Shown here one piece after another: positions 1 through 64,000 of a stretch of 64,000 nucleotides of DNA; within the stretch, counting starts at the first letter, position 1; each line of letters opens with the position of its first letter. This DNA is from Elusimicrobiota bacterium (GTDB lineage Bacteria; Elusimicrobiota; Elusimicrobia; UBA1565; UBA9628). Where the stretch lies: NCBI GenBank assembly GCA_016209035.1, contig JACQWX010000005.1, positions 6,688-70,687 of the forward strand, in the 5' to 3' direction. The translations under genes were made by a program, and so were the position numbers. The notes under the pieces were generated by a model. The model was not told the origin of the DNA, ran no database searches, and saw nothing but the letters and a program-made list of their open reading frames with translations.

Positions 1-142
1 GCTGGTACTCGCGGAAGTATTTGCGCCGCCACGTGGGCCAGCACTTGCGGTGGACCCTCTGGTTGCAGTACCAGGGCCAGAGCGGCTTTCCACAGTGCTT
101 GCAGACCCGCATGGGCCGGCCTGCGCTCTTGGGCTCACTCAT
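1..142 (-). CDS. small Cys/His-rich zinc-ribbon-like protein, 3'-partial (runs off the window start)
   Basis: Reverse-strand translation from ATG (cat at 140-142): MSEPKSAGRPMRVCKHCGKPLWPWYCNQRVHRKCWPTWRRKYFREYQ...; CxxC...HxxC spacing; no stop before position 1. Confidence 0.35.
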   Translation of the reverse strand, partial: MSEPKSAGRPMRVCKHCGKPLWPWYCNQRVHRKCWPTWRRKYFREYQ

Positions 143-179
143 GTTTTAATCCGGGATGCCATACGATGTCCATGAACAC

Positions 180-542
180 TCAAACTGTTGACGCGGCCGG
201 GCCGGTCTTCACGTCCACGACCTCGGCCCTTCCGTCCGCGTGGTGAATCCTGTAGACCCCCGCGCGCAGGTGCTCCCAGACCTCAGCCTTGGGCCAGACC
301 GAGAAAGCTTTGGCCTTGCGGACCGCGACCGCGCCGGAGGTGACCTGGATGAAGCGCACCTCGCCCGGAGGTTTCAAGGCCGCGATATCGAACGCGCCGA
401 AGAGGTCCCTGGCGCAGAATACGAGCCCCCGGCCGGGCCTCCAGCCGGGCTTGCCGAAGCTCCGCTCGACTTGATAGCCCTGGGCTTTGAGGTAGTCAGC
501 GACCTTCTTCTCGTGCAGCGCGCCCTTGGAGCGGTTGCTCAT
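180..542 (-). CDS. Hjc/RecU-like PD-(D/E)xK nuclease-fold protein (possible Holliday junction resolvase), tentative
   Basis: Real-looking C-terminal 120 aa of the 340-aa track ORF, starting at ATG (cat 540-542): MSNRSKGALHEKKVADYLKAQGYQVERS...FDIAALKPPGEVRFIQVTSG. The ...D...EV(R/K) pattern resembles archaeal/phage Hjc. The upstream part of the track ORF is R/G-rich junk. Confidence 0.4.
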   Translation of the reverse strand: MSNRSKGALHEKKVADYLKAQGYQVERSFGKPGWRPGRGLVFCARDLFGAFDIAALKPPGEVRFIQVTSGAVAVRKAKAFSVWPKAEVWEHLRAGVYRIHHADGRAEVVDVKTGPAASTV

Positions 543-838
543 TTTGGCCCTCCCTGCGGGAAGCTCTCGAAGCGATGGGCGATGTCCCAGAAGAGGACTG
601 GGAGGCCTCGCTTGTATATTTCCCAGGCCCGGCCGCCCTTGCATCCTGCCGGCCGCGAGGCCCCAGGCGAAGGTCCAGCGGAGGGTTGCCGGAAGAAAAA
701 TGCCGGAGAAATCAGGATAGTGCCGGATCGTGCCGCTTCTGCTCGTTATCGGCGTCACGCGCGCGCGTACGCGCGCGCAACAGGGATTTCCAGCAAGACC
801 GGCACTATCCGGCACTGATTTGGGGAAAGGGCTGGAAC

Positions 839-2935
839 TCACAGCATTTCCTCCTGGGTCTCCTCGCTCCGCAACAGCAGGCCCCGGAACCCCTTCTTGC
901 GGCCGCTGCGCCAGCGCTGAAAGCCGTGCTTGGCCAGATCCTCCGCGAACTTCTTCATCGAGCCCACGTACTCGCCCTGCTTCTCGGCCCAGGCCTTCCA
1001 TGCGCCGTAGGCCTCCTCGGTCGTGACCGTGGCCCGGTCCGACTTGCCGCACTCCTCCTCCAGCCAGCGCCCCAGGGCGTCCTGCGACTCGAAGTACTCC
1101 TCGGTCGCTGCCAGGACGCACGGCGGGGGCTTGAGCCCTGCCCGACGCCACTCTGCGCAGCCTTGGACCGCCCAGCCCAGGATGCCGTCCCTCTCGGCCC
1201 AAAGGCGCTCCGGGAGGGCTTGGTCGCGTTTCTCCGTCGGGATGGTGACGGTGAAAGGAATCAGGTGCAGCCGCCGCCGCATGGCCTCATCCACGTTTCT
1301 CAAGGAGGGCTTGTGGTTGCCCGCGATCATGAGCTTGAACTGGGGCTTGTAGTCGAAGAAGTCCTGCCGCATGAACCGGGCCGAGATCGTGTCCCCGCCG
1401 GTCAGGGCCTTGATCTTCGCCTCGTCCCAACGCCGGCCCTGGCCCACCTCGGTGGCGATGACGAGCCTTGCGCCACGGAGCTTCGCCAGGTCCGTCGGGT
1501 GGCGCTCGCCCCGGATCTCCATGAAGGCGTCCATGGGCGCGTGGGTCGCGTAGTCGCCCCAGACCGAGGCGAGGGTGTTGACGAACACGGACTTGCCGTT
1601 CGCTCCCGTGCCGTAGAGAAAGAACATCACATGCTCGGTCGTAACCCCGGTCAGACAGTAGCCCGCGACCCGGGCAAGGTAGCGCTGAAGCTCCTCGTCG
1701 CCGGCCGTGATGTCCGCGAGGAATTTGCGCCACGCCGGGCAATGCGTCCCGGGAGACGCCGCAGCCATTCTGGTCATGTAGTCCTCCCGCCTGTGCGGTC
1801 TGAGCCCCGCGCCGGCCTCCTCCGTTCCGAGCGCCGTTTCACCTGAGGGCATGTTGAGAAGCCAGGCGTCCGTGTCCCACTGCTCCGCTGTGGCCGCGTG
1901 CCTGCGGTCCGCCCGGGCGAGCCTCTCCACCGCGGCCACGGTCGGCGCGCTTGCGATCTTGGCCGCGATCTTGGGATGCTGGCAGCGGGCGGAAGCCTCG
2001 CGACATGTCCGCCGGGCGAGATCGAAGGCCTTGAGAGTGGTCTCCTTGAGCCAGCGAGGGCCTTCCCAGTGCAGCCAGTATCCCCACGCCGCGACGTAGC
2101 GCCAGTCCTCGGCGTGTTTGGTCGTGAACTCGAGTGCCAAAGCGTCGTCGGTGAATCCCGGCGGCCGGACGTCGTCGTCCTCGCAGGGCGCTGTCTGCGG
2201 CGGGCCGGGACCCTCGGCCGGCGGATACCTGGAGATGCTCGCGGCTACGGCCTCCACCTCGGCCTCCGGAAGGGGCGGCTTGCAGCGTTTGGCGTTGACC
2301 ACCTTGAGGGCAGCGGCTATGGCCTCCGGGTCCATGCCGCGCTTGCGCATGGAGCCGGCCATGCTGGCCAAGGTCGCGTTGCGCAGACCTTCCGGGATGT
2401 CGCCGCCCGGCTCCGGGGCCGGGCTTGGCTTCGGGCCGGTTCCGTTTCGCATGAGCGCGATCACCGCGTCCGGCACGGCCATGATGTGCGCCTCGGGGTC
2501 GAGCCACTCGTAATCCCTGCCGTCTATGCGCGAGCCCGGGGCGACCACGTAGCCGCCGTCGGCCTTCACGTCCACGCCGGGCAGAAGGCCGTTCCTGCTT
2601 CGCATGCCGCCCTCGGGCCAGGCGTAGTAGAGGTGCCAGCCGCCGCTCGGGGTCGCGGCCGTAAGGGTCGGCGTCATGCCCTTGATGGAGGCCAGGGACT
2701 CCCGGCCCTTGGCACCATTCTTCACGTCCACGTCCACCACAGCCAGGCCCGAGGCCTCGCCCGTGGCGATGCCGATGTTGGCGTCCGGCCGCTCGGTCCA
2801 CCACTTGCGGACCAGGTAGGCGGATTTGGCCGCGTCCTTGAAGCCGTTCTTGGTCAGGGGCTTCTTGGCGTTGGGGACAAGCGGGAACACGGCCCAGCCC
2901 AGCTCGATGTAGCCGAGGGCGCGCTCCAGCATCAC
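839..2935 (-). CDS. phage/plasmid primase-helicase: N-terminal bifunctional Prim-Pol domain plus P4/D5-type P-loop NTPase
   Basis: N-terminus VFPLVPNAKKPLTKNGFKDA...ANIGIATGEASGLAVVDVDV (Prim-Pol). C-terminal region FFLYGTGANGKSVFVNTL (P4-family primase C-terminal Walker A). 698 aa. Confidence 0.85.
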   Translation of the reverse strand: MMLERALGYIELGWAVFPLVPNAKKPLTKNGFKDAAKSAYLVRKWWTERPDANIGIATGEASGLAVVDVDVKNGAKGRESLASIKGMTPTLTAATPSGGWHLYYAWPEGGMRSRNGLLPGVDVKADGGYVVAPGSRIDGRDYEWLDPEAHIMAVPDAVIALMRNGTGPKPSPAPEPGGDIPEGLRNATLASMAGSMRKRGMDPEAIAAALKVVNAKRCKPPLPEAEVEAVAASISRYPPAEGPGPPQTAPCEDDDVRPPGFTDDALALEFTTKHAEDWRYVAAWGYWLHWEGPRWLKETTLKAFDLARRTCREASARCQHPKIAAKIASAPTVAAVERLARADRRHAATAEQWDTDAWLLNMPSGETALGTEEAGAGLRPHRREDYMTRMAAASPGTHCPAWRKFLADITAGDEELQRYLARVAGYCLTGVTTEHVMFFLYGTGANGKSVFVNTLASVWGDYATHAPMDAFMEIRGERHPTDLAKLRGARLVIATEVGQGRRWDEAKIKALTGGDTISARFMRQDFFDYKPQFKLMIAGNHKPSLRNVDEAMRRRLHLIPFTVTIPTEKRDQALPERLWAERDGILGWAVQGCAEWRRAGLKPPPCVLAATEEYFESQDALGRWLEEECGKSDRATVTTEEAYGAWKAWAEKQGEYVGSMKKFAEDLAKHGFQRWRSGRKKGFRGLLLRSEETQEEML

Positions 2936-4611
2936 CGCGCGCCCCCTGACCCGGATCTGCGCGTCCCGGCAAGGGCGGCCTCGATGCGCCGGCGGTTGAA
3001 GCTGTGGGCCAGTACGCAGGAGGCCTGGTAGCGGGTTGAGACGAGGCTTCGGAAGGCGGCCGGCAGGTACTTGAGCTGCTTCTCGGTGGGCGGCTGGCCG
3101 AGCCAGCGCCTGGACTTGTGCGCCGCGTCCTCGGTCTCGTTGACGCTGAGCCAGTCGTCGGCCGAGGCCAGGCAGGCCAGGCGGTCGCCCACGTAGAGGA
3201 CCTTTGCCGGCGCGGTCTCAGCCCCGCCCACCGCGTACCAGCGGCCGCCCCGTTGGAATATGCCGCCCCAGGCCTCGAAGCCCGTGGCCATGACGATGGA
3301 GCCATCGTCGGCGATGGGGCACCACTGGAAGGGTGAGCGTCGCAGGAGGTCCACCTCGGCCATCTCGAAGTCGGCCAGCTCGCGCCCGGCCTTGGCAGCC
3401 GCCTGGAACTCGTGATTGCAGAACGGGCACTCGCGGGCCGCGATGGGGACCTCGGCATGGCAGTTCGGGCAGACCTTCATCGGGGCCTCGCCCTTTCCCT
3501 CGCGGTCCCAGGCCTCCAAGTCCACCCGTTGCTCCAGGCAGCCGTGGATCAAGGCCGAGGTCCCGAAGTCCAGGACCACGCAGTCGGTCTTGACCAGGCC
3601 GGGATAGCGCTCCGGCTCGATCTTCCGGAGACCCCGGCCGATCATCTGGATCATGGTGGACTTGTGCGAGCAGGGCCGAAGCAGCACCACGCAGGAGACC
3701 GGCGGGCAGTCCCAGCCCTCGGTTGCCACGGCCACGTTGACCAGGACCTGGGTTTCGCCAGTGTCGAGCCTGCGGAATATTCCTGCGCGCTCGTCCTCCG
3801 GGGTCTCGGCCGTTACAAGCTCGGCAGCCGTCCCGGCGGACCTGAAGGCCCCGGCCGTGTGCTCCGCGTGCGCCACGGTGGAGCAGAAGGCCACGGTGCG
3901 CCGCTCCCCGGCCTTTTCGCGCCAGTGCCGGACCACGGCCTCGACGAGCGGCCTGCGGTCCATGATGGCCTCGACCTCGGCCATGTCGTAGTCGTCCGCC
4001 AGGCGGCGCACGGCCTTCAGATCGTCCTGCACCCCCAGGTCTATGACGAAGGTGCGCGGCCTGACCAACTGGCCCGAGGCGATCATCTCGGCCAAAGTGA
4101 TCTGGTCCGCGCAGTTGTCGAAGATGTGCCGCAGGCTCCTGCCGTCGCCCCGGTTCGGCGTGGCCGTGACGCCGTATATCCTCACCCCTGGGTTCAGCCG
4201 CTTGGCCGCCTCGATGATGCGCAGGTAGGTCTCGGCCCGGGCGTGGTGCGCCTCGTCTATGACCAGAAGCTCCAAAGGCGGCATCCGATCGAGGTTGCGG
4301 CCCCTGGCCAAAGTCTGCACCATGGCGAAGACGGTCTTGCCGGACCAGGACTTCTGCCGCGAGTCCACGACCGAGACCGGCATTCCCGGATTGACCTTGA
4401 GGAACTTGTCCAGGTTCTGTGCCGTAATCTCGTCGCGGTGGGCCAGGACGCAGGCCTTGGAGCCGTTTCGGTCCAGCATCCTGCCCACCACGGCCGAGAG
4501 CATGACGGTCTTGCCCGAGCCCGTGGGCGCGACAGCCAGGGTGTTGCCTTTCTCCAGCAGCCTCTGGACGCTTCTTTGGACAAACGCCTTCTGCCGCTCG
4601 CGCAGTATCAT
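2932..4611 (-). CDS. superfamily-2 DEAD/DEAH-box helicase with C-terminal zinc ribbon
   Basis: Motif I AVAPTGSGKT, motif II LLVIDEAHHA, motif III VTATPNR, motif VI QMIGRGLR; CPNCHAEV...CPFCNHEF ribbon; 4-nt overlap with the primase gene. Confidence 0.8.
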   Translation of the reverse strand: MILRERQKAFVQRSVQRLLEKGNTLAVAPTGSGKTVMLSAVVGRMLDRNGSKACVLAHRDEITAQNLDKFLKVNPGMPVSVVDSRQKSWSGKTVFAMVQTLARGRNLDRMPPLELLVIDEAHHARAETYLRIIEAAKRLNPGVRIYGVTATPNRGDGRSLRHIFDNCADQITLAEMIASGQLVRPRTFVIDLGVQDDLKAVRRLADDYDMAEVEAIMDRRPLVEAVVRHWREKAGERRTVAFCSTVAHAEHTAGAFRSAGTAAELVTAETPEDERAGIFRRLDTGETQVLVNVAVATEGWDCPPVSCVVLLRPCSHKSTMIQMIGRGLRKIEPERYPGLVKTDCVVLDFGTSALIHGCLEQRVDLEAWDREGKGEAPMKVCPNCHAEVPIAARECPFCNHEFQAAAKAGRELADFEMAEVDLLRRSPFQWCPIADDGSIVMATGFEAWGGIFQRGGRWYAVGGAETAPAKVLYVGDRLACLASADDWLSVNETEDAAHKSRRWLGQPPTEKQLKYLPAAFRSLVSTRYQASCVLAHSFNRRRIEAALAGTRRSGSGGAR

Positions 4612-4627
4612 CGCCGCCCGGCCGCGC

Positions 4628-5101
4628 CTAGAAACCTACCGAAGGGTCGCGTCCGGCTTTCTTCGCCTCCGGCCTGGCGGCCGGCTGCGCCGCGGTCTTG
4701 GACGCCTGCTCCTGCTCCTCGGTGTAGAAGCGGCTGATCTTATTGCGCTCCTTGCCCTGCCACTCGTCCACGATCACGCGCGCGCGGCAGTACTTGTGGA
4801 GATACCCGTCCGTGTCGAAGTCGAGCTCTCCGTCGTAAGGCATGCCCAGGCTGTGGTTGATGTGCAGCCAGATCCCATGGCCGGGCTCGCCCTCGGGGAT
4901 GAACGTGACCGTGTGCCAGGCCTTGCCCACGGACTTGCCCTCCGGCGTCATGATGTCGAAGAGGAGGTCCACCTTCTGCCGGTTCGTGTCCTTGGTGGTC
5001 CCGTCCTTCTTGTCCACGACCTCCACGACGTAGTCGCCCTCCGGCGCTATCGGGAAGCCGGCGCTTTCTTGCGACGAGTCCGCCTTCATCTGAACTCTCA
5101 T
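4628..5101 (-). CDS. DUF669-like phage protein (SSB-like partner of Sak4-type ATPases)
   Basis: 157 aa, acidic, directly upstream of and overlapping the AAA_24-like ATPase gene, which is the arrangement typical of DUF669/Sak4 pairs. Family assigned from context and general resemblance only. Confidence 0.5.
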
Positions 5102-5907
5102 CGCTTGCCTCCTGCCTTGGCGGGCTTGGTCTCCTGCGAAGCCGGCTTGGCCGGCGCTTCCGCCTTGAACACCGCCTCGAACGCCGAGTAGGGGTTCTCG
5201 CGCGGAAGCTGCAGGGTCTTGTCGTTGAGTTCGTCCACGCGCGAGCCCCAGGTGCCAAGCGGCCCGCCCTGGAAGGTGACGAAGTAGGCGGTCCCGCTGC
5301 CCAAGGGCTTCTTGAAGCAGTAGCCGATCATGTCCGCCTGGGCCGCGATGAACGCGCCCGCCTTGCCCGGCATGTTGATGCCGGCCGGGGACACGAGGTT
5401 GCCGCCCGAGTCGAGCTTGGGCTCCTTGCAGTGGGCGATCAAGATGACGAGCTTCCGAGATGCCTTGAGGTAGGCTACCAGGGCCTCGATGCGCTTTCTG
5501 TACTCGCCCCAGAGTTCGAAGCCGTCCACGCCCTGCTTGCGCTCCGTGATGGAGTCCAGGCCCCTGGCCCGGGCGATCTCGTCCTCGAGCCAGTCCGAGA
5601 GCACGTCCAGGCTGTCGATGACCACGGTCTTGATCGCAGGCTCGCGCATCACAGCCTTGAGCGTCTCGCGGAACTCAGCGACGTTTGCGATGTCGTGGAT
5701 GCGGCCGGCCACGCGGTCGCCGCCGCCGAGTTCGCACTCCAGCACGTAGGCGCCTTCGAACGACGCCCCGAACGTCGTCTTGCCGGACTTCGGCTGGCCG
5801 ACCAGGATGGCGAGGCCCTCCGTCGGGAGCCCCGTCTTCCTCCTCGGCCGCGGCGCAACGAGCTGCACGCCGGCCGGCTGCTGGGACTGCTGGTTTTCTT
5901 GGGTCAT
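5098..5907 (-). CDS. Sak4-like RecA-fold ATPase (AAA_24 family), phage recombination
   Basis: Walker [20 protein letters not shown]; Walker B-like [10 protein letters not shown]; size 269 aa; sits between DUF669 and an exonuclease. Confidence 0.65.
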
Positions 5908-5942
5908 GCGTTATCCTCCATGGTTTTGGGTTGCGGATCGGT

Positions 5943-6716
5943 TCACCATTCGATGAACTGCGGCTGCTCCAGGGACTCTTTGAGCGCCTTGGCGGCGAGG
6001 AAAGCCTCGAAGGACCGGTTGAGGTCCGCGATCTCCTTGCGCTCGAAGTCTACGGGCAGCTTCTTGCCGAAGCGGACGATCACGGCCTCGTCGCAGGCGA
6101 TGCCGTAGGTCTCCTTGAAAGCCTGCGCGTAGGCCGCGACCTGCAGGGCATACTCGGCGTAGATGCCGTTCGAGGTCTTCCAGTCCAGGATGACGAGCTT
6201 CCCGTTGCGCCGGCCGAGCGCGTCCAGGCTGCCGCCGAACTTATGCTCGCGCGATGCGACCTTGGTATCCCCGAGCAGGAGCTCGATCTTCGTGGACTTC
6301 CACCAGTCTCTGAAGGCGCGGACCGGGGCCTCGATCTCGGGCGGGACCTTCCCCGGCTCCTCGCCCCGGATGATGCGGTCTATGAAGGCATGGGCCTGGG
6401 AGCCCAGGTCCGCGGCCTCGGTCTTGAGCTTGTCGGGCCGCTTCTTGGCCTCAATAAGGACCGACGAGATCCAGGCCTTGTTGAGCACGATCCTGGCGGA
6501 CCTGCGGCCGTCCAGGCGGGTCATGAGCGCGGCCTCGACCAAAGACAGAGCCTCGCGCTTGGCCCAGGGGACCAGGGCGGGCTTGTTGATGACCGAGAGC
6601 ATGCCGGTCACGCCCGGGTAGCGGTCTTGGCCGCCATTCCAGGCCACGTCGTAGAGGTGGCTGTTGCCCTCAACCACCAAGTCCACCTTGTAGAGCGGCT
6701 GAAGGCCTTCGGCCAT
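5943..6716 (-). CDS. PD-(D/E)xK phage-type exonuclease (RecB-nuclease/Cas4-like fold, no 4-Cys cluster)
   Basis: Motifs ILDWKTS and YALQVAAYAQAF (D...EXK plus QxxxY); probable start MAEGLQ. Confidence 0.6.
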   Translation of the reverse strand: MAEGLQPLYKVDLVVEGNSHLYDVAWNGGQDRYPGVTGMLSVINKPALVPWAKREALSLVEAALMTRLDGRRSARIVLNKAWISSVLIEAKKRPDKLKTEAADLGSQAHAFIDRIIRGEEPGKVPPEIEAPVRAFRDWWKSTKIELLLGDTKVASREHKFGGSLDALGRRNGKLVILDWKTSNGIYAEYALQVAAYAQAFKETYGIACDEAVIVRFGKKLPVDFERKEIADLNRSFEAFLAAKALKESLEQPQFIEW

Positions 6717-6717
6717 G

Positions 6718-7017
6718 CTATCCTCCCTTCCCATTCCGGAGCCTCTGGACCCGGAAGCCGAACTCGCCCACCTGCTTGATGAGGAACCCGGCCAGGAGTT
6801 TGGCCAGGTGCTCGCCGCACTCTGTCCCGCCCTCGATCACGCACACGGGCTTGGCCGCGGAGACGTCGTAGCCCGCCTCGAGCTTGAGCCGCGCCTTGCC
6901 GAAGATGATCTCTGTTTCCTTGACGGCCAGGGCGAGCACGGCCTTGAGAAGCCCGGGCTTTGAGCCCGGCCGGGTGAGGCTGAAGCGGTACGAGGTGCCT
7001 GCGGATGCCTGTTCCAT
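6718..7017 (-). CDS. hypothetical protein
   Basis: Protein-like composition from MEQASAGTSYRFSLTRPGSKPGLLKAV...; the overlapping 6608-7054 ORF is R-rich junk. Confidence 0.35.
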   Translation of the reverse strand: MEQASAGTSYRFSLTRPGSKPGLLKAVLALAVKETEIIFGKARLKLEAGYDVSAAKPVCVIEGGTECGEHLAKLLAGFLIKQVGEFGFRVQRLRNGKGG

Positions 7018-7069
7018 GCTCCCTCCACCAAGACCGACGCACGGGGGGGCCCAAAATGGCGAAACCATC

Positions 7070-7609
7070 TCAGTCCCCGCCGAGGCCGCGCCTCTTCAGG
7101 GCCTTGCTGATCTTGGATATCCAGTACTCGACCGTCTTCCTGGGCCGGCCCAGCCGCCTGGCTGCCGCGGCCTTGTTGCCCTGCTCCTCGACCATGATGT
7201 CCCATAGCTCGCGCAGCTCCTGGGACAGCTCGTCCCAGACCGCGCCCACGGCAAGCCTCAGGTCCGCCGGCTCCTCCGGGGCCGCGAGGACTTCCTCCAG
7301 GGTAGGCGAGTCCTCGCCGCCGCCTGTGGGCGCGTCGAGAGGCGTCAGGCGCTTGTGGCGGGACTCCCAGCGGCGGATGTGGTCTATGCCGGCGTTGTAG
7401 AGGGAGCGGGCCAGGAAGTCCCGCCAACTGGCCACGGCCGGCGGGCGGCCGCGGGACTTGATCTCGATGAGGCGGCGGAAGAGCTCCGCCTCCAGGTCGT
7501 CGTGCTCGGAGAAGCCGCGGAAGGACCGGGCCACGCTTCTGGCCACCTCGATCTCCCACGGCTCGATGCGGACGGACTGCGGACGTGCGTCACGGCGTGA
7601 TCCAGCCAC
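7070..7609 (-). CDS. ECF / sigma-70 family RNA polymerase sigma factor
   Basis: Region-2-like FLARSLYNAGIDHIRRWESRHKR and region-4 HTH GNKAAAARRLGRPRKTVEYWISKISKALK. Confidence 0.6.
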   Translation of the reverse strand: MAGSRRDARPQSVRIEPWEIEVARSVARSFRGFSEHDDLEAELFRRLIEIKSRGRPPAVASWRDFLARSLYNAGIDHIRRWESRHKRLTPLDAPTGGGEDSPTLEEVLAAPEEPADLRLAVGAVWDELSQELRELWDIMVEEQGNKAAAARRLGRPRKTVEYWISKISKALKRRGLGGD

Positions 7610-7827
7610 GGGCCACCTCGCGCGAAGGGCACGTTCCGCGCGAGGCGCAGATGCTCGGCGACCACGAAAAGAAAAAGCCCGGCCGCTAAGACGGGAACGT
7701 GTCCCGAATTAACGACCAGGCTCAAGCGGGCGCTGGCCCTCAGGGGGCTCGGTCCCGCTACGGTGGCTCTTTTAAGGTCGCCGGATCACGCGGCCTTGGC
7801 CGCGAGTCCGAAAACTAAGACGATGAT

Positions 7828-8553
7828 CTATCCCATCCCCATGTGGTTGTTCTCCTCGCAGGAGAGCTCCCAGGCCCTCAACTCGTAGGTCTCGGCTCCT
7901 TCCCGGACGAAAGGATCGGCCTTGGCGATTCCCACGGCATCGTCCAGCGACGCGGCCTTGACGATCACCATCCCGCCCTTGTGGTCCTGGAAGGGACCGC
8001 ACAGGACGAGCCGTCCCTGCCGGTCGAGCTCCTTGAGGTGCGCCACGTGTTTTCGCACCAGGGCCTCGGTCATGGGCTTGTCCGTGCGGATGAGCGTGAT
8101 GACGTACCGGGTCCATCGGCCCTCATCCTTGGCCGCCTGTGTTTTGTCTGCTTCAGCCCGCATAGGGGACCAGTGGGTCTGGATGATCCCCCACCCGCCG
8201 TCGATGCGGGCGTAGACCTCGGTGCAGTTCCAGCGCGATTCGGTCGTCTTCCCTCCGGCCGTGCTCCACGAGACGTAGTTGAAGGTCAGCACCGCGACAT
8301 CGCCGTGGACCTGCACCTTCGGATTGATAAGCTCATAGCGGTCGATGCGAATTTTCCCGGCCAGCGAGGCGTAGTAGTCCCTGAGGGCATCCCGCCCGTC
8401 GATGCGTCGTTCCAGGTACGGATCAAAATAGGTGACTTCGGGCGCGCTCAACTCGACGAACCCTCCAGGGTCGCCATTGCCCCATCGGTCCAACGCTCTC
8501 CGTTCCTTGGTGACGATTTCGGAGGCGATGTTTTCTTTCAATGCTTCAGCCAT
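7828..8553 (-). CDS. two-domain protein: SnoaL/NTF2-like (DUF4440-like) N-terminus plus YciI-like C-terminus
   Basis: C-terminus LDRQGRLVLCGPFQD...GMVIVKAASLDDAVGIAKADPFVREG is YciI-like; N-terminal 130 aa has an NTF2-like pattern. Confidence 0.55.
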   Translation of the reverse strand: MAEALKENIASEIVTKERRALDRWGNGDPGGFVELSAPEVTYFDPYLERRIDGRDALRDYYASLAGKIRIDRYELINPKVQVHGDVAVLTFNYVSWSTAGGKTTESRWNCTEVYARIDGGWGIIQTHWSPMRAEADKTQAAKDEGRWTRYVITLIRTDKPMTEALVRKHVAHLKELDRQGRLVLCGPFQDHKGGMVIVKAASLDDAVGIAKADPFVREGAETYELRAWELSCEENNHMGMG

Positions 8554-8572
8554 GGTGTGTTGTCCTCTCTTT

Positions 8573-8755
8573 TTAGGATTCTCCCGGTTTTTCCTGCGCG
8601 CCTTTGTTGCCGGCGGAGACGTTGATTACCGCCTCGAACTCGCAGCCGCAGCTCTTGCACTTCAACTCCATATCGCAGGTCCGGACCCTGGCGACCTTAT
8701 GGCCGCACTTCGGGCAGGCGACCCAGGTGTTCCGCTTCGTTGTAATCGTCTCCAT
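8573..8755 (-). CDS. small zinc-ribbon protein
   Basis: 60 aa with CPKCGH...CKSCGC (two CxxC pairs). Confidence 0.45.
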   Translation of the reverse strand: METITTKRNTWVACPKCGHKVARVRTCDMELKCKSCGCEFEAVINVSAGNKGAQEKPGES

Positions 8756-8783
8756 ACATCACCCCCAGCCGGAACTCCCGGCG

Positions 8784-9398
8784 TCAGAGCCGTCGAATGA
8801 CGGCGATCACCTTTCCAGCGACCTCGAACGGTTGCGGGATTGGAGCGTACTTGGGATTGGCGGCTTCAAGGGAAAGTCGCCCGTCCTTCCGGCGGAGGGT
8901 CTTCACGGTGCCTTCGCCGTCCGGCGTAGCTGCGACCACGACATCCCCGGAGTCCGCAACCTTCTGCGGCTTCACGACCACGAGATCGCCTTCCAGAATC
9001 CCCAGGCCCACCATCGAGTCGCCCTTGACCCTGAGCAGGTAGGAATCCTTCGCCCGGCTGATCCTCTCGTCCAACCAGAGGATGTCTTCCACGTTCTCTT
9101 CCACCAAGTTGGGCCGGCCGGCTGGTACGCTTCCCAGTATTGGATGGCCCCGCGTTCCGATCCCTGCGATGCCAAACGTGGCGGGGGCGGCGGCCAACCG
9201 CAGGTCGCGAGCGCGGGAAGAGCCGCGCTCCAGCTTCTCCTTCTTGATGAGGACCCGGAGGTAGTAGGCCACGGTGCTAGATTTGATGCCGCCAAGGGCT
9301 GCCCCGATCTCGCGGACGGTCGGAGGGAAGCCGTGCTCCCTGGCGAAATCCGCGATAAAACGAAGAACCCGCTCCTGGCTCTTGGTCAGCGACTGCAC
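8784..9398 (-). CDS. lexA: LexA-family repressor (LexA winged-HTH plus S24 peptidase)
   Basis: VQSLTKSQERVLRFIADFAREHGFPPTVREIGAALG...; C-terminus LLRVKGDSMVGLGILEGDLVVVKPQ (Ser-Lys dyad region). Probable GTG start at 9398 (cac 9396-9398). Confidence 0.8.
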   Translation of the reverse strand: MQSLTKSQERVLRFIADFAREHGFPPTVREIGAALGGIKSSTVAYYLRVLIKKEKLERGSSRARDLRLAAAPATFGIAGIGTRGHPILGSVPAGRPNLVEENVEDILWLDERISRAKDSYLLRVKGDSMVGLGILEGDLVVVKPQKVADSGDVVVAATPDGEGTVKTLRRKDGRLSLEAANPKYAPIPQPFEVAGKVIAVIRRL

Positions 9399-9404
9399 AT
9401 GAGC

Positions 9405-9433
9405 AGTATAGCTTACAAACGTTAGATAGTCAA
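9405..9433 (-). promoter_or_regulatory. sigma70-like promoter of the lexA-like gene (TTGACT-17-TATACT); the -10 ends 7 nt from the GTG, implying a leaderless mRNA
   Basis: Reverse strand reads TTGACTatctaacgtttgtaagcTATACTgctcatGTG. Confidence 0.45.
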
Positions 9434-9436
9434 GTG

Positions 9437-9448
9437 GAACAAAATTTC
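9437..9448. promoter_or_regulatory. candidate LexA (Cheo-box-like) operator GAAC-N4-TTTC between divergent -35 elements
   Basis: GGAACAAAATTTCG; one mismatch from the palindrome GAAC-N4-GTTC. Confidence 0.3.
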
Positions 9449-9450
9449 GC

Positions 9451-9480
9451 TTGACAAGAAGCAAATGGTGGGGCTATAAT
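9451..9480 (+). promoter_or_regulatory. sigma70 promoter TTGACA-18-TATAAT divergent from lexA
   Basis: cgcTTGACAagaagcaaatggtggggcTATAATaaa. Confidence 0.5.
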
Positions 9481-9486
9481 AAACTT

Positions 9487-9549
9487 AGAATCTGAACTGA
9501 AGAACGACTAGACCTTACTTTGCCTAGCCCCCGTTTGGGGGCTTTTTTT
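9487..9549 (+). ncRNA. candidate ~60-nt small RNA (promoter-to-terminator unit with no ORF)
   Basis: Starts about 7 nt after the TATAAT and ends at the intrinsic terminator 9527-9549. No plausible ORF inside. Confidence 0.35.
9527..9549 (+). terminator. rho-independent terminator GCCCCCgtttGGGGGC plus T7
   Basis: 6-bp GC stem, 4-nt loop, TTTTTTT run. The T-run overlaps the stop codon of the convergent NYN gene. Confidence 0.6.
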
Positions 9550-10351
9550 ATGGCAGGTATCCGAGGCTCTTGGCCGTGGCCTCGTCCAGGTGGGTGACCG
9601 GAAGCCGTCCTCGATTAGGAACATCCTGTTCCCGCTTGACCAAAACGCCCTCCCGTTCCAGTTGGCCAATCGCGTCTCGCTTATCCTTCGCCGTTCCGGG
9701 GATTGCCTGTCTCTTGTCTTGTGCCCAACTGTCAATCAATTTGAAAGTCCAGTACTTCAGTGGCGCAGGGCCCTTGTGGACCATTGCCACAATCATCTTC
9801 CGGACTTCCAAGGGGTCGGCCGCTACAACCCGGGGGACTTCAACGGGGTCTTGAGGTTCCCCAGTGGCTGCCACGAGGTCTGCGGCCATGCTCCCCGGCA
9901 CTCCGATGGCGATGACGCGTTGGCCGAATTGAAAGCGAAGAAGCGTTACCAGCTTGACATAGTCGCGGTCCCCTGCAACGAGGAGAAATATTTTCTTTTC
10001 ACCATTCTTATCCGCATCTCTAGCCTGCATCACTGCATCCAGAGCAAGAACCATGTCAGCCGCATTCTTTACTCTCTCTATTGGTTTCCCGCCCGGGCCT
10101 GGTTTGGTGGTCCGCTTGACGGTCACGTTTATCGCTTCTATCCCGGCGACATCAAGCCGCCGGCGAAGTTCGGGCGGATGTTCACTGAAGTCGGCGTATG
10201 CTCTCATCACAGATGGGCGGCCATATTTCATAGCCTTGCTCACCAAGGCACCGAAATCGGGTTCCTGGCCGTGTAGATTAAGGAGGCTGTATCGAAGGTT
10301 CTCGAAGTCGATGAACATTGCGACGAACGTTTCTTTTTTCTCTTCTGGCAC
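9548..10351 (-). CDS. NYN-domain (LabA/YacP-like) protein
   Basis: N-terminus FVAMFIDFENLRYS and ...LLVAGDRDYVKLV (NYN/PIN-like). Confidence 0.7.
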   Translation of the reverse strand: MPEEKKETFVAMFIDFENLRYSLLNLHGQEPDFGALVSKAMKYGRPSVMRAYADFSEHPPELRRRLDVAGIEAINVTVKRTTKPGPGGKPIERVKNAADMVLALDAVMQARDADKNGEKKIFLLVAGDRDYVKLVTLLRFQFGQRVIAIGVPGSMAADLVAATGEPQDPVEVPRVVAADPLEVRKMIVAMVHKGPAPLKYWTFKLIDSWAQDKRQAIPGTAKDKRDAIGQLEREGVLVKREQDVPNRGRLPVTHLDEATAKSLGYLP

Positions 10352-10556
10352 AGGGACTTCCTCCTGAAATTACCTTGTGAAGTTCAATGAGAACTTCATT
10401 AAGGTATTTTACCACAATCCACGCCTCGCACATTTGTAATTTCTGCGTCGAATCCTAGTTGACGTGTCTCTCCGGCTTTCGCCGTTTCCGCACCGCATCT
10501 TCCGACTTGAGCGACTCGGGGGGAGGAAGGTAGGCTGTGGTCTGAGGTGCTGCGCC

Positions 10557-10859
10557 ATGATGCGAAGCGAACCGAAAGAAAGGATCACCGTCGGGGCGGC
10601 GAAGGCGCTACTGGCCCGGGCCAAGCAGGCCTACGAGGTCGGAGACGTCCTCACGGCCCACAGGCTGGCGGTCAAGGCGTTGCTCTGGGCCAACGACTGC
10701 CTGCATTCGCTCCAGTTGAGGAAGGCGGCGTTCAGGGACAACACCCTGTACGTCAGGAAACTCGGGCTGGGGCCGAAGGGGAAGGGCTGGAGCGTGACCG
10801 GCGCGGCCCGGGACGGCAAGTCCCTGGTGTGGACCCGGCCGGCGCGCAAGCCTCGGTAA
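10557..10859 (+). CDS. hypothetical basic protein
   Basis: MMRSEPKERITVGAAKALLARAKQAYEVGDVLTAHRLAVKALLWANDCLHSLQLRK...; protein-like composition. Confidence 0.35.
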   Translation: MMRSEPKERITVGAAKALLARAKQAYEVGDVLTAHRLAVKALLWANDCLHSLQLRKAAFRDNTLYVRKLGLGPKGKGWSVTGAARDGKSLVWTRPARKPR

Positions 10860-10916
10860 TTCGCAAGCCTTCGCCATTCTTGGCCGCCTCCTGCGTCGGT
10901 ATGGGCAGGGGGCGGC

Positions 10917-11159
10917 ATGGACTACCTGCTCAAGGACCCGGACGAGATGTCGCCAGGGGAGCGGCTGGATGCTCTGGCCGAGGTCCTGGCTGAGGGTTTC
11001 GTCTACCTGGCCGCAAACGGACTCCTGGACGACGTGCTCGGGAAAGTGGCCGAAGCGGGGCAGGGGGAATCCGCGAAGAAGGCCGCGGAATCGCCTTGCT
11101 TTCCAGCCGAACACCGTCTATCCTTCCTTCCTGACAAGGGAGGTGGACCGAGCGAATGA
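10917..11159 (+). CDS. small acidic protein translationally coupled (ATGA) to the serine recombinase; candidate recombination directionality factor
   Basis: MDYLLKDPDEMSPGERLDALAEVLAEGFVYLAANGLLDDVLGKVAEAG...; its stop overlaps the integrase ATG. Confidence 0.4.
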   Translation: MDYLLKDPDEMSPGERLDALAEVLAEGFVYLAANGLLDDVLGKVAEAGQGESAKKAAESPCFPAEHRLSFLPDKGGGPSE

Positions 11160-12985
11160 GCACGAACAACGAGTCCGGGAACGGGAACGGCAAGGCGGGG
11201 CCGGTCTGGATCGCGGTCTACACGCGCAAGTCGAACGACGAGAACCTCAATATCGAGGTGACGTCCATCGACAACCAGAAGGCCTGCTGCCGCAGCTACA
11301 TCGAAATCCAGAAGCAGAAGGGCTGGCGGGAGTACCCCGAGACCTTCGACGACCCGGCCCAGTCGGGCAAGAGCCTGGAGCGGCCGGCCATGAAGCGCAT
11401 CCTGCAGCGCATCCAGGAGGGCAAGGTCCAGGGCGTCATCGTCTACAAGCTCGACCGCCTGACGCGCAACTCAAGGGATTTCCACGGCCTGCTGGAGCTC
11501 TTCGAGAAGCACGGCGTGGCCTTCATCTCGGCCACGGAGTCCATTGACACGAAGAGCCCGCAGGGCAGGCTCATGACCGCCATCATGGTCCAGTTCGCCC
11601 AGTACGACCGCGAGCTGGACCAGGAGAGGTCCAGGGATACGCACCTCGCCCGGGCGCGCAAAGGGCTTTGGTGCGCGGGCCTGCCTCCCCTGGGGTACGA
11701 CATCAAGGACAAGCTCCTGGTGGTCAACCCGCAGGAGGCGGAGCTTGTGCGCGAGATTTTCGGGCTCTACCTCAGGCACAAGTCCACCTTGGTCGTGGCC
11801 AAGGAGCTCAACCGCCTGAATTACCGGCGCAAGACCTACAAGGCGCAGGACGGGAGACTCTTGGGCGGCAAGCCATTCGACCCGGACACGGTCTGCGGGA
11901 TTCTGCGGCGCAAGGTCTACATCGGGATCATCACGAACGGGAGAAGCGGCCAGGAGTTCCCGGGCCTGCACACGCCCCTGGTGAGCCCCCGGGTGTTCGA
12001 GAAGGTCCAGGCCATCCTGGCCGGCCACCGCCTGCGCGAGGAGGCGACGCAGTACGCCAACAACAAGCACGGCTTCCTGCTCAAGGGCCTGGTCCGCTGC
12101 GGCGAGTGCGACGCGGCCATGGTCGGGTTCGTGCAGCCGAAGAAGGACAGGCGCTATCGCTACTACCGCTGCATCGGCAGGGACAATGGCCGGCGCTCCT
12201 TCTGCCCGGTCAAGTGCATCGGGGCGGACAAGATCGAGGAATTCGTGATAGAGAAGCTGGCAGTCATCGGCAGCGACCGCCCGTTCCTGGAGAGGGTGGT
12301 CGCCAAGGTCTCGAAGGAGTCCAAGAGCAAGATCCGGCCCATGAAGCGGGAGATACGGCGAATCGAGGAGCGGATTCGCGCGACCCGGCGGGAGACGCAG
12401 AACCTGCTGAACATGGTCAAGTCCGGCGGGTCTTCCCAGGAGGCCTCGGCTGAGATCAAGCGGTTGGAGGACGCCAAGCGGGAGTTGGAGGCCCGCTCGG
12501 CCGGGCTACAGGCGCAGGTCAGCCAGCGCCAGAGGGTGGTCTACGACGTGGACGCCATCGAGGGCGCGCTGCGCCGCTTCGCCAGGTTCATCTACCGGAT
12601 GCCGCGGGCCTTGCAGGTGCTGGTGTTCCGCATCCTGGTCAAACGGGTCGTTCTGCACCGGAACAAGATATCGGTGGAAATCCACGAGCTGCCTATAGGC
12701 GCTCTGGAGATGGTCATGGACAAGAGGCTCTTGGAGGCCCCCAGGGGCCTGGGCCACTGGAAGAACAACGGGGCGAACACGGGCCAGGAGGATGCTGCGG
12801 CGGCGGGTGTCGCGGGCAACGGCGGGCCGGCTGCGGGGGAACAGGCAGGGGCGGGGGACCGGGACGCGGCGGATTCGCCCATAAAAGGGCCAGTCCTCCG
12901 CCAACTCGCCACCGGAACACCGGTTTGTGAATTGGGGGAGGACTGGCGGGGTCAACGGGATTTGAACCCGCGGTCTCTGCCTTGA
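11156..12985 (+). CDS. large serine recombinase (integrase)
   Basis: N-terminus VWIAVYTRKSNDENLNIEVTSIDNQK...YKLDRLTRNSRDF (resolvase catalytic domain); recombinase domain; zinc ribbon CGECDAAM...YYRC; coiled coil. The low-complexity tail overlaps tRNA-Asp. Confidence 0.85.
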   Translation: MSTNNESGNGNGKAGPVWIAVYTRKSNDENLNIEVTSIDNQKACCRSYIEIQKQKGWREYPETFDDPAQSGKSLERPAMKRILQRIQEGKVQGVIVYKLDRLTRNSRDFHGLLELFEKHGVAFISATESIDTKSPQGRLMTAIMVQFAQYDRELDQERSRDTHLARARKGLWCAGLPPLGYDIKDKLLVVNPQEAELVREIFGLYLRHKSTLVVAKELNRLNYRRKTYKAQDGRLLGGKPFDPDTVCGILRRKVYIGIITNGRSGQEFPGLHTPLVSPRVFEKVQAILAGHRLREEATQYANNKHGFLLKGLVRCGECDAAMVGFVQPKKDRRYRYYRCIGRDNGRRSFCPVKCIGADKIEEFVIEKLAVIGSDRPFLERVVAKVSKESKSKIRPMKREIRRIEERIRATRRETQNLLNMVKSGGSSQEASAEIKRLEDAKRELEARSAGLQAQVSQRQRVVYDVDAIEGALRRFARFIYRMPRALQVLVFRILVKRVVLHRNKISVEIHELPIGALEMVMDKRLLEAPRGLGHWKNNGANTGQEDAAAAGVAGNGGPAAGEQAGAGDRDAADSPIKGPVLRQLATGTPVCELGEDWRGQRDLNPRSLP

Positions 12986-13022
12986 CAGGGCAGCGTGTTA
13001 GACCAGGCTACACCATGACCCC
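12944..13022 (-). tRNA. tRNA-Asp (anticodon GUC)
   Basis: Reverse complement is GGGGTCATGGTGTAGCCTGGTCTAACACGCTGCCCTGTCAAGGCAGAGACCGCGGGTTCAAATCCCGTTGACCCCGCCA. Cloverleaf checked by hand: 7-bp acceptor, anticodon loop CU-GUC-AA, T-loop TTCAAAT, encoded CCA. Confidence 0.85.
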
Positions 13023-13027
13023 TTGAA

Positions 13028-13054
13028 CCGAGAGGGAACGAAGCCCCCTCTCGG
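13028..13054. terminator. perfect 9-bp stem-loop (CCGAGAGGG-N9-CCCTCTCGG) between the giant gene and tRNA-Asp; possible terminator
   Basis: Followed on the + strand by agatattatgaTTTTT. The T-run is displaced, so this is a weak call. Confidence 0.3.
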
Positions 13055-13113
13055 AGATATTATGATTTTTCCTTCCTCCGCTCAAGCCGACGCCGCGGCG
13101 TCCGCGCCGTCGC

Positions 13114-16100
13114 TCATCTCGACGCGTAGACGTAGCCGACCGTGGCGTGCATGTCCTTGAAGGCCACGGACTCGCTCGAGGGAAGCGTGATCCCCGAGTC
13201 GCCGGCCGTGGTCTTTCGCAGGCTCTCCACGCCGCGGACCACCACGATGCCGGGCTCTCCGGGCTTGCCAGGGAGCTCGCGGGTCAGGACGACCAGGGTG
13301 TCGAACATGTCGTACGAGGGGAGCTTCAGGCCCTCGCGAAGGTTGTCGATGTCCTGGGGCTTGGGGCCTTGGTCGCCGTACCAGTTCTCGCGGCCGCGGG
13401 CCATCCGGCGGCCGTGTTGGTCGGAGAACCCGGCCTTGGAGTAGGCGCGCTGGGCGGCCTTGAACTTGGCCTTGTAGTCCGCGCCTTCGAATGAGTTGAG
13501 GCCTTCGTTGAGAGGCGTCTCCCCTTTGGGGGTCGCGGGGCCGCGGGTGTTGAGGTAGCGGATGGCGCCGAGGAGCGAGCCGGCGCCGAGGGCGAGCGCC
13601 CCGGCGAGGAAGCTGCCGGCGAGGATGAGCTGGCCGCCCGCGGCGAGCAGGCCGCCCGTCAGGGCGCCGACCACGGCGCCCGGCAGGTCGAACTGCCAGC
13701 CGCCGTTCTCGCCTCGCGGCACGCTTCCGAGGAGGAACCCCAAGAAGGCGCCGACGCCGGCTGCGATCTTGGTCGCGGTCGTGATCGAGGCGCCCAGGCC
13801 GGCGAGGGATCCGCCGCTGGTCGCGAGGCTGCCTGCCAGCAAGGTCCCGGTTGCCGCGCCGGCGATGAGGGGCCAGCCGAGGAGGGCCGCCGCCAGCAGC
13901 AGGGCTCCGACGGTCAGCGCGATGGCAGCTCCCTTGCCCAGGGCGGGGTCGGACTTCTTCACGAAGGAGGCCGGGGCGGGGGTGGGCTCATCGCCCGGCG
14001 CGGAATAGGGGTCCCAGAACCGGAAGGGATCCTCGGCCCTCTCGTTGGGCTTGCCTTTGGTGGCGTTGTAGATGCCGAAGGCCAGGGCCATGACGAGGCC
14101 CACGGGCAGGAGGAACGCCATCTTCAGCAGGTAGAACGCCTGGCCGAGCCTGAACATGACGAAGCTCACGCCCGCCTTGACGGTGGGCCGGCCGCTGGGG
14201 CTCGCGGACTTCTCGTCCATGGCCTTGAGGAAGCCCCGGGAGTAGTACTTGAAGAACTCCTGGGAGCTGTCTCCCTCGACCATGGACTCCCAGACGCGGG
14301 CCGTGCCGGAGAAGAACCGGGTCGCGCGGGAGTCGGGCCAGAGCTCGTGCGACAGGCCCCACAGGAAGTTCAGGGGCGCGCGGACGACGCCGAGAGCCAG
14401 GCCCACCGCGCCGGCCAGCACGAACTCCACGAGCTGGCTGATCCACATGGGCACCCAGATGACCGAGAGCCACGCCCCGTTCCACACGGTCTTGTCGAGC
14501 CAGTAGCTCGCGTGGGACCGCAGGTTGCGGTAGAACTTGGTGTCGTGGTTCCAGGAGCTGAAGAGCTCGTAGGAATTGCGGACGCTGGCGTAGATGCGGT
14601 AGAAGACGGCCCCCAGGCCCGTGAAGATGGGCTTGGGCAGGTGCATGAGCAGGAGCGGGCTCAGCAGATAGGCGCCCGCGGTGAGCGCCGTGGCCACGAG
14701 GCCGGTCGCGCCGGTGAAGACGAGGCCCGCCCCGGTCATGAGCGCCAGCGCCCCGAAGTAGGCGCCGATGCGCTCGCCCGAGTCCATGGAGAACTCGTCG
14801 GGGTCCTCGGCCTTGCGGCTCAGGAACCGCATGAGGCCCCACCCGCCCAGGATGTTCGCCACCGACATCCAGAAGGCGTTGGTCTTGGCCGTGGCCAGGA
14901 GCAGCGCGCCGATGCCGATGGGCCCGACCATGAAGGTCAGGTAGGGGATGAGAACCCCCTGCAGAATCATGAGCACGCCCGGCAGGATGCGCAGGACCTT
15001 GGCGGTCTTGGCCGGCATGAAGGGCAGGAGCGCCAGGCTCAGGGTGACGGCGCCGTAGAACACGCCGACCATCGGGGACGCGAGGTAGAGCGGCCAGCCG
15101 AGGAACACGGCCGGGAGCAGTGCGATGGCGGAGGCGATGAGGCGCGGGACCAACGTGCTGCCCGGAGGCGGCGCGGGCTGGTCCGGGTCCGCGGGCTCCT
15201 CGGGCTTCTCGCCCGGGCTGTCGTCGGTGTCGACGCGCAGGGAGGAGGGGCTGTGCTTCGCGGGGTCGTAGGCCTCCGAGGTCTTGGCGAAGGCGAAGGC
15301 GACCCCGCCGAGGAACAGGAACGGCGTGGCCGCCACGGCCAGGACCGCCGCGCCCAACGACATCAGGTAGATGCCCAGGGTGGCCGGGATGCTCAGGGCC
15401 TTGGACTTGGAGTTGGCCGCGCCGATGAGGAGCTTCTCAGCCCGGTTGAAGAGGGCTTTCTTGGCGCCTTGGACATTGTCGAACATGAAGTGCGCCACGG
15501 CCGCGAAGTACTTGGTAACGCGCGATTCCCTGGAGAGGCGGTGCGAGGCGCCCCAGAGGAACATGACAGGCGCCTGCATGGCCGAGAGGGCCAGCCACGA
15601 GACGATGCCGGCGGCCCAGCCGACCATCTGGAGGGTCCAGACCGGGATCCAGAGGCCCGCGAGCCAGACCGCGTTCCACTTGGAAACCTTCAGATGCCTC
15701 TCGGAAAAGGCCTTCAGGCGGTCGACGAGCGGGGTGTCGCGCCAGGCCGCTCCCATGATGCGTCCCACGCCTTTGACGCCGTAGTACGCGGCGCCGAAGG
15801 CGGTGCTGATGCCGTAGCCGACCCAGCTCGGCAGGTGCATGAGCAGGAGAGCGGCCATGGGATAGGACAAGACGGTGAAGCCCAGCGCTATCCAGCCGGC
15901 CGGGCCGATGAGGGCCAGGGCCGCGCCGGTCAGCGCGCCGACGCCTCCGAAGTACGCGCTCAGCGCGGCCTCGGTGTCCCAGCGGTCGCGGACGCTCTTG
16001 CCGAGGCCGTAGCGGACGAGTCCCCAGCCGCCGAGGGCGGCCAAGGCGCCGATCCAAAGGCCGCTCCCGCCGGTCAGGGCATTGAAGACCGTGAAAGCCC

Positions 16101-17031
16101 CGAGGGCCGCGAGCGAGAAGCCGGGGATGGCACGGATCGCCTTCGGTGTGCCCTCGCCCATGAAGGGAAGGGCGGCCATCAGGACGCTGGTGGCGATGAC
16201 CGCGCCGCCCGCGTAGAGGGCGCCGGCCGCGAGCAGCGGCCAGCCCAGGATCGCGGCGGGGAGGAGCGCCAGGGCCGAAGCGAAGATCCTCGCGCCCAGG
16301 GGTTGCTTGCGGGACCGCGGAGCCTGCGGCTCGGCGTCAGAGACGGAGGGCTGGGCCTCGGGGTTGGGAGAGACCTCGGCCGGGGAGGGCGCCGCGTCCG
16401 GCGCCGCGAGCCGGGACACCCCGGCGCTGGCGTTGAGGTCGCCGAACTTGGCGGACGACGGGACGAGGGCGACATCAGAGGAGAAAGCCTGCTTGGCGCG
16501 GGTGATGATGGAGTCGAGCTTCATGCCGAGGCCATGCGCGCCCTCGGTCCGGGCTTTGGAGATGTCGCCCGTGGCCTCGAGGGCCTGGCCGACTTCCCCG
16601 GACATGCCGGCGAGCGTATCCTCGATGCTCTGGACCGGCGCGGCTTCCTGCACGGTCTCGGGCGCCGCGATGGGGACTACGGGCAGTCGGACCGGCGTCT
16701 GGAACATCACCGGCACGGCCACGGGGAGCCCCGCGTGGGACTCCAGGGTTTGGACCGGAGTCTCCTTGATAGAGGGCGCCGCGACGCCGGGGAGCGTGCT
16801 CCCGAGGTTCGCGGTGTCGAGCGTCAAAGGCGAGACCGTCATGGACCCGCCGGTGAGGACCTTGATGGTCCCGACCTGGCCCGAGCCTGGGGTCGCGGCC
16901 TGGTAGCCGACCTTGGTCCCCGTGACCTGCTGGGCCGCGGCTTCGTAGGCCGCGAAGCCCGGGCTCAGGACGACGAGGGAAAGGGAGATGACGACGGCGA
17001 CGACGGACTTGAAGATAGAGACGCGACGCAT
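13114..17031 (-). CDS. giant (~1305 aa) secreted polytopic membrane protein with three diverged tandem copies of a multi-TM module and a soluble C-terminal domain
   Basis: Start MRRVSIFKSVVAVVISLSLVVLS (signal peptide; RBS AGGAGGAG upstream). Repeated blocks: KWNAVWLAGLWIPVWTLQMVGWAAG vs VWNGAWLSVIWVPMWISQLVEFVLAG; LLLMHLPSWVGYG vs LLLMHLPKPIFTG; APVMFLWGASHRLSRESRVTKYF vs APLNFLWGLSHELWPDSRATRFF. Confidence 0.7.
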   Translation of the reverse strand: MRRVSIFKSVVAVVISLSLVVLSPGFAAYEAAAQQVTGTKVGYQAATPGSGQVGTIKVLTGGSMTVSPLTLDTANLGSTLPGVAAPSIKETPVQTLESHAGLPVAVPVMFQTPVRLPVVPIAAPETVQEAAPVQSIEDTLAGMSGEVGQALEATGDISKARTEGAHGLGMKLDSIITRAKQAFSSDVALVPSSAKFGDLNASAGVSRLAAPDAAPSPAEVSPNPEAQPSVSDAEPQAPRSRKQPLGARIFASALALLPAAILGWPLLAAGALYAGGAVIATSVLMAALPFMGEGTPKAIRAIPGFSLAALGAFTVFNALTGGSGLWIGALAALGGWGLVRYGLGKSVRDRWDTEAALSAYFGGVGALTGAALALIGPAGWIALGFTVLSYPMAALLLMHLPSWVGYGISTAFGAAYYGVKGVGRIMGAAWRDTPLVDRLKAFSERHLKVSKWNAVWLAGLWIPVWTLQMVGWAAGIVSWLALSAMQAPVMFLWGASHRLSRESRVTKYFAAVAHFMFDNVQGAKKALFNRAEKLLIGAANSKSKALSIPATLGIYLMSLGAAVLAVAATPFLFLGGVAFAFAKTSEAYDPAKHSPSSLRVDTDDSPGEKPEEPADPDQPAPPPGSTLVPRLIASAIALLPAVFLGWPLYLASPMVGVFYGAVTLSLALLPFMPAKTAKVLRILPGVLMILQGVLIPYLTFMVGPIGIGALLLATAKTNAFWMSVANILGGWGLMRFLSRKAEDPDEFSMDSGERIGAYFGALALMTGAGLVFTGATGLVATALTAGAYLLSPLLLMHLPKPIFTGLGAVFYRIYASVRNSYELFSSWNHDTKFYRNLRSHASYWLDKTVWNGAWLSVIWVPMWISQLVEFVLAGAVGLALGVVRAPLNFLWGLSHELWPDSRATRFFSGTARVWESMVEGDSSQEFFKYYSRGFLKAMDEKSASPSGRPTVKAGVSFVMFRLGQAFYLLKMAFLLPVGLVMALAFGIYNATKGKPNERAEDPFRFWDPYSAPGDEPTPAPASFVKKSDPALGKGAAIALTVGALLLAAALLGWPLIAGAATGTLLAGSLATSGGSLAGLGASITTATKIAAGVGAFLGFLLGSVPRGENGGWQFDLPGAVVGALTGGLLAAGGQLILAGSFLAGALALGAGSLLGAIRYLNTRGPATPKGETPLNEGLNSFEGADYKAKFKAAQRAYSKAGFSDQHGRRMARGRENWYGDQGPKPQDIDNLREGLKLPSYDMFDTLVVLTRELPGKPGEPGIVVVRGVESLRKTTAGDSGITLPSSESVAFKDMHATVGYVYASR

Positions 17032-17196
17032 GGACTTTGCTCCTCCTGCCTGATTTTCTGGAACCATTATCCGAAAGTCGCCTGCATGGCTGGATGGGTC
17101 CAGAGGGGAGATTCCAGGAGGATTTGGGCCTACGGTGATTTGCACCGACTGCCAGGCGAGGTCCCAGAAACCTCGGGCCTTGGGTCCTGGGTGCGC

Positions 17197-17661
17197 CTAG
17201 GGGGCCGGCTCCTTCGGATCCGAGGGCTTCGCGGACCCGCGCAGGGCCCAAAGGCGGTAGAGGATGGGGGACGCTCCGAGCACGACCCCGGAGAGGATGC
17301 CGAACCTGACCTGGCCGGCGGGCGTCGGGAACCAAGTCTCAGCGAGGACGATCCCGAAGAAGCAGCCGGCCGCGGCCATGAACAAAGCCAGCAGGCCCGC
17401 GGCGAACCAATCCGCGAAGAATCGGAACGGCTTGCTCTCCATGATCCTGTTGACCCACGGTATCTCCGAGACGGCTCCCAGGGCAAGACCGATGCCGACG
17501 AGGGCCGCGAGGATGCCCACGAAGACGGCGACGGCGATGACCGCGGCCAGGATGCCGCGGCCGATGGAGGGCTGGCGGATCGCGGCGGCCAAGGCGACCA
17601 CGATGAGCGCGACGAGCAGGGGGAGCTCGTAGAGGGTGCCCCGCTGGTCGTTCAGCCGCAT
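17197..17661 (-). CDS. small integral membrane protein (3-4 TM)
   Basis: MRLNDQRGTLYELPLLVALIVVALAAAI...; hydrophobic segments. Confidence 0.5.
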   Translation of the reverse strand: MRLNDQRGTLYELPLLVALIVVALAAAIRQPSIGRGILAAVIAVAVFVGILAALVGIGLALGAVSEIPWVNRIMESKPFRFFADWFAAGLLALFMAAAGCFFGIVLAETWFPTPAGQVRFGILSGVVLGASPILYRLWALRGSAKPSDPKEPAP

Positions 17662-17686
17662 GGGTTCCGGCGGCCTCCTCCCGGGG

Positions 17687-18196
17687 TCACTCCGGGTCCC
17701 CGCCCTGGATGTCGGCGATGGTGGACCCTGGCGGGAGGTCCTTGACCTGCTTGTGGACCTGGCCGAGCATGGACAGGTGGACCTGCCAGTCGGTCGGTTC
17801 GAAGTTGTCGGGGGTCAGGTTCCCTCCGAGCACGATGGGATGCTTGGCGGAGAGGCATTGCCCGGCTCCGAGCTTCGCCCCCCTGTCCAGGAGCCTGCGG
17901 ACCAGGTCCACGCGCAGCCACCCGGCCGCTTGCGGCGAAGTCCTGAGGGCGGCCGGCAGGTCCCCCGGAGCCAATCCCGTCCTGACGAAGGTCCCTGTGA
18001 AGGTGTCGAGGAAGTAGACCACTTCCGCGCGGCTGAAGAACCCCTCGGTCTTGACCACGAAAGCGTCTCCCATCGCGGTCACGAGCAGAGGACGCGCGCC
18101 GCGGCCCATCAGCCACCGCCAGTCATCGAGAGCGCCTTGCGCAGAGAGGTCGGCGATCTGCGCGACGAGCTTCGAGAGGTCCGGGTCCTGCGCCAT
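17687..18196 (-). CDS. hypothetical protein
   Basis: 169 aa with protein-like composition; no family recognised with confidence. Confidence 0.45.
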   Translation of the reverse strand: MAQDPDLSKLVAQIADLSAQGALDDWRWLMGRGARPLLVTAMGDAFVVKTEGFFSRAEVVYFLDTFTGTFVRTGLAPGDLPAALRTSPQAAGWLRVDLVRRLLDRGAKLGAGQCLSAKHPIVLGGNLTPDNFEPTDWQVHLSMLGQVHKQVKDLPPGSTIADIQGGDPE

Positions 18197-18218
18197 GAGG
18201 CCTCCTGGCCGATGATCG

Positions 18219-18292
18219 TGGTGGGCCGTGCAGGATTCGAACCTGCGACCCTTCGCGTGTAAGGCGAATGCTCTACCGCTGAGCTAACGGCC
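18219..18292 (-). tRNA. tRNA-Val (anticodon UAC)
   Basis: Reverse complement is GGGCCGTTAGCTCAGCGGTAGAGCATTCGCCTTACACGCGAAGGGTCGCAGGTTCGAATCCTGCACGGCCCACCA; anticodon loop CU-UAC-AC. Confidence 0.85.
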
Positions 18293-18385
18293 CGATTCGC
18301 TCTCATTCTACAACACTTACCATGAGTTGGGGGCGGTCGGCGGGAGGGGCAATGACATCTGTACACTTTTCTGTTACTTTGGGCT

Positions 18386-18694
18386 GTGGCGATACATACC
18401 CTGCCGACAACCGAAGCCCGGAGCAGGTTCCTCTCCATGGTCAAGGACGTGGACAAGACCTTCACGCGCTATGTCATCACCCACAGGGGTAAGCCCCAGG
18501 CCGTGATGATGGCCGTCGACGAGTACGAAGGGTGGCTTGAGACCCTGGAGATCTTCCGCTCGGAATCCTGGACGCGCGCGCTCTCCAGGGCGCGGCGCGA
18601 GGAGCGCGCGGGCCGCAGGCTCTCCTACGAAGCCGTGGTCGGCCCCACGGCCTCCGTCCGCGCTTCCCGCGAGAAAACCGCCGCCCGCCGGTGA
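18386..18694 (+). CDS. Phd/YefM-family antitoxin
   Basis: TTEARSRFLSMVKDVDKTFTRYVITHRGKPQAVMMAVDEYEGWLETLEI; GTG start; 4-nt overlap with the toxin gene. Confidence 0.7.
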   Translation: MAIHTLPTTEARSRFLSMVKDVDKTFTRYVITHRGKPQAVMMAVDEYEGWLETLEIFRSESWTRALSRARREERAGRRLSYEAVVGPTASVRASREKTAARR

Positions 18695-18948
18695 GCTGGC
18701 TTCACATCGAGTTCCTGCCCTCGGCGGCGGCGGACTTCCGCGCGCTCCCATCGGACATCAAATCCCGGGTCATCCTGTCCCTCGATATCATCGGCCGCGA
18801 TCCCAATGCCGGCAAGCCCCTGCAGGGCCCCTACTCGGGCCTGCGCTCTTTGCCGGTCGGCGACTACCGGGTCGTCTACCGGTGGGACGCTAGGAACTGG
18901 GTCGTCCTCATCCAGTGCATCGGCCACCGGAGGGACATCGACCGCTGA
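18691..18948 (+). CDS. RelE/ParE-family toxin
   Basis: 85 aa; ...LRSLPVGDYRVVYRWDARNWVVLIQCIGHRRDI. Confidence 0.7.
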   Translation: MSWLHIEFLPSAAADFRALPSDIKSRVILSLDIIGRDPNAGKPLQGPYSGLRSLPVGDYRVVYRWDARNWVVLIQCIGHRRDIDR

Positions 18949-18992
18949 TCTCAGGCGGATGGATATGCGCATTTTGTAGTATTCTCCCCATC

Positions 18993-21530
18993 ATGTGCGG
19001 CGTCATCGGGCTGCGGTGCGCTGGTGACCGGGACGACCTAGGCCTGGCGGCCTCGAGGCTGCTGCGGATGCTCGAGTATCGGGGCTACGACTCTACCGGC
19101 GCGGCCATCCAGACGCACGCCGGCGCGGTCACCCTGCTCAAGGACGTGGGCTCGCCCACGGTGGTCACCAAGAAGCTGGGCATCCACGGGCTCTCGGGCA
19201 AGATATTCTGCGGACAAGTGCGCTGGGCGACCTTCGGGATCGTCACCAAGGAGAACGCCCAGCCGCATGAGGTGCGCTGCAAGGCCCACCTCTACGGCGC
19301 CCACAACGGGAACGTCACCAACTGCGACCAGCTCAAGGACTGGCTGACCGGTCAAGGGCACCGGGTCGTCAGCGACAACGACGGCGAGATGCTGGTCCAC
19401 ACCATCGAGCATTTCTTCGCCCAGGAACTGCGCCGGACTTCCCGCAGGGACGAGGCCTTCAGGAAGGCGATCCTCGCCGCCGCCAGGAAGATGGTGGGCT
19501 CCTACGCGGCCGTCGTCGTGGACCCGGTCACGCACCTGGTGGCCGCCATCAAGGCCGGGAGCTCCCTCTACATGGGCGTCGGCCGCGACGCGGCGCACGG
19601 GCCCTTCACCATCGCGTCCTCGGACCTGGCGACCGTCTTGTCGCTCACCAAGATCCTCCTGCCCATCAGCGAGGACGAGTTCACGTTCTACACCCACGAC
19701 CACGCCCGGTTCTTCCATCTGCGCTCCGGCCGGCGGCTGGAGAAAGAGCCCGTGCGCAGCCGCCTCAGGGTGGAGGAGACCGAGCTCAAGGAACCCTTCC
19801 GGTACTTCATGCAGCAGGAGATATTCAGCCAGCCCGCGGCTGTTCGGAAGGTGATCGGCCTCTTCCTGCGGCGCTCTCCTCTCCTGAAGCTCTCGGGGGG
19901 CTTGGCCCGCCGGCATCCCGGCCTCGTCCGGCAGGCGCGCGCGGCCATCGGGCGCCTCTCCGCGCTGACCGACGCCGGGAAGATAGAGAAGGAGTTCGGC
20001 CGCTTCCTGAAGGGCGGTTTGTGCGCGAAGCTCTCGCGGATGACCCGCGGCCTGGGCTCCTGGCCCAGGGGCCGGAGAGCGGGTCCGGAAAGCTTCGAGT
20101 CCTCCACGGGAGGCTTCCTGGAGGAGCTCTCGGCGAAGACCCCGAAGGGCCTGCTCCCGGTCATGCGGCTCCTAGACGGCTGGTGCCTGCTCGACGAGGC
20201 GGACGAGGTCGCGGCCAGGTCCGGCGAGTTCGTGCGGAGGCTGGTCCGGGCCAAGCGAGACGGGCGCTGCGTCTACATGCTGGCCTGCGGCACCTCCTTC
20301 CACGCGGCCAAGGTGGCCTCCGTCTTCTTCAACAAGATCGCGGGCATCCGGGTGACCGCCATGCTGCCCGGCGATTTCAGGGCCGAGAGCGCGGAGTCTT
20401 TGGCCGACGGGGACCTCGTCATCGGCATCAGCCAGAGCGGGGAGACCAAGGACCTCATCGACGTCATCAACCTCATCCGCCGCTCGAGGCGCGAGGTCGG
20501 CGTCGTCACCGTGGTCAACAACGTCAACTCGACGCTGGCGCTGGAGAAGGCCGACCTCTGCCTGCCCCTGTCCTGCGGGCCGGAGATCGCGGTGCCCGCG
20601 ACCAAGAGCTTCATGAACCAGCTCGCGGTGCTCTACGTCTTGGCGCTCAAGGCCGCCGAGAGGACCCGGCCCGGCGGGGAGACCCGCAGGCGGCTCGACA
20701 ACCTCTTGAGGGTGCCGGCCCTGCTGGAGGAGACGGCGGCCTCCACCCGGGACGCGGTCGACCAGGCCGCCCTGGCCCTCTTCATGGAGCCGAGCATCCA
20801 CATCCTGGCCACGGGCATGCAGGGCGTGGCCAAGGAAGGCGCGCTCAAGGTCCGCGAGGTGGTCTTGAACCACACCGAGGGCTACGAGGGCGCGGAGTTC
20901 AAGCACGGCCCCAACACCATCCTCGGGGTCAACACCGTGTTCGGGCTGGAGGCGGTGCGCTCCATCCTGGGCTCCTTCGCGCGGTTCTCTGACGAGCTCG
21001 CCCGCAGGCGGTCGCTCTCGGCCAAGAGCCTGGCGAAGCTCTACAAAGCCGTGGCGGACTACGCCTTCGATGACATCGAGCCCTCGGGCCTCGACCGGGC
21101 GCAGAGCCACGCCTTCCGGCGCGTCTTCGAGAAGCACGACTTCTTCGCGAGCCTCTACACCAACTACCCGCTGGTGTTCGTGACCGGCCCCGCGGAGCGC
21201 GACGTCAACCTCACCATCTCGCAGATCAACACCCACAAGATCCGCGGCGCCGACGTCACCATCATCGCGGAAGACAACGCCGCTCTGCGCGACGCGGTGA
21301 GCCGCCCCCAGCCCACCCGGTTCGACAAGGAGTACCGGTTCGGCTACATCCGACTGCCCCGGACGGACGACGACCTCCTGCCCTTCTTCACCAGCACCAT
21401 CGCGCTCCAACTCCTGGCGCTCCACATGAGCGTGCGCAAGCTCACCCTGCTCGACAAGCTGGAGATCCTCGACCACGGCGTGCACCCGGACTCTCCTAAG
21501 AACGTCAGCAAGTCCATCACGGTGGACTGA
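18993..21530 (+). CDS. GlmS-like glutamine--fructose-6-phosphate aminotransferase homolog with large insertions (~846 aa)
   Basis: N-terminus MCGVIGL (class II GATase nucleophile Cys2); SIS motifs CVYMLACGTSFHAAK and GISQSGETKD; GlmS-like C-terminus KNVSKSITVD. About 230 aa longer than typical GlmS. Confidence 0.7.
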   Translation: MCGVIGLRCAGDRDDLGLAASRLLRMLEYRGYDSTGAAIQTHAGAVTLLKDVGSPTVVTKKLGIHGLSGKIFCGQVRWATFGIVTKENAQPHEVRCKAHLYGAHNGNVTNCDQLKDWLTGQGHRVVSDNDGEMLVHTIEHFFAQELRRTSRRDEAFRKAILAAARKMVGSYAAVVVDPVTHLVAAIKAGSSLYMGVGRDAAHGPFTIASSDLATVLSLTKILLPISEDEFTFYTHDHARFFHLRSGRRLEKEPVRSRLRVEETELKEPFRYFMQQEIFSQPAAVRKVIGLFLRRSPLLKLSGGLARRHPGLVRQARAAIGRLSALTDAGKIEKEFGRFLKGGLCAKLSRMTRGLGSWPRGRRAGPESFESSTGGFLEELSAKTPKGLLPVMRLLDGWCLLDEADEVAARSGEFVRRLVRAKRDGRCVYMLACGTSFHAAKVASVFFNKIAGIRVTAMLPGDFRAESAESLADGDLVIGISQSGETKDLIDVINLIRRSRREVGVVTVVNNVNSTLALEKADLCLPLSCGPEIAVPATKSFMNQLAVLYVLALKAAERTRPGGETRRRLDNLLRVPALLEETAASTRDAVDQAALALFMEPSIHILATGMQGVAKEGALKVREVVLNHTEGYEGAEFKHGPNTILGVNTVFGLEAVRSILGSFARFSDELARRRSLSAKSLAKLYKAVADYAFDDIEPSGLDRAQSHAFRRVFEKHDFFASLYTNYPLVFVTGPAERDVNLTISQINTHKIRGADVTIIAEDNAALRDAVSRPQPTRFDKEYRFGYIRLPRTDDDLLPFFTSTIALQLLALHMSVRKLTLLDKLEILDHGVHPDSPKNVSKSITVD

Positions 21531-21595
21531 CGGGTTTCCGGCCGACGAGTCCGAAATGAAAAGGCGGCAGGTCCATGACCGGGCCGTCACATTGT

Positions 21596-22570
21596 TCATG
21601 GGGAGCCGAACACGGGCGGCCGCTCGAGCAGGGAGACCGCTCCGACCTCGGCTTCTCCGACGGTGAAGAGGAACCGCTTGTCCACGATGCCCTGGTCCGC
21701 GAAGATGGCGTAGACGCGGTAGTGCCGCTTGCCGAAGGCCACCGGCACCACGGCCTGCACGTCCTGGATCTCGGTCGGCCCGGTCCAGGCCTTGCCGAAC
21801 CAGTAGTCCTGGAAGGAGGCTCGGCCGGCCTCGCGTAGCACCGTGACGTCGCGGGTGTAGAACGCTCCCCTGAGGCCGGACGCGAGAAGGACCGCGGACC
21901 ACGCCATGAGCATGATCCACAAGCCCAGCCGGCCGAATCCTCTGACCGCGGCGCCCGCCCAGGCCGCGACCCCCGGCGCGGACGGTCTCCTTTCGCCCGG
22001 TGCCAGCGCGCCCAAGGAAGGCGCGCAGGCGCCCGGCGAGCGGGCGAGCTCCCTGCGCGTCTCGGAGCTGGAGTCGACCGCGAAATGGAAGGAGATGAGG
22101 AACGCCAGCAGCCCGGCCACGGCCGCCACGGGCATGACGAACCAGCGCTCCCAGGGTTTCTTCTCCATGTGGATGAGGACGGAGTCCTTCAAGACCCGCA
22201 GGGTCGTCTTCACCTTGGTGGTGGCCAGGACATGGACGCCGGGAGCCGCTGGGAAGCCGGGCAGGGTCAGGCGTGCCTCAGTGACCGAGCCCGTCCGGAC
22301 GAACCTCATCGGGACTCGGAGGTGGTTGCCGGGGTCGTCGCATTGGAAGACCCAGGCGCCGGCCCCGCTCAGGATCCGGTAGGGCCTTCCGCCGGCGGGG
22401 CACAGGGAGCCGCCGCCCCGCAGGCCCGACGCCGCGGCGGCCAGGTTGGTCAGGCACCGCAGGTTGGCGCCGGACCGGTAGAGGTCGCGCAATTCCAAGG
22501 CCTTCGAAAGGACGGGCCACGCGACGAGCGCGATCAGCCAGATCGTGACCGCGTCCCGCAAGGCCCTCAT
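21596..22570 (-). CDS. membrane protein (3 TM), translationally coupled to the YfhO-like gene
   Basis: Starts at MRALRDAVTIWLIALVAWPVLS. Only the C-terminal 324 aa of the 1102-aa track ORF look real. The ATG at 22568-22570 overlaps the YfhO stop. Confidence 0.55.
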   Translation of the reverse strand: MRALRDAVTIWLIALVAWPVLSKALELRDLYRSGANLRCLTNLAAAASGLRGGGSLCPAGGRPYRILSGAGAWVFQCDDPGNHLRVPMRFVRTGSVTEARLTLPGFPAAPGVHVLATTKVKTTLRVLKDSVLIHMEKKPWERWFVMPVAAVAGLLAFLISFHFAVDSSSETRRELARSPGACAPSLGALAPGERRPSAPGVAAWAGAAVRGFGRLGLWIMLMAWSAVLLASGLRGAFYTRDVTVLREAGRASFQDYWFGKAWTGPTEIQDVQAVVPVAFGKRHYRVYAIFADQGIVDKRFLFTVGEAEVGAVSLLERPPVFGSP

Positions 22571-24954
22571 GTCGAGGCGCCGCGCAAGGCCCTGCTGGCC
22601 GCCGCCGCGGCCAGCAGGCAGAAGACGGCCAGCGACGCGATGGAGGTCCACGCCCCGACGGCGAAAGCGGTCGGCCGGTACTCGAGCTTCAGCACGTGCC
22701 GTCCTGCTTCGAGCGGCACGGCCATCAGGGTATGGTTCGCCGGCAGTATCTGGAAGCTCCTCTGGCTGGACTCGACGGGGTGGAGCTTCCAGCCCCGGCT
22801 GAAATTGTCCGTGACCAGCAGGATGGAAGGTTCTTTGAGGACCACCTCCATCTCGGCGCCATCGGTAGAGGAACGCAGGAGGCGGACGTCGCCCTGGATG
22901 CCGGAGCGTCCCTTGCGGGGACGGGCCGGAACGGGCCTCGGTTCCGTTTCCAAGATGACCTTCTTCCTCGGGTCGAAGCCCGGCCGCAGGAGGACCGCGA
23001 GCCTTTCCTCCTTCCCCGGGATGACCTGGTAGTCCTGGAGCAGGTTGAGGCGCGGCATGTCGCCAGCTGCCCGCTGAGGAGGACGCCGAGGATCCTTCAG
23101 GACGTATCTGAGCCGCAGCATGGAGAAGACCTTGGGAAGAACGTTCACGGGCGGATACCGTTCGACCCGGCCGGCATCGGCGCCTTGCGAGGCGGCGATG
23201 AACTCGGCGTAGCGCTTGAGGCTCAGCTGAGAGTAGCCCATGAGATCGTAGAGTCCGAGGCGCATCGCGACGTTGGGATGGACGCTCCAATCGTGCAGGA
23301 CGCGGTAGTCCCCGGGGTCGGCCCGCAGTACCGCGCGCCAGCGCTCGGGGTACTGCGCCCCGGTCGACATGAGCCCTCGGGCGAGCCGGGAGAAGGCGCC
23401 CAGTTCCAGGACGGCCAGGAGCGCCAAGCCGTAGACGGCCATGGGGCGCGCGGCGGCGCCAAGACGGGGCCTGGACGCTGCGCCGGGCGCCCAAGCATGT
23501 CCTGATGGCGCCCGGCACGGCGGGCCATCCGGCCTGGACGCCGCGCTTGCCGCGAACAGCAGGGCCGCGACGGCGGCCATGACCCATGCCGCGTTGAAGA
23601 GCTCCTTGGCCGCGAAGGAGCCGGAGAGCTCGGCGAACTTGGGTCCGCTCGGCGTCCCCGCGGGGGCGAAGGTTTCCTGGGCACTCTCGATGTGCCGAAG
23701 CCACTCGCCCCAGCGGCCCTTGTCCTTGAGGCGGGCCGACGAGGACAGCCCGGCGGCTGAGACCATCATGGCGGCGGCGAGCACGAGGGCTGCCAGGGAG
23801 AGGTTCCGCGGCACGGCGCCCTGCTTGAGCCGGTCGAGGCCGGCGCCCGCGAGGGCCGAGAGGAAAAGGCAGGCGAGGAAGCCGAACTTGGCCGTCCCGC
23901 GGAAGAGGTCGTAGCCCGGGAGGGTGTGGTAGAGTGCCTTGTAGAGGGGCAGCCTCGCTCCCAAGGCGAGGATGAGCATGACGGCCGCCATGGCGGCGGG
24001 CATCCGCCAAGGCCGTTTGTCGCGGGCGAGGAGCGCGCTCGCCGCCAAGACGCAGCCCGCGAGGCTCACGAAGAGGGAGCCTTCCCAGATGTAGCAGCGG
24101 CCGAAGTAATGGAACCGATGGATGTCTCCCAGGAACCAGGGGACCGCGAGCGTGACGAGGTTCTCGGGAGGCAGCGAGAAGCTGGAGGCGAACGCGAAAG
24201 GAAGGCCGCCCGCCCTCACGGATTCGCGGGCGGCGTCGACGCCTGCCAGGAGCTGGACGGCTGTCAGGGCTGCTCCGCAAAAATACATGGTCGTCGTTCC
24301 GATCAGCGGAGCAGCCCTTCTCTCCGCCGTCGCCGTCCCCGCCGCCACGAGGAACGCCGCCATCGCCGTGTAATACACGTATTGCGGGTTGCCCGCGAGG
24401 ACCTGCATCGCGACCGCCGTCGCGCCGAAGAGCAGCCACCCGACCTTGCCGCGGCGGGAATGGCCCTCCAGGGCCAGGAGGATCCCCGGCGCCCAGGTCA
24501 TGGCGGCCAAAGGGGGCAGATGGCCGGCGTAGGCGTGGAGGAGCACGGGCCCTGAGAGCATGAACATGAGGCCCGCCAGCGTGGACGCGGCGGGACTCAA
24601 GTCCCGCATCCTGCACCAGGCATAGGTCAGGAGGCCCGCCAGGAAGACGTGGAAGGCGATGGTGAAGTTGAGGGCCGAATGAAGAGGGAAGACCAGGTGG
24701 ACCCAGTTGGGCGGGTAGAGCAGGGCGGATTCGAAGGCCCCGAAGAACGGCGCTCCCCCGAACACATGAGGGTTCCAGAGAGCGAGGTTCCCCCGGCCGA
24801 GTTCCCGGAAACCGAATTCCCGCCACGGCAGGAACTGGGAGGCGAGGTCGTTTGGGGCTCCGGACAAGACGAAGCCTGGGCCCGAGAACAGGGCCGGACC
24901 GCAATGGAGGACCGCGGCCGCGAGCAGGACCAGCGCGGGCGCGGTCCTCCTCAT
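22567..24954 (-). CDS. YfhO-family polytopic membrane protein (GT-C-like glycosyltransferase family)
   Basis: Starts at MRRTAPALVLLAAAVLH; N-terminal pattern ...DLASQFLPWREFGF...GNLALWNPHVFGGAPFFG is typical of YfhO; many TM segments; 795 aa. Confidence 0.7.
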   Translation of the reverse strand: MRRTAPALVLLAAAVLHCGPALFSGPGFVLSGAPNDLASQFLPWREFGFRELGRGNLALWNPHVFGGAPFFGAFESALLYPPNWVHLVFPLHSALNFTIAFHVFLAGLLTYAWCRMRDLSPAASTLAGLMFMLSGPVLLHAYAGHLPPLAAMTWAPGILLALEGHSRRGKVGWLLFGATAVAMQVLAGNPQYVYYTAMAAFLVAAGTATAERRAAPLIGTTTMYFCGAALTAVQLLAGVDAARESVRAGGLPFAFASSFSLPPENLVTLAVPWFLGDIHRFHYFGRCYIWEGSLFVSLAGCVLAASALLARDKRPWRMPAAMAAVMLILALGARLPLYKALYHTLPGYDLFRGTAKFGFLACLFLSALAGAGLDRLKQGAVPRNLSLAALVLAAAMMVSAAGLSSSARLKDKGRWGEWLRHIESAQETFAPAGTPSGPKFAELSGSFAAKELFNAAWVMAAVAALLFAASAASRPDGPPCRAPSGHAWAPGAASRPRLGAAARPMAVYGLALLAVLELGAFSRLARGLMSTGAQYPERWRAVLRADPGDYRVLHDWSVHPNVAMRLGLYDLMGYSQLSLKRYAEFIAASQGADAGRVERYPPVNVLPKVFSMLRLRYVLKDPRRPPQRAAGDMPRLNLLQDYQVIPGKEERLAVLLRPGFDPRKKVILETEPRPVPARPRKGRSGIQGDVRLLRSSTDGAEMEVVLKEPSILLVTDNFSRGWKLHPVESSQRSFQILPANHTLMAVPLEAGRHVLKLEYRPTAFAVGAWTSIASLAVFCLLAAAAASRALRGAST

Positions 24955-25301
24955 CTTCCGGAAGGCATGTACCGGATGTCGTCGACTTCGTAGACGGAGA
25001 GCCGCATCCTCTTGGAGGCTCTCTTCAGGATGCCTTTGAGCTCGGCGATTGACAGCCTCCCGTTGGCCTTGACCGTGATGACCACGGTCTGCTGCTCGAA
25101 ATCGGCCTCTGCCTTCGTGATCATGGGGTGGCGGGAGAACTCGGCCTGGATGGCCCTGCCGCAGGCATGGGTGAGCATCCCCTTGATCTTGATGAGATAG
25201 GGCCCGGGGGTCAGGTCCTTGTAGAGCTCCTTGGGCAGCGGGGCTCCAAGGGCGCCGGTCGTCGACAGAAGGCATGCGAGGAGGGCCGATCTCTTTAGCA
25301 T
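24951..25301 (-). CDS. small secreted protein with HMA-like (beta-alpha-beta-beta-alpha-beta) pattern but only one Cys
   Basis: Signal peptide MLKRSALLACLLSTTGALGA; GMLTHACGRAIQAEF...VVITVKANG; stop overlaps the YfhO start (ATGA). Confidence 0.5.
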   Translation of the reverse strand: MLKRSALLACLLSTTGALGAPLPKELYKDLTPGPYLIKIKGMLTHACGRAIQAEFSRHPMITKAEADFEQQTVVITVKANGRLSIAELKGILKRASKRMRLSVYEVDDIRYMPSGR

Positions 25302-25372
25302 GGCGAGATTATATCACAGAGATGCCAGGCATTGACTTCTTTGACTTCTCCGGCCTCACTTTCTGGAAAGTG

Positions 25373-25401
25373 TTGACAGAACGAGATTCTTCCGATAAAC
25401 T
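25373..25401 (+). promoter_or_regulatory. sigma70-like promoter TTGACA-17-TAAACT upstream of the kinase gene
   Basis: gtgTTGACAgaacgagattcttccgaTAAACT; the -10 ends 10 nt before the ATG at 25412. Confidence 0.4.
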
Positions 25402-25411
25402 ACTTCCTCAC

Positions 25412-28400
25412 ATGGGCAAGAAAGGTTGGGTGATGGACTTGGTCATCGGGCTCCTCCTGAGCCTTTTCGTGGCGGCCTGCTACCTGCTTCCTCCGGTCCT
25501 GCCGTTCATCGAAGCGCTCGAGCTCAAGTCGTTCGACATGCGCTCCACCTGGAGGCAGACCGCGGAACCTTCCCGCGAGATCGTCCTGGTGTCCATCGAC
25601 GATTCCGCGTTGGCGCAGGTCGGGCGCTGGCCCTGGCCCAGGTGGCGCATCGCGGCCCTGGTGGACAAGCTCTCCGGGGCGGGCTCCAAGGTCATCGGCC
25701 TCAACATCCTGCTCTCCGAGGAGGAGCAGAACGAGGGTTTGAAGGAGATCCAGAGGCTCCAGTCCCAGTACGAGGCGTTCGTCGCGTCCCGCAACATCGT
25801 CGAGAGGGGGGTCGCCTTCAGCGCGGAGTTCTCGTCCGCCGCGGTCCGGCTCGACACGGACTCTCGCCTGCTGGCCTCCATCCAAGGGGCAGGGAACGTG
25901 GTCCTGCCCATGTTCTTCGATCTTGGCGGGCTGGCCAAGCCCGAGCCGCTGCCGGCCGCGGTCTCGAGCTCGGTGGTGACCTACGCGGTGGTGCAGGGCT
26001 CCCAGGAATCCGAGATTCCGGACGGGAGCAAGGCCACCTACCCCATCGTCAGGCTCGCCGAGGCCGCGGCGGGCGTGGGGCACGTGAACGTCTACAGCGA
26101 CATCGACGGCTCGGTCCGGCGCGAGATCCCGGTCGTCAAGTACGGCGAGAGCTACTACCCGTCCTACGCCCTGAGGCTGATCATGGCCTACATGGGGCTG
26201 CCCACGACGGACGCGGTCTTCACCCCCGGGGTGAGGCTGCAGGCGGGCAAACTCGAGGTCCCGCTCGACTCGTCCAACGGGATGCTCGTCTCGTTCGTGG
26301 GCCCGGTGGGGACCTTCCAGTCCTACTCCTATCGGGAGGTGATGAAGGAGGATTTTCCGACGGACACCTTCAAGGGGAAGATCGTCATCGTCGGCCTCAC
26401 CGCCGCCGGGGTGGGGACCCTCTACGTCACGCCCGCGGCCCCTGCCCTCCCTTCCATCGAGCTGACCGCCAACGTCATCGAGAACATCCTCAACCGCAGG
26501 TTCCTGACCAGGCCGCCGTGGGCCGCGCGGGCCGAGCTCGGGCTCCTGGGGCTCGTCGCCCTGTTCCTGATGGTCGTCTACCCGAGGCTCAAGGCCTTGT
26601 GGGGCAACCTCCTGGCCCTCGTGCTCCTGATCTGCATCCCGACCGGCGGCTTCTTCCTCTTCCAGCAGGGCCTCTGGCTCAAGGTCACCTACCCGGTGAC
26701 GCTCCTGTTCTGCGGGTGTCTGGTCAGCCTCGCGCGCAGGCTCATCGGAACCGAGAAGGGCAAGGAGCTCGTGGAGGCCTCGGCCATCGAGCAGGCCCGG
26801 ATGCTGGGACTCTCCTTCCAGGGGCAGGGCATGCTTGACATGGCCTTCGACAAGTTCCGCCAGTGTCCCGTCGACGACAACCTCAAGGACGCCCTCTACA
26901 ACCTGGCCCTGGACTTCGAGCGCAAGCGCCAGTACGCCAAGGCCGTCTCGGTGATGGAGCACATCGCGGTCACGGACCCCGCGTACAAGGACATTCCGGA
27001 GAAGATGAAGCTCCTTAAGGCGGCCAGCGAAGGCGCGGTCTTCGGCGGCGTGGGCCAGTCGAAGAAGGAGGGCACGGTCCTCATCACCGGCGGGGCGACC
27101 AAGCCCACCCTGGGCCGCTACGAGATCGAGAAGGAGCTCGGGCGCGGCGCCATGGGCGTCGTCTACCTCGGCCGCGACCCCAAGATCAACCGCATGGTCG
27201 CCATCAAGACCATGATGATGGAGGAGGGCACCGACGCCGCGGCCGCCAAGGAGATCAAGGAGCGCTTCTTCCGCGAGGCCGAGTCCGCGGGCACCCTCAA
27301 CCACCCCAACATCATCCGCATCTTCGACGCGGGCGAGGAATCCGACGTATGCTACATCGCGATGGAGCTCCTCGAGGGCAACGACCTGACGCAGTTCACG
27401 GCCAAGGACAAGCTCCTGCCGCCCGTCCAGACCATGGAGTACGTCGCCCTGGTGGCGGACGCCCTGGACTTCGCCCATGCCCAGGGCATCGTGCACCGCG
27501 ACATCAAGCCGGCCAACATCATGCTGCTCAAGGACGGCACCATCCGCGTGGCGGATTTCGGCATCGCGCGCATCACCGCCTCCTCCAAGACCGCGACCGG
27601 CACGATCATGGGCACCCCGTCCTACATGAGCCCGGAGCAGGTGGCGGGCAAGAAGGTGGACGGCCGGTCCGACCTGTTCTCGCTCACCGTCGCGCTCTAT
27701 GAGTTCCTGACCGGCGAGAAGCCTTTCAAGGGCGGCGAGGGGATCGGCACGCTCCTCTTCCAGATCGCCAACGACCCCCATCCCGACCCCGTGACCATCA
27801 GGGGTGACCTGCCTCCCGGCATCAAGCCGATCATCGACAAGGGGCTGGCCAAGAACCCGGATCAGCGCTATGCCCGGGGTTCCCTCATGGCCGCGGATTT
27901 GCGCGCGCTGATCGCGGCGATCAAGTCAGGAAAGCCGACCGGGCCCGCTGACCCGGCCTCCGGCCGGGCGCCCCCGGCCCCCGCGGTCCAGGCTCCGCAG
28001 GCAGTGCCGCCGCTCCCTCCGCCCGAGGCCCCGCTGACGCAGGTCGTGGAGACGCCGCCGTCAGCCCCGATCAAGATTCCCGCGTTCGTGGGCGAGGACT
28101 CGTCTTCCGGATTGGCGCATCTTCTTGCGGCCGCGTCGGCCGCGCCGGCTCGGTCGCCCAGCGAGGTGACGGATCCGGGCATTCCCCTGGCTCCTGCCCG
28201 AGAAAGGAAGGCTGCGGAAATCCCGTCTCTAGAGCCCCCTGTCGAGGCGGCTCCGACGCCTGAGCCGGTGGTGGAAGCTCCGGCGCCCGAGCCCGCGCTT
28301 GAGCCTGCTCCCGCGGTCGAGCCGGCCCCGGAGCCCGGTGCCCCGGCGTATTCGGCCGCGGAAGAGGAGACCATCGTGATGGCGCCCGGCAGCATCCCGG

Positions 28401-28792
28401 TGATCTCGCCGGAGCTGATGAACGCGCCTGCGCCTGAGCCCGCCCCGGCGGTCGAGCCGGCCCCGGAGGCGCCCCCGACGGTCGAGATGCCCCCGGTCTG
28501 CGAGCCTGCGGGTGAAGGCGAATTCAAGATCGCGTTGGAGCCCCGTGCGACTCTCAAGCCGGCTTCGAAGCCGGAAACAGCCCCCACCGCCCTGCCGGGG
28601 CCGGTGCCTCCTCCGCCTTCTGCCGGTGAGCAGCCGTCGTCTGATTCGGAGTTCAAGATCGTGCTGGAGCCGCGGGCGACCATCAAGTCCGAGCCCGAAG
28701 CGGGCCCGCCGGCGCCGTCCTCGGACAAGACCGTCGTGCTTCCGCCGGGGTGGAAGCCGCCCGGGACGCCCGCGGAGGAGAAACCGGCATGA
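25412..28792 (+). CDS. CHASE2 extracellular sensor fused to a Hanks-type Ser/Thr protein kinase with a Pro/Ala/Glu-rich repetitive tail
   Basis: CHASE2 region VSIDDSALAQVGRWPWPR; TM segments; kinase motifs GRGAMGVVYLG...VAIK, HRDIKPANIML, DFGIA, GTPSYMSPE. Tail repeats: APAPEPA(L)EPAPAVEPAPE twice and EFKI(A/V)LEPRAT(L/I)K twice. Start could also be 25433. Confidence 0.8.
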   Translation: MGKKGWVMDLVIGLLLSLFVAACYLLPPVLPFIEALELKSFDMRSTWRQTAEPSREIVLVSIDDSALAQVGRWPWPRWRIAALVDKLSGAGSKVIGLNILLSEEEQNEGLKEIQRLQSQYEAFVASRNIVERGVAFSAEFSSAAVRLDTDSRLLASIQGAGNVVLPMFFDLGGLAKPEPLPAAVSSSVVTYAVVQGSQESEIPDGSKATYPIVRLAEAAAGVGHVNVYSDIDGSVRREIPVVKYGESYYPSYALRLIMAYMGLPTTDAVFTPGVRLQAGKLEVPLDSSNGMLVSFVGPVGTFQSYSYREVMKEDFPTDTFKGKIVIVGLTAAGVGTLYVTPAAPALPSIELTANVIENILNRRFLTRPPWAARAELGLLGLVALFLMVVYPRLKALWGNLLALVLLICIPTGGFFLFQQGLWLKVTYPVTLLFCGCLVSLARRLIGTEKGKELVEASAIEQARMLGLSFQGQGMLDMAFDKFRQCPVDDNLKDALYNLALDFERKRQYAKAVSVMEHIAVTDPAYKDIPEKMKLLKAASEGAVFGGVGQSKKEGTVLITGGATKPTLGRYEIEKELGRGAMGVVYLGRDPKINRMVAIKTMMMEEGTDAAAAKEIKERFFREAESAGTLNHPNIIRIFDAGEESDVCYIAMELLEGNDLTQFTAKDKLLPPVQTMEYVALVADALDFAHAQGIVHRDIKPANIMLLKDGTIRVADFGIARITASSKTATGTIMGTPSYMSPEQVAGKKVDGRSDLFSLTVALYEFLTGEKPFKGGEGIGTLLFQIANDPHPDPVTIRGDLPPGIKPIIDKGLAKNPDQRYARGSLMAADLRALIAAIKSGKPTGPADPASGRAPPAPAVQAPQAVPPLPPPEAPLTQVVETPPSAPIKIPAFVGEDSSSGLAHLLAAASAAPARSPSEVTDPGIPLAPARERKAAEIPSLEPPVEAAPTPEPVVEAPAPEPALEPAPAVEPAPEPGAPAYSAAEEETIVMAPGSIPVISPELMNAPAPEPAPAVEPAPEAPPTVEMPPVCEPAGEGEFKIALEPRATLKPASKPETAPTALPGPVPPPPSAGEQPSSDSEFKIVLEPRATIKSEPEAGPPAPSSDKTVVLPPGWKPPGTPAEEKPA

Positions 28793-29616
28793 CGAAGTCT
28801 TCCCTCGAGACCTGGGGGCGGACGGACCGCGGGTGCGTGCGCGAGGTGAACGAGGACAACCTCATCATCGATGACGACATCGGCCTGCTGGCGGTGGCCG
28901 ATGGGATGGGCGGGCACAACGCCGGTGAGGTGGCCAGCTCCATCGCGGTCTCCCAGATCCGCGACCTCGCCCGGAGGGCTCTCGGCGGGACCCAGGACAT
29001 CGTCCCGGAGGGCCCCAACCCGAACCTTTCTCGGCGCGGGCGGCAGCTCGAATGGTTTGTCAAGAACGCGAACACCATCATCTTCAAGAAGGGGCGCGAG
29101 GCGGCGAAGCAGTACGGGATGGGCACGACCGTCGTGGCCGTCCTCGCCGACGGGCGCTCGCTCACCGTCGCCCATGTCGGCGACAGCCGTCTCTACCTCT
29201 TCAGGAAGGGCGCGCTAACCCAGCTCACGGAGGACCATTCCCTGGTCAGCGACCAGGTGCGCAAAGGGCTCCTGACCGCGGACGAGGCGTCGCGCTCGAC
29301 CTTGCAGAACATCCTCACCCGGGCGCTGGGGACCGAGGAGGACGTCCAGGTGGACGTCGCGGACCATCCCCTGCTGGAGGGGGACGTCCTTCTGCTCGCC
29401 TCGGACGGGCTGACCAAGGAAGTGACGGAGGAGCAGATCAGGCGCACGATCGAGAAAAACCCCTCGCCGAACGCCTTCGTGGACCGGCTGGTGGACATGG
29501 CCCGCGACCACGGCGGGCACGACAACATCACGGTGGTCGCGTGCCGCGTGCCTTCGCCGGGCTGGCGGCAGGTGATCGAGGGTCTCAAGAAGATGGTGTT
29601 GGGGAGAGGTGCTTGA
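28788..29616 (+). CDS. PP2C-family Ser/Thr phosphatase
   Basis: LAVADGMGGHNAGEVAS...DNITVVA; ATGA overlap with the kinase stop. Confidence 0.85.
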
Positions 29617-29620
29617 TCCC

Positions 29621-30361
29621 ATGCCAAAATTCCTCCTGAAATTCAACGCTGCGGTCATCAAAGAGGTCCCGATGGCCAAGGAGAGCCTCACGGTGGGCCG
29701 CAAGGCGGACAACGACGTCGTCATCGACAACCCGGCCGTTTCCGGGCACCACTGCAAGATCAGCGTGCAGGGCGGCACCTGTTTCGTGGAGGACCTCGAT
29801 TCCACGAACGGCACCTACGTCAACGAGAAGCGGATCAAGAAGGCCGGGCTGCACCACAACGACGTCGTCGGGGTCGCCCGGCACGCCCTCGTCTTCATCG
29901 AAGACACCGTTCCCATCGATCCGGCCGCTGCCCCGGCGCCCAAGTCCGCGGACGCCACCGTGGCGATCCCTCCCGAGAAGCAGGCTGAGATCGCCGCGGC
30001 GCAGGCCGCGACGCAGGAGGCCAGCCAGAAGCTTGGGGTCCTCAAGGTCCTCAAGGGCGAGGTGGGAGCGAAAGAATACGAGCTCAAGGGCATGTCCACC
30101 TACCTCGGCAAGTCCGACCGGGTGCAGGTGCCCATCAAGGGCTCGGGCCTCTTCGGGTCGGCTCCCGAGGTGGCCGCCTCCATCCACCGCAAGCCCGACG
30201 GGTACTACCTGCTGGCCATAGAGGAGGGCTACCCGGCCGTCAATGGGGTCAAGGTCTCCGGGAGCATGCTCCTCAAGGACGGCGACCTCATCGAATGCGG
30301 AGGGACGACGATCCAGTTCAACCTCAAGGATATCCGTCCCGACGCCACGAAGGCCCCGTAG
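29621..30361 (+). CDS. protein with two FHA domains
   Basis: LTVGRKADNDVVIDNPAVSGHHCKI...STNGTYVNEKRI and a second LGKSDRVQVPI...GYPAVNGVKVSGSMLLKDGDLIECGG; RBS GGGGAGAGG. Confidence 0.75.
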   Translation: MPKFLLKFNAAVIKEVPMAKESLTVGRKADNDVVIDNPAVSGHHCKISVQGGTCFVEDLDSTNGTYVNEKRIKKAGLHHNDVVGVARHALVFIEDTVPIDPAAAPAPKSADATVAIPPEKQAEIAAAQAATQEASQKLGVLKVLKGEVGAKEYELKGMSTYLGKSDRVQVPIKGSGLFGSAPEVAASIHRKPDGYYLLAIEEGYPAVNGVKVSGSMLLKDGDLIECGGTTIQFNLKDIRPDATKAP

Positions 30362-31105
30362 CTACTTCGTCCCCGCGGGGTTGGTCGTATCGGCCGCCGC
30401 AGGGCTGGTCGTGCCGGCGGCAGGGGCGGCCTGCAACATCTTGCTCAAGTCCATGCCCGGCATCATGTTCTTCATCATGGCGTTGGGGTCCATGCCGGGG
30501 GGCATCCCGCCTTGAGGCATGCCGGGCATCCCAGGCGACACCTGGGAGCCGCCGACCCCCTTGGCTCCCTTGTCCGTCGACCAGGAGACAGGCTTCAAGC
30601 CCGACTGCCTCGTGCCCAGCTTGGGCGGGGCCCACGACTTCTTCGCCGGCGGCTGGGCCTTGGCAGCCTTGGGGACGACCGCTTCGAGGTCGACGCTCTG
30701 TTCCGGCTGGGCCTGCGCTTGCGGCGGCTGGGGCTTCATCTGGGACTCCCGGCTGCCCGCGACGAATCCCAAGGAGCTCGTCGCCGAGGACGCTTCCGTC
30801 CCGAAGTCCATGACGACGGGCTTGGCCAGGGAGTCCTGCTTCGCGATCGGAGGGGCCGTCACGATGGGGCTGGGCTGGACCGGCCCGCGGCCCTCGCGTT
30901 TCTCGAAGACCGTCATGATGTTGGCGCCGGGGGTGCCGCTCTTCGTGGTGTCGGTCATGCGCAGGTACGCGACCACGAGGAGAGGGATGACGAGGAGGAG
31001 CGCCACCGCCGCCAAGAGCATGTAGGTCCTGCGCGCTCGGGCGGCTTCCAGGTCCTGCGGGGTAGGCTCCATTAAGGTGATTTCTTGGAGACTTTCCGAC
31101 GCCAT
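30362..31105 (-). CDS. single-pass membrane-anchored protein with Met/Pro/Gly-rich low-complexity C-terminus
   Basis: MASESLQEITLMEPTPQDLEAARARRTYMLLAAVALLLVIPLLVVAYL (TM); tail GMPGMPQGGMPPGMDPNAMMKNMMPGMD; its stop abuts the FHA gene stop (TAGCTA). Confidence 0.5.
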   Translation of the reverse strand: MASESLQEITLMEPTPQDLEAARARRTYMLLAAVALLLVIPLLVVAYLRMTDTTKSGTPGANIMTVFEKREGRGPVQPSPIVTAPPIAKQDSLAKPVVMDFGTEASSATSSLGFVAGSRESQMKPQPPQAQAQPEQSVDLEAVVPKAAKAQPPAKKSWAPPKLGTRQSGLKPVSWSTDKGAKGVGGSQVSPGMPGMPQGGMPPGMDPNAMMKNMMPGMDLSKMLQAAPAAGTTSPAAADTTNPAGTK

Positions 31106-31149
31106 AGTGTAGCACCGGGAGGGCTGGTTTTCAAGGGGAAATTGGGCCC

Positions 31150-31177
31150 TTGACAACCAGCGGATTCCTGTTATACT
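31150..31177 (+). promoter_or_regulatory. sigma70 promoter TTGACA-16-TATACT with a ~160-nt structured leader
   Basis: cccTTGACAaccagcggattcctgtTATACT; the leader contains a cUUCGg hairpin CUCCCuucgGGGAG. Confidence 0.45.
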
Positions 31178-31344
31178 TAATGCAGCAACATCCCGAACGC
31201 GCGAGGCGCCGTTTGCGGGCCTTGGGGTTGGGTCCGCGGCCGCGGCGTCATGCGTAGCGCGCTAGGGCGATAAAGGCAAACCCGCTGCAAGGCGGGGGCG
31301 CAAAGCCAGACTCCCTTCGGGGAGGGTCAGGTTGCCGAACAAAA

Positions 31345-32157
31345 ATGGCCAATCATGAGGCCAAGGGCCAGGCCCTTGGGCAGATTCGCCGTCCTGCAGC
31401 GGCCCTGTCAGCCGCGGCAGGATTCTTTTTTGGGGCGCTGGCCTTGACGCCGTCCCAGACCTTCGGCCGCGAGGTCGGCGGACAAGTCGGCTCCTTCCTG
31501 TTCTACGGCGTCGGCGGCCGGGCACTGGCCATGGGCGGCGCCTACTACGGCATCTCCGACGACGCCAGCGCGGTCTACTGGAACCCTGCGGGCTTGACCC
31601 TCCTCCAGCGCAAGGAGGTCACCCTGATGCAGGCGACGCTGCCCACCGAGGCGAAGATGATGTTCTTCAGCTACGCCCACCCGACGAAGAAGGGGAGCGT
31701 CTTCGGGGTCGGCATGACGCAGATGAGCGCGAGCGGCTTCGAGAAGGTCGACGTGGTCTACGACCCGGACGACCTCACCCAGGAGCGGACGGTCAGCCGG
31801 GCCGGCTCGTTCGACGCCAAGGAGCAGGCCATGGCCTTCGCCTGGGGCAAGAACATCACCGAGACCCTGGCCTTCGGCCTGACCCTCAAGCAGGTTACCC
31901 GCGCCCTGGGCGGCAAGTCGGATAACAACAAGACCCTCGACGTCGGCATGATGAAGGGCATGGGCCCGTACTACCGTGTCGGGTTCGGCATCCAGAACGT
32001 GTTCGCGCTGCGCAAGGGAGAGACCGACGACCGGCTCCCCGTGGTCGTCCGGGTCGGCAACTCCTTCCGGTTCTTCAAGGACCGGCTCACCATCGCGCTG
32101 GACGCGACCAAGCCCATGACCGGCGACGTGGACGTGCGCTTCGGCGGGGAGTACTAG
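31345..32157 (+). CDS. outer-membrane beta-barrel protein, PorV/UPF0164-like, N-terminal part; ends at an in-frame TAG
   Basis: Signal peptide, then GGRALAMGGAYYGISDDASAVYWNPAGL signature; ends ...VDVRFGGEY*. Confidence 0.6.
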   Translation: MANHEAKGQALGQIRRPAAALSAAAGFFFGALALTPSQTFGREVGGQVGSFLFYGVGGRALAMGGAYYGISDDASAVYWNPAGLTLLQRKEVTLMQATLPTEAKMMFFSYAHPTKKGSVFGVGMTQMSASGFEKVDVVYDPDDLTQERTVSRAGSFDAKEQAMAFAWGKNITETLAFGLTLKQVTRALGGKSDNNKTLDVGMMKGMGPYYRVGFGIQNVFALRKGETDDRLPVVVRVGNSFRFFKDRLTIALDATKPMTGDVDVRFGGEY

Positions 32158-32973
32158 GTGGTGCGGTGGTTCGCCTTCCGGTTCGGGCTCATGGGCATCC
32201 CGGACATCCAGGAGACCGACTTCGGGTTCGGGCTGAAGTTCAACAGCTTCAGCCTCGACATCGCCCAGGGCATCCACGACCTCGGCGCTTCCGCGAGCAC
32301 CAGGATGGGGGTCTCCTTCCGGTTCGGCCAGTCCAAGGAGGACCGGGCGAGCATCCAGGTCCGCGAGTTCGTCGGCCAGGGCCAGGAGGCCTTCACCGAG
32401 GGCAACTTCGCGCTCGCGGCCCAGAAGCTCAACTTGGCCATCGACGCCCAGCCCGGCAACAAGCAGGTCGAGGCCATGCTCGCGCGCGTGATGGCCGCCA
32501 CCTCCTTCGTGCCGCAGGCCATGGGCGGCGAGGAAATCCAGAGCCACGTGCGCAAGGGCGTCATCTCCTACGTGGACGGCAGGGACCTGCGCAACTCCGT
32601 CAACGCCCTGCGCCACGCCTTCAACAAGAACGTCAAGGACGAGAAGGTCCTGGGCCTGCTGAACATGGTGGAGAAGGAGGCGGGCGTGGTCGAGATCACC
32701 CGCCGCATCGACGGGCCCGAGCAGTTCACCTGGGTGGACCAGAAGATCTTCGACGCCCGGCAGTCCGTCTACGACGGCAAATACGACATGGCGGTCCGGC
32801 GCAGCCAGGACGTCCTCGACCTCGAGCCCAACAACATCACCGCTTTGGAGGTCATGGGGAGCGGCTTCTTCATGATGGAGCGGAAGGAGAAGGCGCTCGC
32901 CGTCTGGCGGCGGGTCCTGGAGCTCGACCCGAACAACCAGGCGGTCAAGGAGTTCATCCAGAGGCTGAAGTAA
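32158..32973 (+). CDS. beta-strand continuation plus TPR domain; in the same frame as the preceding ORF and separated from it only by TAG
   Basis: (GTG)VRWFAFRFGLMGIPDIQETDFGFGLKFNSFSLDIAQ... then TPR-like FVGQGQEAFTEGNFALAAQKLNLAIDAQP...; (32158-31345) is a multiple of 3. Confidence 0.5.
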   Translation: MVRWFAFRFGLMGIPDIQETDFGFGLKFNSFSLDIAQGIHDLGASASTRMGVSFRFGQSKEDRASIQVREFVGQGQEAFTEGNFALAAQKLNLAIDAQPGNKQVEAMLARVMAATSFVPQAMGGEEIQSHVRKGVISYVDGRDLRNSVNALRHAFNKNVKDEKVLGLLNMVEKEAGVVEITRRIDGPEQFTWVDQKIFDARQSVYDGKYDMAVRRSQDVLDLEPNNITALEVMGSGFFMMERKEKALAVWRRVLELDPNNQAVKEFIQRLK

Positions 32974-33068
32974 GGGGCGCGGCTCCTGGTGACCGCACGA
33001 GCGCCCCTTGCCCTCCCCTAGTGCGCCGGTCGCAGGACCGGTGGGCCGGAAATCAATATTTAACAAGG

Positions 33069-35057
33069 ATGGCTTACACTTTCATCCGCATGGCAAGCTC
33101 CATGCCGTACATGGTCATGATGGCCTTCGTCGCCGCCGCGGCAGCGGCTGGGGGCGGATCCGGGATCCAGTCTCCCGACCTGGGGCTCCTGCAGGAGCAG
33201 AACCGCATCAAGGCCGAATCCGAGTCGAAGATCCAGCGCGACATCCTCGACCCCATGCTCGGGGAGGGGAAGGCCAAGGTCTTCGTCGACGTGGAGATGG
33301 AGGTCAAGATCGAGCGCGAGGAGGCCAAGCGCAGCGGCCTGGGCTTGGCGGAGCGCTACAAGGAGAAGCAGGGCGCTCAGAAGGGCCTGGGCGCCGACAC
33401 CCTCTACGTCCTGCCCGGGATCCCCAAGCCCAAGACCATCAGCCAGGGCCTCAGCACCGACAAGCCCGAGTCCCTGCTCGCCCGGCAATCGGAGCAGACC
33501 AAGGGCATCGAGGAGGAGCGCTACGCCCAGAAGCCGGTCTTCAAGCGGATGGAGGTCAAGGTCTTACACGACGCCACGGTGCTGACGACCGCGGTTGAGC
33601 AGAAGCCCGTGCGGGACAGCATCGTCGACGCGATGGGGCAGTACCAGCTCACGCAGGACCAGGTGGTCTTCAGGGCCATGAAGTTCAATAGGGTCCTCAT
33701 CAACTGGGTCGACGACCTCAAGAAGCCTTCGGTCTACCTCCCGCTCCTCTACGCGTTCCTGCTGCTCCTGCTGCTGTTGTTCCTGTTCGGGCCGCTGGCC
33801 CGGTTCCTGCGCCAGTACGTGGCCGCCCTGAGAGAGAAGCCCGCGGCCGAGGTCAACGTCGAGTCGAAGATGGAAGCTCCGGAAGAGAAGGGGAAGGAGG
33901 AAGAGGGCTTGAATGAGGGCGCGCTCGACATCACCCTCCAAAGAAAGCCCTCCGAGTCGCAGGAGGACGAGTCCATGAAGAAATTCGAGCCCTTCTCCTA
34001 CATCAACGAGGAGAACATCAAGAGGCTGGTCTACATGTTCCTCCTGCGCAAGGAGGAGCCCTGGATCATCGCGGTGGTGGCCAGCTACCTGCGGCCCGAG
34101 TTCGCCCGGGCCCTTCTGACCGCGCTGCCGGTCGAGCTCCAGTCCAAGGTGGCCCTGGAAGCCCTCACGGTGCGATCGTTGACCAAGGAGCAGGTGCAGG
34201 CCATCGACGGCGAAATCAAGGAGAAGGTGGATTTCGTGGTGGGAGGGATCGAGCGGCTGGTCTCCATGCTCGACGAGGCCGACGTCGCGACCCGCAACAA
34301 CATCCTCAACTACCTCAAAGACGAAAAGCCTTCCTTGTACGAGAAGGTCCGGAAGTTCATCATGATCTTCGACGACATCGTCGGGTTCTCGGACCGCGAC
34401 GTCCAGACCATCGTGCGCGAGCTCAAGCCCGACAGCATGGCCAAGGCCCTCCAGAACGCCTCGCCCGAACTGGTCAACAAGTTCTTCTCGAACATGTCCG
34501 CCGGCGCGGGGAGCCTCCTGAGGGAGGCCATGGAGTACGTCACGGGCCTGACCGAGGAAAAGATCGAGGAGGAGAGGTCCAAGATCATCGAGACCGTAAA
34601 GGTGCTCGACAAGGAGGGCAGGATCGCGGTGCGGGCCAAGGTCGACGAGAGCATGGGGTTCGAGGCCCTGCAGGAGGAGCTCTCCTCCCGTGAGAGGCGC
34701 GAGCGCTCAGGCCCCGGGCCTTCGGCCCAGGCCGCGGCCCCGGCGCCGTCCGCGGGGCCTGCGCCCGCGCCTCAGGCGGTCGTGCCCGAAGAACAGGCCG
34801 CGCAGGCGCAAGGCTATCTCCAGAGCGGCATCTCCTATCACGACTCCGGGCAGCTGGATGCCGCCGTCCAGTACCTCGAATACGCGTTGACGCTGGACCC
34901 TTCGCTGTGGCAGGCGCACCAGTATCTGGGGGGCATCTGCTATCAGATGGGGCGGACCGCCGAGGCCCTGACGCACTACGAGAGACTCTTGGAGCTCCAT
35001 CCCGACCCTCAGATGCAGCAGTGGGTGGAGAGCTTCAAGTCCCAGGCAGGTAAATGA
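33069..35057 (+). CDS. fusion protein: signal/TM, a periplasmic FliF-like region, a second TM, cytoplasmic FliG middle and C-terminal domains, and C-terminal TPR
   Basis: TM2 LPLLYAFLLLLLLLFLFGPLARFL. FliG-like block: EENIKRLVYMFLLRKEEPWIIAVVASYLRPEFARALLTALP...LTKEQVQAIDGEI...IMIFDDIVGFSDRDVQTIVRELKPDSMAKALQNASPELVNKFFSNMSAGAGSLLREAMEY. TPR at the end. The N-terminal 300 aa of the track ORF are junk. Confidence 0.7.
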   Translation: MAYTFIRMASSMPYMVMMAFVAAAAAAGGGSGIQSPDLGLLQEQNRIKAESESKIQRDILDPMLGEGKAKVFVDVEMEVKIEREEAKRSGLGLAERYKEKQGAQKGLGADTLYVLPGIPKPKTISQGLSTDKPESLLARQSEQTKGIEEERYAQKPVFKRMEVKVLHDATVLTTAVEQKPVRDSIVDAMGQYQLTQDQVVFRAMKFNRVLINWVDDLKKPSVYLPLLYAFLLLLLLLFLFGPLARFLRQYVAALREKPAAEVNVESKMEAPEEKGKEEEGLNEGALDITLQRKPSESQEDESMKKFEPFSYINEENIKRLVYMFLLRKEEPWIIAVVASYLRPEFARALLTALPVELQSKVALEALTVRSLTKEQVQAIDGEIKEKVDFVVGGIERLVSMLDEADVATRNNILNYLKDEKPSLYEKVRKFIMIFDDIVGFSDRDVQTIVRELKPDSMAKALQNASPELVNKFFSNMSAGAGSLLREAMEYVTGLTEEKIEEERSKIIETVKVLDKEGRIAVRAKVDESMGFEALQEELSSRERRERSGPGPSAQAAAPAPSAGPAPAPQAVVPEEQAAQAQGYLQSGISYHDSGQLDAAVQYLEYALTLDPSLWQAHQYLGGICYQMGRTAEALTHYERLLELHPDPQMQQWVESFKSQAGK

Positions 35058-37075
35058 CCATGGCCGACGAACGACAACACGATCCCAACGAACCGGTGCC
35101 GCCTCCCTTGCCGCCCTTCGCGGGGCGCCCCGGCCAGCCGCCGCCTCTTCCAGGGGGCCAGCCTCCGGGGGCGCCGCCGCCTGCCCTGCCGGGCCCTCCG
35201 CCTTCGGTGCCGCTTTCGCTGCCTTCCGGTTTTCCTCCACCCGGCACGGCGCCCATGCCTTCGGTGCCGCAGGTGCCGCCTCCCGGCCCCGCGTCCATGG
35301 CGCCCGCGCCAGGACGGTTACCCCCGCCGCCTGGTCCTGCGCCCATGGCGCAGGCGCCTCAGACGCCCAGGCCGCCGGCCGCGCCCTTCGCTCCGATGAT
35401 GCCCGCCAGGGGCGTGGCGTCTCCGCCCGCCCCGCCCTTCGCAGCGGCGCCGGCGCCGCAGGCGCAGCCGCCGAAGGGGACGGACCCCGCGGCCGTCAAG
35501 GAGGAATACGAGAGGAAGCTGGCCGCGATGGAGAAGCGCCTGCAGGAGGAGCGGGAGAAGGTCCTCCTCGCCAACCTCAAGAGCCAGTCTGAGGCCGCGA
35601 CCGCGGCCAAGGTCGAGGTCGCCATCAAAGAGCTGCAGGACAAGATCCGCCGGGATCGGCGCGACCAGGAGTCCGAGGAGCTCAAGCACAAGCTCGACAC
35701 GAGGGTGGTTGAGCTCGAGACCAGGCTCGCCCAGGAGCGCGAGACCTGGCTCGTGACCCTCAAGAACCAGATGACCCAGCGCGAGGTCCAGGACAAGGAC
35801 TTCGAGTCCCAGCTCGCCGGGCGGCTCCAGGAGATGGAGCGGCGTTGGCTGGAGGAGAAGGCGGTCTGGCAGAAGACGGTAGGCGCCAAGGACGACGAGA
35901 TCCGCAACCTCAGGAACCTCGCGGAGAAGCTCAAGGGGGTCGAGGTCGAATGGGGGAAGGTATCGAGCGAGAAGAAGAACCTCGAGGAGAGGCTGGCCGA
36001 ACTCGTGAAGGAGAAGGCCGACTCCCAGCTCAAGGCGCAGAAGGGGCTGGAGGCCGAGAAGGAGGCGATCGGGCTTCGCGCCGAGCTCTCCGTGGCGAGG
36101 CAGCAGCTCGCCTCGGTGTCGGAGAGGCTCGAGCGCGACCTTCAGGCCATGCGCCAGTCGGCGCGGGAGCGGGAGGACCGGCTGACCTACGAGGTGGACC
36201 GGCTGCAGCGGGAGCTCTCGGGCCTGGGCCAGCGCATGAGGATGGAGCACGAGGCCGAGCTCAAGCGGGCCAAGGACCAGGGCGAGTCCGAGAAGAGCCA
36301 ATATAAGGAAAAGGCGGACAAGTCCGCGGCGGACGTCGCGAAGCTCAAGGCCATCCTGGCCGCCATGGAGCGGCAGGCCGCGATGAGCCGCGCCCAGGTC
36401 ATGCAGCTGCGCAAGTCGGCGTCCGAGTGGGAGAAGACCCAGGAGCACTACAAGGCCGAGTTCGTGGTGCTCCAGAGGCGCTGGGCCGACCGGGAGCGGG
36501 AGATCCGCTCCGAGGTCGAGGCGAACCTTTCCCGGGTCTTCGCGGCGGACATGGACAAGGCCCGGGCGGTGTTCGAGGAGAGGCTCAAGAAGGAGACCGA
36601 GGCCCTCAACGAGAAGACGGGCTCCCAGGGCCGCGAAGCCATGATGGAGAAGGAGAAGGAGATCATGGCCCTGCAGCGGACCATCGAGGATCTCTCCAAG
36701 GCGAAGACCGGCGAGGAGGAGGAGAAGCGCTCGACCAAGGCCGCCTTGGAGGAGTCCCAGCGCGGCTCTCGGGAGGGCGCCGCCAGGCTCGATGCGTCCC
36801 TTCGGACCCTCCAGGAGGAGGCGGGCGCGCTCAAGGCCGACCTGGCCGACGCCCGCGAGAGGCTCGAGATCGCGGAGAAGGCCGGGGCCTCGATGGCCTC
36901 GGAGAAGTCCGAGCTCCAGCGTCTCTCCATGGCCCAGGCCGCGGAGATCAAGAACATGCAGGACGCCTTCTTCGGCCTGCGCGGCCAGCTCGCCAAGGAC
37001 GCCCAGTTGGCGAAGTCCTTCATGGAGGAGCGGGAGAGGCTGGAGAGGCGGATCAGGGAGCTGGAGGGGAGATGA
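35054..37075 (+). CDS. proline-rich N-terminus followed by a ~480-aa coiled-coil protein
   Basis: PPPLPPFAGRPGQPPPLPGG... then heptad-rich EEYERKLAAMEKRLQEEREKVLLANLKSQ...; ATGA overlaps at both ends. Confidence 0.65.
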   Translation: MTMADERQHDPNEPVPPPLPPFAGRPGQPPPLPGGQPPGAPPPALPGPPPSVPLSLPSGFPPPGTAPMPSVPQVPPPGPASMAPAPGRLPPPPGPAPMAQAPQTPRPPAAPFAPMMPARGVASPPAPPFAAAPAPQAQPPKGTDPAAVKEEYERKLAAMEKRLQEEREKVLLANLKSQSEAATAAKVEVAIKELQDKIRRDRRDQESEELKHKLDTRVVELETRLAQERETWLVTLKNQMTQREVQDKDFESQLAGRLQEMERRWLEEKAVWQKTVGAKDDEIRNLRNLAEKLKGVEVEWGKVSSEKKNLEERLAELVKEKADSQLKAQKGLEAEKEAIGLRAELSVARQQLASVSERLERDLQAMRQSAREREDRLTYEVDRLQRELSGLGQRMRMEHEAELKRAKDQGESEKSQYKEKADKSAADVAKLKAILAAMERQAAMSRAQVMQLRKSASEWEKTQEHYKAEFVVLQRRWADREREIRSEVEANLSRVFAADMDKARAVFEERLKKETEALNEKTGSQGREAMMEKEKEIMALQRTIEDLSKAKTGEEEEKRSTKAALEESQRGSREGAARLDASLRTLQEEAGALKADLADARERLEIAEKAGASMASEKSELQRLSMAQAAEIKNMQDAFFGLRGQLAKDAQLAKSFMEERERLERRIRELEGR

Positions 37076-37299
37076 TCTCGCTCCACAAGCTCAACGGCGC
37101 CCAATTCGTCCTCAACGCGGAGCTCATCGAGAGCGTCGAGCCCGGGCAGTCCCAGTGCCTGGTGTGCCTTGCGACCAGCAACAAGTTCGTGGTCAGGGAA
37201 TCGGCGGAGGAGGTCGTCCAAAAGGTGATAGAATACCGAAAGAAGGTCAACGCCGAGGCCAAGGTGGTCAACCCCATCGCCGGCTTCAAGAGGGAGTGA
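37072..37299 (+). CDS. flbD: FlbD-family protein (small flagellar/stator-associated protein)
   Basis: MISLHKLNGAQFVLNAELIESVEPG...LATSNKFVVRESAEEVVQKVIEYRKKV fits the FlbD pattern MI.LTRLNG..F.lN.dLIE.iee.pDTvI.LtnGkk.vVkEs.eEvi.KiieYkr. Confidence 0.7.
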   Translation: MISLHKLNGAQFVLNAELIESVEPGQSQCLVCLATSNKFVVRESAEEVVQKVIEYRKKVNAEAKVVNPIAGFKRE

Positions 37300-37303
37300 T
37301 CCG

Positions 37304-38089
37304 ATGGACATTGCGACCGTGATGGGCATCATCGTCTTCATGGGCCTGGCCGTGACCGCGATCTTCATCCAGGAGGGGAAGGCGGGCTTCGTCCCGTTCC
37401 TGAATTTGGAGGCGTTCCTCCTCATCGCGGGCGGGACCTTCTGCTCCACCCTGGTGAACTACCCCTTGAAGCAGATCGTGGGCCTCGGCAGGATCCTGCG
37501 CAAGGTGCTCTTGAGCTCGGGAGAGGAGACCGCCGACATCGTGGGGACTTTCGTGAGCCTCTCGCAGAAGGCCAAGAAGGAAGGCTTCCTGGCGCTCCAG
37601 GCCGACGTGAGCGCCCTCAAGGACGACTTCATGCGCCGCGCCGTCCAGCTCGTCATCGACGGCCAGGACCAGGAGTTCATCCGCTCCATGCTCGAGACCG
37701 AGATCGGCTTCATCCGGGAGCGCCACAAGGTCGGCCAGGAGATCTTCAACGCCATGGGCACCTATTCCCCGGCCTTCGGCATCATCGGCACGGTCCTGGC
37801 CATGATCCTGATGCTCTCCAGCATCTCCGACGTCTCGGCGGTGCCGCGGCGCATGGCCTTGGCCCTGGCGTCCGCCTTCTACGGGCTGACCGCCGGCTAC
37901 CTCGTGTTCCTGCCCATGGGAGGCAAGCTCAGGCGCCGCTCGGAGGAGGAGCTCCTGGTCAAGGAGATCGTCATCCGCGGGGTCCTGCTCCTGCAGAGCA
38001 ACGCCACCCCCAGCGTCGTGGAAGCGAACCTCAAGGCCTACCTCGAGCCCGCCAAGAGGACGAGCGTGAAGGGGACGGCCGGAGCTTGA
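37304..38089 (+). CDS. motA: MotA/PomA-family stator protein (MotA/TolQ/ExbB superfamily)
   Basis: 4-TM pattern; ...AFGIIGTVLAMILMLSSISD...FYGLTAGYLVFLPMGGKL; the FlbD-MotA-MotB order supports MotA. Confidence 0.8.
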   Translation: MDIATVMGIIVFMGLAVTAIFIQEGKAGFVPFLNLEAFLLIAGGTFCSTLVNYPLKQIVGLGRILRKVLLSSGEETADIVGTFVSLSQKAKKEGFLALQADVSALKDDFMRRAVQLVIDGQDQEFIRSMLETEIGFIRERHKVGQEIFNAMGTYSPAFGIIGTVLAMILMLSSISDVSAVPRRMALALASAFYGLTAGYLVFLPMGGKLRRRSEEELLVKEIVIRGVLLLQSNATPSVVEANLKAYLEPAKRTSVKGTAGA

Positions 38090-38095
38090 TCCCCC

Positions 38096-38920
38096 ATGTC
38101 TCTGCGAGCCCCGAAGGGATTCATCGACGAGTCGGACCCCAAGGTCTGCCAGATCGGGCACCCGGCTCCGCCCTGGCTGGTCAACTACGCCGACCTCATG
38201 ACCGAGATGGTCTGCTTCTTCGTGATCCTCTACGCCCTCTCGGCCGCGCTCAACAAGGATGTGCAGGACGCGAAGTCCAGGGTCGAGAAGATGATGCAGA
38301 AGGGCCAGATGAAGGGCGAGGTGAAGATCGACCAGGAGGGCTTGAAGATATCCCTGGAGGAGGAGGGCAAGATGTCCTTCTTTGAGAGCGGCTCCGCGGA
38401 CCTCACCCCCGGCATGAAGGAGATCCTCGTCAAGCTCTCCCCCATCCTGATGAAGCTGACGGGCAAGCAGGACATCATTATCGAGGGGCACACGGACAAC
38501 AAGTACATCTCCAACGACTACTTCGATTCCAATTGGGAGCTCTCGACGGCCCGCGCCACCAATGTCGTGCGCACCCTGATCGACAAGCACGGGTTCCCGC
38601 CCAACAAAATGGCGGCCATGGGCTACGGCGAGTTCCGGCCCCAGGCGCCGAACGACTCGCCGGACAACATGGCCAAGAACCGCAGGGTCGTCTTCTTCGT
38701 GAAGAACGTTCCGTTCAAGGCCGAGGAACCCAAGCCGGAGAAGGCTCCGCCCATGACGCCCAAGGAACGCGTCGGGCGTCAGGACGGGCCGGCTGCCGCC
38801 GGCCCGCCAGGGGAGGCCCCGGCCGCCGACGTCGTTCCGGAAGGCCAGGGCGCCGCTCCCGCCGGTGAGGCGAGCCCTGAGGAGGCCCCGCCCATGGCGC
38901 CCGAGGAGTCACCGCAATGA
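38096..38920 (+). CDS. motB: MotB-family stator protein with OmpA-like peptidoglycan-binding domain
   Basis: PWLVNYADLMTEMVCFFVILYA (MotB TM with conserved Asp in YADLMT); OmpA-like IIIEGHTDNKYISNDYFDSNWELSTARATNV...GYGEFRP. Confidence 0.8.
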   Translation: MSLRAPKGFIDESDPKVCQIGHPAPPWLVNYADLMTEMVCFFVILYALSAALNKDVQDAKSRVEKMMQKGQMKGEVKIDQEGLKISLEEEGKMSFFESGSADLTPGMKEILVKLSPILMKLTGKQDIIIEGHTDNKYISNDYFDSNWELSTARATNVVRTLIDKHGFPPNKMAAMGYGEFRPQAPNDSPDNMAKNRRVVFFVKNVPFKAEEPKPEKAPPMTPKERVGRQDGPAAAGPPGEAPAADVVPEGQGAAPAGEASPEEAPPMAPEESPQ

Positions 38921-39756
38921 ACGCACCACCTGATGGTCGTCGCCGGCCGCCGACGCCCTTTCTGAGGGCGGCCGGGACCTGGCCCTCCAATATCCTGGAA
39001 GGCCAGGGCCTCCGGCCTCGACCGCGTCGATGGCTGGGCGCGACGGCTTGCGCCGCCGCCGCCGTCTTGTGCGTGGCGGCGGCCGGCTGCACCGGGATGA
39101 GGATGGGCCGGGGGGCGAAGAAGGTCGTCAGCGAGGACTTCGCCGAAGGGCGCGTGGTGGACGTGTCGATCACGGAGAGGATCACCGGGAACCGCGAGAT
39201 GCTCTTCATGTCCATGCCCAGGAAGACCCTCTTCCTCGACGGCTACATCCAGGGCGTCATCACCGACTACCTGGACAATCCGGTGCAGGGCGTGGTGGTC
39301 CGGGCCGTGGCCGTGGGCGAGGGGGCTCAGAAGGAGGAGACCGGGGAGCGGCGGTCGGGCTTCGCCGGCAGCTCCTTCGACCCCGGGGTGAGCGACACCA
39401 ACGGCTTCTACCGCATCCGGTTCAGCCTGCCCATTATCGACGGCGTCGTCGACGTCCGTGGCCGCGTCCTCTACAGCCCGGGCTGGGAGCAGGAGAGGGA
39501 CAACCTGGGCAAGGCCTACGAGCCCCAGCAGAAGCAGAGCCAGTTCCGCGTCTACTACGAGCTCAAGCGCGCCCGCATCACCTTCACCGAGGGCATCCGC
39601 AAGACGGTCGTGGCGCCCGTCACCAGCGGTGCGCCGCCCAAGGCCGCCGCCCTGCCCAGCGCGGGCAAGCCCGCCGTGGAGAAGGCGCCGGGCGCCCCGG
39701 CGGAGGGAGGCGGCGATGAGGACCTCTTCAAAGGTTTCGGGTTCGAGGGTCCCTAA
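38917..39756 (+). CDS. lipoprotein (CarboxypepD_reg-like fold possible)
   Basis: Lipobox ...AAAVLCVAAAGC; TNGFYRIRFSLP; overlaps the motB stop. Confidence 0.5.
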   Translation: MNAPPDGRRRPPTPFLRAAGTWPSNILEGQGLRPRPRRWLGATACAAAAVLCVAAAGCTGMRMGRGAKKVVSEDFAEGRVVDVSITERITGNREMLFMSMPRKTLFLDGYIQGVITDYLDNPVQGVVVRAVAVGEGAQKEETGERRSGFAGSSFDPGVSDTNGFYRIRFSLPIIDGVVDVRGRVLYSPGWEQERDNLGKAYEPQQKQSQFRVYYELKRARITFTEGIRKTVVAPVTSGAPPKAAALPSAGKPAVEKAPGAPAEGGGDEDLFKGFGFEGP

Positions 39757-39757
39757 T

Positions 39758-39863
39758 GGTGTCAGGCATCAAGTTATCAAGTTGTTGGCCTTGTTCCGGA
39801 GGCTGACATCCGCGCCCATAACTTGATAGACTTGAAGAACTTGATAACTTGATGCCTGACACC
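39758..39863. repeat. 26-bp perfect inverted repeat flanking a 54-nt loop; tandem 8-mer iterons ATCAAGTT/AACTTGAT (6 copies); AT-rich
   Basis: Left arm ggtgtcaggcATCAAGTTATCAAGTT (39758-39783). Right arm AACTTGATAACTTGATgcctgacacc (39838-39863). The loop holds AACTTGATagACTTGAag. Confidence 0.7.
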
Positions 39864-39881
39864 GGAGGAATTGTGAAAGGG

Positions 39882-40331
39882 ATGGCATGCGTGGCGGCGT
39901 TGGCGCTCCTGGCCGGCTGCCAGACCATCGGCGAGGAGCGGCCTGCGGTGGAGCTCGACCAGGAGGCTACCGATGTGGACTTCCAGGTCAAGGAGAGCAA
40001 GGCGCTCTCGCATCTGGCCAAGCTCGAGACGGCCGTCGCGGACTACTACAAGATCGAGCACAAGGTCCCGGCCAAGTTGACCGACCTCATCCCCAAGTAT
40101 CTCGCCGACATCCCAATCGTCGAGATCGTGGGGGCCAGGCACAAGGACACCAGCGCGGTCCAGTACTATCCCGGCGACATCATCCTGGACGGCCGCATCG
40201 ATGGGACCCGGTTGAAGGACTCCGGGAGGTGGGGCTACGCCTACACGGAGAAGCAGGTCATCATCTTCATCGACTGCACCCACCGGAACCCCAAGGGCCT
40301 CCCTTGGTACCAGGCGCGGGGGATCTACTAG
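39882..40331 (+). CDS. small lipoprotein
   Basis: MACVAALALLAGCQTIGE...; RBS GGAGG at 39864-39868. Confidence 0.5.
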   Translation: MACVAALALLAGCQTIGEERPAVELDQEATDVDFQVKESKALSHLAKLETAVADYYKIEHKVPAKLTDLIPKYLADIPIVEIVGARHKDTSAVQYYPGDIILDGRIDGTRLKDSGRWGYAYTEKQVIIFIDCTHRNPKGLPWYQARGIY

Positions 40332-41392
40332 TGGGGCGCAAGCTCCGCGTCGCGGTCCTGTTCGGCGGCCGATCCTCCGAGCACGAGGTGTCGCTGGCCT
40401 CGGCCAAGACCGTCATGGGCGGTCTCGACCCGGCGCGCTACGAGGTCAGGCCGATCCGCATCGACCGCGAGGGCCGGTGGCTGCTGGAGGACTCCGGCTC
40501 GAAGACCGCGGGGCTCTTGCCTTTCCGGGGCCTCGAGAGCCGCAGGGGCGACGGGTCTTCGCGGCGCTCTCTCCTGGCTGTGGACGTCGTTTTCCCGGTC
40601 CTTCACGGCCCCATGGGGGAGGACGGCACGGTGCAGGGCCTCCTCGAGGTCGCGAGGATCCCCTACGTGGGCTGCGGCGTGCTGGCCTCGGCGGTCGGGA
40701 TGGACAAGGACGTCGCCAAGAGGCTGGCCCTGCAGGCGGGCGTCCCGGTCCTGCCGCACATCCTTTTGCGCTCGCCCGGGGAACTGTCTGGCAAGAGGGC
40801 TCTTTTGCGGGGAATGAAGGTCCCGGTCTTCGTCAAGCCCGGGTGCCTGGGCTCCTCGGTGGGGGTGCGCAAGGTCAAAGATTTCTCCGAGCTCGGCGCC
40901 GCGGTCCGCTACGCCTTCCGCTTCGACACCAAGGTCATCGTGGAGCAGGGCGTCGACGGCCAGGAGATCTGCTGCGCGGTCCTGGGCAAGCCCGGGGACC
41001 TGGAGACCTCGGTCTGCGGCGAGGTCGTGGTCACCGGCGGTCACGAGTTCTTCGACTACTCCGCCAAGTACACGGACAAGGCGGGCCACGAACTGCTCAT
41101 CCCGGCGAGGCTCGCGCACGAGGAATCCCGCTTCATCCGCGGCCTCTCCGAGCGCGTCTTCGAGGCGTTCGACGGCAACGGCATGGCCCGGGTGGATTTT
41201 TTCATGGACCGCCGCTCGCGGCGGGCCTTCTTCGGCGAGATCAATACGATCCCGGGCTTCACGGACCAGAGCCTCTACCCCGCGCTCTTCCAGGAGTCCG
41301 GGCTCACCATCCCGAAGATCCTCGACCGCCTGATCGCGCTCGCCCTCGAGCGCAGCCGCCGGCGAGGGGCCTTGAGAACCTCGCGGCGCTAA
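40331..41392 (+). CDS. ddl: D-alanine--D-alanine ligase
   Basis: VAVLFGGRSSEHEVSLASA...VFPVLHGPMGEDGTVQGLLE...; ATP-grasp pattern; GTG start overlapping the upstream stop. Confidence 0.85.
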   Translation: MGRKLRVAVLFGGRSSEHEVSLASAKTVMGGLDPARYEVRPIRIDREGRWLLEDSGSKTAGLLPFRGLESRRGDGSSRRSLLAVDVVFPVLHGPMGEDGTVQGLLEVARIPYVGCGVLASAVGMDKDVAKRLALQAGVPVLPHILLRSPGELSGKRALLRGMKVPVFVKPGCLGSSVGVRKVKDFSELGAAVRYAFRFDTKVIVEQGVDGQEICCAVLGKPGDLETSVCGEVVVTGGHEFFDYSAKYTDKAGHELLIPARLAHEESRFIRGLSERVFEAFDGNGMARVDFFMDRRSRRAFFGEINTIPGFTDQSLYPALFQESGLTIPKILDRLIALALERSRRRGALRTSRR

Positions 41393-41651
41393 GGGCTCGT
41401 TAAGAATTAAGTGACACACTTCGCCGAGGGCGATTTTGGCGCGAGCCGAGGAGTGAGGAGCATAGCTGGCTATGTGAGCGACGAACGACGAAGGCGCAGC
41501 CCAAAAGCGCCCCGGGCCTTCGGGGAGACCCGCTGTCGGCCGATTTCGTCGTTGCTCCTCGGTCCCATGGCTCGCCATGCTCCCTCGTCGCGCCTAGAAA
41601 TCGTCTCGACATCGGGTCTCCGAAGTGTGTCACTTAATTCTTAACGAGCCC
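41393..41651. repeat. ~260-bp nested-palindromic MITE-like repeat element, copy 1, with 31-bp perfect terminal inverted repeats
   Basis: TIRs gggctcgttaagaattaagtgacacacttcg (41393-41423) and its exact reverse complement (41621-41651). Fills the ddl/TPR-gene intergenic gap. Core is homologous to 57045-57244. Confidence 0.65.
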
Positions 41652-41657
41652 TAAGGT

Positions 41658-42965
41658 TCAGCGCTTCCTTCTAATCAGCAGGCGGACGGTGTCCGCGCCG
41701 ACATCCTCCACCTTGGCGTCCCACTGGCCGTCGATAGGGAACTCAAGGCCGGCGGCGTAGACGCCCTTGCGGACCAGGGTCCCGTCGGGGTCGAAGCGGA
41801 CCTGGACCGGCGGGATCCTCCTGAGCTCGATGGAAACCAGGCCGGGCCCCGAGGGCTGCGCGATGAACCGGTAGTTCGGCGTGGTGAAGAGGGCCCAGAG
41901 GAGCTTCCTGCCGCCGAGGCGGATGGTGAACGGGAAGTTGTCCGGGTCGGCCAGGGTCTCCATGGGCAGGGGCTCGAGGTGCTTGGAAGAGGTCCACTTG
42001 ATCGCTATCTTGGAGTAGGCGCCCCTGACGGAGGTCGTAGACGGGCCGACCTGCCAGCCCGATGCCGTCTTCGAGGAGGTGGCCATGAGCATGGTCCGTC
42101 CGACGGGCTCGCGCTCGAGGAACGGGACGAGGGGGGAGAGGATGAGGCCCACGGTCTTGAGAGGCGCCAGGTAGAGCTTGCCCACCTTCTCCAAGTTGCG
42201 CTCCCAGTTCCTCCTGCCCTCCTTGTCGCTCAGGATGAGGAGGACGTCCTCGGCCTCCTGGAGCTCGGGCTTGAGGTCCAGGGCCTGCTTGCGGAGGGTC
42301 TCGACCTCGTCGGCGGGCAGGCCTTTGGCCGCGAGCGCCAGGGCCAGGAGGCGCCTAGCCTCGGCGTAGTCGGGGTCGATCCCCAGGGCCTTCCTGAGGG
42401 ATGCGACCGCGTCATCGAAGCGCCCCTGGTCGTAGCGGACGGCGCCGATCTCGAAGTGCGCCTCCGCGTAGGCGGCGCTCAAGTCCGCGGCCGTCTGGAA
42501 CTGCCTGAGGGCGGCGTCGGTCCGGCCGGCGTGCAGGAGCATGAGCCCGTAGTTGAGATGGATGTGGGGGTCGCTCTTCCTGCTCTTGGCCGCGGCCCTG
42601 CGCAAGGCCGCCAGCTCCGCGGGGTCTCCCGGGGGAGTGAGGGTCCGCAGGTAGTACCAGGTCTGGGGGAAGGACCGGTCGAGCTTGGCGGAAAGATTCA
42701 ACTCGGCCAAGGCCTGCCGCGTCTCGCCTGCGTGGGCCAGGCACAGGCCCAGCGCGTAGCGCAGGAGCGCGTGGTTCGGCGTCTTCTTCAGCTCGGCCCT
42801 GAGGGGCTCGATGGCGCGTTCGAGCTGGTCCTCCTTGAGGAGGTTCCACGCGACGTCCACGGCGGACGGCTGGGCCTGGGCCTGCGGCCCAGGCCCAGGG
42901 GCCGCAGGCCAGGCTGCCCAGGCGGAGGCCGACACGACCGAAATGACTAGGAAGGTTCTCTTCAT
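41658..42965 (-). CDS. secreted TPR-repeat protein
   Basis: Signal peptide MKRTFLVISVVSASAWA; TPR-like repeats. Confidence 0.65.
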   Translation of the reverse strand: MKRTFLVISVVSASAWAAWPAAPGPGPQAQAQPSAVDVAWNLLKEDQLERAIEPLRAELKKTPNHALLRYALGLCLAHAGETRQALAELNLSAKLDRSFPQTWYYLRTLTPPGDPAELAALRRAAAKSRKSDPHIHLNYGLMLLHAGRTDAALRQFQTAADLSAAYAEAHFEIGAVRYDQGRFDDAVASLRKALGIDPDYAEARRLLALALAAKGLPADEVETLRKQALDLKPELQEAEDVLLILSDKEGRRNWERNLEKVGKLYLAPLKTVGLILSPLVPFLEREPVGRTMLMATSSKTASGWQVGPSTTSVRGAYSKIAIKWTSSKHLEPLPMETLADPDNFPFTIRLGGRKLLWALFTTPNYRFIAQPSGPGLVSIELRRIPPVQVRFDPDGTLVRKGVYAAGLEFPIDGQWDAKVEDVGADTVRLLIRRKR

Positions 42966-44902
42966 CTGCGCCTCTTGAAAAGGCCCTCGATCAGCTTCTT
43001 GGCGGGCTCGACCGCCTTGCCGATGGGCTGGGACACGATGGTCGAGGCCTTGATGCGGGTCTTGGGCTGGTCGAAGGTGCCGGTCACGTCGATGCCGATG
43101 GGGGCGAGCCTGCCCACCTGGGACATGACCGTGATCGCGAGCGTAGACCGGGGCAGGTTCGCCGAGCCGGTGGCCGTGACGTTGGCGACCGAGCTCTTCA
43201 TGCCGCAGCTGCGCAGGGTCATCACGCCCCGCTCGAAGACGTAGTCGCCGATGATCTCGGAGAAGGTCACGGTGTTGAACTCGGGCATGATCTTGTTGAG
43301 CATCGGGATCTTCCCGATCTTCTGCAGCACGATGAAAGGCAGGGCGAGGACCTTGAGGACCTTGGACCGGGCCGCCAGGGAATCAAGAGCGCTGAAGTGG
43401 CCGTCCGCGACCTTCATGGTGGCGTAGCCGGCCAGGCGGTCGAGCTCCGGCGTGATGCCCTTGAGGTCCCAATCCAGCTTGATGTCCTTGGCTTTGGCGA
43501 ACTGGTGGCGGACCTCGCCGACGGTGATGCGGCCGCTCGTGCTCATCGCAGGGGTGGGCGGGCCGCCGGGGGCCTTAGGTCCGGCTTCGGGGTGCGCGGC
43601 GGCCGGCGTCTGGGCGGGCGCCTTGGCGGCCGAGGGCTTGCCCGGAGGGGGCGCCACCGTCGTCGCTTCGTTGGCGGCGAGGAGCTTCTCAAGGTCGACG
43701 GATGTGAGATCGGCCTCCAGCCGGATGTCGGGTGAGGCGGCGTAGTCCTTCACTTTGAGCAAGCCCGTGAGCTTGCCCCCCAAGAGCGCTCCCTCGATCC
43801 GGGTCAGCGAGGCCTGCTTGGGGTTCAGGGAGACCTTCATCGAGAGGTCCGCCTTGAGGCCCGCGGCCTCGAGGCTCAGGCTGTGGAGGTCCGCCGACGC
43901 GATCCCCTCCGCGATCCGCGAGACATCGAGCCTGGTCAAGAGCTTGGCCAGGCCTCGGGCTCGCCTGGACCCGGACTTCCCGTCGAACTCCATGGACCCG
44001 GCGGCCTCGAAGGGTTCGTCGAGCTTCGCTTCGTCGATGGTCGCGCGCAGGCCCGACACCTTGGCGTCCAGGCCCGCGGAAGGGTCCGTGACGCTCATGG
44101 AGAGCTCGGTCTTCAAGCCGGAGACGCCCACCGGGATGGCGCCGGCCGCGGCCCTCTTCATCCTCGACAGGTCGAATCTGGCCCCGGCGGACGCGTCGAC
44201 CGCGAGGCGCTTGGCCCCGGCGCGGCCGTTGAGCTGAAACGAGAGTCTCGCCCCGAACGGCCGCTCAAGGCTGACGCCGTCGGCCGAGACCTGGAGGCCC
44301 GAGACGGTCATCTCGATCCCCGCGCCGGGGTCGGCGTACAAGAGCTTGCCGTCGCTGATCCGCGCTCGCTTGACGTCCAGGACGAACGGCAGGTCCAGGG
44401 GCGAGGCCGGGGGGGGCTGGGCGGTCTTGGAAGGCTCGGGAGCGGAGGGCTCAGGCCCCCTCGATGCTCGCCTCCCCGTGGGGGAGGCTCGCGAAAAAAG
44501 GTCCGAGAAATTGAAGGAGCCGTCCTTGGCCTTGACGATCCTCGCCGAGGGTCCGGCCACCACGACGCGGTCGATGATGACGCGTTTGGACAGGAGCGGC
44601 ATGAGCTGGATCCTGAAGTCGAAGGAATCGACGCTGACGAAGGCGCCGGCCTTGAAATCGGGCTTCTCCGAGACCTCGACACCCTCGACGCGCAGGCCCT
44701 GCAGGAGACCCGCGGAGGCGTTCTTGATCCTGACCTCGCGGCCGAGGAACTTGCCGGCCTCCTGGGCGATGAGGCTCTTGATCTTCTCGGGCGGGAGCAG
44801 CATCTTGAGCGCTAACGTCGCAGCCGCCAAGGCGGCGATGCAGGCCCCGATGAAGACCGCGACGATCTTGAGGAACCGGTGCGGCTCGGCATCTTGCGCC
44901 AT
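42962..44902 (-). CDS. AsmA-family protein
   Basis: N-terminal TM MAQDAEPHRFLKIVAVFIGACIAALAAATL...; long beta-rich body; ATGA overlap with the downstream gene. Confidence 0.65.
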   Translation of the reverse strand: MAQDAEPHRFLKIVAVFIGACIAALAAATLALKMLLPPEKIKSLIAQEAGKFLGREVRIKNASAGLLQGLRVEGVEVSEKPDFKAGAFVSVDSFDFRIQLMPLLSKRVIIDRVVVAGPSARIVKAKDGSFNFSDLFSRASPTGRRASRGPEPSAPEPSKTAQPPPASPLDLPFVLDVKRARISDGKLLYADPGAGIEMTVSGLQVSADGVSLERPFGARLSFQLNGRAGAKRLAVDASAGARFDLSRMKRAAAGAIPVGVSGLKTELSMSVTDPSAGLDAKVSGLRATIDEAKLDEPFEAAGSMEFDGKSGSRRARGLAKLLTRLDVSRIAEGIASADLHSLSLEAAGLKADLSMKVSLNPKQASLTRIEGALLGGKLTGLLKVKDYAASPDIRLEADLTSVDLEKLLAANEATTVAPPPGKPSAAKAPAQTPAAAHPEAGPKAPGGPPTPAMSTSGRITVGEVRHQFAKAKDIKLDWDLKGITPELDRLAGYATMKVADGHFSALDSLAARSKVLKVLALPFIVLQKIGKIPMLNKIMPEFNTVTFSEIIGDYVFERGVMTLRSCGMKSSVANVTATGSANLPRSTLAITVMSQVGRLAPIGIDVTGTFDQPKTRIKASTIVSQPIGKAVEPAKKLIEGLFKRRR

Positions 44903-45102
44903 GCGGAGATTCTAACAAAATGCCCGGAACGATTCATCGGAAGTGGGAGCCGAACCCGGCCGATGACGGCGGCGTCGAACCTCCGGGGCCCGGCGGTCAT
45001 GGGGCCGACGGCGCTTCGATCGTCCTCATGGCGGGGTATCGTAGCATTTGCGCCTAGGTCTTACGGCGGGGATTTCCCCCGCCGGGGCGTCCGGAGGACA
45101 AA

Positions 45103-45111
45103 TGATATAAT
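45103..45111 (+). promoter_or_regulatory. extended -10 (TGaTATAAT) 6 nt upstream of the PBP1A ATG; leaderless candidate
   Basis: aaaTGaTATAATccgcagATG. Confidence 0.4.
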
Positions 45112-45117
45112 CCGCAG

Positions 45118-47382
45118 ATGCCCAGGAGGCGGTTCTACCTCTACGCCGCCTTGGCGGCGGTCTGCATCTTGGCCGTGGGCTTGACCCTGAGGAGCCTCCT
45201 GGCGGGCCTGCCGGCCACCCACAGCCTCGACGAGTACACGCCGGCCCTCACCACCCGGATCTTCGACTGGCGCGACGAACTCGTGGCCGAGCTGTCCATC
45301 GAGAAGCGGGCGCTCCTGCCGCTCTCCAAGATCCCGGTGGACCTCCAGAACGCCGTCCTGGCCATCGAGGACGACGCGTTCTTCAAGCATTGGGGGGTCT
45401 CCCCGCGGGGCATCTTCCGCTCGGCGGTCGCGAACTTCTTCGCGGGCCGTTTCGTCCAGGGGGGCTCGACCATCACCCAGCAGCTCTCCAAGCAGATCTT
45501 CCTCACACGGGAGAGGACCATCGCGCGCAAGATCAGGGAGATCCTGCTGGCGGTCCAGATCGAGCGCGAGTTCTCCAAGCAGGAGATCCTCCAGCTCTAC
45601 CTCAACCAGGTCTACTTCGGGGAGGGGGCCTACGGGGTGCAGGCGGCGGCCCGCATCTACTTCGGCAAGGAGGTCGGAGGCTTGAACCTCGCGGAATGCG
45701 CCCTGCTGGCGGGCCTCATCCGGGCCCCGCGCGGGTATTGCCCCTTCAACCACCCGGACCGCGCCCGGCGCCGCCGGGCCGTCGTGCTCGACCGGATGCA
45801 GTCGGAGGGCTTCATCAACGATGGTGAGAAGACCGAGGCCCTCAAGCCCGAGGTCCCGCTCTCGAGGCCCCTGGACATGACCACGCAGGCGCCGTATTTC
45901 GTGGAGCACGTCCGCTCGCGCCTGGAGCGCAAATACGGGACCAACGCGGTCTGGCGGGGAGGCTTGAAGGTCTACACGACCCTCGACCTCAAGATGCAGA
46001 AGATCGCCGAGGAGGTCATGGAGAAGGGGCTCTCCGATTTCGACGAGAAGGCGGCCAAGGACTGGGAAGCCAAGCTCAAGGAGGACGCTGCCGCGGCCGA
46101 AGCCGACGGAGAGGAGGGGGTCGAGGTGTCGACCACGCTTCCCAAGATCCAGGGAGCCTTCATCGCCATCGACGTCAAGACGGGCGCCGTCCGGGCCATG
46201 ATCGGCGGGCGGGACTCCAAGTTCAACCGGGCGGTCCAGGCCTACCGCCAGCCCGGCTCGACCTTCAAGCCCTTCGTCTGGGCCGCGGCCTTGAACGCGG
46301 GCATGACCGGGGCCTCCCTGGTGGAGGACAATCCCCTGGCCTTCTACTTCGACGGCCGGGACTGGCGGCTCCTGGAGGGCGCCACCGACCAGTACTCCAT
46401 CGACCTGGCCACGGCCCCGTTCGCCGAGTCGCCCGACTTCAAGATCTGGGTCCCCAACGATTTCGACGGGAAGTTCCTGGGAGTCATCACCCTGCGCAAG
46501 GCCCTGGCCCTGTCGCGCAACATCGCCTCCATCAACCTCATCAACCAGATCGGGCCGCCCTTGGTCGTGGACATCGCCCACCGGGCTGGGATACGCTCCG
46601 AGCTCGAGCCCGTGCCGGCCCTGGGTCTGGGCGCGTCGGTGGTGAGCCCCCTGGAGATGACGAGCGCTTTCGGCACCTTCGCCAACGGAGGCATCTACGT
46701 CCTGCCCTACACGGCCGTTCGGGTGGAGGACAGCCAGGGAAAGGAGCTCGAGCGCTACGTCCCCACCGAGAGGGAGGCGACGACCCCCCAGCTCGCCTAC
46801 CTGATGACGGACCTCCTGAAGACGGTGGTCACCGGCGGGACGGGCCGCTACGCCCGCTTCCTCGCCGCGAAGCATCCCATGGCGGGCAAGACCGGCACCT
46901 CCAACGACAACCGCGACCTGTGGTTCATCGGCTACACCCCGGAGCTCGTGGCCGGCGCCTGGATGGGCTACGACGACTTCGGCTCCTTGGGCAAGAAGGA
47001 CTGGACCGGCGGCTCGACGGTCGTGCCCTGGTGGACCGCGATCATGGAGCGGGTGCTCCAGGAGTCTCCCAAGAAGGACTTCCCCATCCCGCCCGGGATC
47101 GTCTTCCAGAGCGTGTGCGCGGACACCGGGCTCCTGGCCTTGCCGAGCTGCCCGCGCAAGGTGTCACAGTCCTTCATGGAGAACTCCCAGCCGACGGAGT
47201 ACTGCGCGGCCGACCATTCCAGGCCCTTGGAGCTCGCGCCAGGCGCCGCTTCGGGCGCGGTCCAGCTCCCCCGGCCGACGACCGGGCAGGCCTTGGAGGG
47301 GGAGGAGGGCCTCTACCCCTTGCCCAGCGAGGAGGAGATCCTGGGCCAGCCGGAGACCGAGGACCCGAACTTCATCGAGTAG
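45118..47382 (+). CDS. class A penicillin-binding protein (PBP1A-type transglycosylase/transpeptidase)
   Basis: GT51 motifs EDDAFFKHWGV, GGSTITQQL, RKIRE; transpeptidase STFKP, SRN, KTGT. Confidence 0.85.
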   Translation: MPRRRFYLYAALAAVCILAVGLTLRSLLAGLPATHSLDEYTPALTTRIFDWRDELVAELSIEKRALLPLSKIPVDLQNAVLAIEDDAFFKHWGVSPRGIFRSAVANFFAGRFVQGGSTITQQLSKQIFLTRERTIARKIREILLAVQIEREFSKQEILQLYLNQVYFGEGAYGVQAAARIYFGKEVGGLNLAECALLAGLIRAPRGYCPFNHPDRARRRRAVVLDRMQSEGFINDGEKTEALKPEVPLSRPLDMTTQAPYFVEHVRSRLERKYGTNAVWRGGLKVYTTLDLKMQKIAEEVMEKGLSDFDEKAAKDWEAKLKEDAAAAEADGEEGVEVSTTLPKIQGAFIAIDVKTGAVRAMIGGRDSKFNRAVQAYRQPGSTFKPFVWAAALNAGMTGASLVEDNPLAFYFDGRDWRLLEGATDQYSIDLATAPFAESPDFKIWVPNDFDGKFLGVITLRKALALSRNIASINLINQIGPPLVVDIAHRAGIRSELEPVPALGLGASVVSPLEMTSAFGTFANGGIYVLPYTAVRVEDSQGKELERYVPTEREATTPQLAYLMTDLLKTVVTGGTGRYARFLAAKHPMAGKTGTSNDNRDLWFIGYTPELVAGAWMGYDDFGSLGKKDWTGGSTVVPWWTAIMERVLQESPKKDFPIPPGIVFQSVCADTGLLALPSCPRKVSQSFMENSQPTEYCAADHSRPLELAPGAASGAVQLPRPTTGQALEGEEGLYPLPSEEEILGQPETEDPNFIE

Positions 47383-47403
47383 CGCCGGCAAATGTTATAA
47401 TCC

Positions 47404-47427
47404 AGGCGCCAGGCATGCCTGGCGCCT
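47404..47427. promoter_or_regulatory. 24-nt perfect palindrome AGGCGCCAGGCATGCCTGGCGCCT immediately downstream of the TGtTATAAT -10 of the YtxH-like gene
   Basis: Seen directly in sequence; lies between the -10 (47396-47401) and the RBS GAGGAGG. Confidence 0.4.
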
Positions 47428-47449
47428 AGGAGCGCCGAGGAGGCTGAAA

Positions 47450-47692
47450 ATGTCGGACACGAAAGAAACCTGCTGCGAGACTTCCAACACGACGGGGTCG
47501 TTCTTCTGGTTGCTGACCGGCGTCACGGTCGGCGCCGCGCTGGCCGTCCTGCTGGCCCCGAAGTCGGGGCGCGAGACCCGCGGGCAGATCGGGGATTGGT
47601 GGCGCGACGCGCGCGACAAGTTCCGTTTCAACCGGTCTCCCGAGGACCTCGACACCCGCAAAGAAGAGCAGGAAGAGCTCGTCGAGGCGTAG
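47450..47692 (+). CDS. YtxH-like (DUF948) small membrane-associated protein
   Basis: GSFFWLLTGVTVGAALAVLLAPKSGRETRGQI. Confidence 0.6.
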   Translation: MSDTKETCCETSNTTGSFFWLLTGVTVGAALAVLLAPKSGRETRGQIGDWWRDARDKFRFNRSPEDLDTRKEEQEELVEA

Positions 47693-47703
47693 AGGACGGA
47701 CTC

Positions 47704-48690
47704 CTAGCGGAAGCGCTTCCTGATCGCCCGGAGCGCGGCCGCGTCCGAGCCCTTGGGCCCCGCCTGCGTCTTGAACGGGCACGCCGGGGACCGGTCGAAG
47801 ATCTCGAACTTTCGGTTGCCCATCATGTAGGCGCCGGGCGGGTCCTCGGAGCGGATGGTGCCCGCCTTGACCAGGTTCTCCCAGGTCGGAGCGGGCCGGA
47901 GCTCTGCGAGCTCGGCGTTGACGACGTCGAGGCTGTCGAGGGGGTCCGTCTGGAGGAGGGCTTCCCTGCGGAACACGTAACCGTAGCGGTACTGCGCGAG
48001 GGCGTAGCGGCCGCTTTCTTTCGAGATGTGGAGGTCGAGCCCCTTCTCCGGCAGCTGCAGGACGATGCCTCGCCTGGCAGGGTCCGGGGTGAAGAACCCA
48101 GCGATCTCGTCCTCCGTGACCTTGCGCCCGGGCTCATACACTCCCGGGTCCACCAGGAGGGCCTTCTTGGCCTTGGGGTCGCGCACCTCTATGAGCGCGT
48201 GGCCAGCCGGGCTGGGGCTCTTCTTCTTCCGTGGTTCGAGTCCGCCGTCGCGGGCGGCCTCCCAATCGAAGGAGCTGACGAAGAGCGTGGGGAGGCCGGG
48301 CGCCGAGGCCTTGAGGAGCTCCTGGAAGACCTTGGCGATCTCCACGCAGCCGTTGTAGTTGCCGGCCGCGAGCACGGCCTTGGCGGACCACTGGCAGCAG
48401 TCGCGCGCTTGGGAGGCGGGGAGGGGACCGGTGGCGAAGCGCAGATTGTCGTGCATGAAGCGCAGGACCTCCAGCACGGCATCCTGACTGCCGGACGGGC
48501 CGGAGGGCAGCCGGGCTTTGAGCCGCGCGACCGCGTAGGAGAAGGCGGCGTCCTCGAGGTGGGGCCTCGCGGAGGCCGGGGCCGAGGCGTACTCGCGCTG
48601 GATGCCTTCGAGCACGCGGACGCCCTCGGCGGCGTGCGCACAGGGCAGGCCGAGCAGGAACGGCAGAAAAAGCAGGAGCGTCATGGTCAT
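47704..48690 (-). CDS. secreted protein, possibly a transglutaminase-like cysteine protease fold
   Basis: Signal peptide MTMTLLLFLPFLLGLPCAHA; candidate Cys/His/Asp in DCCQWSAKAV / GHALIEV / DPG; weak call. Confidence 0.4.
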   Translation of the reverse strand: MTMTLLLFLPFLLGLPCAHAAEGVRVLEGIQREYASAPASARPHLEDAAFSYAVARLKARLPSGPSGSQDAVLEVLRFMHDNLRFATGPLPASQARDCCQWSAKAVLAAGNYNGCVEIAKVFQELLKASAPGLPTLFVSSFDWEAARDGGLEPRKKKSPSPAGHALIEVRDPKAKKALLVDPGVYEPGRKVTEDEIAGFFTPDPARRGIVLQLPEKGLDLHISKESGRYALAQYRYGYVFRREALLQTDPLDSLDVVNAELAELRPAPTWENLVKAGTIRSEDPPGAYMMGNRKFEIFDRSPACPFKTQAGPKGSDAAALRAIRKRFR

Positions 48691-48710
48691 GGCCGGGAAT
48701 CTAGCATTTC

Positions 48711-49355
48711 TTAGGGAGCCTTCAGCATCGCGGCGATCTTGACGCGGCCCCGGGACACGGCGTAGTCGTAGGCCGTCTCGCCGGAGCCGTTCTTGATGCG
48801 CGGGTCGGCCCCGGCTTCCAGCAGGACCTTCACCGTCTCGATGCTGCGGGTCGCGGCCGCGAACATGAGCGGGCTGGCTCCGTCCGTCCGCTGGGCGTTC
48901 ACGTCCGCCCCGGCATCGAGGAGCAATCTCAGCAGGGCGGGATCGCCCCTCAGCGCGGCCCGGTGCAAGGCCGTGGTGGAGAACTCGCTGGCATGACGGA
49001 CTCTGGCGCCGCGGGCCAAGAGCAGCTCGGCGTTGTCGCGGCGGCCCTGCTGCGCGGCCAGTTCGAGGGCCGAGACGCCGCGGTCGTTGACGGCGTTGGG
49101 GTCGGCCCCGCGGTCGAGCAGGAGCCGGACCGTCTCGGTCCGGGCCGCGCCGGCCGCCATGAGCAAGGGCCTCACGCCGCCCTGCTGCTGGTCGACTTCC
49201 ATGCCCTGGTCGAGGAGTCCGGCGATGCGCCGCTCGTCGTTCTCAGCGATGGCGCAGATGAGCGGGGTCTTCTCCGTGGGGCATCGTCCGGAGAGCGACG
49301 CGCATCCTGAGGCCGCCAGCAGGGCCAAGGGCCACAGCCGGGGCCTGCGCATCAT
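48711..49355 (-). CDS. ankyrin-repeat lipoprotein
   Basis: MMRRPRLWPLALLAASGCA lipobox; four or more ANK repeats (...LLLDRGADPNAVNDRGVSALELAAQQG...). Confidence 0.7.
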   Translation of the reverse strand: MMRRPRLWPLALLAASGCASLSGRCPTEKTPLICAIAENDERRIAGLLDQGMEVDQQQGGVRPLLMAAGAARTETVRLLLDRGADPNAVNDRGVSALELAAQQGRRDNAELLLARGARVRHASEFSTTALHRAALRGDPALLRLLLDAGADVNAQRTDGASPLMFAAATRSIETVKVLLEAGADPRIKNGSGETAYDYAVSRGRVKIAAMLKAP

Positions 49356-51343
49356 AGCTCCGCGATCTCCTTCTTCAGGCCGCTCGAGAGGATGGGGAAG
49401 CGGCACCAGCTCCTGGGGTCCACGTTCTGGTCGTCGAGGTGGAAGGAGGGGGCGTAGCGCTCCCGCTTCCATTGGTTCTGGCACCAAAGGCTGAAGAAGC
49501 GGCCCACCCACGCCTTGAGGTCGGCCTCGCAGTGTTGAGGGAACCTGGCCTTGACCTCCCGCAGGGCATCGGCCGGGGAGCGCTTCTCAAGGATGAAGGC
49601 GCGCTCGACCGCGTCGAGCACCTCGTAGGGCATGAGGTCATCCTCCGCCGCCTGGGATGCCGACGGCGGGCGGAGCTCCGGCGTGGGCCTCTGGCAGGTC
49701 ACGGCCGCGAGCTCCGGGACGGGCCCGAGGCCTTCTGGGCCCTTCTTCTCCAGCCAAGCAAGCCACGACAGCAGGAAGGTCTTGTCCACGCCCGCGACGG
49801 GCGAAAGCCCTCCGCAGGTGTCGCCGTCCATGGTGGCGTAGCCGACCGCGGCCTCGGAGCGGTCGGAGGTCGCCAGGAGCAGGCTCTTGCGCAGGTTGGC
49901 GAGGAGCCAGACGCCCGGCGCCCTCGAGCGGGCCTGGATGTTCTGGAGGGCGACGTCGTCCTCGCGCCAGGTCAGCGGCCGCCCGAGCGCCTTGGAGACC
50001 AGGTCGACGTAGGCGGCATTGACGGGCCCGACATCCCATTCGATGAGATCGGCGCCGATCCCGCGCGCCACGGCCCGGGCCGCCTCCCGGCTGGCCTGGG
50101 AGCTGTTCTCGGTCCCCTGATAGACGCAGGTGAGCAGCCTCTTGGTCAGAGTCCGTCCCTCCGCGGCCGCGCCCAGCCCACGGACGTGCCGGAGCTTCTC
50201 CGCGAGCCCCTTGGGACCGAGGTCCGAGAGAGCCAGCCTCAACGAGAACGCCGCCAGGCAGGTCGTGGCCGAGGAATCGGCTCCCCCGCTCAAGGAGACG
50301 ACGAACCCGTGGGACCTGGACCGGCGCAGGTAGTCGAAGAGCCCCAGGGCCACGGCCCTGGTGAACTCCTCCTCCTTCAAGGCCGGCCCGGACTCCCACG
50401 CGGCCGCGGCCGCGGGGTCGGCCGCCGGGGCGGTCCGGATCTCGGGGAAGGAGAAGGGGCGGCTCACGACCTGACCCTCCGAGGAAGCCGAGCCTGGAGC
50501 GCAGCTCCAGGGGGCGAAACTCGCGGAGCGCGCCCTGCCCATGCGGTTCTGCGTGAGGTCGACGTCGGCCCAGGTCAAGGAGCAGTCGGCGAAGCCGAAC
50601 CTGCGGCCCGACGCCAGGATGCGGCCCTCTGAGGCGACCAGGCAGCTCCCGTCGTAGATGACGCGGCCGGCCTCGTTGCCCAGGAGGTTGGCGTAGCAGT
50701 AGGCCGCGCCGAAGGCCCGCGAGCCTTCGATGACGAACCGGCGGCGCGTCTCCATCTTGCCGAAGGCGAAGTGGCTGGCGCTGGGGTTGAGGATGATGTC
50801 CACGCCCTTGGCCGCGAGCGCCGCGCCGGGGCGGTTGGGGACCCAGGCCTCCTCGCAAATCTCGAACCCGATGCCCGCCTCGCCGCACCGGAACATGAGG
50901 TCGCCGAAGGGGACCTTTGAGCCCGCCCGCCGGAGATGGTCGACGGCGCCGGGGGCCCAGGCCTTGAACCACCGGGGCTCGTAGTGGATGCCGTCCCCGG
51001 CCAAGTACTTCTTCGCGGCTACGCCCAGGAGTTCGCCGCCGCAGAGGAGGGCGGCGGCGTCGAAAAGCGCGCTCCCGTGGAACACCGGCAGGCCCAGGCC
51101 CACGATGATGCCCTTGGTGCGGGGGAGGAGCTTCTCGAGCTGGGCCCAGGCGGTCTCGTGCACGAACTCGGCGTGGAAGGCGTCCTCGCACCCGTAGCCC
51201 GTGATGCAGGCCTCGGGCAGGCAGAGGACCGAGACGCGCGCTCGGCGAGCGGCCTCGATGGACGACTCGATCCTGGCCAGGTTGCCCTCCCAATCGAGGG
51301 GCGTCTGGTTGAGCGCGGCCGCGCCGACCCTGATGGTTTTCAC
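49352..51343 (-). CDS. nadE: glutamine-dependent NAD+ synthetase (nitrilase domain plus NadE domain)
   Basis: GTG start with RBS GGAAGGAGGAAA; CN-hydrolase N-terminus (VLCLPEACITGY); SLSGGADSS PP-loop. Confidence 0.8.
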   Translation of the reverse strand: MKTIRVGAAALNQTPLDWEGNLARIESSIEAARRARVSVLCLPEACITGYGCEDAFHAEFVHETAWAQLEKLLPRTKGIIVGLGLPVFHGSALFDAAALLCGGELLGVAAKKYLAGDGIHYEPRWFKAWAPGAVDHLRRAGSKVPFGDLMFRCGEAGIGFEICEEAWVPNRPGAALAAKGVDIILNPSASHFAFGKMETRRRFVIEGSRAFGAAYCYANLLGNEAGRVIYDGSCLVASEGRILASGRRFGFADCSLTWADVDLTQNRMGRARSASFAPWSCAPGSASSEGQVVSRPFSFPEIRTAPAADPAAAAAWESGPALKEEEFTRAVALGLFDYLRRSRSHGFVVSLSGGADSSATTCLAAFSLRLALSDLGPKGLAEKLRHVRGLGAAAEGRTLTKRLLTCVYQGTENSSQASREAARAVARGIGADLIEWDVGPVNAAYVDLVSKALGRPLTWREDDVALQNIQARSRAPGVWLLANLRKSLLLATSDRSEAAVGYATMDGDTCGGLSPVAGVDKTFLLSWLAWLEKKGPEGLGPVPELAAVTCQRPTPELRPPSASQAAEDDLMPYEVLDAVERAFILEKRSPADALREVKARFPQHCEADLKAWVGRFFSLWCQNQWKRERYAPSFHLDDQNVDPRSWCRFPILSSGLKKEIAEL

Positions 51344-52377
51344 TTTCCTCCTTCCTCGGCCATCTCGAACATCCGCTCGATCGCTTTGCGCGCCCGGTCC
51401 TGAACGCCGGGGTCCACCTCGACGGCGTCGGCGGCCGAGGGCTTCTCGAGCACGGCCAAGACCCGCTCGAGCGTCACGGCCTTCATGTAGGGGCACAGCC
51501 GGCACATGGGCAGGAAGCGCTTGCCCGGGAACCGCGTGCGGGCGAGCTCGCCCAAGCCGCACTCGGTAACCAGCATGTAGAAGGGCGCGTCGGTGGACTC
51601 GACGAAGCGCATCATGTCGCCCGTGCCGCCCACGAAGTCCACGACCGAGACCAGGCCAGGGCTGCACTCGGAGTGCGCCAGGATCATGACCCCGGGGTAC
51701 ATCCTGCGGTAGAGCCCGACGGAGGCGGAGTCGAAGTTGTCGTGCACGATGCAGGTGCCCTTCCAGAGGATGATGTCCTTGCCCGGGGTCTTGCCGAGCT
51801 GCATGGCCAGGTTCTGGCCCATGAGCTTGTCCGGCAGGAAGACGACCTTGCGGTGGTCCCTGTAGAGCTTGCGCAGGATGCGGCCGGCGTTGGCCGAGGT
51901 CACGATCACGTCGGACTCGGCCTTGGCCTCGGCCGTGGTGTTGATGTAGGTCGCGACCGGGGCGCCGGGGTGGCGGGCCTTGACGCGACGGATGTCGGCG
52001 GCCGTGATGCTCTCGGAGAGGGAGCACCCGGCCTCGGGAGCGGGCAGGAGCACGGTCTTGTCGGGGCTCAGTATCTTGGCCGTCTCGGCCATGAAGCTGA
52101 CCCCGCAGAACACGATGGCCGCGGCCTTGGTCTCGGAGCACAGCTTGGAGAGCTTGTAGGAGTCGCCCACGAAGTCGGCGATCCCGTGGATGACCTCCGG
52201 CCTCTGGTAGACGTGGACCGGGATGACGGCGTTCTTCTGAGCCTTGAGCTCCTTGATCCGGACGATGAGGCGGGCGGCGCGCTCGAGCTCGGCGTCCGCG
52301 TAGCCTAGGTCCGAGAGCCCCTTGGACGAGAGCCGGGCGGCTTCGGCCTCGACGGCGGCGCGCGCCGGCTCAGACAT
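51340..52377 (-). CDS. nadA: quinolinate synthase A
   Basis: ...VIPVHVYQRPEV...ILAHSECSPG...; conserved Cys; GTGA overlap with nadE. Confidence 0.85.
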   Translation of the reverse strand: MSEPARAAVEAEAARLSSKGLSDLGYADAELERAARLIVRIKELKAQKNAVIPVHVYQRPEVIHGIADFVGDSYKLSKLCSETKAAAIVFCGVSFMAETAKILSPDKTVLLPAPEAGCSLSESITAADIRRVKARHPGAPVATYINTTAEAKAESDVIVTSANAGRILRKLYRDHRKVVFLPDKLMGQNLAMQLGKTPGKDIILWKGTCIVHDNFDSASVGLYRRMYPGVMILAHSECSPGLVSVVDFVGGTGDMMRFVESTDAPFYMLVTECGLGELARTRFPGKRFLPMCRLCPYMKAVTLERVLAVLEKPSAADAVEVDPGVQDRARKAIERMFEMAEEGGK

Positions 52378-53434
52378 AGACCCTCGGCAGGTGGCTGCTG
52401 GCGGCGGTCCGGCGCACGGGCAGGAGCGCCTCGTCGCCGACCCGCGCCCCAGGGGTCGCGCTCACGTCGAGCAGGGTGTGGGAGATGGCGGTGTGGCCGA
52501 TGAAAGGCGCTTTCCTGCCCCTGAGCATCGCCCAATACTGGTAGCCCGCGCCCAGGCTGATGTCCCTCTTCTCCGGCACCATGGTCAGTCCGTCCGAGTA
52601 GCCGACCGGGACCGTGGCCACGAGCATCCTGCGGGGGGCGACGTACTCGCTGGCGTAACCGATGGAGCTTCCTTTGGCGACCCGGCGCAGGGCGATCACG
52701 CGGGCGTGGAAGCGCCAGGGGTCCTTCAAGGGGGCCTTCTTCCAGACCGAAGGGTTGATTCCGTACATCAGGTTGCCTATCCGCGCCATGTCGAACTGCC
52801 AATGGGGGAAGTCCATGAGCACCGAGCTGTTGGCGGCGTGGCAGACGAGGCCTGGGAACCGGCGCTTCAAGGCCCGGCCGATGCGGCCGAAAGCCGCCAG
52901 CTTCTCCTCGGCCTCGACGGCGTTCTTCCCCGCGACGTAGTCGATGTGGGCGGAGAGGCCCGCCAGTCGGACCTTCCTCATGCTGGACAAGGCCGACACG
53001 AAGCCCCGCAGGCTCCCGGGCGGGATGCCCCACCGGCCCAGCCCGAAGTCGAGGTCCAGGTGGACGGGGAAGCCCGCGCCCTTCCTGGCGGCGCCCGCGG
53101 CCGCGTCGAAGGCCCGGGCAACCGCCAGGGTGTCGCTGGTGGGGGCGAGCCTCCAACGGACCGCCTCGGCCGCAGCCTCCGGGAGCATGGGAGAGAGCAG
53201 GTGCACCGGGAGCTTCAAGCCGGCCTGCCGCAGGGCCCTTCCTTCCTCCACGGTGAGGACCCCGAGGCGGTGCGCCCCGCAGTCCGCGGCGGCCTTGGCC
53301 ACCTGCGCGGCCCCGTGGCCGTAGCCGTCCGCCTTGACCACGGCCATGAGCCGGACGCCGGTCCCGAGCCTGGAGAGCGTCCAACGGATGTTGGCCCGGA
53401 CCGCGTCCAAGTCGATCTCGATCCACTTCAGCAT
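52370..53434 (-). CDS. alr: alanine racemase
   Basis: AVVKADGYGHG PLP-lysine motif; start MLKWIEIDLDAVRANI. Confidence 0.8.
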   Translation of the reverse strand: MLKWIEIDLDAVRANIRWTLSRLGTGVRLMAVVKADGYGHGAAQVAKAAADCGAHRLGVLTVEEGRALRQAGLKLPVHLLSPMLPEAAAEAVRWRLAPTSDTLAVARAFDAAAGAARKGAGFPVHLDLDFGLGRWGIPPGSLRGFVSALSSMRKVRLAGLSAHIDYVAGKNAVEAEEKLAAFGRIGRALKRRFPGLVCHAANSSVLMDFPHWQFDMARIGNLMYGINPSVWKKAPLKDPWRFHARVIALRRVAKGSSIGYASEYVAPRRMLVATVPVGYSDGLTMVPEKRDISLGAGYQYWAMLRGRKAPFIGHTAISHTLLDVSATPGARVGDEALLPVRRTAASSHLPRVYV

Positions 53435-53553
53435 GTGCCTGCCCTCGCGCTGAAGATGGTACCATTCTTTCTGCAATTCGGCGCGGCGCGTCCGGACGCA
53501 CTAGTACCCCCGGCGATGAATTCGCAGCGAGACGGGACCGGGCCAGCGGGAGC

Positions 53554-54231
53554 CTACCAGCCCCGGAGCTGGCTGAAGAGGCCGTCCCCGCGCACGAGGA
53601 AGACCGACGCGCCGGCGTGCTCCCGGCCCTGGCCCCTGACGCGCCATCTCGCGGCCAGCACGATGGCCGCGACCGGGTCACGCGCCGTGCCCACGTTGTT
53701 GACGGCGAGGACCTCGGCCTCCATGGACGCCTTGTAGCCGGCCTTGGCCTCGATGCGGATCGGCAGGACCGAGACGCCGGTCAGGAACCTGCCCTTGCCC
53801 GCGTAGCGTCCTCCCGTGATCCGGGTGACCTGGTAGGTCACGCGGACCGCGGGCCGGCCGAGGAGGTCCTTGGTCTCGAACTCGAACCGGTCGCCTTCGG
53901 CCGGGGACCATTGGCACAGCCGCCTCCCATCCCCCAGGCCCTCGGGGATGGCGGAGGCGAAGCGCTTCCCGCAGTCCGGGAGCGCGGCATTGTCGTCGAT
54001 GACCTTCCACTTGGTCCGGCCGGCATTGACGAGGGACGCGAGGTCGATCTCCCCGTCGAAGGCGCGGCGCATGATGCAGCTCTCGGAGAGCCCCATGAGG
54101 AGGCCCCGCACGCCCGGGCCCGTGGCGTCGAAATCGACCCCCGGAAGGTCCCCGAGGCCGCCTGCCGCCGGCGCCAGCGCCGACGACGCGGTCCATGCCG
54201 CCGTGAACAAGACGCCCGTGATCCCTCTCAT
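53554..54231 (-). CDS. secreted hypothetical protein
   Basis: Signal peptide MRGITGVLFTAAWTASSALA. Confidence 0.45.
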   Translation of the reverse strand: MRGITGVLFTAAWTASSALAPAAGGLGDLPGVDFDATGPGVRGLLMGLSESCIMRRAFDGEIDLASLVNAGRTKWKVIDDNAALPDCGKRFASAIPEGLGDGRRLCQWSPAEGDRFEFETKDLLGRPAVRVTYQVTRITGGRYAGKGRFLTGVSVLPIRIEAKAGYKASMEAEVLAVNNVGTARDPVAAIVLAARWRVRGQGREHAGASVFLVRGDGLFSQLRGW

Positions 54232-54311
54232 GCTCTCCCCTCCCCGGTCGCCGGGGGATCGAGCCGGCGCCGCCTGGTGAGAGCGGCGCCGGCGACCCCT
54301 CGCGCGAAGAC

Positions 54312-54334
54312 TTGACAGCGCATCACACTGTCAA
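54312..54334. promoter_or_regulatory. inverted repeat TTGACAG-N9-CTGTCAA in the tetR/divergent-gene intergenic region; candidate TetR operator
   Basis: acTTGACAGcgcatcacaCTGTCAAaac. Confidence 0.35.
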
Positions 54335-54423
54335 AACTACGTACTACATGGTAGCATGGCGAAGAATCCCTGTCAAGGGCCCTAGGGCCCAGAGGCCCGG
54401 AAAATAGGTAGAATGCCCTCGCC

Positions 54424-55092
54424 ATGGCCAGGGCGGTGCTCCCCAAGGGCGAGAGGACGCGCCAACGCATCATCCAGACGGCGCTGCGGCTCGTCTCCAA
54501 GCACGGCTTCAGCGAGACCAGCTTCCAGATGATCGCGGACCGCCTGGCCCTGAGCCAGTCCGCGGTCCTGTATCACTTCGGGAGCAAGAACGCGCTCTTC
54601 GAGGAGATCATCAAGGCCATCGTCCAGCACAATCACGAGACGGTGAGCGCCCTCATCCAGATGACGGACGACGCCGGACAGAGGCTCGTCAAGCATTGCC
54701 TGGGCAACGTCCTCTGGGCCCTCCGCTACAGGGCCGACGGCCCGGTCCTCATCCTCCTCTACTCCCTGTCCTGCTTCGACGGGAAGTTCACGGCCCTCTT
54801 CACCCAGATGATGCAGCGCGGTCGCGAGAGGCTCATGGTGCACTTGCTGGCGGGCCGGCGGGAGGGCCTGTTCCGGCTGAAGGTGGAGCCGGCCATGGCG
54901 GCCGAGATCCTGCAGGACGCGCTCTTCGGCGCCATGCTCTACGCGATCTCGGCGCCGGAAGGCAGCGTCGACCCCGGCCGGCTCGAGGGGAAGTGGCGGC
55001 GGGTGGTCGCGGCGCACACCGGCTGGGCCGACCCGCGGCCCGTCCCGGTCGTCCTTCCGCCGACGCCGGCCTCGGGCCGGGTCTCTGGGTGA
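54424..55092 (+). CDS. TetR-family transcriptional regulator
   Basis: TRQRIIQTALRLVSKHGFSETSFQMIADRLALSQSAVLYHFGSKNALF. Confidence 0.75.
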   Translation: MARAVLPKGERTRQRIIQTALRLVSKHGFSETSFQMIADRLALSQSAVLYHFGSKNALFEEIIKAIVQHNHETVSALIQMTDDAGQRLVKHCLGNVLWALRYRADGPVLILLYSLSCFDGKFTALFTQMMQRGRERLMVHLLAGRREGLFRLKVEPAMAAEILQDALFGAMLYAISAPEGSVDPGRLEGKWRRVVAAHTGWADPRPVPVVLPPTPASGRVSG

Positions 55093-55186
55093 GACGAGAA
55101 GTGACAAGAGGGACGCCGGGCCGCTCAAATGAGGTAGCCATAGGGGCGGTGAAAATTGATATCCTACACCTATCAAGAGGGGACTC

Positions 55187-56026
55187 ATGGAAAACAGCGC
55201 GACCGACAATACGAACATGTCGTTGATGGCGATTTGGGATCGGTTGGATTCCCTTTGCAGGAGATTCTGGCAGGAGGACCGGGTGTCCGCGGTCGCCCTC
55301 CAGGCGGTGTTGGAGGAATTCCGCGGCGAGATCTCCAGGCTCGATCGGTTGGAGGAATCCTATGCCGAATTGCGCACCCAGCTCAAGAAGGAATATGACG
55401 CCGCGTACATGAAACGCTTCAAGGCCGTCGAGGAGGAGCTGGCTACCTGGCGGGAGCGCGCCGGGCCCTTGGAGGCGGCGCTCTCCGCCGAAAGGGAGCG
55501 CGTGGAGACGTTGGCGAAGGAGCTGGATGAGCAGCAAGAGGCCAACAGCGAATTCAAGGAGAAATTCTTGAAGCTGGAGTCGGAAAGAGACGCTACGCGC
55601 GCCAAGAAGATGCAGGAGTTCTATGAGGACCTCCAGCGTCGTTCGGAGCTGCTCGAGGTCAATTGGGAGGAGCGCCATCGGCACTTGGAGGCCGAATACG
55701 AGAAGAAGATCGGAGATCTGGAGAAGCTGCATGATGAGCGCGAGAAGACCCTGGAGGTCAAGAAGGAGGAGTTGTCGCATTCGTACGAGCAGCTGCTGAA
55801 GAACATCGACGCCAGGGAATCGCGGTCCATCAAGCTGGAGGAGTCCGTCCGCCAAAGGGAAGACGCCCTCAACCAGCGCACGCGGGACCTCGAAGGCGCC
55901 TATCAGGACAGGCGCCGCGAACTCGACACGCTGAAGGAGAAGCTCCAGAACGAACTCTCCGCCGTCGTGCGCGAGTATCACGGCAAGCTGGCCGCTCTGG
56001 AATCTCGGGCAGAACGGCCAAAGTAG
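55187..56026 (+). CDS. coiled-coil protein
   Basis: 279 aa, E/K/R/L-rich heptads. Confidence 0.55.
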   Translation: MENSATDNTNMSLMAIWDRLDSLCRRFWQEDRVSAVALQAVLEEFRGEISRLDRLEESYAELRTQLKKEYDAAYMKRFKAVEEELATWRERAGPLEAALSAERERVETLAKELDEQQEANSEFKEKFLKLESERDATRAKKMQEFYEDLQRRSELLEVNWEERHRHLEAEYEKKIGDLEKLHDEREKTLEVKKEELSHSYEQLLKNIDARESRSIKLEESVRQREDALNQRTRDLEGAYQDRRRELDTLKEKLQNELSAVVREYHGKLAALESRAERPK

Positions 56027-56029
56027 GCG

Positions 56030-56944
56030 ATGGGAGACGACCCGGATTCGCCGGACCGGCTGGATGGCCTTCTGCAGGAGATGAAGCGGCGGATCCAGGC
56101 GGTCCAGCTGGATCCTCCCGGGACCGCCGCCAAGCGCCCATCCTCGCCGGGAGCCCTTTCCACGGACGCATCCTCCGAGGGGGGGCCCGCGGGCGGTAGG
56201 GCGCCGCCGGGGGCGCCACGGCGGCGCCGGCTTCTCGTCTGGGCGGGAAGCGCGCTCTTGGCGGCGTCCGCCTTCGGCGCCTGGCGGCTCGGCTGGCGGG
56301 GGCGGGAGCATCGTATCCCTTGCGCCCACCCCAGCGCTCTTGCCTGGCAAGGGGATTCCCTGTGGATATCCGATTGGCATGACCAGGCGGTTTATCGGAT
56401 GAGCAAGACCCTTCTCGGTCTGCGCATGCGCCGACGGTATTCCCTGAAGGGCTCCCACATCATGGGCATGGCCGTGGCCGAGGATGCCCTGTTCGCCGTC
56501 GACTCGTGGAGTCGGCAGATCCAGCGCCGGCGTTTGGACGATCAGCTCAGCCTTGAGCGGGCTTGGCCCAGCCCGGGCCCCAATCCTTCGGCCCTCTGTT
56601 TCGATGGGAAGTACTTGTGGTCCGTCGACAAGGACCGGCGGCTCCTCTATCAGCATGCCCTCGATGAGCGGCTGACGGTGCTCAACTCCTACCCCTTGGA
56701 ACACGCCCCGATCGGGATCTCTCTGAGAAAGGGATGCTTCTGGACCGTGGACGAGAGGGCCCGCACGTTCTATCTCCTCAGGGCGACCCAGCAGACGCAA
56801 GCCGGAGCCTTCGGCTTGGCGGAGCTCGACGGCGTGTCCGCCCCGCTCTCGTCTTTCTCTTGGCGCGGGGACAGTCTCTGGATCGGCTTCGATGGTCTGG
56901 CTCGACTCATCGAGCGTCCCAAGCGGCGCTTGGGCCGGCGATAG
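56030..56944 (+). CDS. membrane-anchored protein with four W-x-GDSLW-like repeats (small beta-propeller-like)
   Basis: WQGDSLWISDW, FDGKYLWSVDKD, KGCFWTVDER, WRGDSLWIGFDG. Confidence 0.5.
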   Translation: MGDDPDSPDRLDGLLQEMKRRIQAVQLDPPGTAAKRPSSPGALSTDASSEGGPAGGRAPPGAPRRRRLLVWAGSALLAASAFGAWRLGWRGREHRIPCAHPSALAWQGDSLWISDWHDQAVYRMSKTLLGLRMRRRYSLKGSHIMGMAVAEDALFAVDSWSRQIQRRRLDDQLSLERAWPSPGPNPSALCFDGKYLWSVDKDRRLLYQHALDERLTVLNSYPLEHAPIGISLRKGCFWTVDERARTFYLLRATQQTQAGAFGLAELDGVSAPLSSFSWRGDSLWIGFDGLARLIERPKRRLGRR

Positions 56945-57011
56945 GGGCGGGGGTCCCGGGCGGCGCGGCCTGCGGTCCTTGACAACGTAACAGCCATGGG
57001 GTAGCCTAGTA

Positions 57012-57277
57012 AGGGCCTGTCAAACAATAACATGGTTAATTTGGAGGGCCGAGCTTGAGATGATTTCGAGGCGCGAGGAGGGAACATGGCGGGCCATGTG
57101 ACCGACGAGCAACGAAGAAATCGGCCAAGATCGGCCCTCCCCGAAGGGGCCGGGCGCTTTTGGGCTGCGCCTGCGTCGCTCGTCACTCGCATACGTTCAG
57201 TATTCTCGCTCCTCGCTCCTTGGCTCGCTCCAAAATCGCCTCGGCCAAATTGACCATGTTATTGTTTGACAGGCCCT
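57012..57277. repeat. MITE-like nested-palindromic repeat, copy 2, with 33-bp terminal inverted repeats (1 mismatch)
   Basis: agggcctgtcaaacaataacatggttaatttgg (57012-57044) against ccaaattgaccatgttattgtttgacaggccct (57245-57277). Core ~80% identical to the reverse complement of copy 1; ends 4 nt before the ATG of the next gene. Confidence 0.65.
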
Positions 57278-57281
57278 AAAC

Positions 57282-58082
57282 ATGGACCCGAGGCAGGTCG
57301 ACCCATCAGAGATCGAATCCATCAACAGCCTTGAGACCGCCAGGATCGCTTTGCGTTGGGCGTTGGAGCGCATCCGGCTCCTCGAACAAGGCGGGGCCCG
57401 CAAGGGGGGCGACTCCGTCGCCGCGGCCTACTACCGGCGGATGGATGCTCTGATCTCTGATTTCACCCATCGGAGGCTCGATGTGGGGAAGCTTCTTGAG
57501 AGAGAGGCGGAGGTCGAGGTCCTCGAGCAGCGGCTCCGCGCCCGCCGACTGGAGCTTGAACACGACGGGCTGGATAGGACCACGCGCCTGGAGGAGCAGT
57601 ATCAGCGCCTAAGGAGGGAGCTCGAGACCAGGCTGCGGAGGGAGACCGAGGCTCTCTGGAAGGATTTTTCGGCGGAGTATGATGCGTGGCGCGCGCGCGT
57701 GGCGGAGCAAGAGCGAACCTCCCGCGCGGCGGGCATGGCCCTGGAGGCCCAGAAGAAGGCCTGGATCGAAGAGGCCGTGAAGTTCGACCAGGCAGCGCAG
57801 ACGGAGCGCGGCCGCAGCATGGAGTCCTTGGCCCAGTTTCGCCATGCCACGGAGGACCTGCTGGCCCGACGCCTCGGTGACCTCGAGGCCGAGATGAAGC
57901 GGCGCGAGGAGGCGTGGAGGGCCGAGGAAGAGCGGTTGCGGTCCAGGGACCGGGAGTGGCATGACCGCCAGTCCCGGCTCGAGCACGACTATCTGAGCAA
58001 GTCCGCGGAGCTCGAGGATCTCAAGGCTGAGATGCTCCGGGCCATGCGGGGCAAAGGCAAGGAAGAGCACCCTCCGCCCTGA
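57282..58082 (+). CDS. coiled-coil protein
   Basis: 266 aa, R/E/L-rich heptads. Confidence 0.55.
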   Translation: MDPRQVDPSEIESINSLETARIALRWALERIRLLEQGGARKGGDSVAAAYYRRMDALISDFTHRRLDVGKLLEREAEVEVLEQRLRARRLELEHDGLDRTTRLEEQYQRLRRELETRLRRETEALWKDFSAEYDAWRARVAEQERTSRAAGMALEAQKKAWIEEAVKFDQAAQTERGRSMESLAQFRHATEDLLARRLGDLEAEMKRREEAWRAEEERLRSRDREWHDRQSRLEHDYLSKSAELEDLKAEMLRAMRGKGKEEHPPP

Positions 58083-58088
58083 CGCCCA

Positions 58089-60320
58089 ATGAAGGCCCGC
58101 GCGGCGAGCGTCATCGGTGCCGCCGGCCTGGCGGCCTGGCTGGCCGCCGGCGCTGCCTTCCTCGTGAGGGGCCGAGGCCATCTGCCTGGCCCGGAACAGG
58201 ACCAGAGCCCTCAGGTCGCGGTGGACTATGCCGAGCGCGGGGAAGCGCTCATCCACGGCCTGCCCGTGGACCCGGACCTGCACATGAACCTGCCGGTGTC
58301 CACGGTCTGGGCGGCCTTGGCCTTCGACCATTGGGGAGCCTCCCTCAGGTGCTACAAGACCGCTGTCCTGGCCGCGTTCCTGGTCCTGCTCGGCGCGGTC
58401 TGCGCGGCGCTCTGCCCAGGTTCTCCCTGGCCTGCCGCCATGGCGGCGGCTCTCGCGGCTTGGTGCCTGTCGCCCGACTTTCTCGTATATCCCCAGTTGG
58501 AATACGCGGTCCTGGTCGGGCTTGCGGCGGGGGCCCTGGTCTGGCGCAGTCGTCAGCCGTCTTGGCGGCGGACGCTGGTATTCTCCCTGGCCGTGGGAGC
58601 GACCCTGCTGTTCCGCTCCCCCCTGGCCTTCTTCCCGCCTTTGCTGGCGCTCGACGAATGGATCCGCATCCGGCGCAGCCGCGCAGCGCCGTACTGGCGG
58701 CGCGGCCTCATCCTGTGCGTGGTCCCGTACCTCTTCCTCATCCCGTGGACGAGGATGAACTGGCTGCTGCGCCATCAGGTCGTCGTGTTCGAGGGGGGGC
58801 AGGCCTCCACCAACATCGTCACCGGAGCCCTGGGCCTGGTGCAGACCATCGAGGGGGATTGGACCATGCTGGTGGACCCCTCCGTGGACGCGAGCCGGCC
58901 GTCCGCGGTCCTGGCTTGGGCCGCCCGGGAAGTTGGAAAGCATCCCCTGCGGTACGTCGAAGCCGTGGTCCGCAGGGCCCACCTTTGCTTGAGTCAGTTC
59001 CCGGTGCTGTGGTTCCTCGCGTTCGCGGCGTGGTGGCGGTTCCGGCGGCGGCCAGGGCATCGGCAGCTGGGGCTTCTCGCCGCGTATTTCGTCCTCATCC
59101 ACTGCGCCATGAGCGTGGACCTGCGGTACCTGACGCCGCTCTGGCCGCTCCTGGCGGTGCTGGCCGCGTCCTTGGCCGAGTTGCCGGCGTCCCCGAAGGC
59201 GGACGGGGAGCCTTGGCCGGCCCGCGCAGGCGCGGCCGCGATCCTGGCCGGCGTCCTTCTCACGCTGGGACTGACCGGCTACACCATGGCCAAAGTGTGG
59301 GCCATGGCAGGCGCCGCCGGTCTTCCCTGGAGCGACGAGGCTTGGCTCAAGAAGCTGGGGTCGTCGCCCAGGGATGCATGGCTTCTGGCCCAGAGGGCGG
59401 GCCAGCGCCTGGAGGCCGGGGACGCCGCGACCGCGGCCGAGAATCTGGCCCGGGCCGTGGGCCTGCGGCCCGACCGGGTGGACTACAGCCTCAAGCTGGA
59501 GTGGGTCCGCAACCTGAGCGGCAGGGGCGGACGCATCCTGGAGTGGCGGCTTCCTTCCACGGTCGTGGATTTCCGCGTCAAGATGGCGTTCCGGCTGTAC
59601 CGGGCCCACGCCCTCATGAGGAAGGGAGACCGCAAGGCCGCTCTGGAGGAAATCCGCAAGGCCAAGGCCATCTTCGAGGCGACCATCCGGGTCCACGGCG
59701 CCCCTGCGGAGCGCGAGAGACTGCTGGCCGAGATGCTGGTGTCCCGGGACGAGCGGTTCCCGGGCGTGGCCATGGGGTTCATGGTCGGCCTGCCGGCTCG
59801 CGAGGCCCTCTCGTTCTGCCGGGAGCTGGCCAAGGTCGAGGCCTCGGCCGATCGGCAATGCCTCGGCCTCATCGAGGCCGCGGCCGCCAGCGACCCAGGA
59901 TTCGCGGCGCAAGCCGCGAAACAAGCCGATCCTTCCGGCCTGCCGCCAACGGGACAGCATCGCCTGGCCCTGCTGCGCCAGCGCGTCGGCGACTACCGGG
60001 GCGCGGTGCGCATCCTCAAGGAGCTCGTCAAGCGGCACCCGGGCGAGGGGGTCTACTTCAGCGACCTCGGCGTCAACGAGTTCCTGGCAGGCTCCGCTGA
60101 CCAGGCTGTCGCGGACCTCAAGGTTGCGATCCGGCTCTCCCCTGACCGGCTGGCGCCGTACGCGTCCTTGGCCGCGGTCTATGCCCGACAAGGCAGGAAT
60201 GTCGAAGCCCTCAGGGTCTATGACGCGGCCCTGTCGGTCCGAGGCCAGGTCCGAGACCCCAGTGTGCGCGACGACATCGTCAAAGCCAGGAAGCTCATCC
60301 TCGAGCAGCAGGAACGATAG
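58089..60320 (+). CDS. polytopic membrane protein (GT-C/PMT-like fold possible) with C-terminal TPR domain
   Basis: At least 10 hydrophobic segments, then TPR-like repeats in the last ~250 aa. Confidence 0.55.
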   Translation: MKARAASVIGAAGLAAWLAAGAAFLVRGRGHLPGPEQDQSPQVAVDYAERGEALIHGLPVDPDLHMNLPVSTVWAALAFDHWGASLRCYKTAVLAAFLVLLGAVCAALCPGSPWPAAMAAALAAWCLSPDFLVYPQLEYAVLVGLAAGALVWRSRQPSWRRTLVFSLAVGATLLFRSPLAFFPPLLALDEWIRIRRSRAAPYWRRGLILCVVPYLFLIPWTRMNWLLRHQVVVFEGGQASTNIVTGALGLVQTIEGDWTMLVDPSVDASRPSAVLAWAAREVGKHPLRYVEAVVRRAHLCLSQFPVLWFLAFAAWWRFRRRPGHRQLGLLAAYFVLIHCAMSVDLRYLTPLWPLLAVLAASLAELPASPKADGEPWPARAGAAAILAGVLLTLGLTGYTMAKVWAMAGAAGLPWSDEAWLKKLGSSPRDAWLLAQRAGQRLEAGDAATAAENLARAVGLRPDRVDYSLKLEWVRNLSGRGGRILEWRLPSTVVDFRVKMAFRLYRAHALMRKGDRKAALEEIRKAKAIFEATIRVHGAPAERERLLAEMLVSRDERFPGVAMGFMVGLPAREALSFCRELAKVEASADRQCLGLIEAAAASDPGFAAQAAKQADPSGLPPTGQHRLALLRQRVGDYRGAVRILKELVKRHPGEGVYFSDLGVNEFLAGSADQAVADLKVAIRLSPDRLAPYASLAAVYARQGRNVEALRVYDAALSVRGQVRDPSVRDDIVKARKLILEQQER

Positions 60321-60361
60321 GGGTAGCCCAGTATTGGAAATGTAATCTGCGTATTCCATCC

Positions 60362-61162
60362 TTGGGCGTGGCCCGGCGAACTCGATTCCCGGCAGGGCGC
60401 CGTGCCGGCCGGCCTTGGGAACGGCGTTGCCGGCCGGCCCGGCGACTGTTCCTGTCGGCGGCGGCTGTCCTTTTCTGCTGCTTCTTCCCCCCGGTCTCGG
60501 CCGGCTGGGAGAACGAGTTCGATCTGAGCCTCAGTCCCGGCGCCCTGTATCCTTTCCTCGAGAGCCAGGGGATGATCAGGAAGTCCTTCACCCTGGGGCT
60601 TTGCGCCGACTGGTGGCTCGCGGACCAGATCGCGGTCGGTTTCGAGCTCCAGCAGGTCGTGGGGCACAAAGTGCCCGCCTCGTACAAGGCGCTCTTCAGG
60701 CCTGAACCGATGCTGGATTGGGAGCGCCTGCTCCGGGACCTCCGCGTCGAACTGGGCCGATCGGGCTTGGGCTACGAGATCTCCCCGGACTTCGGCGGCA
60801 GCCTCAAGCGCACGGGCTTCTCCTTCATCCCGAACCTGAAATTCGGCAAGACCATCGAGGGCTACAGGTCCATCGTGCGGGTCTACGCCTCGCTCGGGGT
60901 CGGGCTCGACCACAACGAGCTCAAGGGATCCATCTCCTTCAAGGGGAGCTACTCGGACGGAGGCTCCTTCAGCAAGACCCTGCCCATCGAGGAGATGCGC
61001 CGCAACGACATGGGGGTGAGCCTCGGGGTGGGCTTCATGATGCGGGGGATGGATTCCAGGATGTTGTGGGGGATGGACCTGCGCTACTACCGCATCATCA
61101 GGGACAACTCCGCGCCGGACGTCTTCCTCGCGCCGTCCCTCAAGTTCGGGTTCAAGTGGTAG
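60362..61162 (+). CDS. outer-membrane beta-barrel protein
   Basis: Alternating beta pattern; C-terminal ...SLKFGFKW aromatic terminus. Confidence 0.5.
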   Translation: MGVARRTRFPAGRRAGRPWERRCRPARRLFLSAAAVLFCCFFPPVSAGWENEFDLSLSPGALYPFLESQGMIRKSFTLGLCADWWLADQIAVGFELQQVVGHKVPASYKALFRPEPMLDWERLLRDLRVELGRSGLGYEISPDFGGSLKRTGFSFIPNLKFGKTIEGYRSIVRVYASLGVGLDHNELKGSISFKGSYSDGGSFSKTLPIEEMRRNDMGVSLGVGFMMRGMDSRMLWGMDLRYYRIIRDNSAPDVFLAPSLKFGFKW

Positions 61163-61186
61163 CGCCGCTCTCCTTAATAATACTCC

Positions 61187-61783
61187 ATGGCTTCCTTCTT
61201 TTGCGGGGCTTCCGTGTTCGGCCAAGCCAGCATCAGCGCGAGAAGCGGGACGGTCGAGACCTCTCCCGGGGGGGCCGTTTGGAAGCGAGTGAAGAGCATC
61301 CCCGCTCGTGTCGAGGCGTCCCAGCGGGTGCGCACCGGCCTGAAATCGTGGGCCACGCTGTCCTTTCCGGACAAGACCCGAATCGAGATGGGGGCCAACT
61401 CCTACGTGACCCTCGCCCCCGCCGACGAGACAGGGGCCGAATTGTCCCTCGACCTCGGCACCATCCATGCGTGGGTCGTGAAGCTTGTCACTCGGAAGAG
61501 GTTCATTGTACATACGCCTGCCGTGGACATGGCGGTGCGGGGCACGGAATTCACGGTCGAGATCGGAGACGGCAGGCCCTTGCGCAGTCTGCATGTTTTC
61601 TCCTGGCGTCCCTCATCGGGAGTCCGTTTGATGCCGCCACGATCAGCTGGACCGGCGCCGCCGGCGACAATAATTGGTACTCGGCCGGCAATTGGAGCCC
61701 GGCGCAGGTCCCGGCCGGGGCCGACGCCGCCGCCATCGACGCCAATGTCGCCGTCACGGTCAGCGCGAGTTCGCCCGCCATAA
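61187..61783 (+). CDS. FecR-domain protein; the reading frame appears to shift near 61590 into a W-x-G...NW...NW repeat segment (frameshift or assembly error)
   Basis: FecR-like VRTGLKSWATLSFPDKTRIEMGANSYVTL...AVRGTEFTVEI; a +2 frame then encodes ISWTGAAGDNNWYSAGNWSPAQVPAGADAAAIDANVAVTV up to 61836. Confidence 0.4.
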   Translation: MASFFCGASVFGQASISARSGTVETSPGGAVWKRVKSIPARVEASQRVRTGLKSWATLSFPDKTRIEMGANSYVTLAPADETGAELSLDLGTIHAWVVKLVTRKRFIVHTPAVDMAVRGTEFTVEIGDGRPLRSLHVFSWRPSSGVRLMPPRSAGPAPPATIIGTRPAIGARRRSRPGPTPPPSTPMSPSRSARVRPP

Positions 61784-61854
61784 GGTACAACTACACCCTG
61801 ATGAGCCATCTCGTGGGGTTCTCCTACTCGTACTGAACCAGGCGCCGGCGGGGC

Positions 61855-63159
61855 TTAGAGCCGCGCGTAGAGCGGCAGGAAATGGAGCTTCCCCCGGCGC
61901 TCCGCGCGGACGTTCTCCGAGGACAGCACGACGGCCCTCCTGCAGGCTGGGTGCTCGGTGAGAAAGACCTGCAGGCTCCGCAGCCGTCCTGCCGGGCCGC
62001 TCTTCACCTCGACCGGGATGATCTCGCCGCGGCGCGAGAGCATGAAGTCCACCTCCGCCTCGGAGCTCTTGGCGGCCCGGCGCCAATAGTAAAGACGGTT
62101 GTTCTCCGAGCCATCTCCCCAGGAGAGCAATTGCTGTCCCACCAGTTGTTCGGCCACGGCCCCCCGGTAGACCGCGAGCAGGTCGCCTTGGGTGAGGATC
62201 TCCTTGGCCGGCAGCCCGCTGACATGCTGCATGAGGCCGACGTCGAGAAAGACGGCTTTGAACACCTTGGCGGACGCCGACGCCCCCAAGGGGAGGCCTT
62301 GGGCGGTCGTGGATCTGACCGCCTGCAGGATGCAAGCCTGCTCGAGGACCCGCAAGCAGATCTTGACCGTCTCGGTCCTGCTTTCCGGATCGAGGGAGGA
62401 GTACTTGATCTGGCAGCCGCAGAGACGGGGGAGCCGTTCGAAGACCTGCTGGAGGCAGTCCCGGTTGGCGCGCGGCGAATGCTTGGCGAAGTCCTGAAGA
62501 TACGCCGCGGCAAGGCTCCGATGAATCGAGGACACCTCGGCGAGGGAGCGCTTCTCCGAAAAAACGACGACGGCCTCGGGCATGCCGCCGATGACGGCGT
62601 AGAGCTTGAGCTGGTCGAGGAGCTTCCCATGGATCGCGTCCGGAACAGGGGCGGATTGCGCGAGGGAGGGGATGTGGCCGGCGAGGCGCTCCATGCCGGC
62701 CGCCCAGAGAAATTCTTCGAAGGAAAGAGGGCGCATCCATTCGAACTCGACGCGGCCCACCGGGAACGAGATGTCCTCCAAGGCGAACTCCAACAGGGAT
62801 CCGGCGGCAACGACATGCAGATCGGGCATTTCCTCATGAAAATATCGCAGCGCCATGAGCGCCCGGGGACACGCCTGGATCTCATCGAGGAAAAGGAGGG
62901 TCTCTCCGGGGACGAGCGGTTGACCTGTCGACGCCTCGATCAGGACCTTCAGGTGCCGTGCGGAAAGGTCGCTGCCGAAGATCTTGTGCAGGTTCCGGTC
63001 CTTTTCGAGATCAAGGATGATCTGGTATCGGAATTGCTCGCGGCCGAACCGAGTCACGGACCAGGTCTTGCCCACTTGACGGGCGCCGCGCATCACCAGA
63101 GGCTTGTGAAGAGGCCGGTTCTTCCACTCGATCAGGACAGACTCAATCTGCCGTTTCAC
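61855..63159 (-). CDS. AAA-family ATPase with DUF4143 C-terminal domain
   Basis: Walker A MRGARQVGKT; Walker B LLFLDEIQ; DUF4143-like C-terminus. Confidence 0.75.
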   Translation of the reverse strand: MKRQIESVLIEWKNRPLHKPLVMRGARQVGKTWSVTRFGREQFRYQIILDLEKDRNLHKIFGSDLSARHLKVLIEASTGQPLVPGETLLFLDEIQACPRALMALRYFHEEMPDLHVVAAGSLLEFALEDISFPVGRVEFEWMRPLSFEEFLWAAGMERLAGHIPSLAQSAPVPDAIHGKLLDQLKLYAVIGGMPEAVVVFSEKRSLAEVSSIHRSLAAAYLQDFAKHSPRANRDCLQQVFERLPRLCGCQIKYSSLDPESRTETVKICLRVLEQACILQAVRSTTAQGLPLGASASAKVFKAVFLDVGLMQHVSGLPAKEILTQGDLLAVYRGAVAEQLVGQQLLSWGDGSENNRLYYWRRAAKSSEAEVDFMLSRRGEIIPVEVKSGPAGRLRSLQVFLTEHPACRRAVVLSSENVRAERRGKLHFLPLYARL

Positions 63160-63234
63160 TGTAATTATACAGGAGTATTATGTCACTATTAATGTAATTA
63201 TACAACCAATTAATTACATTGTCAATGGGTCGTC
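63160..63234. promoter_or_regulatory. AT-rich promoter/operator region with three copies of TGTAATTA(TACA) (two direct, one inverted)
   Basis: ctGTAATTATACAgg ... atGTAATTATACAacc ... TAATTACAttg. Confidence 0.35.
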
Positions 63235-63999
63235 TCAAGCCTTGTGCTGGGGCCGCTCCTGGATGGAGTCGAGGCGGCAGGCCGCGCCCGGAGAGATTTC
63301 GGCCGCGTTGGCCTCGTCCGTGTCGAGGTGCAGCTCCAGCCTGAAGTCTGGGTGCACGCGCACGAGAACGTCGCCGTAGACGAGCGAGCGGGGCCCTTCG
63401 ACGCGCACGCGCACGACGTCCTTGTCGCGCAGGGCGAAGGCGAGGGCGTCCGCCGGCGACATGTGGATGTGGCGCCGGGCGTTGATGACGCCCTTGGTCA
63501 GCGTCACCGACCCCGCGGGGCCCTCGAGCGTGATGCCGGGACTCCCGACGATGTCCCCGGAGGCCCGGATCGGGGCGTCCAGGCCCAGCTTGAACTCCTC
63601 GGTCCGGGAAATCTCGACCTGGGACTCGGGCCTCACCGGGCCCAGCACGCGCACGCGCTCGATGCGGGCCTTGGGCCCCACCAGCGTCACAGCCTCCTCG
63701 GCCGCGAACTGCCCGGGCTGGGTCAGGTCCGAGTGCGGGGTGAGCGAGCGGCCGGCCCCGAAGAGGGCCGAAACGTGAGCCTGGGTGAGGTGGACATGGT
63801 GGGCGGAGACCCCGATGGGGATGGAGCTCTCCTTCCGGCTTTCGAGCACCTTGGCGACGCCCATGCGGCCGACGGCCTGGACGGACTGCCGGGCGATCAT
63901 GCGCTCCTCGTCCGTGCCGACCACGAGGACGCGCGTGCTCGATTCGCGGTCCGCGACGTCGACGACCTCTCCAGGCCCCACCTTGGCCGCCCGGTTCAA
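63235..63999 (-). CDS. PduL/EutD-like phosphate acyltransferase, 5'-partial (start beyond window end)
   Basis: ...IPIGVSAHHVHLTQAHVSALFG... and a second PTAC-like repeat. Confidence 0.55.
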   Translation of the reverse strand: MNRAAKVGPGEVVDVADRESSTRVLVVGTDEERMIARQSVQAVGRMGVAKVLESRKESSIPIGVSAHHVHLTQAHVSALFGAGRSLTPHSDLTQPGQFAAEEAVTLVGPKARIERVRVLGPVRPESQVEISRTEEFKLGLDAPIRASGDIVGSPGITLEGPAGSVTLTKGVINARRHIHMSPADALAFALRDKDVVRVRVEGPRSLVYGDVLVRVHPDFRLELHLDTDEANAAEISPGAACRLDSIQERPQHKA

Positions 64000-64000
64000 G

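Follow-up and report, generated by a model that had tools for sequence, protein, structure and literature searches.

How did a 259-bp, non-coding and strongly folding palindrome come to fill exactly the gap between two convergent genes, ddl and a gene coding for a 435-aa TPR protein, in a GC-rich genome of the Elusimicrobia? The sequence in question, hereafter E1, spans positions 41393-41651 of the window, i.e. the whole 64-kb stretch of DNA that was analysed. It is bounded by terminal inverted repeats (TIRs), a left arm of the type that we call class A (GGGCTCGTTAAGAATTAAGTGACACACTTCG, 41393-41423, + strand) and a right arm (41621-41651, - strand) that is its exact reverse complement, so that the perfect 31-bp TIRs described in an earlier note on this DNA are confirmed at 31/31 positions. 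If one mismatch is allowed, the palindrome grows to 41389-41655. The arm 31-mer occurs twice in the window, as the two arms of E1 themselves, and in none of 100 shuffled versions; neither an exact nor a 3-mismatch search found the arm elsewhere in the window. The same note had contrasted AT-rich termini with a GC-rich genome and, indeed, GC content amounts to 45% in the arms and 59% in E1 as a whole as against 67% in the window. The predicted fold reaches about -150 kcal/mol on either strand (z about -11 relative to dinucleotide shuffles).

The position of the element is equally precise and agrees with that first description. The ddl open reading frame ends in a TAA at 41390-41392 (+ strand) and E1 begins at the very next nucleotide, while on the other side its end is separated by 6 nt from the stop codon of the convergent TPR gene (TCA on the + strand, 41658-41660). 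These 6 nt consist of a second TAA (41652-41654, + strand) and of the spacer GGT, the original 3-nt gap of the reconstruction given below. E1 thus lies between two direct copies of TAA, a 3-bp duplication whose left member is the ddl stop codon itself. Mirrored 77-aa open reading frames are present on both strands of E1, and the frame is not kept in other copies of the element, where it is interrupted by frameshifts and stops, so that these frames are artefacts of the palindrome, as had been supposed. The junction between the TPR gene and the arm was reproduced in an independent assembly, the Logan assembly of run SRR12113406, in the sole public contig that encodes exactly the TPR protein adjacent to E1. 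This contig breaks 29 nt into the arm, as is expected of a repeat or a palindrome in a k-mer assembler.

Our analyses very probably identify E1 as a MITE (miniature inverted-repeat transposable element), as the earlier note had proposed, that is, a non-coding, non-autonomous DNA transposon with ends of the ISAzo13 type that was inserted in the TAA stop codon of ddl. According to the mechanism that we propose, an ISAzo13-type DDE transposase, supplied in trans, would bind both arms and excise or copy the element, which would then be integrated at a T-W-A trinucleotide through a 3-nt staggered cut, the repair of which would duplicate the TWA. In genomes of 67-69% GC such sites would be expected to be scarce outside stop codons and intergenic DNA, and target choice together with selection would thus place the copies at gene ends. 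Small size, lack of coding capacity, TIRs, flanking direct repeats, a stable fold, filled and empty sites and TIRs shared with an insertion sequence (IS) have been used as working criteria for MITEs (PMC3184786). All but the last of these features were found for E1 in this lineage; ISs with matching ends came to light in other organisms only. Its 259 bp also lie below the size of about 600 bp under which MITEs fall.

A mobile repeat should occur in several places, and blastn and nhmmer searches with the E1 interior identified one further homologue in the window itself, so that two copies are found within 64 kb. This second copy, E2 (57013-57276), lies in the opposite orientation (- strand) and, together with its TAA duplication (57010-57012 and 57277-57279), occupies 57010-57279. 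The copy at 57 kb to which the earlier note referred is consequently real, although its arms belong to a different sequence class (class C, GGGCCTGTCAAACAATAACATGGTYAATTTGG): they are complementary to each other at 32 of 33 positions and only 55% identical to those of E1, while the interior is about 78-81% identical. Both copies share the layout TAA-GGGC...GCCC-TAA. The end of E2 is followed by the TAA, by two further nucleotides and by the ATG (57282) of the next gene; a search for its empty site yielded no close orthologue of the downstream protein. This gene, annotated as a 266-aa coiled-coil protein, thus has its ATG only 5 nt (TAAac) from the end of E2 (57277-57284), and the element now separates it by more than 260 bp from any upstream ribosome-binding site or promoter that it originally had. 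Either the E2 arm supplies start or translation signals or the annotated start is wrong.

Beyond the window, two complementary scans were performed. The occurrence of an 18-nt core motif of the interior was screened using one genome per species, yielding 76 loci, 20 of them from six GC-rich Elusimicrobia MAGs (eight matches in REEB4, six in GWA2_69_24, two in JACRDT01 and one in each of three others). According to nhmmer, the Elusimicrobia loci hold full or partial elements, and those of other phyla do not, with the exception of one partial module. Indeed, the approximately 55 matches in other phyla are at the level expected by chance for a GC-rich 18-mer, and were consequently discarded, similarity extending beyond the motif in a single case (L012). 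The latter, at 6705-6812 of a Candidatus Methylacidiphilales MAG contig (DASZIP010000001.1, Verrucomicrobiota), is a lone hairpin module, GGCGAGTCGATTTTGGGCTGCGCC...GGCGCAGCCCAAAAGCGCCGCC, homologous to the left domain and without TIRs. A scan of metagenome contigs for the arm pattern yielded 39 loci and disclosed at least 22 more copies in the IMG version (Ga0154315) of GWA2_69_24, bringing the total for this MAG to at least 25. Many of the metagenome contigs terminate exactly at an element arm. The copies of GWA2_69_24 come in discrete sizes of 162, 223, 268, 325 and 382 bp. Several copies of the family have one arm mismatch in common, which points to descent from one master copy. When the genes flanking E1 and E2 were compared by tblastn with the loci of the other copies, no locus was found in common, which rules out orthologous retention. 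We therefore assign E1 and E2 to a newly recognised family within a familiar class of selfish DNA, with many copies at unrelated loci of related Elusimicrobia MAGs.

The duplication of a 3-bp target is the rule in this family. Among 13 full copies from the motif scan, identical TAA/TAA or TTA/TTA flanks were found in 10 of the 12 with both flanks readable, and the copies from the arm scan had perfect flanks of the same kind in 19 of 22 cases; both scans together gave such a duplication at 29 of 34 copies with readable flanks. A 2-bp TA duplication with A...T termini, as in IS630-like elements, was considered as well and ruled out by the identical 3-mers on both sides in these 29 of 34 copies; it fits only two IS copies described below (L103 and L122). 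As to the insertion context, a gene-finding heuristic based on GC3 placed none of 30 copies inside genes, and in about 13 of the 30 the duplicated TWA overlaps a flanking stop codon, as it does at ddl.

The ends of the element lead to the likely source of the transposase. The arm pattern was matched once in each of two soil contigs, L113 and L103, and in both a 408-aa open reading frame lies about 100 nt inward of the arm. It scores 582 bits on the NCBIfam model of the ISAzo13 family transposase (NF033519), for which the cut-off is 200, and 463 bits on Pfam PF07592. In L103 the IS is complete (28-1386, 1359 bp); its inverted repeats, 36 nt long, are 89% complementary, and its end, GGGCTCGTTAAGAAATAAGTG, agrees with that of E1, GGGCTCGTTAAGAATTAAGTG, at 20 of the 21 outer positions, as does the end in L113. 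A second complete IS (L084) codes for a 399-aa transposase, 56% identical to the former, and its end, GGGCTCGTAAAGAAATAAGTGAC, agrees over the outermost 21 nt with the arm type of L087, which is that of the 382-bp elements in GWA2_69_24. IS copies with transposases related to that of L084 were further found twice in one 3.2-Mb genome (L123 and L124) and once in a Gemmatimonadaceae MAG (L125), all of them flanked by TAA/TAA, and their ends, GGGCATGTCAGGAAATAAC and GGGCCTGTAAAGAAATAAC, those in L123 and L125, resemble the class C arms of E2 and of L002. ISAzo13 and its eukaryotic relative Zator are reported to make 3-bp duplications (PMC10045372; see also PMC5718144), and a 3-bp TAA/TTA duplication was found at four of the six IS copies (L113, L123, L124 and L125). 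In the remaining two, L103 and L122, a TAA flank is opposed to a TTA flank, so that the palindrome is lengthened and no clean duplication is left; we tentatively attribute these mixed flanks to recombination between inverted copies, though they could also be a feature of the integration chemistry.

E1 and the ISAzo13 ISs (PF07592, NF033519; Zator) thus have in common the terminal type GGGCyyGT.AA..AATAA.TG and the 3-bp duplication at TAA/TTA, the latter seen in the E1-family MITEs as in the IS copies. They differ in that E1 lacks a transposase gene and has nothing in common with the ISs between its arms, and in that its arms are perfectly complementary, whereas those of the ISs are 78-89% complementary. 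They differ also in their hosts: soil metagenome contigs are the source of the complete ISs whose ends match, and the ISs found belong to other or unknown taxa, whereas the host of E1 belongs to the Elusimicrobia. A tblastn search of the window and of about 200 kb of Elusimicrobia loci found no ISAzo13 transposase, and a fuzzy arm search found no widely spaced arm pairs in the Elusimicrobia loci, so that they contain no autonomous copy. Similarly, no sequence labelled Elusimicrobia was present among the top 120 homologues of the L084 transposase, the nearest named relatives of which are from Gemmatimonadota. Since no ISAzo13 transposase was found in Elusimicrobia sequence, we infer the one acting in the host from the ends and duplications of the elements.

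The interior of E1 calls for a separate explanation. It had been described as one long imperfect hairpin; the strong fold stands, but across the family two tandem hairpin domains describe it better. RNAalifold, applied to 11 divergent copies, returned a 30-bp terminal stem closing two such domains of about 100 nt each. In E1 the left domain (41424-41516, + strand) has the apical stem-loop CATAGC..GCTATG and a conserved 3' side, GGCGCAGCCCAAAAGCGCCCCGG, its helices 1-3 being 94-100% paired with compensatory changes in the consensus. The right domain (41524-41620, + strand) is formed by the stem GGAGACCCG...CGGGTCTCC (repeat pair 41524-41538 and 41607-41621) and the apical stem-loop CATGGC..GCCATG, and in its helices 5-7, which are 96-100% paired, 10 pairs changed on both sides. 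The apical stem-loops vary in sequence with pairing kept (CATAGC/GCTATG, CATACC/GGTATG, CAGGCC/GGCCTG). Comparison of divergent copies shows an interior built of hairpin cassettes, two of them in E1, in which pairing is maintained. The bigger variants hold additional cassettes within a size span of 162-383 bp, and the copies of REEB4 are missing the left apical hairpin. One 162-bp element of GWA2_69_24 (L099, 6017-6178) is a perfect palindrome, its left half folded back around CAGGCC-TTAA-GGCCTG, which points to fold-back or template switching as a source of new variants.

Among the other explanations of the element, the one that survives best adds to the MITE reading and does not replace it. 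According to this, the MITE would also carry a selected structured module, serving either as RNA for the gene whose stop codon it adjoins (as a factor-dependent terminator, a site for RNase III or a stabiliser of the 3' end) or as single-stranded DNA for transposition; we consider it possible, albeit rather unlikely. Such a module would account for an interior that stays conserved when the arm class changes. Interiors are 78-82% identical where arms are only about 55% identical, and L002 and L050 have interiors 95% identical with arms 65% identical; an element that is nothing but parasitic would not usually keep its interior better than its arms from one subfamily to another, which may point to some constraint on the interior. 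Conversely, E2 and L107a have arms 87% identical and interiors 63% identical. These comparisons show arm class and interior type to be uncoupled, arms and interiors having been recombined among subfamilies. Accounting for the same interior in the company of different arms, the module reading also draws on its presence joined to yet another arm class in L063 and armless in the Verrucomicrobiota locus L012, and on the fact that some 13 of 30 copies coincide exactly with a stop codon.

The pairing itself provides further support for this addition. Over 65 interior pairs, standard pairing was found in 96.9% of the cells, as compared with 29-47% when the partners were slid. Pairs changed on both sides numbered 16, against 6.5 +/- 1.4 in shuffles (none of 500 reaching 16) and 0-4 when slid, in a comparison of related sequences for which the structure was derived from the tested alignment itself and in which templated mutation of a quasi-palindrome can mimic compensation without selection. 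Two of the pairs are wobbles, G-U (columns 74:92; 9 of 10 distinct copies) and U-G (columns 169:211; 10 of 10), and on the opposite strand they would become C-A or A-C mismatches. Against a strand-specific role, the arm mismatches yielded no consistent G:U signal, the G:T combinations lying on either strand without consistent polarity. The free gain and loss of cassettes, including the left apical hairpin absent from REEB4, also speaks against a selected module.

Neither did the searches for known signals favour the bidirectional terminator or structured RNA that the earlier note had entertained. No intrinsic terminator (stem plus U-tract) on either strand and no sigma-70-like promoter were found in 41200-41850, the arms of E1 ending in ...GAGCCC TAA without a T-run. 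Rfam 15 gave no match at the gathering threshold for E1 in the window, permissive settings producing only chance-level hits over it (E above 1), and the 382-bp variant obtained only matches far below threshold. A structural effect of E1 on the 3' ends of the convergent ddl and TPR mRNAs is possible. That the cassettes are no passive filler but a selected structural module, RNA or single-stranded DNA, passed between ISAzo13-type arm classes and found armless in another phylum, appears to us unlikely. If true, TWA targeting, by which it lands in stop codons, would make the module a portable 3'-end structure for GC-rich Elusimicrobia genes, which have almost no convergent intergenic space.

Much less survives of a quite different proposal, in which E1 would be a locus-specific, immobile structure, such as a cis-regulatory RNA or a terminator acting in both directions, that arose where it now stands between the two convergent genes. 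Its appeal lies in the very stable fold and in the exact filling of the convergent gap, and the evidence against it begins with the same junction in relatives. Long contigs carry orthologues that are 71%, 65% and 48% identical to the TPR protein, with the gene order kept (AsmA-like, TPR, convergent ddl, small protein), and E1 is missing from the ddl/TPR junction of these three syntenic relatives; a search of the syntenic contigs (L078-L082) with the element model gave no match. In one of them (L079), from a MAG that holds the element elsewhere, the ddl and TPR stop codons lie 3 nt apart, at the same position (TGA-cgg-TCA), and in another (L078) the gap measures 73 nt. Removal of E1 and of one TAA from the window leaves gcTAAggtTCAgcgcttcc, to be compared with gcTGAcggTCAgcgcttcc in L079, and at the junction ...gcggcgcTAAggtTCAgcgcttcc... 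as against ...ccccgcTGAcggTCAgcgcttcc... in L079. As the reconstructed gap has the same 3 nt, the site is empty in L079, and E1 is an insertion into the ddl stop codon that the 3-bp duplication remade, leaving both ddl and the TPR gene undamaged. On this reconstruction, E1 landed in the ddl TAA, at the former 3-nt gap of two convergent genes. Its exactness also argues against regarding the TAA flanks as a conserved target motif instead of a duplication. The earlier note had held that a unique element conserved at this locus in relatives would speak for a locus-specific structure, and we found the opposite. Together with homologues at dozens of unrelated loci with TWA duplications, ends that match an IS and the lack of a U-tract terminator, the empty junctions make an origin in place highly improbable.

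Other insertions were observed around this junction. In L081 the gap between ddl and the TPR gene is filled by a PIN toxin-antitoxin pair, and in L078 (about 5196-5275) by an AT-rich hairpin with perfect 31-nt arms, GGGTGTCACACCTCAACTTATGGAACTTGTTT-gaaa-..., unrelated to E1, so that the same junction was struck independently by two different small elements. The L078 hairpin resembles in pattern (GGTGTCA..C.TCAA.TTAT) a second AT-rich palindrome of the window, 106 bp long (39758-39863) and likewise unrelated to E1, with 29-nt arms, GGTGTCAGGCATCAAGTTATCAAGTTGTT and AAGAACTTGATAACTTGATGCCTGACACC, that are 97% complementary. It begins 1 nt past the TAA stop of an upstream 279-aa open reading frame and is closely followed by the GGAGG/ATG of the lipoprotein gene that precedes ddl; in L079 the corresponding gap is without it. 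This is probably another small mobile palindrome family.

An element of the REP/BIME kind (RAYT, Y1 transposases) or a palindrome-associated derivative of IS200/IS605, of which the intergenic, hairpin-rich cassette mosaic is reminiscent as it is of BIMEs and BOX elements, is hardly credible, given 31-bp arms and 3-bp duplications as the rule and arms that match the ends of the DDE-type ISAzo13. REP/BIME and IS200/IS605-derived elements are tied to Y1 (RAYT/TnpA) transposases, and we know of no long TIRs or target-site duplications in them. The BOX elements of pneumococcus and the BIMEs of enterobacteria are like the E1 family in their variable number of hairpin cassettes, seen here in the discrete sizes of the copies; to our knowledge they have neither long perfect TIRs matched to a DDE IS nor consistent target duplications.

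Returning to the MITE reading, closer parallels exist among MITE-class repeats. The Correia elements of Neisseria and RUP of pneumococcus possess TIRs, hairpin-forming transcripts and short A/T-rich target duplications, these being 2-bp TA duplications; they measure about 100-160 bp and have an IS630-type or unknown partner. Promoter, IHF and RNase III functions have been documented for Correia elements. Both are like E1 in being short intergenic repeats of the MITE class (PMC3184786). The nearest parallel in the chain of evidence is Nezha of Anabaena and Nostoc with its partner ISNpu3, likewise identified from small non-coding elements with TIRs, direct repeats, a stable fold and filled and empty sites, and from an IS sharing the TIRs that was found only in another species, as for E1 (PMC3184786). 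Nezha differs from E1 in its host phylum, its sequence and its length of about 130-170 bp. A full-text search, of incomplete coverage, found no literature on MITEs tied to ISAzo13 or on MITEs of Elusimicrobia.

The additions made by this family are useful, yet incremental to a well-understood class. For annotation, the 77-aa open reading frames are to be left out, whereas both ddl and the TPR gene count as intact. Furthermore, E1 explains the breaks at this place in short-read assemblies of groundwater Elusimicrobia. The family provides the little-studied ISAzo13 group with a clear TWA target and a 3-bp duplication, and it constitutes a case both of stop-codon 'safe-harbour' insertion in a high-GC genome and of the reshuffling of arms and interiors with gain and loss of cassettes.

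Structured RNAs were recognised elsewhere in the window. A c-di-GMP-I riboswitch aptamer is located at 31265-31339 on the + strand (Rfam RF01051, 55.6 bits against a gathering score of 35), and two tRNA genes lie on the - strand at 12947-13022 and 18222-18293.

Follow-up and report, generated by a model that had tools for sequence, protein, structure and literature searches.

In the usual definition of MITEs, i.e., non-autonomous DNA transposons, the ends are conserved and the interior is disposable. The BIMEs/REP and the pneumococcal BOX elements have no long terminal inverted repeats (TIRs) or target duplications, and REP is moved, if at all, by RAYT. Precedents for mobility through a single-stranded DNA (ssDNA) intermediate are the ends of IS200/IS605, integron attC sites and the attP site of CTX phage. 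The target of IS630 is TA within CTAG, and members of the IS427 group duplicate 2–4 bp. A target duplication of 3 bp, TWA, has been described for PIF/Harbinger (PMC2213677), and the IS1031 group of the IS5 family recognises three nucleotides (PMC2516522). The Correia/NEMIS elements of Neisseria are MITEs that form stem-loops of 107–155 bp with conserved TIRs of 24–26 bp and occur in one genus; in their transcripts, RNase III cleaves the long terminal stem, with effects on how nearby genes are expressed (PMC2229807).

Here, we analysed a stretch of Elusimicrobia DNA of 64,000 nucleotides (the window) that holds two inverted copies of one element of about 265 bp, at 41393–41651 (copy 1) and at 57013–57276 (copy 2). 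We consider it probable, at roughly 80%, that the 264-bp feature of copy 2 is a MITE that duplicates TAA, has a conserved fold and exchangeable ends, and is moved in trans. An initial annotation of the window had already described copy 2 as the second, inverted copy of a dispersed repeat family, but had missed the target duplication, the exchange of TIRs, the three-way junction and the spread across phyla.

The window copies and their family in Elusimicrobia

Both copies end in long inverted repeats that are 97% complementary, with arms of 35 nt in copy 1 (41389–41423 and 41621–41655) and arms of 33 nt in copy 2 (57012–57044 and 57245–57277) that lie 200 nt apart. The 33-nt arms agree with the limits first given for copy 2, but the outermost bases belong to a direct TAA duplication and not to the TIR, which leaves an element proper of 264 bp. 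TAA is present on both sides of both copies. For copy 2, it was read from the sequence at 57010–57012 (also found by a scan for matching 3-bp flanks) and at 57277–57279, and for copy 1 it lies at 41390–41392 and 41652–41654. At copy 1, the left TAA doubles as the stop codon of a D-Ala-D-Ala ligase gene, and the stop codon of a convergent TPR gene (41658–42965, minus strand) lies 3 nt past the right TAA.

The cores of the two copies are 83% identical over 154 nt in reverse complement, and blastn aligned the copies at 81% over 211 nt (E = 4e-50). Across the window, a 19-mer and a 27-mer from the core have exactly two occurrences each, far above the chance expectation of 0.06 and 0.00 in shuffled sequence, and the similarity is therefore not one of GC-rich low complexity. 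The interior identity of about 80% with the 41.4-kb copy that had been estimated by eye was thus confirmed, all quoted blocks were found in the alignment, and the assignment of both copies to one inverted pair holds. The termini are divergent, as had also been noted: the TIRs of the two copies have 50% identity over the first 30 nt, with the common positions mainly in the first 18 nt.

Further members were collected by a search with the 19-mer, BLAST and inspection, followed by a metagenome scan with the TIR pattern of class B (see below). Exact matches to the 19-mer were present in 44 genome loci, about 20 of which are in six high-GC Elusimicrobia MAGs; the 24 matches outside Elusimicrobia were rejected as chance with a covariance model (R1, see below), except for one (L007). 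Five copies were recovered in the metagenome scan, four from GWA2_69_24 (= Ga0154315) and one from Ga0172379, and four of the five were new (three from GWA2_69_24 and one from the other sample). The same scan also returned three low-GC contigs with a TIR-like 22-mer and no adjoining transposase. GWA2_69_24 has 10 or more copies and REEB4 has 9 or more, and the genome-wide family predicted from the window pair thus does exist in related genomes.

Beyond the window pair, the family has more than 25 members, all of one architecture. Full copies of 259–269 bp are dispersed and occur in both orientations; the genes beside them are unrelated from copy to copy and show every arrangement. In addition, deletion forms of 225 bp (L008, L015, and L023), enlarged forms with extra mini-hairpins (326 bp in L053 and 382 bp in L052b) and solo arms (L007, L029, and L020) were found, as is typical of transposons that decay. 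The copy 2 locus is broken inside the element in an independent Logan assembly, and assemblers characteristically break at repeats. The sequence is probably non-coding: indels of 1–5 nt between copies shift every reading frame, and variation tracks base pairing rather than codons, although ORFs across the element occur in single copies. Scans of viral contigs gave one chance match with the 19-mer and nothing with both TIR patterns, a window copy had no BLAST match in the plasmid collection, and literature searches by name and TIR sequence returned no description of the family.

The TIRs fall into classes. Copy 1 (minus strand; inverted-repeat match, R1 matches of 109.1 and 43.2 bits and the scan for 3-bp flanks) carries class A TIRs (GGGCTCGTTAAGAATTAAGTG..., general form GGGCTCG(TT/CA)A...). 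Copy 2 carries class B TIRs (GGGCCTGTCAAACAATAACATGG..., general form GGGCCTGTCAA... or GGCGCTGTCAAG...), of which the left one (57013–57044, plus strand; inverted-repeat match and P1 pair counts) forms the 5' strand of a helix P1 and the right one (57245–57276, plus strand; inverted-repeat match) its 3' strand. Identity is mostly at least 67% within a class and 47–57% (about 50%) between A and B. Both classes coexist in the window genome and in GWA2_69_24, a third type occurs in L036 and further types outside the phylum, and only the outermost bases, GGGC..GT.AA, are common to the whole family.

The cores cluster by genome and not by TIR class. For instance, the cores of the class B copies L001 and L051 share 88–95% identity with those of class A copies from the GWA2-type group (the four GWA2_69_24 copies and L004 from a close relative), and the window copies are as close to each other in the core (80%) as either is to any copy of its own TIR class. 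Since the cores do not track the TIR class, ends and core are separate recombining modules, and conversion between dispersed copies or a rebuilding of the ends would each fit the exchange. The TIR arms are near-perfectly complementary even between very recent relatives (L004 and L018 compared with L005), which is poorly explained by selection on a 30-bp stem and hints at copying or correction between the arms, outside plain cut-and-paste. All three long helices, the 30-bp terminal stem included, are likewise perfectly paired among very recent relatives.

The conserved fold and relatives beyond Elusimicrobia

Folded alone, each window copy gives one long hairpin with a z-score of about −10 on either strand. 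RNAalifold on a MAFFT alignment of 11 diverse copies instead predicted a three-way junction composed of P1 from the TIRs, an L arm (alignment columns 31–132), the linker CCGAAGG and an R arm (columns 140–243), and the minimum free energy folds of single sequences contained the junction in 9 of the 11 copies. On the same alignment, the junction model has 97.9% of its cells paired and 49 pairs changed on both sides, compared with 81.4% and 30 pairs for the single rod, and with 34–44% and 3–11 pairs for slid controls. The double-sided changes under the junction model are spread over the four main non-terminal helices (8, 6, 7, and 5), with one more in a sixth helix of two pairs, whereas the rod model has almost none beyond the TIR stem. 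Pairing per helix is 92.9–100% in the junction and 67–88% beyond the TIR stem in the rod, which we therefore rejected as the conserved structure. Against the junction counts that it is 7–10 kcal/mol less stable than the rod for both window copies.

In copy 2, the L arm (57043–57140, plus strand; R1 106.4 bits and pair counts) is the conserved hairpin unit in sense orientation, with a tandem G·A core (AGGCGCGAGGAG ... CGACGAGCAACG) between its outer stem and its apical hairpin. It is followed by the linker CCGAAGG (57141–57147, plus strand; from alignment and fold), which reads C-GAA-G on the plus strand and C(UUCG)G on the other, and whose middle base is variable across the family, giving GNA or UNCG. 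The R arm (57148–57246, minus strand; R1 minus-strand match of 50.8 bits and helix 5 counts) is a diverged inverted copy of the L-arm unit. The corresponding arms of copy 1 were located by R1 matches at 41524–41621 (L arm, minus strand) and 41424–41516 (R arm). Within the L arm, G63-A64 and G66-A67 stand opposite A98-G97 and A95-G94, and all are invariant, while the Watson-Crick pairs among these tandems covary (65/96 as G-C, C-G and A-U; 69/92 as C-G and G-C).

The covariance model R1 was built from 12 L arms. Every L arm scored 82–119 bits and the reverse complement of every R arm 22–81 bits, and the core can accordingly be described as unit(+), linker and unit(−), i.e., two arms of about 100 nt each that are inverted copies of one hairpin unit. 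A solo arm at an Elusimicrobia locus (L029) scored 35 bits, and the chance loci gave nothing significant (one match at E of about 1). The intergenic solo unit L007, from a Verrucomicrobia (Methylacidiphilales) MAG, scored 42.8 bits. The covariance-model check that had been proposed for a conserved RNA structure was thus positive, both in covariation and in R1 scores. At gathering thresholds, Rfam 15 matched only two tRNAs and a c-di-GMP-I riboswitch in the window, all elsewhere; nothing was found at E ≤ 10 between 56900 and 57400, and the phage copy described below gave only sub-threshold noise.

In 14 of 15 units, the purine-rich strand has a more stable fold than the complementary strand, and in the RNAalifold alignment G·U cells exceed A·C cells by 23 to 7 (12 versus 5 columns). 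Strand stability together with this G·U excess suggests that the sense strand of the L arm may be the one that folds. Among the Elusimicrobia copies, a rough and noisy ORF analysis based on GC3 gave no orientation bias.

Relatives outside the phylum were reached with a pattern built from the core, which matched a Mu-like phage contig (encoding an endolysin, holin, terminase, portal and Mu-F-like protein) that carries two full elements. When the phage copy was in turn compared with plasmids by BLAST, full elements came to light on proteobacterial replicons, i.e., a plasmid of Citrobacter braakii, plasmids of Azotobacter chroococcum and a plasmid of Pseudomonas aeruginosa from the plasmid collection, as well as a Halomonas replicon of 1.8 Mb that is filed as a plasmid. 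These phage and proteobacterial relatives are 264–268 bp long, with the exception of a more diverged copy of 311 bp on a Catenovulum plasmid. The phage copy had no BLAST match among phages, and the Citrobacter copy had none in 5,426 E. coli genomes.

All cross-phylum relatives are individually predicted to fold into the same three-way junction, although their stem sequences are unrelated to those of Elusimicrobia. When the copies are pooled in an alignment fitted to the model, pairing extends to 93.4% of cells, compared with 34–42% in slid controls, and 30 of 34 pairs have changed on both sides. What the relatives retain in sequence is the core AAGGC..GAGGAG ... CGACGAG.AACG and, in several lineages, the termini GGG(C/T)CTGT. 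The linker is CCCGAAGGG in some lineages and the inverse, CCCTTCGGG or CCCTGCGGG, in others. The G·A core is retained in both arms of the Elusimicrobia copies and only in the L arm of the proteobacterial and phage copies, where the L arm is sense to the upstream gene in all five copies that have a clear upstream gene. In both phage copies, the downstream gene starts within the right TIR, at a GGAGG-N8-ATG. The flanks of the relatives, CTA|...|TAG or TTA|...|TAG, correspond to a 2-bp TA duplication, in contrast to the 3 bp in Elusimicrobia, and one type of transposase may thus not serve the whole family.

Insertion, mobilisation and rival readings

Among 18 full Elusimicrobia copies, 12 have a perfect 3-bp duplication of TAA or TTA and five more differ by one base between the flanks. 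A scan for TWA, GG...CC and the same TWA recovered only these elements, and TIRs are present in all full copies examined. Because the host genomes have a GC content of 64–70%, such TAA/TTA flank pairs are beyond chance. TIRs, target duplication, small size and dispersed copies together identify the element as a MITE, and the earlier view of a mobile-type repeat with terminal inverted repeats has held up. The exact TA duplication of IS630 and Tc1-mariner does not fit the Elusimicrobia copies, where TA abuts the terminus on one side only and 3 bp fits both, while the 3-bp TNA/TWA duplication of the IS5 family and PIF-Harbinger fits these copies and not the proteobacterial relatives. No empty site was recovered, as the genes flanking copy 2 had no close orthologue on record and none was found in the plasmid collection for the P. 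aeruginosa copy, and mobility accordingly rests on the target duplications and the dispersed copies. For the window locus, the predicted empty-site junction is ...TAGCCTAGTAAACATGG....

We propose that the element inserted at a TAA located 2 nt upstream of the ATG of a 266-aa ORF, that TAA was thereby duplicated, and that mobilisation would occur in trans by a DDE transposase that recognises GGGYYYGT termini and is presumably encoded outside the window. A single strand, either a transcript or ssDNA, would fold into the three-way junction of TIR stem and two arms. The folded form is most likely a transcript, in which the compact fold could limit harm to the flanking genes or modulate them through processing, stability or insulation; at copy 2, the gene would now be preceded by a strongly folded leader that sets it apart from a putative promoter. 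Since the stems drift and yet stay paired in every lineage, a folded single-stranded form is probably under selection. The strand data, the orientation of the L arm and the phage start codon favour a role or selection at the transcript level, and an ssDNA stage is possible.

The partner enzyme was sought widely. The initial annotation had suggested that a transposase or TnpB-like gene might be associated; neither was found in the window, nor in some 230 kb of DNA from related Elusimicrobia. The window, these related loci and, as searched by TIR BLAST, the plasmid collection yielded no transposase with matching ends, and a scan for TIR pairs enclosing a gene recovered only MITEs. The low-GC islands of the window contain a serine-recombinase element at tRNA-Asp and an ATPase gene, and no transposase. 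The Citrobacter and Azotobacter copies adjoin IS630-family transposases, with the Azotobacter copy exactly on the TA that flanks an IS630-family element, but the ends of these neighbouring IS630 elements are unrelated to the family TIRs, and they were rejected as partners. TIR-like matches in Azospirillum lie inside a permease gene and are due to chance. We take the GGGCCTGT.../GGGTCTGTTGA... ends (GGGCC.GT / GG.T.TGTTGA) to resemble PIF-like and IS903 ends, and the IS903 ends (GGCTTTGTTGAATAAATC) presumably resemble GGGTCTGTTGACG. Our best guess is an IS5-family enzyme of the IS1031/IS427 type, which is favoured by the 3-bp TWA duplication, the recognition of three nucleotides by IS1031 and the IS427 and IS903 traits, with an IS630 enzyme as the alternative for the lineages that duplicate TA.

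An extension of the MITE reading is that the hairpin unit of about 100 nt, in which the outer stem is free to vary, is itself a functional cargo with the MITE as its vehicle, either as a mobile structured RNA or as a cis fold for single-stranded propagation. As a mobile RNA, the unit could serve as a protein-binding, processing or stabilising module in recipient transcripts. The cis-fold version would account for all three long helices being perfectly paired despite the replacement of their sequences. We regard the cargo idea as tentative and on the whole unlikely; if true, a cross-phylum class of structured nucleic acids would be spreading on interchangeable transposon ends.

Mobility could instead proceed through a folded ssDNA intermediate handled by an HUH enzyme, a tyrosine recombinase or another non-DDE enzyme, with the fold as recombination substrate. 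Such a substrate would explain why every helix, including the 30-bp terminal stem, is paired despite drift and even among very close relatives. The linker also fits, as on the purine-rich strand it has the form C-GNA-G, a very stable DNA mini-hairpin motif in which each of the four bases is found at N, and as its inversion in some lineages (CCCTTCGGG for CCCGAAGGG) is what template switching at a hairpin would give. However, the combination of long TIRs and direct target duplications of 2–3 bp is the hallmark of DDE cut-and-paste; the element has both, whereas neither is produced by IS200/IS605 elements or attC sites. In addition, no copy examined has a linked HUH or integrase gene, and an ssDNA route is improbable on these grounds.

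The strong covariation in all helices and the invariant non-canonical core would also be expected of a structured non-coding RNA gene or cis-regulatory RNA, for which the apparent TIR is merely the closing helix and whose copies stem from duplication, not from transposition. Better folding of the purine-rich strand in 14 of 15 units, the core kept by Proteobacteria and phage only in an L arm that is sense to the upstream gene (5/5), and the intergenic solo unit in the Verrucomicrobia MAG point the same way. An origin without transposition is nevertheless very unlikely, given that a TAA/TTA or TA duplication surrounds nearly every copy and that the copies occur in both orientations, next to unrelated genes in every arrangement. 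Moreover, the closing helix is conserved at its terminal bases and variable elsewhere, as recognition by a transposase predicts, deletion and insertion derivatives exist, and there is no Rfam match.

The position of copy 2 raises the further question of whether its main role is that of a promoter or leader for the downstream coiled-coil gene, i.e., the 266-aa ORF. The ATG at 57282 lies 5 nt past the end of the element, with 2 nt between it and the right TAA, an outward-facing TTGACA is located 6 nt inside the end of class B TIRs, and in both phage copies the right TIR starts the downstream gene with GGAGG-N8-ATG. The TTGACA of copy 2 is however 14 nt from the ATG, too near for a −10 box and a leader, and the last 20 nt of the copy have no Shine-Dalgarno sequence. 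Copy 1 is flanked by two convergent stop codons, a setting that calls for no promoter, and a scan for sigma-70-like promoters in and around copy 2 found none at the threshold of the tool. A putative host promoter, TTGACA-N17-TAGCCT (56979–57007, plus strand), which falls below the threshold used in the scan, was instead recognised by eye immediately upstream of where the element inserted. In the uninterrupted site, the ATG would have followed the putative −10 box by about 7 nt, and 264 nt of folded sequence now lie between them. With this site in place, it is more likely that the element splits an existing putative promoter from the ATG and adds a folded leader than that it donates a promoter, as the initial annotation had supposed. 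A main role as promoter or leader is thus just as doubtful as an origin without transposition. The long structured gap between the promoter region and the ORF is an insertion rather than a regulatory leader that belongs to the gene, whose protein has no Pfam match and no close orthologue.

Finally, chance or low-complexity GC-rich matching, an objection that the initial annotation had raised against its own alignment by eye, can be dismissed in view of the blastn E value (4e-50), the motif counts above shuffled expectation and the more than 25 further members of one architecture.

Comparison with described elements

Taken as a MITE family with a conserved fold, the elements offer a well-supported candidate for a structured RNA/DNA motif that is absent from Rfam, and a natural system in which selection of a transposon fold for mobility can be weighed against its selection for harmlessness or usefulness in host transcripts. 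They also matter for annotation, as they break assemblies, occupy stop codons and leaders, and in the phage provide the following gene with its ribosome-binding site and its start codon. Their combination of features is absent from the closest described elements, Correia/NEMIS, RUP and CIR.

With BIMEs/REP and BOX, the family shares a modular build from hairpins, here with P1 frames, arms and mini-hairpins (the latter in L052b and L053). The 3-bp TAA/TTA duplication is shared with Tourist-type MITEs, with PIF/Harbinger and with the IS1031 and IS427 groups of the IS5 family. In contrast to these, the proteobacterial relatives duplicate only TA, and no IS5 transposase with the ends of the family was found; moreover, we know of no Tourist-type MITE with a conserved, covarying core that spans phyla.

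The TA duplication of the proteobacterial relatives, mostly within CTAG, resembles that of RUP from Streptococcus pneumoniae, a MITE mobilised by IS630 (PMC2229807). RUP is also prone to insert into IS elements, and one copy of our family lies on a TA flanking an IS630-family element. The family differs from RUP in that the Elusimicrobia duplications are 3 bp and not 2 bp, and in that the two neighbouring IS630 elements have unrelated ends. Like CIR of Caulobacter and Brucella, for which an RNA of two long arms and a linker, conserved between genera, has been proposed (PMC2229807), the family combines two arms with a linker, but CIR has no TIRs or closing stem between the 5' and 3' ends, and the element described here has both as well as target duplications.

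The Correia/NEMIS elements are likewise small, multicopy and intergenic, with long TIRs and a duplication at a TA-containing site, and are non-coding, as our family probably is. Our family, with no sequence similarity seen to them, is set apart by its length of about 265 bp, its three-way junction, its interchangeable TIR classes and its cross-phylum core. The size of this core, the junction fold and the tandem G·A motif are kept from Elusimicrobia to Gammaproteobacteria and a Mu-like phage. The family thus reverses the usual pattern of MITEs, with ends that are swapped within one genome and a core fold of about 200 nt that is kept.

Family copies at the starts of downstream genes

A putative promoter read by eye, TTGACA-N17-TAGCCT, occupies positions 56979-57007 of the window, directly 5' of the point where copy 2 (57013-57276) of the MITE family has inserted. 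Before the insertion, the putative -10 box would have stood ~7 nt from the ATG at 57282, a distance which suggests that the original transcript of the downstream ORF was leaderless or carried a very short leader.

Two family copies, at loci L055 (3119-3386) and L056 (5233-5499), belong to the Mu-like phage IMGVR_UViG_3300022695_000189, where each is located between late genes and in sense orientation to them. The right terminal inverted repeat (TIR) of both contains GGAGG-N8-ATG, and the proteins encoded downstream begin M-S-L. Since the ATG of this motif is the start of the downstream gene in both cases, the phage copies supply, or sequester, the ribosome-binding site of these genes together with the start codon.

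Possible nested modules and a solo hairpin unit outside the transposon

Enlarged family copies are found in GWA2_69_24, at loci L052 (8616-8997, 382 bp) and L053 (2103-2428, 326 bp), and contain extra pairs of mini-hairpins, e.g., CCCTGCCGG...CCGGCAGGG. The mini-hairpins are inserted within the L arm's outer stem and, in the 382-bp copy L052b, within that of the R arm as well, which suggests that small nested palindromic modules form a further layer of the family.

A solo hairpin unit without TIRs is located on the plus strand of the Methylacidiphilales MAG DASZIP010000001 (locus L007, 6702-6802), in a divergent intergenic region. It scores 42.8 bits with the L-arm covariance model, has a perfect outer stem of 14 bp (TTTTGGGCTGCGCC/GGCGCAGCCCAAAA), and may exemplify the form of the hairpin unit outside the transposon. 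At locus L006 of an Anaerolineaceae MAG (~1120-1165), a perfect 17-bp hairpin (gatgaggtgggtGGCGC...GCGCCacccacctcatc) that looks like a terminator carries the 19-mer GGCGC-TTTTGGGCT-GCGCC at its tip; the L-arm model does not match this hairpin, and the 19-mer is probably there by coincidence.

Other features of the window

A third inverted repeat in the window (39758-39863), unrelated to the two MITE copies, lies between the stop codon of the ORF at 38917-39756 and the ddl-containing ORF. Its 29-nt arms (97% complementarity, GGTGTCAGGCATCAAGTTATCAAGTTGTT) enclose a 48-nt spacer; AACTTGAT repeats are abundant, and the region is AT-rich against a genome of 67% GC. No target duplication is evident around this repeat, which may represent a further small element of a mobile or operator-like kind.

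The stretch 8784-13022 is a probable integrated element at the minus-strand tRNA-Asp (12944-13022). A putative large serine recombinase ORF (609 aa, 11156-12985) overlaps into this tRNA and adjoins a putative LexA-like repressor ORF (8784-9464), both labeled from their translations; nearby, another ORF (9548-10351) falls in a low-GC stretch (51% GC at 9201-10700). A c-di-GMP-I riboswitch aptamer occurs on the plus strand at 31265-31339 (55.6 bits, gathering score 35), and tandem-like repeats at 28288-28498 would code for Pro/Ala/Glu-rich peptide units (CGAGCCGGCCCCGGAG...).

A family copy beside an IS630-family element

On Azotobacter chroococcum pAcX50f (locus L060, 1262-2716), a frameshifted IS630-family element (TIRs GTGTTATGACAC...) is bordered at its right end by a TA, and a copy of the MITE family has inserted at precisely this TA. 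The two elements have the targets CTAG/TA in common, but their ends are unrelated.
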